From positions 1-18,790 of the forward strand of contig JANRJA010000176.1 of NCBI GenBank assembly GCA_033764315.1: a stretch of DNA of 18,790 bases, in the 5' to 3' direction. Positions 1 to 18,790 of this stretch are shown here, piece after piece. The notes under the pieces were generated by a model. The model saw nothing but the letters and a program-made list of their open reading frames with translations, was not told where the DNA came from and did not search any database. The translations under genes and the position numbers were made by a program. Every line of letters starts with the position of its first letter. Position 1 is the stretch's first letter. The stretch is from Oculatellaceae cyanobacterium bins.114. GTDB taxonomy: Bacteria; Cyanobacteriota; Cyanobacteriia; Elainellales; Elainellaceae.

Positions 1-136
1 GATGGAGCGGTGTAAAATCCTGGTCAAGAACTTTGAGCGGACGCTTGCCAATGCCACGACTAAACTCAACCTTTGCTTCATTCGGCTTATGATTAAGCGG
101 CTTGCAGCCTCTCCTTAAGATCTCAAATGGGTTCTA
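1..136 (+). mobile_element. Right end of IS5-family insertion sequence, with putative terminal inverted repeat GATCTCAAATGGGTTC(TA) at ~119-136
   Basis: The transposase stop is followed directly by a short IR-like end finishing in CTA/TA, the usual IS5-family layout. The left end is outside the window, so the IR pair cannot be confirmed. Confidence 0.7.
2..118 (+). CDS. IS5-family transposase, C-terminal fragment (gene starts before the window)
   Basis: Frame 2 translates to MERCKILVKNFERTLANATTKLNLCFIRLMIKRLAASP* (TAA 116-118). This matches the C-terminus of cyanobacterial IS5-family DDE transposases (after the W-x-x-E-R motif). Not in the ORF track. Confidence 0.85.
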   Translation: MERCKILVKNFERTLANATTKLNLCFIRLMIKRLAASP

Positions 137-190
137 TAAAAGTCTGGGTTAATCAGCTAGCCCCCATCGCAGTATTGCCACCCAAACTCT

Positions 191-1319
191 ATGGAGCCTT
201 TAACAAGCCAGGATACACAGACCCTCAATCAAAGCATTCAAAAGCTCTATACCCTTCGCAATCTAGATACCTTTGGGGTAGATGCACTGACAATTGTGAA
301 TCAGCTCGTTCCTAGCGATGCTCCCAACTTCCATTTAACTTGCGTTCAAACGAGCCAAGTGCAACATACCTTCCTGCCCGATTTTCCTGGCTTTACTCCT
401 GGACTAGAAAGGGTCATGCATGAGCACTTTGGAGAGCATCCAATCGTTCAGCGCATGCCCCAGACCCTCCAGGGAGCCTATAAACTCTCAGACTTTGTTA
501 GTCAGGAGGAGCTTCATTGTTTTGAGGGGTTTTATCAGCAGTATTTGAAGCCACTTGGGTTGCAAGAGCAAATGATCTTTTTTTCCGAATGTAAAGCCTG
601 ACTATTGGCACAAACTTGCTCAAGTCAATACAGTCCTGGTGGGATTTGCACTACATCGCCCTCAATGCAGCTTTACAGAACGCGATCGCCTCATCCTTAA
701 CCTCCTCCGCCCCCACTTGTTTCAGGCATATTGTAATGCCCAACACTGCCAGCAATTACAACAGGAGTTGAACCAACTTCAGCAATCTCTCAATTACCTC
801 GATCTAGTCATTCTGAATGGAGATGGGCAAGTCCAACAAATCACACCACCAGCCTTAGTCTGGTTGGCAGACTATTTCCCAACACAGCCTTGTCTTCTCG
901 AATTGCCAGAACACTTGTGGGCGTGGGTTAAACATCAAATCACTCATTTCACTGAAAAGCCAGACCTACTGAACGTATGTTTACCGTTGAGAATCCAAAA
1001 GGCTGGTAAGCAATTGGTCATTCGTTTAGTTGTTGAACAGCTTGGGAAGCGATACCTGCTTCTACTGGAGGAACAGACGATATCTTTATCGCAGTCGCTA
1101 GAACTATTGGAATTGAGTCAGCGAGAAACCGAGGTTTTATTTTGGGTCATACAAGGCGAAACAAATAAAGCGATCGCAACTAAACTCAGCGTTGGCATCA
1201 GTACAATTCGTAAGCATTTAGAAAGTATTTATCAGAAATTGGGAGTACAAAGCCGCACGGAAGCGATCGCACAAGTATTAGAAAAACTAGGTTTTTTACA
1301 TTCTTTGCCACTGAATTAA
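191..1319 (+). pseudogene. LuxR-family helix-turn-helix transcriptional regulator (GAF-like N-terminal sensor plus C-terminal HTH), frameshifted at a T7 run (578-584)
   Basis: ORF 191-601 ends ...QEQMIFF|SECKA*. The +1 frame from 585 reads PNVKPDYWHKLAQVNTVLVGFALHRP..., continuous with ORF 639-1319. The C-terminus has the LuxR HTH LSQRETEVLFWVIQGETNKAIATKLSVGISTIRKHLESIYQKLGVQSRTEA. Confidence 0.85.
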
Positions 1320-1455
1320 TGCTTTAACTTGAAGAGGTGGCTTGAGAAGGTTGTTACAGTAGGTACTTTGCAAATGTGCTGTAATTGCCTCGCCAGCAAC
1401 TTCAATGCAGCTTAATTTTGAACGCCGCACAGACAATTTACCAATATTGTTTCAA

Positions 1456-1612
1456 TGAGAAGCTGTTTGTAAATGGGTGTAAAGTTGGCTAAAAAGTCCC
1501 TGAAGCGATCCTCCCTAACCCTCCTTAAACAGGAGAGAACCCAGCCCTAAATCTAAAGCCTTTTTAAGGGGATTTAGGGGGATCGAAACATTGATTTACA
1601 AACACTTTCTGA
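1456..1612. mobile_element. MITE-like element (~157 bp) with imperfect 19-bp terminal inverted repeats and an internal cyanobacterial palindromic repeat
   Basis: TGAGAAGCTGTTTGTAAAT (1456-1474) pairs with ATTTACAAACACTTTCTGA (1594-1612), 16/19 with an 11-bp perfect core. Internal GATCCTCCCTAACCCTCCTTAAACAGG ... CCTTTTTAAGGGGATTTAGGGGGATC arms. Confidence 0.65.
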
Positions 1613-1622
1613 AGAGTTAACA

Positions 1623-1709
1623 ACATAACGTTTCGCGTCAGCGGTTGCCGGGATCTTTGCATCTAATCCAAGCGGTTTTGGTCAATCCGCTGCACGCGAA
1701 TTGTTAGCT
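1623..1709 (-). other. Integron attC recombination site (87 bp)
   Basis: Minus strand: R'' AGCTAAC, spacer AATTC, arm GCGTGCAGCGGATTGACC ... GGCAACCGCTGACGCG, R' GTTATGT (fits GTTRRRY at 6 of 7 positions). Arms pair TTCGCGT/ACGCGAA, CAGCGG/CCGCTG, TTG/CAA, CC/GG, with extrahelical bases C1693, T1686, T1682 all on the R'' arm. It lies 35 bp after the stop of the GIY-YIG gene, in the correct orientation. Confidence 0.85.
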
Positions 1710-2592
1710 GGCGGTCTGAAGGGAATTGACAAAACAAAATAATTCTAATGTTTGTTTTCATCACGAACCCATTTTGGATGAACAAGATCAAGAAACACGC
1801 TACCAAACCAAGGCTCGTTAAGTGAGGGGTTAATCATATCTGGTGCCCCACCAACCACATTACGAACCCTACGTAAGATGTCTATTCTTTCAGCTAATTC
1901 TAGGACAAGATGTTGGTGTTCACGAGGCAAAACCTTATAGTGTTCCCATATATTAAATATGTGTTTTGTCAGCATTGGGGAACAAGCAAACCATTCACCC
2001 TGTCGCCTATCTGATTCAAACTGTTTGTGACGCATCCGTTCTATGCTCGCCCCCCCTGGCTCAAGTGCATGGATAATAAGCTGTCCAGAAGTCCCAGTTC
2101 GTAAATTCTGCAACCGACGAAGAACATCCTTGGTTCTGCCGATTTTAACTTGAAGCCCAAAATATGGATGAGCGCTGGAGGGAGGTCCTGCCCATGTTTC
2201 TGGAACAGCCAAGATGTAATAGATGCTTTCAACTGTTCCAGACGGAAACTTCTCAAACCAATCAATCCACTTACGGGCATCCTCAGTAGCTTGATGATCT
2301 GTAGGATACTTATAAGTGGAATAAAAAATTTTACGCTCAGGCTCACTAACTTCCGCAAAGTATTGACCAGAACCATCGAGTTTAATTTCTAATTGAAACA
2401 TCAGACCACAGCCCGAAATGCCTACATACAGAATTTAGCCTTATCTTTACAATTTATCTCTGGTTGAGTTGATTTCTCTCTCCATTTTCTAATAGGTTTG
2501 AAAATTATCTTTTAACGTATAGCTAATGAAATTCTTAACCTTCGTCGATCTCAGCAGTAGCGAGTATAAAAGCAATACGCGGAGCCAGCTAA
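1629..2592 (-). mobile_element. Integron gene cassette (~964 bp) carrying a GIY-YIG nuclease gene
   Basis: The cassette start G|TTAGCTGGC (minus strand, 2593-2584) is the exact 10-bp complement of the R'' end of the attC (GCCAGCTAAC, 1712-1703), as expected for a linearised circular cassette. It contains a single ORF followed by attC. Confidence 0.8.
1745..2401 (-). CDS. GIY-YIG nuclease family protein (T5orf172/MUG113-like domain) with a small N-terminal domain
   Basis: Motifs IYYI...VKIGRTKDVLRRLQNLRTG...IERMRHKQFESDRRQGEWF are typical of T5orf172-type GIY-YIG domains. Confidence 0.85.
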   Translation of the reverse strand: MFQLEIKLDGSGQYFAEVSEPERKIFYSTYKYPTDHQATEDARKWIDWFEKFPSGTVESIYYILAVPETWAGPPSSAHPYFGLQVKIGRTKDVLRRLQNLRTGTSGQLIIHALEPGGASIERMRHKQFESDRRQGEWFACSPMLTKHIFNIWEHYKVLPREHQHLVLELAERIDILRRVRNVVGGAPDMINPSLNEPWFGSVFLDLVHPKWVRDENKH

Positions 2593-2730
2593 CTATAGAT
2601 TCAACATCAAATGTGAAGGATAATATCCTCTTTTCCCGCTGTTACCCATCCGATCTGCTGGATAATACCCCTTTACAGGAATTAAACAAAAAACTGACAG
2701 ATAACTCCAAGATTTTAGGGTGTTATCCAT
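2584..2730 (-). other. attI-like integron insertion region (core GTTAGCT plus repeated GATAA boxes)
   Basis: Core site at 2587-2593 adjoins the cassette. GGATAATA at 2618-2625 and 2660-2667, AGATAAC at 2699-2705, inverted TTACCC at 2642-2647 and TTATCC at 2723-2728. No attC hairpin precedes the core. Resemblance to cyanobacterial intI-upstream regions is recalled, not computed. Confidence 0.55.
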
Positions 2731-2777
2731 CACAAGCACTGATAAAACATTTGATTGCTAACCTCTCAAAAATTGTT

Positions 2778-3566
2778 TTATGGAGTGAAGCTTTGATTAT
2801 TTTGAATTAACCATTGCGCTAATTCACAAAACCCTTCTGACTCAGCAGCTTGTGTGACAAACTTGGGTTTATAGTGCAACCGATCGCTGTAATGCAACAC
2901 GTTGGCAACCCCTACAGAAACGGGAAAGCGATCGCTATCAAATAAGCTTTCATCATTGGGGCTATCACCCACCGTCACGATTTGTTGAGGCGAATAGGTG
3001 GGAAAAAAGTGGGTCAACACCTGCAACAATCCGATCGCTTTGTCTTGTTGTAAGGGTTTGACGTGACATTGCACGGTGCTATAGGTAAAGCCCCAGCCGC
3101 GATCGCCGCAAAAGCTACGCATGGTTTCTAAGTCGGCTGCACTCAAGCCCCTCACATCAAAGGTCCAATCGGTCAGGCGAAATCGGTTATCGGTCGATTC
3201 ACACAGGGTCGGAAACTGGGTTTGCAAGTGTTGAAACAACTGAGCCAGAGTTTGACGATGCGCTATCAAGTCAGTTAATGGCACCAGCAATTTAGGGTGG
3301 CTATCGGCATTGGGGTAAAACAAGCCTCCATTTTCAGCGATCGCCCCAGCCACAGGTAGATAGCTCACAACGCCTTGCACCCACCCGGCCGATCGCCCCG
3401 TCACAATCACGACTGGAATGCCAGCAGCAGCTAAATTATTTAATGCAGTTAGCAGATTGGGAGTGAATTTGCCCTGTTTCGTTAACGTGCCATCCATATC
3501 GGTAGCAACTAGGCGTATAGTTTTGAAGGAATCAGAACTTGCACTTTGTAATAAGCTAAGAGTCAT
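2778..3566 (-). CDS. HAD-superfamily hydrolase (subfamily IIB, Cof/SPP-like)
   Basis: Motif I LVATDMDGTLT, motif II VIVTGRS, motif III/IV K...VGDSPNDESLF. The start is set at ATG 3566 (MTLSLLQ) rather than 3614, which would overlap the divergent gene. Confidence 0.9.
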   Translation of the reverse strand: MTLSLLQSASSDSFKTIRLVATDMDGTLTKQGKFTPNLLTALNNLAAAGIPVVIVTGRSAGWVQGVVSYLPVAGAIAENGGLFYPNADSHPKLLVPLTDLIAHRQTLAQLFQHLQTQFPTLCESTDNRFRLTDWTFDVRGLSAADLETMRSFCGDRGWGFTYSTVQCHVKPLQQDKAIGLLQVLTHFFPTYSPQQIVTVGDSPNDESLFDSDRFPVSVGVANVLHYSDRLHYKPKFVTQAAESEGFCELAQWLIQNNQSFTP

Positions 3567-3590
3567 TTGGCAGAAACCATAGAACGCGCC

Positions 3591-5255
3591 ATGACAGAAT
3601 TGACCGCCGAACAACGCAATTATTATTACCTACTTGAAGCCGCCCGCACCGGGATTCACAAACCAATTTTGGCAGCGTTGTATGTTGCCCATTACAACCC
3701 AAACCTGACGGATGGCGAGGTCGGGTTAGGCATTGCGCCCATCAATCGAATTCCACCTGATCACGTTAACACCTTTCCAGAGCAGGTGCAGTATGCGGCA
3801 AACACGATTCGCAGTATTACCAATCGGCTCACGGCTCAAGGCTGGGAAGGAGGCGAGTTGTGGAATGTCGAACAGGGACGATATAGCGATCGCTTCATTA
3901 AAGAAGTCGCAGACGGTTACACCCCTCCAGCCAACGACCCAACGGCGGCATTGCTTGAAACGAGCGACTATGAAACCTTGCTGCACTCTTATCTTGAAGA
4001 TATTGCAGTCGATCATCACGCCAGTCGATTACCCGAAGATTTGGCATTTCTTGATCCAACCCTGCTGGAGTTTATTGAAGAGGTACCCCGTTATTACCAA
4101 AATCTGCCCTATCAACGTACTGCGTTGTTAGAAGCTACCCGTCTATGGCGCAAACTTGACACAACCGACGAGGCGATCGCCGCATTTAATGTCTCTACTT
4201 CGTCCTTGGCAACGGGCGAGTCCGTGGATGAAGGGTTTCTCGATCCGGTGCTGCTGCAATTCATCCAAACGGTGCCGCCCTACTATGCTGGTTATCCTCA
4301 TCAACGGGAAGCTCTGTTGCGGTTGGTGCAACTTTGGCGACAGCTCAATTCGCGGGAAGATGCGATCGCCCTCCTGCAAACCGCAGATCATGAGCAAAAT
4401 GAGTTTGAATCAGTAGACTCAGCCCTAATTGCCTTCATTCAGCGACTCCCTCAGCTCTATCAGAGCAAAGGCGAACAACGCAACGCACTAACTGAAACCT
4501 TTCGGCTATGGCACAGCCTGGACTCTCGCTCGACAGTTTTAGCCGAGTTAGGGATCAACCCTCAAATGCTCACCTCGGCTAATCCCGATCGCACCTTGAT
4601 TACAAATGCCGCTCGACAACTCGATCGAGCGTTAATAGAGTTTGTCAAGCGGGTTCCAGCCATCTATCAAGAAACGGAACCCCAGCGAGAAGCGTTGATT
4701 CGACTGGTGCAGTTGTGGCGAGGGTTGCCAGGACGTGAGGGAGCGATTCAATCCTTGCTGGATGACCTGCGTCGCATGGAACGAGCCCGCCGTGACTCTC
4801 CCGATGCACCCCCCTTGCCCCTGCCCATGACGCTGCTGGCGCGACCTGCTCAGTGGACTCCCACCAATATTCAGCTTTATGCCTCGATCATTCCCAATGG
4901 CAACTTTATCTGGGCAGAGGCGACCCACGGAGGCATGCAAATGCCGCCCAATCAAGCGACGGTTGATGCGATTGTCCGCATTGCCCAACTGGCCCAACAC
5001 GCACGCGATCGCATTGGTCGCTCTTTTCGAGTCATCAGTTGGTATCGTTCTCCTGATATTAGCCATCGAGAAGGCATCTCTTATAGCCGTCATGTTGTTG
5101 GCGATGCGATCGTCTTTTACTGCGATGGGTTGACAGGAAATCAGGTTTATTGGGCACTTGATCCCTGGTGGACGGGAGGATTGGGACGCTATCACAATTT
5201 TCCTAACCTGATCCATTTAGATGCCCGTGGATATCGAGCTAGATGGACACACTAG
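3591..5255 (+). CDS. Peptidase M15A / D-Ala-D-Ala carboxypeptidase-family protein with four internal ~60-aa helical repeats
   Basis: C-terminal GNFIWAEATHGG...VISWYRS...SRH...GGLGRY..FP.LIHLDARGYRARW is the M15_3 fold signature. Start set at ATG 3591 (MTELTAEQRNYYYLLEAARTGIHKPILAAL). Confidence 0.85.
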   Translation: MTELTAEQRNYYYLLEAARTGIHKPILAALYVAHYNPNLTDGEVGLGIAPINRIPPDHVNTFPEQVQYAANTIRSITNRLTAQGWEGGELWNVEQGRYSDRFIKEVADGYTPPANDPTAALLETSDYETLLHSYLEDIAVDHHASRLPEDLAFLDPTLLEFIEEVPRYYQNLPYQRTALLEATRLWRKLDTTDEAIAAFNVSTSSLATGESVDEGFLDPVLLQFIQTVPPYYAGYPHQREALLRLVQLWRQLNSREDAIALLQTADHEQNEFESVDSALIAFIQRLPQLYQSKGEQRNALTETFRLWHSLDSRSTVLAELGINPQMLTSANPDRTLITNAARQLDRALIEFVKRVPAIYQETEPQREALIRLVQLWRGLPGREGAIQSLLDDLRRMERARRDSPDAPPLPLPMTLLARPAQWTPTNIQLYASIIPNGNFIWAEATHGGMQMPPNQATVDAIVRIAQLAQHARDRIGRSFRVISWYRSPDISHREGISYSRHVVGDAIVFYCDGLTGNQVYWALDPWWTGGLGRYHNFPNLIHLDARGYRARWTH

Positions 5256-5256
5256 C

Positions 5257-5353
5257 AAGGCTAAAGGCTGAAGGCTAAAAGATAAGAACTCTAAAACAAA
5301 CCTTAGAAAAAACAAGGCTCGCTTTTATCCTTTATTTTTCAGCCCTCATTCTT
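5257..5353. repeat. Inverted clusters of degenerate heptamer repeats (STRR-like), possible terminator/stability hairpin
   Basis: AAGGCTA-AAGGCTG-AAGGCTA-AAAGATA (5257-5284) faces TATCCTT-TATTTTT-CAGCCCT-CATTCTT (5326-5353), immediately after the stop codon. Confidence 0.65.
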
Positions 5354-5517
5354 TATGGTTCAGCCGTTATTCTTATTTGAATCAGTAATTTCTGGTAGAA
5401 GTAGTGAATAGAAAGCAACAATACAAATCGTGATATTCTCCCATCTATAATTGATGTAGTTCAAGGGTCAGGGGGCATTCTGAAAATAAATGCAGAATCT
5501 TAATATCTCCATCTGCC

Positions 5518-6276
5518 ATGTCAACTCAAACAATTCTGATACAACCCTGGTTGGCTCAAGCTCCCTCCCGTTCTAACTCAGGGCCACCTGGAGCAGGGCA
5601 ATTCTGGATGATTGCAACGGGGATCCTGGTGCTGGCTCTCGTGGGTGGCGCGGTATACGGCAAATTCACAATCGGTCAATTAAAGAAGCAAAAACGGTTT
5701 GAGGAATATAAAAACCGAGAGTTGCAAAATAAGTTGAAGCTGGCTCTCAGTACCATTAGCAAAATGGAGAAAAACCCCGACTTAATTCACTCGCGGGAGT
5801 TTAATCTTGACTATTTGCGGATGCGGATGGAGGAGGAGCGGTTTCACTTTGCCATCGTTAATCAAATCAAGATCAAAGTTAAAGAAAAAATCACGGTTGC
5901 GCTACGTCCAAACCAGGCAGAACAAGGTTTATTGGGCATTGCTAGTACGGCTCGGCAAGTCGATGAGATTTTTGATGTGGAATATGATCCCTCAGAAAAC
6001 CAGCGTGGCGTGAAGCGGGTGCTATTTCGGGTTCAGGTCAGGCTTGCCAAGCTGCCAACTCAACCAACATCAGCCACTATTAGCCAGATCATTGACTGCA
6101 TGAAGACGTTCATGAGTAAGGACGGAGACAACGATAACTGGCAACCGACTATTCAAGGTCGGATTGCTTATATGCATTGGGATCAAAAGGCAAAACCGAC
6201 TCCTTTATTAGTATTGGAACAATCGACAGAAGGGGTCAATGTCACATTCCGTACTACTCGTATGGCGCAGGGATAG
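5518..6276 (+). CDS. Hypothetical membrane-anchored protein (N-terminal TM, coiled coil, globular C-terminal domain)
   Basis: 252-aa ORF; TM segment FWMIATGILVLALVGGAVYG followed by a K/R-rich coiled coil. No recognisable catalytic motif. Confidence 0.8.
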   Translation: MSTQTILIQPWLAQAPSRSNSGPPGAGQFWMIATGILVLALVGGAVYGKFTIGQLKKQKRFEEYKNRELQNKLKLALSTISKMEKNPDLIHSREFNLDYLRMRMEEERFHFAIVNQIKIKVKEKITVALRPNQAEQGLLGIASTARQVDEIFDVEYDPSENQRGVKRVLFRVQVRLAKLPTQPTSATISQIIDCMKTFMSKDGDNDNWQPTIQGRIAYMHWDQKAKPTPLLVLEQSTEGVNVTFRTTRMAQG

Positions 6277-6412
6277 CCCGTAAAACTGCTGAGTTTTCAG
6301 ATTTACTTTTTTCATAACATTAATAAACTTTACGTAAAGCTACGGTAATAGACTTGCGATCGCCTGCCTTTATAGGTCAACCTGGATTCGTATCCTATAG
6401 TACCGACGTAAG

Positions 6413-8209
6413 ATGGCACGCGATCGCGCTAGGAATGCCCTTTCTCTATCCAGAGCCGTGACCCTTGGATCTACGACCCAGGTTTTCAACGATTCTGTTG
6501 GCTTGGCTGATAAGGACGATCTCTATCGGGTGGCGATTGGCAGTCGCAGCAGTTTTAACCTCCAACTCAGTGGCATTCGGCGAGGAGCCAATGTTGATGT
6601 TGAGTTGTTTAGCCTCAAAGGAGCTAAAGCAGCCGTTCTGCGTCGCATCGGTAGGATTAATTTCAGCAATCTTAGAGCCTCAGATATTCGTCGCTATCTT
6701 ACCCGCTTGGGGCGATCGGCTCGTCCCGGTCGAAATAATGAGAGTTTGAATCTGACTCTCGATGCGGGAGAGTTTTATGTCCGAGTTCTGCGTCGGAATG
6801 GAGATAGCAGCTATAGCCTGTCCCTTTCAGCGACTCCTGAAAACACAGGGGGTACGGGTGGCATACCCGGTAACACACCGACTCCAACTCCGGGTGTTAC
6901 TCCGACTCCTACCCCTACACCAGGTGGCACACCTACTCCTAGCCAGTTTGCTCCTACCTGGATTCGACAACTGGGTAGCTCTGCCAACGATTACGGTTAT
7001 GGAATTGCCTTTTCAGGCTCCAATGTCTTAGTCGCAGGAACCACTGAGGGAACATTGCCCAATGGCGGACAAAACAACGCAGGTGGCAGCGACAATTTTG
7101 TTGCCCAATACAACAGTGATGGTACTCCCACTCCTTTGTTTGTCCGGCAGTTTGGCGGAGCCACCAGCGAACGCATTTTTGATATCGAAGTAGACAGCAG
7201 TGGCAACTACTATGTTGCTGGAGTCACAATTAACACGAGCAGCGGTCCCATTCCTGTGGTGAATGGCTTTGTGACGAAATACAACAGTGCGGGTGCCATT
7301 CAGTGGAATCAACCGATTGATACAGACACCAATCAATTTGATAGAAAAGCTGATGTTGCCAGCAGTCTTACGTTAGATAGCCAGGGGAATGTTTTTGTGG
7401 CTGGGTTTGTGGGCGGTTTCCCTGGCATTACCCCAGCCAGGGCCTTTGTGTCTAAGTTTAATGGGGCAACAGGGGCGGCAATTACGACATTTGGCAATGA
7501 CGGACGAGCCGAATTTGCAGGGAGTACTTCTGCCTCGGAAGCGGCATCTGGGGTTGCCGTTGATGCAGATGGCAATGTTTACATTACGGGTGTGACTAAC
7601 GCCACGTTGGGTACGGATCTCAATAACCCATTTACGGGTGGTGATGCGTTTGTGGTGAAATATAACGGCTCTACAGGCGCACCAATTTGGGCACCCCAAA
7701 TTCTCTCTAGTGCAGGGCAAGACTATGCCAGAGGGATTGCGATCGCAGGTTCTAATGTCTACATCACTGGAGACACCACTGGTGCTTTGTCTGGGCAAAC
7801 CAATGCAGGCGGCACAGATGGGTTTTTGGCACAGTTTACCCAAACTAACAACGGAACTACAGTGAGTCAGGGGTGGTTGAGACAGTTTGGCACCACAGGT
7901 TTAGATGAATCTCAGGGCGTCACCACTGATAGCACCGGCAATGTCTACATCACAGGTGAGACGAATTCAGCTCTGTTTGGTGGCAGTCCTGCGGGTGACT
8001 CAGATGCCTTTATTGCCAAGTTTGACAGCACCGGCACTCGTCTTGCTAGCACGTTGTTGGGAACGGCTCAAGCCGATGAGTCCTACAACATTCGGTTAGA
8101 TGGCTCTGGCAACGTCTACGTCGTGGGGCAAACGCAAGGTAATCTTGGTGGTGCGGGTAGCCATCAGGGTAGCTATGATGTCTGGCTAGCGAAGTATGCA
8201 GCATTCTAA
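6413..8209 (+). CDS. PPC (pre-peptidase C-terminal)-domain protein with Pro/Thr linker and SBBP beta-propeller repeats
   Basis: N-terminal FNDSVG..DKDDLYR...SSFNLQLSG...LDAGEFYVRV...YSLSLSA; TPTPTPG linker; about seven repeats of the type WIRQLGS..D...GIAVD..GNVYITG.T.G.L......G..DAF.AKY. Confidence 0.85.
   Translation: MARDRARNALSLSRAVTLGSTTQVFNDSVGLADKDDLYRVAIGSRSSFNLQLSGIRRGANVDVELFSLKGAKAAVLRRIGRINFSNLRASDIRRYLTRLGRSARPGRNNESLNLTLDAGEFYVRVLRRNGDSSYSLSLSATPENTGGTGGIPGNTPTPTPGVTPTPTPTPGGTPTPSQFAPTWIRQLGSSANDYGYGIAFSGSNVLVAGTTEGTLPNGGQNNAGGSDNFVAQYNSDGTPTPLFVRQFGGATSERIFDIEVDSSGNYYVAGVTINTSSGPIPVVNGFVTKYNSAGAIQWNQPIDTDTNQFDRKADVASSLTLDSQGNVFVAGFVGGFPGITPARAFVSKFNGATGAAITTFGNDGRAEFAGSTSASEAASGVAVDADGNVYITGVTNATLGTDLNNPFTGGDAFVVKYNGSTGAPIWAPQILSSAGQDYARGIAIAGSNVYITGDTTGALSGQTNAGGTDGFLAQFTQTNNGTTVSQGWLRQFGTTGLDESQGVTTDSTGNVYITGETNSALFGGSPAGDSDAFIAKFDSTGTRLASTLLGTAQADESYNIRLDGSGNVYVVGQTQGNLGGAGSHQGSYDVWLAKYAAF
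6874..6940 (+). repeat. Low-complexity Thr-Pro linker coding repeat
   Basis: Encodes TPTPTPGVTPTPTPTPGGTPTP. Confidence 0.7.
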
Positions 8210-8396
8210 GGTGTCGTTGAGTTATGTCCAAGTCGAGTTATGTCAAGGTTGTTGAGGGCGATCGCTTGAATTTAGTTTGATCTAGCCAACTCAGCCCAAA
8301 CTCCGTAAATGTCAGGTTGCGATTGGGGTGATTGATTTAGTTTCTTAAAGAGATGGCACTTCAAGCCATCGTGTTTCAAGTTGAGAAGTAATCATT

Positions 8397-9179
8397 ATGG
8401 TAGACGGTGCTGGAAATCGACTAGGAACTGCTAGACGGGTAGAACTGTCGCGCAGAGGTGCGGCATTTGAAGATGCGATTGGGAAAGGCGATCGCGCTGA
8501 TTTTTATCGGTTTGATCTGAGTCGTCGCAGTGCGTTTAACCTGACCCTCAGAAGTTCGGCAATCAACGCTGATGTGGAGCTGATTCAAGATCGCAATCGC
8601 AATGGACGCATTGATGCAGGTGAGGTGGTTGCCAGTTCACGAGCACTCAAAGGCAAAACTGACTCTATCAGCCTGGTCGGATTAGCATCGGGCACTTACT
8701 TTGTGCGCGTGTTTCCACGGGGGGTTGGCAAAACCGACTATCGTCTCTCATTTGGAGCCAGACCCGTTGCGGCGGCTAGTTTTGCCTATCGAGTCGTGGA
8801 GCTGACGAACTTCTTCCGCGATCGCAATGGCCTAGCTCCTCTAGCGATCAATACTCAACTCAGCAATGCGGCTCAAAACTATAGTCGCCAACTGGCGTTG
8901 GGCGATTTTCTCGATCACAATGCCCCCGATGGCTCAACGATCGAGAGCCGCATTCGCACAGCAGGCTATCAACCCCAGTGGTGGGCAGAAAATATTGCGG
9001 CTGGTTACACCACCCCCGATCAAGTTGTGCAGGCCTGGATCGACAGCGAAGGTCATCGTCGCAACATCTTATCGCCAGAGCTAAAAGAGATTGGGGTGGG
9101 TTATTTCAACCTCTCGCCTGACACGGGAACCCAAACCTGGCAATACTACTGGACTCAAAGCTTTGGTACATTGGTCTAA
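8397..9179 (+). CDS. PPC-domain plus CAP (SCP/PR-1) domain protein
   Basis: N-terminal DGAGNRLGTARR...DFYRFDL...GTYFVRV module; C-terminal VVELTN..R...GL.PL.....L..AAQ.......FLDH...WAENIAAG...VQAWIDSEGHRRNIL......IGVG CAP signature. Confidence 0.9.
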   Translation: MVDGAGNRLGTARRVELSRRGAAFEDAIGKGDRADFYRFDLSRRSAFNLTLRSSAINADVELIQDRNRNGRIDAGEVVASSRALKGKTDSISLVGLASGTYFVRVFPRGVGKTDYRLSFGARPVAAASFAYRVVELTNFFRDRNGLAPLAINTQLSNAAQNYSRQLALGDFLDHNAPDGSTIESRIRTAGYQPQWWAENIAAGYTTPDQVVQAWIDSEGHRRNILSPELKEIGVGYFNLSPDTGTQTWQYYWTQSFGTLV

Positions 9180-9201
9180 TTTTTAGAAGCGGTCTTGTGC
9201 C

Positions 9202-11505
9202 TTACAAACGATGTGAGGCAGCTCTTTGGGTGGGGCGATCGCGCACAATGCGAATGCTAATCTGTGGCAACAACTGGACGGTAATTCGTTCATAGCGCAC
9301 TGTTCCTAATTGCTTTGAAAGCAGAACAGGAGCATTTTGCTCAACAGCTCGACACCAGTAACCTAACCCCTTCTCGCTCTGCGGGTTTGGGTCAAGTGGG
9401 TAGTCTCTCGCCTCTGCTAGAAAAGGCAGTCTGATTCTAAAGTCACCCACAAATATCGGAGCACCCGCCTCTAAATAGGTATCTCCTAAATTGTTGGATC
9501 GTTGGGTGAGCCAGTTACAAAACTCTTCAGCATCGTTCACTCGTACTCCAGTAATGGGTTTTTGAGCCTCTCCAGGAGCAAATCGAGAGCTTTCCCAATG
9601 GCTGGGCTGATAGGTTTCACCTGCCTTTAAACTCTCGTCCATAAACAGCTGATATTCGGCACAGGTGATATATTCACGATCGATTTCAAGATGCTCGTCG
9701 ATGGGCAAAAGTTGACGTAGACGGCGAGCCAATTTGACCTCAACTGCCAGCTTAAAGCGAACTGGATTGAGGGACTCCAGTCCTTTTTCTAACGTGTCTT
9801 CCAAATATTGTCGAATCATTGGATGAACACTCAACGCTTCCTCTAAACACTCATACGCCAAAGTTAAGCTGGCGATCGTGTCACGGCTCAACGCTGTTTG
9901 AATCAAATAAGTAGCATCTCCCTGGGCTGCATACAGACGAATCGTTTCTTCCCACCACGGTTCATCAATATTGCGAATCAGCACAAATTCCTGATTCATC
10001 TCTTTAATTTGCACCGATGCCAGATATTCTTGAAAACTCTTATGAGCGAATTCATACACACCGGGCTGCTTTTCAACAATTAAGCCACTTACATGCTCAA
10101 CTTGTTGGAGAAATAGCTCTGGGTATAGCGTGTTTCCAGTTACTGCCGTCAGCTTTTCTTGAATCAACAAACTGGCTTGCAAGAGGGTAAATTCGCGGAG
10201 TTGCTTCCGCATCCGATTTAGAGCCAGTACTTGTAAAACTGATTTTTTCTGAACTGCCGTGAGTGGATCGGGGGGTAAATTTTTGGCTTCTTGTCGGCGT
10301 CCTAGCAACACATCACAAATTTCGCTGTATAGTTCAACCCGACGCCCAGGTAACGCTCCTCGATAGCGGTGAATCGTGGCAATCATGGTCAACAGCAATG
10401 GATTTACCGCCATTGCCACTAGTGGGGGGTTGTGCTGAATTCGCAAGACCAAATCGTTAGCTTGACGGGTGGCGATCGCCCTTACCCCAGGGTCATCTCG
10501 CCCCAATCGGCTCATGATTTCCGTTTGCAGATACCAACTGCGGATGAATTGCTGCATCTGCTTTAGGTTAAACGGCTGTATCTCCAACGTACTGACTTGC
10601 TCTAAAGGAGCCGTTCTGTAGCCAAAGGGACGCGAGGTTAGAACAAAATAATTATCAGGATAAGTCTTAATCTGTTGAGCTACCCAGCGGCTCACCTGTT
10701 GACGCTGTTGCGTATCGGCAACTTCATCTAACCCATCCAGCATGACAAGACACTTGCCCTGATTTAGGCGCGTTTGGAACCATCCCAGTGGTGGGCTAAG
10801 AGCCTGAATGCTGTCTTGTTGCTCAATCAGAGCTGCTAGTGTTGGTGAATTGTCAACCGCGATCGCACCCCGCACCTCTCGCAGATAGAGCAACACAGGC
10901 ACCAATCGGGGAACACGTCGATGATAGCGACGAGAGAGATGTTGAGCATAGGTGAGGGTGAGGTGTTCCAACAGGGTTGTTTTGCCAGAACCAGGTGGCC
11001 CCAAAATCACGAGACGACGAAACGAAGGGATATCCGCTCCTAAAAAGTCCCAAATATCCAATCCTTGCTTGATCTTGCGTGGTTGCAACATAGCTGCCGT
11101 GATGTTGTCTGCACTTTCGGGGGCAACCCGTAACGGCACAAACACCTTCCGCAAATCAAGTACAAAGGGCCCGCGTGTCTTTAAACCCTGTACTCGGTAA
11201 TCCCGTAGGGTATAAACCAGGCTCTTGTAATATCGCTGTTGGAAGCCACTAAAAACCAGTCCCCAACCATGTAGAAGCGATCGCTCCAGTTGTCCGACAA
11301 TCCAATCGGCAATGTCATCGGCTTTTTGATCGAGCTTGGTGTCTAGCTTAACCAGCACCCGCCGCACCACTGTAGCGATAAACTTTCGTCCCACTGTCAG
11401 CAACGCCACCGCCATCGACATCATAGGGGCCAACCAGGGGTAACTCTGCACCACCTGACCGAGGCTGTTCCAGATGTCTTGCAGATTTTGCAGAAACAAT
11501 TGCAT
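9202..11505 (-). CDS. NACHT-domain STAND NTPase with N-terminal hydrophobic helix and C-terminal truncated FGE-sulfatase (SUMF1)-like region
   Basis: Walker A GPPGSGKTT, Walker B LVMLDGLDEV, sensor LTSRP, NPLLLTMIA, WHD FAHKSFQEYLA. C-terminal ITCAEYQLF...PITGV...AEEFCNWL...RLP resembles the FGE-sulfatase fold. Confidence 0.9.
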   Translation of the reverse strand: MQLFLQNLQDIWNSLGQVVQSYPWLAPMMSMAVALLTVGRKFIATVVRRVLVKLDTKLDQKADDIADWIVGQLERSLLHGWGLVFSGFQQRYYKSLVYTLRDYRVQGLKTRGPFVLDLRKVFVPLRVAPESADNITAAMLQPRKIKQGLDIWDFLGADIPSFRRLVILGPPGSGKTTLLEHLTLTYAQHLSRRYHRRVPRLVPVLLYLREVRGAIAVDNSPTLAALIEQQDSIQALSPPLGWFQTRLNQGKCLVMLDGLDEVADTQQRQQVSRWVAQQIKTYPDNYFVLTSRPFGYRTAPLEQVSTLEIQPFNLKQMQQFIRSWYLQTEIMSRLGRDDPGVRAIATRQANDLVLRIQHNPPLVAMAVNPLLLTMIATIHRYRGALPGRRVELYSEICDVLLGRRQEAKNLPPDPLTAVQKKSVLQVLALNRMRKQLREFTLLQASLLIQEKLTAVTGNTLYPELFLQQVEHVSGLIVEKQPGVYEFAHKSFQEYLASVQIKEMNQEFVLIRNIDEPWWEETIRLYAAQGDATYLIQTALSRDTIASLTLAYECLEEALSVHPMIRQYLEDTLEKGLESLNPVRFKLAVEVKLARRLRQLLPIDEHLEIDREYITCAEYQLFMDESLKAGETYQPSHWESSRFAPGEAQKPITGVRVNDAEEFCNWLTQRSNNLGDTYLEAGAPIFVGDFRIRLPFLAEARDYPLDPNPQSEKGLGYWCRAVEQNAPVLLSKQLGTVRYERITVQLLPQISIRIVRDRPTQRAASHRL

Positions 11506-11599
11506 GGGAGGAAGAGAGAAGAACTACCGTGTATACCGTAGCCCAATCCAACAGAGATACCCGAACTTGGTATAGATGCGAAGCGTCCTATGCGACTAA

Positions 11600-11671
11600 T
11601 TTGGGAGCCGATCGGAGGGGGTCTGGGGGAAGGCTTCCCCCAAGGCTCGGTGCTTTAGCGATTGCTCCAAA
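11600..11671. repeat. GC-rich small dispersed repeat/hairpin between the TIR and NACHT genes
   Basis: GGGGGTCTGGGGGAAGGCTTCCCCCA contains an 8-bp stem (TGGGGGAA 11624-11631 / TTCCCCCA 11635-11642). Outer arms are TTTGGGAGC (11600-11608) and GCTCCAAA (11664-11671). Confidence 0.55.
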
Positions 11672-11703
11672 CCTCTAGGTTCCACTATATTTCTTAGTTT
11701 CAA

Positions 11704-13161
11704 TTATCGAGTACCAAGCGATCGCCACTCGTTTACAGCTGATTCTGTCCACAACCAGGTTTTGTCTAACTGATCGGGTTGAAATTGCACTGGGTCACTC
11801 CCCATTACGGCTTGGTAGAACTGAAGTGCCTGACTCATAGCCGCTTCTGGGTCAGCTTCGAGAGTGCCTCGTTCAGAGCCTTGTTTGTATGCCAGAGCAA
11901 GCCCAGCGATCGCATTCAATTCGTCTTCATTGGTTACTGGAGAAGCTGGAACCGAGCAATTGGACTCACTTTCCTGTGAATTAGTAGTGTTCTGCGCCTG
12001 AATTGTGTTTAACGCTTGACATAAGGTAGCGATCGCTAGTTCTGAGTTGCCATCGATGTAGTAAGCGAAGCCCAACGCAATTTGATATTGCGGCACATCA
12101 GGTTCAGCTTTGACAACTCTGTCCCAAAAGCGAATCACATCCCCGAAAGAATAATCAGGATCACCACGTTTTAAGTACTCCCAACCCACTCTGCCCCGCA
12201 AGAAGTTGATTTCTGGACGCTCCAAATAGTCTTTTGGCACAGCCTCTAAAGCAGCGACAGCTTCTTGTACAGCCCCCCGCTCTAACAACGCTGTCACGGC
12301 TTGTTGCCCCATCTCTAAATCATTATTGCTAAAGCGGTTTATGGCTACCTCGGTTAAGGCGACAGTGTCTACCGTCCCAAAGACATCTGCATTGAATAAG
12401 GTTGCGCTAGGTGTTGGAATAGGACTGGGAACAGGAGAGACAGTTATACTGGGTTGGCGCTTGAGCCATTGCGGAACAAACTGTAAACCCAATATTGCAG
12501 TAAGCAAAACTACAGACCCATACACACCTGCCATCAGAGGTTTGAAAGAATTTTTCTCTTCTTCTGGTTCTATAGATACAGCCTCTGTTGTCTCCAATGC
12601 ATCTATAAGAACTGGCTCAGGAGGGAGAGCTTCATAGTCTTTCTTGAGTGGTACCTGGGAGCGAGAAGCAGTTTGTTGTAACTGTTGGTGTGCTTCCTCC
12701 GATCTTAATATTTCCTGAACAGTTGCCCGAATCCCTTGAGCGATGCTAACAAATGCTTCATCTCGATTAACCCACGAAGTAACAGGTTTAGCATCCTTTG
12801 GTAAAGCTTGAAGGTGACTAAAGGGGGTACCTTCCCAATCAACAGGGCGCAGAATAACTGGAATAACGTGTGCATCACCAGCCGAGTGTCGAATTAATGC
12901 CTGTTCCATTTCAATGCCGTAGCAGTAATCAGATGCAATGAAATCAGCACTAATTAGTAGCAGAATAATATCTGCTCGATTTAGGTAATCATCAATCTTA
13001 CTTTCCCATTCTTCTCCCGCCCCAATCTTGCGATCGTGCCATCCGATAATCCACCCTGATCGAACAAGATGGCTTAGATGCTTTTCTAATTCATTGCGTA
13101 GTTCCTCATCCTTGCGGGAATAAGCAAAGAAGACATCGATTAATTTGTTGGGAGTGAACAC
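11704..13161 (-). CDS. TIR-domain protein (TIR_2) with central transmembrane helix and C-terminal TPR-like repeats
   Basis: VFFAYSRKDE...WHDRKIGAGEEW...ADIILLLISADFIASDYCYGIEMEQAL...VIPVILRPVDW is a TIR domain. TM LMAGVYGSVVLLTAILGLQFV; TPR-like PQYQIALGFAYYIDGNSELAIATLCQAL. GTG start. Confidence 0.9.
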   Translation of the reverse strand: MFTPNKLIDVFFAYSRKDEELRNELEKHLSHLVRSGWIIGWHDRKIGAGEEWESKIDDYLNRADIILLLISADFIASDYCYGIEMEQALIRHSAGDAHVIPVILRPVDWEGTPFSHLQALPKDAKPVTSWVNRDEAFVSIAQGIRATVQEILRSEEAHQQLQQTASRSQVPLKKDYEALPPEPVLIDALETTEAVSIEPEEEKNSFKPLMAGVYGSVVLLTAILGLQFVPQWLKRQPSITVSPVPSPIPTPSATLFNADVFGTVDTVALTEVAINRFSNNDLEMGQQAVTALLERGAVQEAVAALEAVPKDYLERPEINFLRGRVGWEYLKRGDPDYSFGDVIRFWDRVVKAEPDVPQYQIALGFAYYIDGNSELAIATLCQALNTIQAQNTTNSQESESNCSVPASPVTNEDELNAIAGLALAYKQGSERGTLEADPEAAMSQALQFYQAVMGSDPVQFQPDQLDKTWLWTESAVNEWRSLGTR

Positions 13162-13297
13162 GGTTAAACGCCCTGTTACTGGTAGTTTCTCTTAAAAACC
13201 CTACATTTCTAGTCTATTTAGACACTCTACACATTATTTTCCCTTAATGTGAGTTCTCCAAAAAATGGGCTAACCTGTTGTCTGAACTGCCTCCTAA

Positions 13298-14404
<1,107 letters not shown>

Positions 14405-14413
14405 GTCAGTGAA

Positions 14414-14474
14414 ATCCCCGGCTTCTGCTTTAGAAACTAACGAGTTTGGCTCACGTTGTTAAGAAGCCGGGGAT
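14414..14474. repeat. 13-bp perfect inverted repeat after gap (dispersed repeat / terminator-like)
   Basis: ATCCCCGGCTTCT (14414-14426) pairs with AGAAGCCGGGGAT (14462-14474). Confidence 0.7.
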
Positions 14475-14614
14475 CTTTCCACGAGTGCTTAAGCTCAAAA
14501 CTAGGAGCGACTACTCTAAAGGGGGAACTGCTTTGAGCGATCCTCACCGTTCCCAAATCGTTTATCCTGAAGAGAGGGTTAGTTTACGCAACTTAACACT
14601 GCTCCTGGTAACTC

Positions 14615-15487
14615 ATGAAATGCATCATTAACCGTCGTGCTCAGTTCTCCGCCAGTCACCGCTATTGGCTACCAGAGTTGAGTCCTGCTGAAAATGCTGA
14701 CCAATTTGGACTTTGTGCCCAAGCTCCGGGACATGGACACAACTATGTGTTGCATGTCTTGATGGAAGGGGACTTGGATGAATATGGCATGGTGCTCAAC
14801 CTGTCTGATGTCAAACAGGTGATTAAGCGAGAAGTCACCAGTCAACTTGATTTCTCTTACCTCAATGACGTGTGGGCAGAGTTTCAAGACACCCTCCCCA
14901 CTACAGAAAATATTGCTCGTGTCATTTGGCAGCGATTGGCACCTCATTTGCCATTGGTGCAAATTCAACTATTTGAACATCCTGAACTTTGGGCAGATTA
15001 TCAAGGAAACGGCATGGAAGCACATCTCACCATTAGTACTCATTTCAGTGCTGCCCATCGGTTGGCACTGCCTCAATTGACCTTAGAGCAAAACTTTGAG
15101 ATTTACGGCAAGTGTGCTCGGGTCAATGGACATGGACACAACTATCACCTTGAAGTCACCGTCAAGGGAGAGATTGATCCCCGGACAGGGATGATTGCTG
15201 ACCTGGGCAAACTGCAAAAGGCGATCGATGATTACGTTGTAGAACCGTTTGACCACACGTTTCTCAACAAAGACATTCCTTACTTTGAGAAGGTTGTGCC
15301 TACGGCTGAAAATATTGCCATTCATATTCGCGACTTGTTGGAACAACCCATCCGTGAGGTTGGAGCAACTTTGCACAAAGTGAAACTGATTGAAAGCCCT
15401 AATAACTCCTGTGAAGTATATGCCACACCTGCTGGCGACTTGGAAACACCAACTCAAGCAGATGTAACTCGTTTAGTTGGCGTTTAA
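14615..15487 (+). CDS. queD: 6-carboxytetrahydropterin synthase / 6-pyruvoyl-tetrahydropterin synthase, tandem two-domain form
   Basis: Two T-fold PTPS domains, each with FSA(S/A)HR...CA...GHGHNY...GM...PT(T/A)ENIA. Confidence 0.9.
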   Translation: MKCIINRRAQFSASHRYWLPELSPAENADQFGLCAQAPGHGHNYVLHVLMEGDLDEYGMVLNLSDVKQVIKREVTSQLDFSYLNDVWAEFQDTLPTTENIARVIWQRLAPHLPLVQIQLFEHPELWADYQGNGMEAHLTISTHFSAAHRLALPQLTLEQNFEIYGKCARVNGHGHNYHLEVTVKGEIDPRTGMIADLGKLQKAIDDYVVEPFDHTFLNKDIPYFEKVVPTAENIAIHIRDLLEQPIREVGATLHKVKLIESPNNSCEVYATPAGDLETPTQADVTRLVGV

Positions 15488-15493
15488 TCGTCG

Positions 15494-15513
15494 GGGCAAA
15501 TAATCGTTTGCCC
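15494..15513. terminator. Short hairpin between convergent genes (REP-like)
   Basis: GGGCAAA-TAATCG-TTTGCCC, between the queD stop (15487) and the convergent stop (15534). Confidence 0.5.
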
Positions 15514-15533
15514 ACCCAAAAAACTGGCTCAGG

Positions 15534-16022
15534 TCAGATCATCCTATGAGCAACCATTTTTTGGATGACCCAGATGATGCCTGCGCTGGTTGCGCTGGTC
15601 AACAACCCAAAGCCGATTTGTCGCTGCCCAGACACAAGACAGGCTAACCCCAGAAATAGAGAGGCGATCGCCAATCCCCTCACAGTTGCCAACATCAACC
15701 GAACCACAACTGTTGCATCCACTACTTTAGCGACTAAATCTTGAGTGTCGCTGGGCACGACTGCCGTTTGCAATGCATGTTGCAATGATTGATATTTCGC
15801 CAGATCGACTTCGTAATAAGTTCCCAAGTCGGTGTCTCTTAGATGGGCAACCGAGTGCAGCCCAAATTGCTTTGCATGGGCGATCGCCAGCCCAATTTGT
15901 TTTTTGGTGGCGGTTGGACGTAGTGCCTCGAATACCGATTCGCGGTAAACCCCTGATTTTGCCATGTCCAAGATTTGCTGGCTCAGTTCTGTTATTGATG
16001 AGCGTTTGCTAATTGCATTCAT
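15534..16022 (-). CDS. Hypothetical membrane protein (N-terminal soluble domain, two C-terminal TM helices)
   Basis: ORF with likely ATG start at 16022 (MNAISKR); hydrophobic GLAIASLFLGLACLVSG and IGFGLLTSATSAGIIWVI. Confidence 0.8.
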   Translation of the reverse strand: MNAISKRSSITELSQQILDMAKSGVYRESVFEALRPTATKKQIGLAIAHAKQFGLHSVAHLRDTDLGTYYEVDLAKYQSLQHALQTAVVPSDTQDLVAKVVDATVVVRLMLATVRGLAIASLFLGLACLVSGQRQIGFGLLTSATSAGIIWVIQKMVAHRMI

Positions 16023-16084
16023 ACGCCTCAACCCACGTCTCTCACTAGCAACTGACGGCCCTTTTAGTATAGTATTGATGTACT

Positions 16085-16109
16085 AAAAAACCTGCACTTA
16101 TCTGCAGGT
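16085..16109 (-). terminator. Putative intrinsic terminator (minus strand)
   Basis: Minus strand ACCTGCA-GATAAG-TGCAGGT followed by a T run, downstream of the 16228-16476 gene. Confidence 0.45.
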
Positions 16110-16227
16110 CAGGGCAAAAAAATGATATGCGATTGAGCATACAATGCTCTAAATAAGTGTTACGCCATAGATCATTAACTCAGATCATTAACCCAGCGGG
16201 AAAACCACTGCGCTTTACCCCCAAGAC

Positions 16228-16476
16228 TCAATCTTCATCTCGGTCTAGCAAATTTTGCTTAGATGTCTCAATCTGCTTCCACAAGCGTTTAATTTCTTCG
16301 TATGCATCCACCGGAGAGATTTTGCCGCCAGTTTCTAAACTGCACAAAATTGATACTCGATTAGCAAACTCCTGAAGATTTGCATCAAATGCCAAATTTT
16401 CTGGAGTAAACTCGCCCCGAAAACGTCCGAGTGGATAAAGAAACTGGTCTTTGCTATCGTCTGGATCGTTTGTCAC
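16228..16476 (-). CDS. Conserved small cyanobacterial protein (DUF7219-like)
   Basis: FLYP..RF.GEFTPENLAFDANLQEFANRVSILCSLETGGKISP.DAYEEIK.LWKQ is a recognisable conserved cyanobacterial motif. GTG start. Confidence 0.85.
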   Translation of the reverse strand: MTNDPDDSKDQFLYPLGRFRGEFTPENLAFDANLQEFANRVSILCSLETGGKISPVDAYEEIKRLWKQIETSKQNLLDRDED

Positions 16477-16625
16477 AGGTAGTTAGTCAATACATCAGGG
16501 TGAATAAGGTCAGCTAAAAAAAGAGCAGTGATCTACTCTCATACAGCGACCCCTATTAAGATACCGTCTACTTCACTTAAAAGGAAGAGACAACACAACT
16601 TTTTTTGTTGCATTTAACCCAACGG

Positions 16626-16859
16626 TCATAAGTCTAACTTGTTCCATATTGCTTCCATCGTAGAGCGATGCAAGTTGCGTTTTTTAGACTCCAACAAGTT
16701 TGGGTTCTTCTCTACAACGCTTAAGAGAGTGTCAATGTTTTGCCGTTGTCGTCGAGATTGATTGGACTTTGGCAATATGTTCTCAAACTCGTCCTGTCTC
16801 TCTCTGGCTTGATGCGGTTGTTGTGGCTCTGATTCAGGTTCGACAGGATCTGTGTTCAT
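16626..16859 (-). CDS. Small hypothetical protein
   Basis: 77-aa ATG ORF with a GAGG RBS-like sequence upstream, co-oriented with its neighbours. No motif recognised. Confidence 0.6.
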   Translation of the reverse strand: MNTDPVEPESEPQQPHQARERQDEFENILPKSNQSRRQRQNIDTLLSVVEKNPNLLESKKRNLHRSTMEAIWNKLDL

Positions 16860-16988
16860 AGCGATCGCCTCTCGTGAGCATTCGACTGTGTCTAATTTTA
16901 GAGCTTACATCTAAATTTGGTCGAGTTTGCTTTTGTAAAAGCTTGTAAAGCTATAGAAGGCACTTAAGACCACCATCCATAATCTATC

Positions 16989-17159
16989 TTCTTTAAAGGA
17001 TAGTCCTCTAAAAGTAATGATTTTTGAGTAAGGATATGCCGCGCGGAGCGCGGCATATCCTTACTTGTTTAGGACTACTTTTAAAGAATTACAGCCTTTA
17101 ATAGGCAGAAAAAGAATTTATATCAGTAGTCGATAAGGCTCTAAAAGTAATGATTTTTG
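16989..17159. repeat. Nested palindromic element: 18-bp perfect hairpin, outer inverted repeats and a 21-bp direct repeat
   Basis: AGTAAGGATATGCCGCGC-GGA-GCGCGGCATATCCTTACT (17027-17065); outer TTCTTTAAAGGATAGTCCT (16989-17007) / AGGACTACTTTTAAAGAA (17071-17088); CTCTAAAAGTAATGATTTTTG at 17006-17026 and 17139-17159. Confidence 0.8.
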
Positions 17160-17632
17160 GATCAGGATGTAAGTAGGTGGGTGTAATGAACTGTAAGATG
17201 CGTTTCGCCTGATCCCATGCCACCGTCCCAATACTTCTAATCTCTTTGGCAGTAGGTTGAGCGGAGCCGAACCCCAAATTCTGAATTGAGCTAATATTCA
17301 TTTTTTGCCAAAAGCAAGCTCCTAGAAAATGTAACTGATTACACTCACTCCCATTTTACTTCCATGTTAGTTTATCTATGTATTCATAAACTACTGTAAA
17401 TCGATCAAATTAAAGTAGTTTATGGTTATAAGCCTTTTAAGCATTTAAATAGCAAGAAGAAGCCGTGGTTCAATCGCCTTCAGTTAGGCTCACATTGAGC
17501 TGTCAATCATAATTTCAAGATGAATGAAACAAACATCTTTGGCGAAGCCTGAATGCTGACCTTCTAAGAGTTGTAAAAATCGATAAATCCGTAACAAATT
17601 TCGTCGTTTTAAGAGATTGACTAGTAGAGAAT

Positions 17633-18790
17633 ATGACCATTTCGACAAAGCAGAACCTGTCTAGAAAACGTAAGTTTCGATCGAGATTTAATGATCAAAA
17701 CTGGGATGAAGTACTGAAATTTATTCAGAGCCATTTGCAAGCCAATGAAAAACTCTTGTTACCAGATGAGTTCTGTGATGCCCTTTTCAAGGATACCTAC
17801 TCGGTCTATTCCTATGCGCAATTTCTAGAAGAGGATCAATTTAACTGGATACTTCTACACAAAGGAAGGCTAGAGAGTTTACCATTGGATTTTTTGGAGA
17901 AAATCTGGTTTTCCAGTGTTCCAGTTTTTGCTAATTCTGTATTTGTGCTTTTTTCACAATCTAAACAGAATTCCGTAGTCAATTATCACTCTAATCATTT
18001 GCGATCGCTCTGGTTTTTGCTGCTCAAACGTAAACAAAACCAGGTACTAAACCATTTTCAAGATAAGGTTACGTCGTTCAAGCGCAAAATATTGACTGAG
18101 CCATCATTCTCTTTTTTGGGCGATCGCTCAAACTCACAACCGCGTCCTATTCTAGGTCAACACCAATCTACAATTCCTCTCACATGGGCTGCAACTTCTA
18201 GAGAGCAACCATTTGCAAATCTAGGAGATGCATTAAGCCCAATCATGGTAGCCGCTCTCTCAGGATTACCTGTTACGCATCACAGCTTTAGCTCTTGGCG
18301 TACTCGATTGGCCTGCGTAGGAACCATCGCCCACGGGCTTAAATGTGGCACTGTTCATCTATGGGGAACTGGCATCGATCATCGCAAACATCCTATCAAT
18401 CCCTATTTCAATTTCTACGAAAAACCTCTAAATACCAAGTTTCATATTCATGCATTACGAGGCCCATTTAGTGCTCAGACTTTTAGGAAACAAGGTGTTC
18501 ATGTTCCTAATGTTTATGGCGACCCAATTTGGTTCTTACCAACTATTATTGAACCCACAGAAAAGCAATATGATTTAGGTGTTATTGTGCATTTATCAGA
18601 ATTAGAAAATTTATCTGACACCTCAATTGTGAAGAAAACTATTCTGAGATACAAAATTCCTGAATCTTTAGCATCAAAAATTAAAATCATTACAACAATG
18701 ACTCAACCAACCTTTGCAGCTTTGGAAGCAAAGGTTCAAGAAATTACGGCTTGTAAGCGCATTGCCAGTACTAGCTTGCATGGACTTGTC
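17633..18790 (+). CDS. Polysaccharide pyruvyl transferase family protein (ExoV-like) with an extra N-terminal domain; 3' end outside the window
   Basis: Hand translation from ATG 17633 is open to the window end (386 codons): MTISTKQNLSRKRKF...; motifs ANLGDALSP, CVGTI, LWGTG, HALRGP, YGDP, LGVIVH, STSLHGLV. Not in the ORF track because it lacks a stop. Confidence 0.88.
   Translation, partial: MTISTKQNLSRKRKFRSRFNDQNWDEVLKFIQSHLQANEKLLLPDEFCDALFKDTYSVYSYAQFLEEDQFNWILLHKGRLESLPLDFLEKIWFSSVPVFANSVFVLFSQSKQNSVVNYHSNHLRSLWFLLLKRKQNQVLNHFQDKVTSFKRKILTEPSFSFLGDRSNSQPRPILGQHQSTIPLTWAATSREQPFANLGDALSPIMVAALSGLPVTHHSFSSWRTRLACVGTIAHGLKCGTVHLWGTGIDHRKHPINPYFNFYEKPLNTKFHIHALRGPFSAQTFRKQGVHVPNVYGDPIWFLPTIIEPTEKQYDLGVIVHLSELENLSDTSIVKKTILRYKIPESLASKIKIITTMTQPTFAALEAKVQEITACKRIASTSLHGLV

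Follow-up and report, generated by a model that had tools for sequence, protein, structure and literature searches.

A single gene followed by an attC-like hairpin, on a contig that carries no integrase gene, raises the question of whether the gene arrived as an integron cassette and, if so, what kind of site received it. Solitary attC sites are commonly set aside as possible false positives or attributed to insertion at a secondary site; in the present case, comparison with other genomes places one of them at a recognisable attI of another integron lineage. The stretch of DNA that was analysed (the window) is the entire contig C125, 18,790 bp long, of a 6.6-Mb genome in 251 contigs (90.7% complete). 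We consider it probable (about 80%) that the locus represents what is left of a second integron: an attI with one cassette from which the integrase gene (intI) and the rest of the platform have gone, and which now abuts a gene for a HAD-family hydrolase.

Organisation of the locus

Read along the minus strand, the HAD gene (3614-2778) is followed by a spacer of 185 nt (2777-2593), a leader (2592-2402), an ORF (2401-1745) and the hairpin (1709-1623). Past the hairpin lie 16 nt, a MITE of 157 nt, a LuxR-type gene on the opposite strand and the end of an insertion sequence (IS), at which the contig breaks; the ORFs flanking the site are those of the HAD gene, the LuxR-type gene and the IS end. 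The features are as follows.

2778-3614, minus strand: HAD-family hydrolase gene (Pfam Hydrolase_3, 2.1e-14), part of a conserved core block
2735-2777, no strand: junction that separates the attI remnant from the stop codon of HAD and lacks both intI and the remaining platform
2593-2734, minus strand: orphan attI, cassette-proximal part of about 140 nt, assigned by its homologues in relatives; crossover G at 2593, core ...GAATCTATAG|TT
2618-2628, 2660-2670 and 2718-2728: GGATAAYAYCC motifs within the attI, three copies over about 110 nt
1629-2592, minus strand: gene cassette of 964 bp, running from 2592, at the TT next to the attI crossover, to 1629, the G of the cassette's R', and delimited by 10-nt complementarity
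2402-2592, minus strand: cassette leader, 191 nt, with no DNA conservation with homologous cassettes
1745-2401, minus strand: cassette gene, 218 aa (Pfam PF13455 and PF10544, phrog_8130, AlphaFold model)
1623-1709, minus strand: attC of the cassette, with R'' (...AGCTAAC) at 1709-1703 and the G|TT of R' at 1629 (G) and 1628-1627 (TT)
1613-1628, minus strand: segment 3' of the crossover (16 nt, abutted by the MITE), read from the sequence as the TT side of the original empty attI

The MITE-like element (1456-1612) has terminal inverted repeats of about 17-19 nt and ends 16 nt from the attC crossover. Copies of 1612-1456 are present on C46 (90.8%) and C80, and its inner part (1507-1586) is repeated on at least 11 other contigs. 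The outermost 141 nt of the window (1-141) are the 3' end of an IS transposase gene and are identical over 138-141 nt to C144:1-141 and C205:6154-6291. Between these two elements, the plus-strand ORFs 191-601 and 639-1319 adjoin one another, the second encoding a GerE/LuxR helix-turn-helix domain, and they may represent one regulator gene broken by a frameshift. The sequence GCGATCGC is common in the window, which, together with the Nostocales origin of the nearest named relatives of the cassette protein, gives the genome a cyanobacterial appearance. An Rfam scan of 1-4000 gave nothing relevant, a promoter and terminator scan of 1300-2900 gave one promoter-like and one terminator-like site, neither above the level of shuffled sequences, and the best PADLOC result was a 12-bit match at E 0.022.

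The hairpin at 1623-1709

On the minus strand 1623-1709 forms an imperfect hairpin, with a DNA fold z of about -3 on both strands, and the predicted structure leaves two bases unpaired, both of them on the R''-L'' arm. The boxes of attC sites follow the consensus RYYYAAC/GTTRRRY, from which the window site departs once per box. A DNA search of the genome found four homologues of the hairpin and, when the five copies were aligned, compensatory changes were present in 11 of the 28 predicted pairs. With 31 copies, fitted to the model in a way that favours the structure, 23 of the 28 pairs had changed on both sides and 88.4% of cells were paired, compared with 29-44% when the partners were slid; none of 500 shuffles reached the observed values. 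A leave-one-out sequence profile (nhmmer, 30 copies, with the window's copy excluded) recovered the window site at 61.9 bits (E 7.9e-19) and detected 48 sites in the genome at E<=1e-3. The covariance model R1 gave 108.7 bits for the window site, and a covariance model made from the five copies gave 36 genome matches at E<=1 among the 150 candidates scored. Merging both searches gave 49 distinct sites in 28 clusters, as found by models that were built from this genome's own sites. Judged from this pairing and these profile matches, 1623-1709 is a true attC and a member of the genome's attC family.

No second attC was detected in the 18.8-kb window by the covariance model with its filters off (the next independent score was 14 bits), and the contig had no match to IntI (TIGR02249), so that it does not carry a complete integron. 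Since the contig breaks in an IS 1,611 nt (about 1.6 kb) downstream of the attC, the description as a single cassette is valid for the assembled DNA only, and with an assembly that is 90.7% complete further cassettes or an unassembled cognate intI are possible.

Three different attCs elsewhere in the genome (C99:1944, C136:546 and one on the minus strand near the start of C251) lack the GTT and run, at the crossover position, into one common sequence of about 95-135 nt. This sequence could represent either a small element or the outcome of recombination, directed in either case at the attC crossover.

The limits of the cassette

The minus strand reads CTATAG|TTAGCTGGC at 2598-2584 and the attC starts with GCCAGCTAAC; GTTAGCTGGC (1703-1712) is complementary to 2584-2593 over 10 nt. 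By simple arithmetic, a GTT followed by seven specified bases is expected about 0.004 times per 4 kb. The arrays of the same genome served as a control: 10 of 16 cassettes with an upstream attC showed complementarity of 7-12 nt exactly at the preceding G|TT, and the first cassettes of C183 and C199 showed 10 and 11 nt, respectively, whereas elsewhere in the 4-kb control windows the best complementarity was 0-7 nt. As the rule holds in the genome's own arrays, the 10-nt complement indicates that the cassette spans 2592 to 1629, and on this comparison it is the trace of a circular cassette opened at G|TT.

The original prediction, which had been made from the letters alone, thus stood up well for the cassette itself. 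It had described an attC with extrahelical bases on one side only, for which it proposed a covariance model search, a boundary at 2593-2584 that complements the R'' end over 10 bp, a circle of about 964 bp, and the absence of both a second attC and an integrase from the surroundings, and the results above agree with it on all of these.

The flank of the cassette belongs to a family of attI sites

The genome encodes one intact IntI (C16:150-1127, 325 aa, 482 bits against a cut-off of 265). The head of C16 overlaps the head of C183 by 141 nt, which argues that the five-cassette array of C183 begins at the attI of the C16 integrase, with the crossover at C183:237/238. The flank of the window cassette is of another kind: alignment of 2594-2734 to this resident attI gave a local score of 22, compared with 18 +/- 2.3 for shuffled sequences (28 of 300 scored as high), and blast gave no match. 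Thus, the expectation that an intI would be present elsewhere in the genome was correct, but the further expectation that 2593-2730 would resemble the region beside it was not, the attI of the window being of another lineage.

C112:1-400 has in common with C16 (1-210) the attI-proximal 141 nt and about 28 nt from the start of intI, apart from a 1-nt difference in a poly-A tract, and then continues into an IS-like transposase gene. It is either a second copy of the platform or a strain variant with a disrupted intI, and it is ambiguous whether C16 or C112 joins C183.

The lineage of the window flank emerged from comparison with relatives. GGATAAYAYCC occurs four times in the whole genome and three of these occurrences lie within 2618-2728. 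A DNA search with 2594-2790 recovered its first ~140 nt from 13 of the 56 other family genomes, with 32 copies at E<=0.01 and at most five per genome. Conservation stops at an identical TAG|TT in all nine of the copies that were aligned, and a cassette-like start, GTTA...GC, that differs between loci follows. In five of these nine loci an attC in the right orientation lies on the cassette side within 1.5 kb, the cassette differing from that of the window in each comparison, and in all five the cassette begins with a complement of its own R'', uninterrupted over 7-9 nt at four loci and matching at 9 of 10 positions at the remaining one.

On the opposite, non-cassette side, intI or an intI stub was found in at least 7 of the 32 copies; short stubs were searched for in five genomes only, and 25 copies had no intI detected alongside. 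The most complete example is G021:C98, where the element lies beside a full-length intI (484.6 bits) whose ATG is about 190 nt from the crossover. The neighbouring intI of G070:C82 is 81% identical to it and has one internal stop, and N-terminal stubs adjoin the element at G011:C118 (residues 1-160), G064:C1 (1-76), G021:C487 (1-52) and G022:C14 (1-60), with another at G052:C160 (residues 1-39) 1.3 kb from the element. The congener G001 has the same attI core, and the core only, beside a full-length intI on C11 that is 80% identical to that of G021:C98, with two attCs on the cassette side. In the complete integrons with this attI the intI is divergently transcribed; the window copy itself has no intI. 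An attI is defined by this layout, in which a fixed crossover has cassettes to one side and a divergent intI to the other, and the flank 2593-2734 is on these homologies the attI of a second integron lineage, at which binding and recombination by IntI are predicted. This was also the original view of the region 2594-2734, which had been called repeat-rich and taken for an attI-type landing pad; its homologues in relatives do lie between a first cassette and a divergent intI.

Short N-terminal stubs of intI, comprising the first 39-160 codons, are common in G021, G022, G050, G052 and G062, and several adjoin copies of attI. The 5' end of intI looks as if it is retained in these stubs and, as a guess, this is perhaps because it holds the cassette promoter.

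The junction with the HAD gene and the origin of the locus

The HAD gene had been described as convergent with the cassette gene. This was wrong: 2778-3614 and the cassette gene share a strand and are co-directional, so that the HAD gene is directed towards the attI and the cassette. In G001 its counterpart is 84% identical at the amino acid level and the downstream synteny is conserved. DNA synteny with this congener sets in at 2789, within the terminal part of the HAD gene, whereas homology to attI was not significant past 2734, over the 43 nt that precede HAD, where tail alignments to the full platforms were equalled or exceeded by 198 of 500 and 12 of 500 shuffles. Together, these two end points indicate that the outer platform and intI would have been lost at a junction within about 2735-2789. 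To the left of the HAD gene, NfeD/SPFH genes occupy the position of the cassette region in G001, and the sequences that flank this congener's own integron with the attI type are found on other contigs; rearrangement of the genomes is extensive. G001, which shares synteny only to the right of ~2789, showed no empty or alternative form of the window locus.

The history that we favour for the remnant is that its attI belonged to the integron lineage of the G021:C98 and G001:C11 integrases, and that the cassette would have entered at G(2593)|TT through ordinary recombination between attI and attC. Deletion or rearrangement would then have removed intI and the rest of the platform and left the attI remnant abutting the 3' end of the core HAD gene.

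No terminator-like site was found between the HAD stop (2778) and the start of the cassette gene other than one at 2416-2401, the sole one, which abuts the start codon itself. Expression by read-through is for this reason plausible, and the cassette gene may be transcribed from HAD in this way.

Alternative explanations

Because the flank is unlike the resident attI, integrase-mediated insertion at a secondary attG site (minimal 5'-GWT-3'), which would produce a SALIN and involve no attI, was favoured at first. The junction is G|TT, as such an event would leave, and insertions of this kind are shown in excerpts of Loot et al. (bioRxiv 10.1101/2022.09.11.507474). It was the clustering of the motif, three of its four copies being in this flank, and the recurrence of the flank in 13 of 56 genomes that overturned this candidate. 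The flank is a conserved element with the same crossover in nine of nine loci, it heads different cassettes and it lies beside intI in relatives, which makes an attG insertion very improbable. The simpler idea that the hairpin is a terminator or a chance palindrome, with a coincidental 10-nt complement and no cassette at all, can draw on the abundance of short repeats here, since twelve inverted-repeat pairs of 10-24 nt occur within 1.6 kb. Set against the leave-one-out profile match, the covariation, a footprint validated in arrays and the homologous cassettes in other genomes, its probability is negligible.

A less easily dismissed possibility is that the element, of about 140-250 nt, is a dispersed MITE-like repeat which carries an attI-type core and seeds landing pads. 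Relatives have up to five copies per genome, most copies (25 of 32) have no intI detected beside them, and the window copy is located at a synteny break by a core gene, all of which would suit such a repeat. Seven copies, however, run on into intI or its first 39-160 codons, as the decay of platforms predicts, and the alignment shows neither terminal inverted repeats nor target duplications. The end point of the window copy differs from that of the others, and the relatives hold many intI fragments of several lineages. We therefore consider a dispersed repeat unlikely, and retain the remnant of a second integron as the best explanation of the locus.

One intact integrase and several types of attI

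The IntI of G021:C98 shares 64% identity with the resident IntI of C16, which is its best match in this genome, and no member of the cognate clade (proteins 79-100% identical to that of G021:C98) was found in the 90.7%-complete assembly. The upstream regions of six full-length intI genes each have their own repeated motif, which suggests that each IntI lineage has an attI repeat motif of its own. Further attI-like platforms of three other types were found in the genome, most of them without an intact intI.

C199:60845-61009: orphan attI of the G021:C53 type, ending at the start of the first cassette of that array
C31:7857-8028: orphan attI of the G021:C53 type
C251:1107-1233: orphan attI of the G021:C53 type
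C77:42257-42316: orphan attI of the G021:C53 type
C55:19803-20083: orphan attI of the G050 type, ahead of the C55 array
C155:33392-33747: copy of the resident (C16/C183) attI, beside an intI stub
C44:175-388: copy of the resident attI

The last two form, with C183, the third of these sets, and the genome holds in total about ten attI platforms of at least four types and a single intact intI. The intI stub that the C155 platform retains is 40 codons long and has a stop.

Whether this one integrase runs a network of heterologous landing pads, acting at attI sites of all types, is doubtful. If it did, attI recognition would be much looser than one integrase for one attI, and orphan attIs beside core genes would be working expression slots. 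For the window site in particular, present-day service in trans by the resident IntI, as in the original prediction, is conceivable, with the odds against it; the resident IntI may still be able to use the site, if less efficiently, or the site may have gone out of use altogether. The cassette could equally well have been captured before the cognate intI was lost. As one intact IntI occurs together with orphan attIs of several types, the specificity of attI recognition can be tested here, and the genome is a natural test bed both for this and for the activity of integrase-less platforms.

The cassette gene and its homologues

The 218-aa product of the cassette gene consists of a small N-terminal beta-beta-beta-alpha domain, a T5orf172/MUG113 domain, which is related to GIY-YIG, and a helical C-terminal part. 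It matched Pfam PF13455 (1.1e-09, 39.2 bits, cut-off 22.3), PF10544 (3.6e-07, 31 bits, cut-off 20) and phrog_8130 (2e-30), and its AlphaFold model had a pLDDT of 90.3. Foldseek gave nothing against the PDB at E<=0.001, and a search of the PDB by sequence profile gave nothing below E 0.49. In a wide VIA-align search residues 1-57 alone (window 2401-2240) were matched, to dsRBD/HicB-like folds with Z <=6.5, a level flagged as common, and an rmsd of 1.8-2.9 A over 50-57 residues. The function of the protein is thus assigned at the level of the family, as T5orf172/GIY-YIG-related, with a putative nuclease activity.

Of 224 candidates, 106 were homologues at E<=0.001; these proteins have a length of about 215 aa, are 39-85% identical to the cassette protein and come from Cyanobacteria, Dehalococcoidia, Gammaproteobacteria, Flavobacteriia and Verrucomicrobia, the closest named ones being from Nostocales. 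At DNA level (blastn against the homologue loci) the similarity is limited to the coding part, 2401-1755. An attC lies directly 3' of the homologous gene in 4 of 19 loci from named genomes (Microcoleus, Nostoc, a Thermosynechococcaceae MAG and Thiohalophilus); the lack of a match at the other 15, as obtained with a model derived from this genome, does not show absence. The cassette of the Thermosynechococcaceae MAG begins with TTAGCTGGC and that of Nostoc has the attC R'' GCCAGCTAAC, in both cases as in the window, and the cassette of Thiohalophilus is the first one at an attI-like site. The gene for this 218-aa T5orf172/GIY-YIG-related protein is, by these matches, one that travels as an integron cassette in other bacteria as well, and a literature search gave no paper that joins T5orf172 and integrons.

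The attI-like region of Thiohalophilus thiocyanatoxydans (L084, ~2380-2460) has GACAGAC/TGTCTAAC repeats that resemble the motif of the resident attI (C183).

Comparison with known systems

In class 1 integrons, attI1 is a double-stranded site that has its crossover at G|TT and short repeats ahead of it. The window site is alike in its G|TT crossover and in the short repeated motifs that precede it and that differ between integrase lineages, but it has no sequence similarity to attI1, and its own motif is GGATAAYAYCC, at which binding of IntI is putative. The direct repeats of attI1 upstream of the core site are named DR1 and DR2 in a figure legend of Loot et al. The authors of IntegronFinder note, in an excerpt of PMC9024848, that attI sites other than those of class 1 have been little described and that the program does not detect them. 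The likeness to an attG insertion as described in the excerpts of Loot et al. is that an isolated cassette sits at G|TT and is expressible from a neighbouring resident promoter; the difference is that attG is ordinary genomic sequence, whereas the flank in the window is a conserved homologue of attI.

A closer parallel is the ilvD-linked integron of Xanthomonas, fixed by a core gene and with a decayed intI, which is described in an excerpt of bioRxiv 10.1101/2025.06.18.660453. In both cases the platform lies beside a housekeeping gene, intI has been inactivated or lost and cassettes remain. In the window, unlike in Xanthomonas, intI is wholly absent instead of being a pseudogene, the locus is not conserved in the congener, and an intact IntI of a different lineage, with a different attI, is resident in the same genome.

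Integrase-less attCs and decayed integrons are an already known kind, of which the window is a clean example. In excerpts of Cury et al. (2016, PMC4889954), attC sites without an integrase are called CALINs, loss of the integrase is one proposed origin and IS are linked to the break-up of integrons; single isolated cassettes are named SALINs in an excerpt of Loot et al. (bioRxiv 10.1101/2022.09.11.507474) and ascribed partly to attG insertion, and CALINs are stated in an excerpt of bioRxiv 10.1101/2025.06.18.660453 to be mobilisable in trans by a functional IntI. As in these elements, the window has a real attC and a cassette with no intI nearby, an IntI elsewhere in the genome and an IS close by. 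The default threshold for a CALIN is two attCs (within about 4 kb), and the window has one assembled attC in 18.8 kb on a contig that ends 1,611 nt downstream of it. Unlike a CALIN or SALIN, it retains an attI that can be identified by homology, and for this reason its origin as a decapitated integron is visible and need not be assumed. To our knowledge, the attI sites of cyanobacterial integrons are otherwise undescribed. What the locus adds to the known systems is a defined family of attI sites, and a genome in which several heterologous orphan attIs occur together with one integrase.
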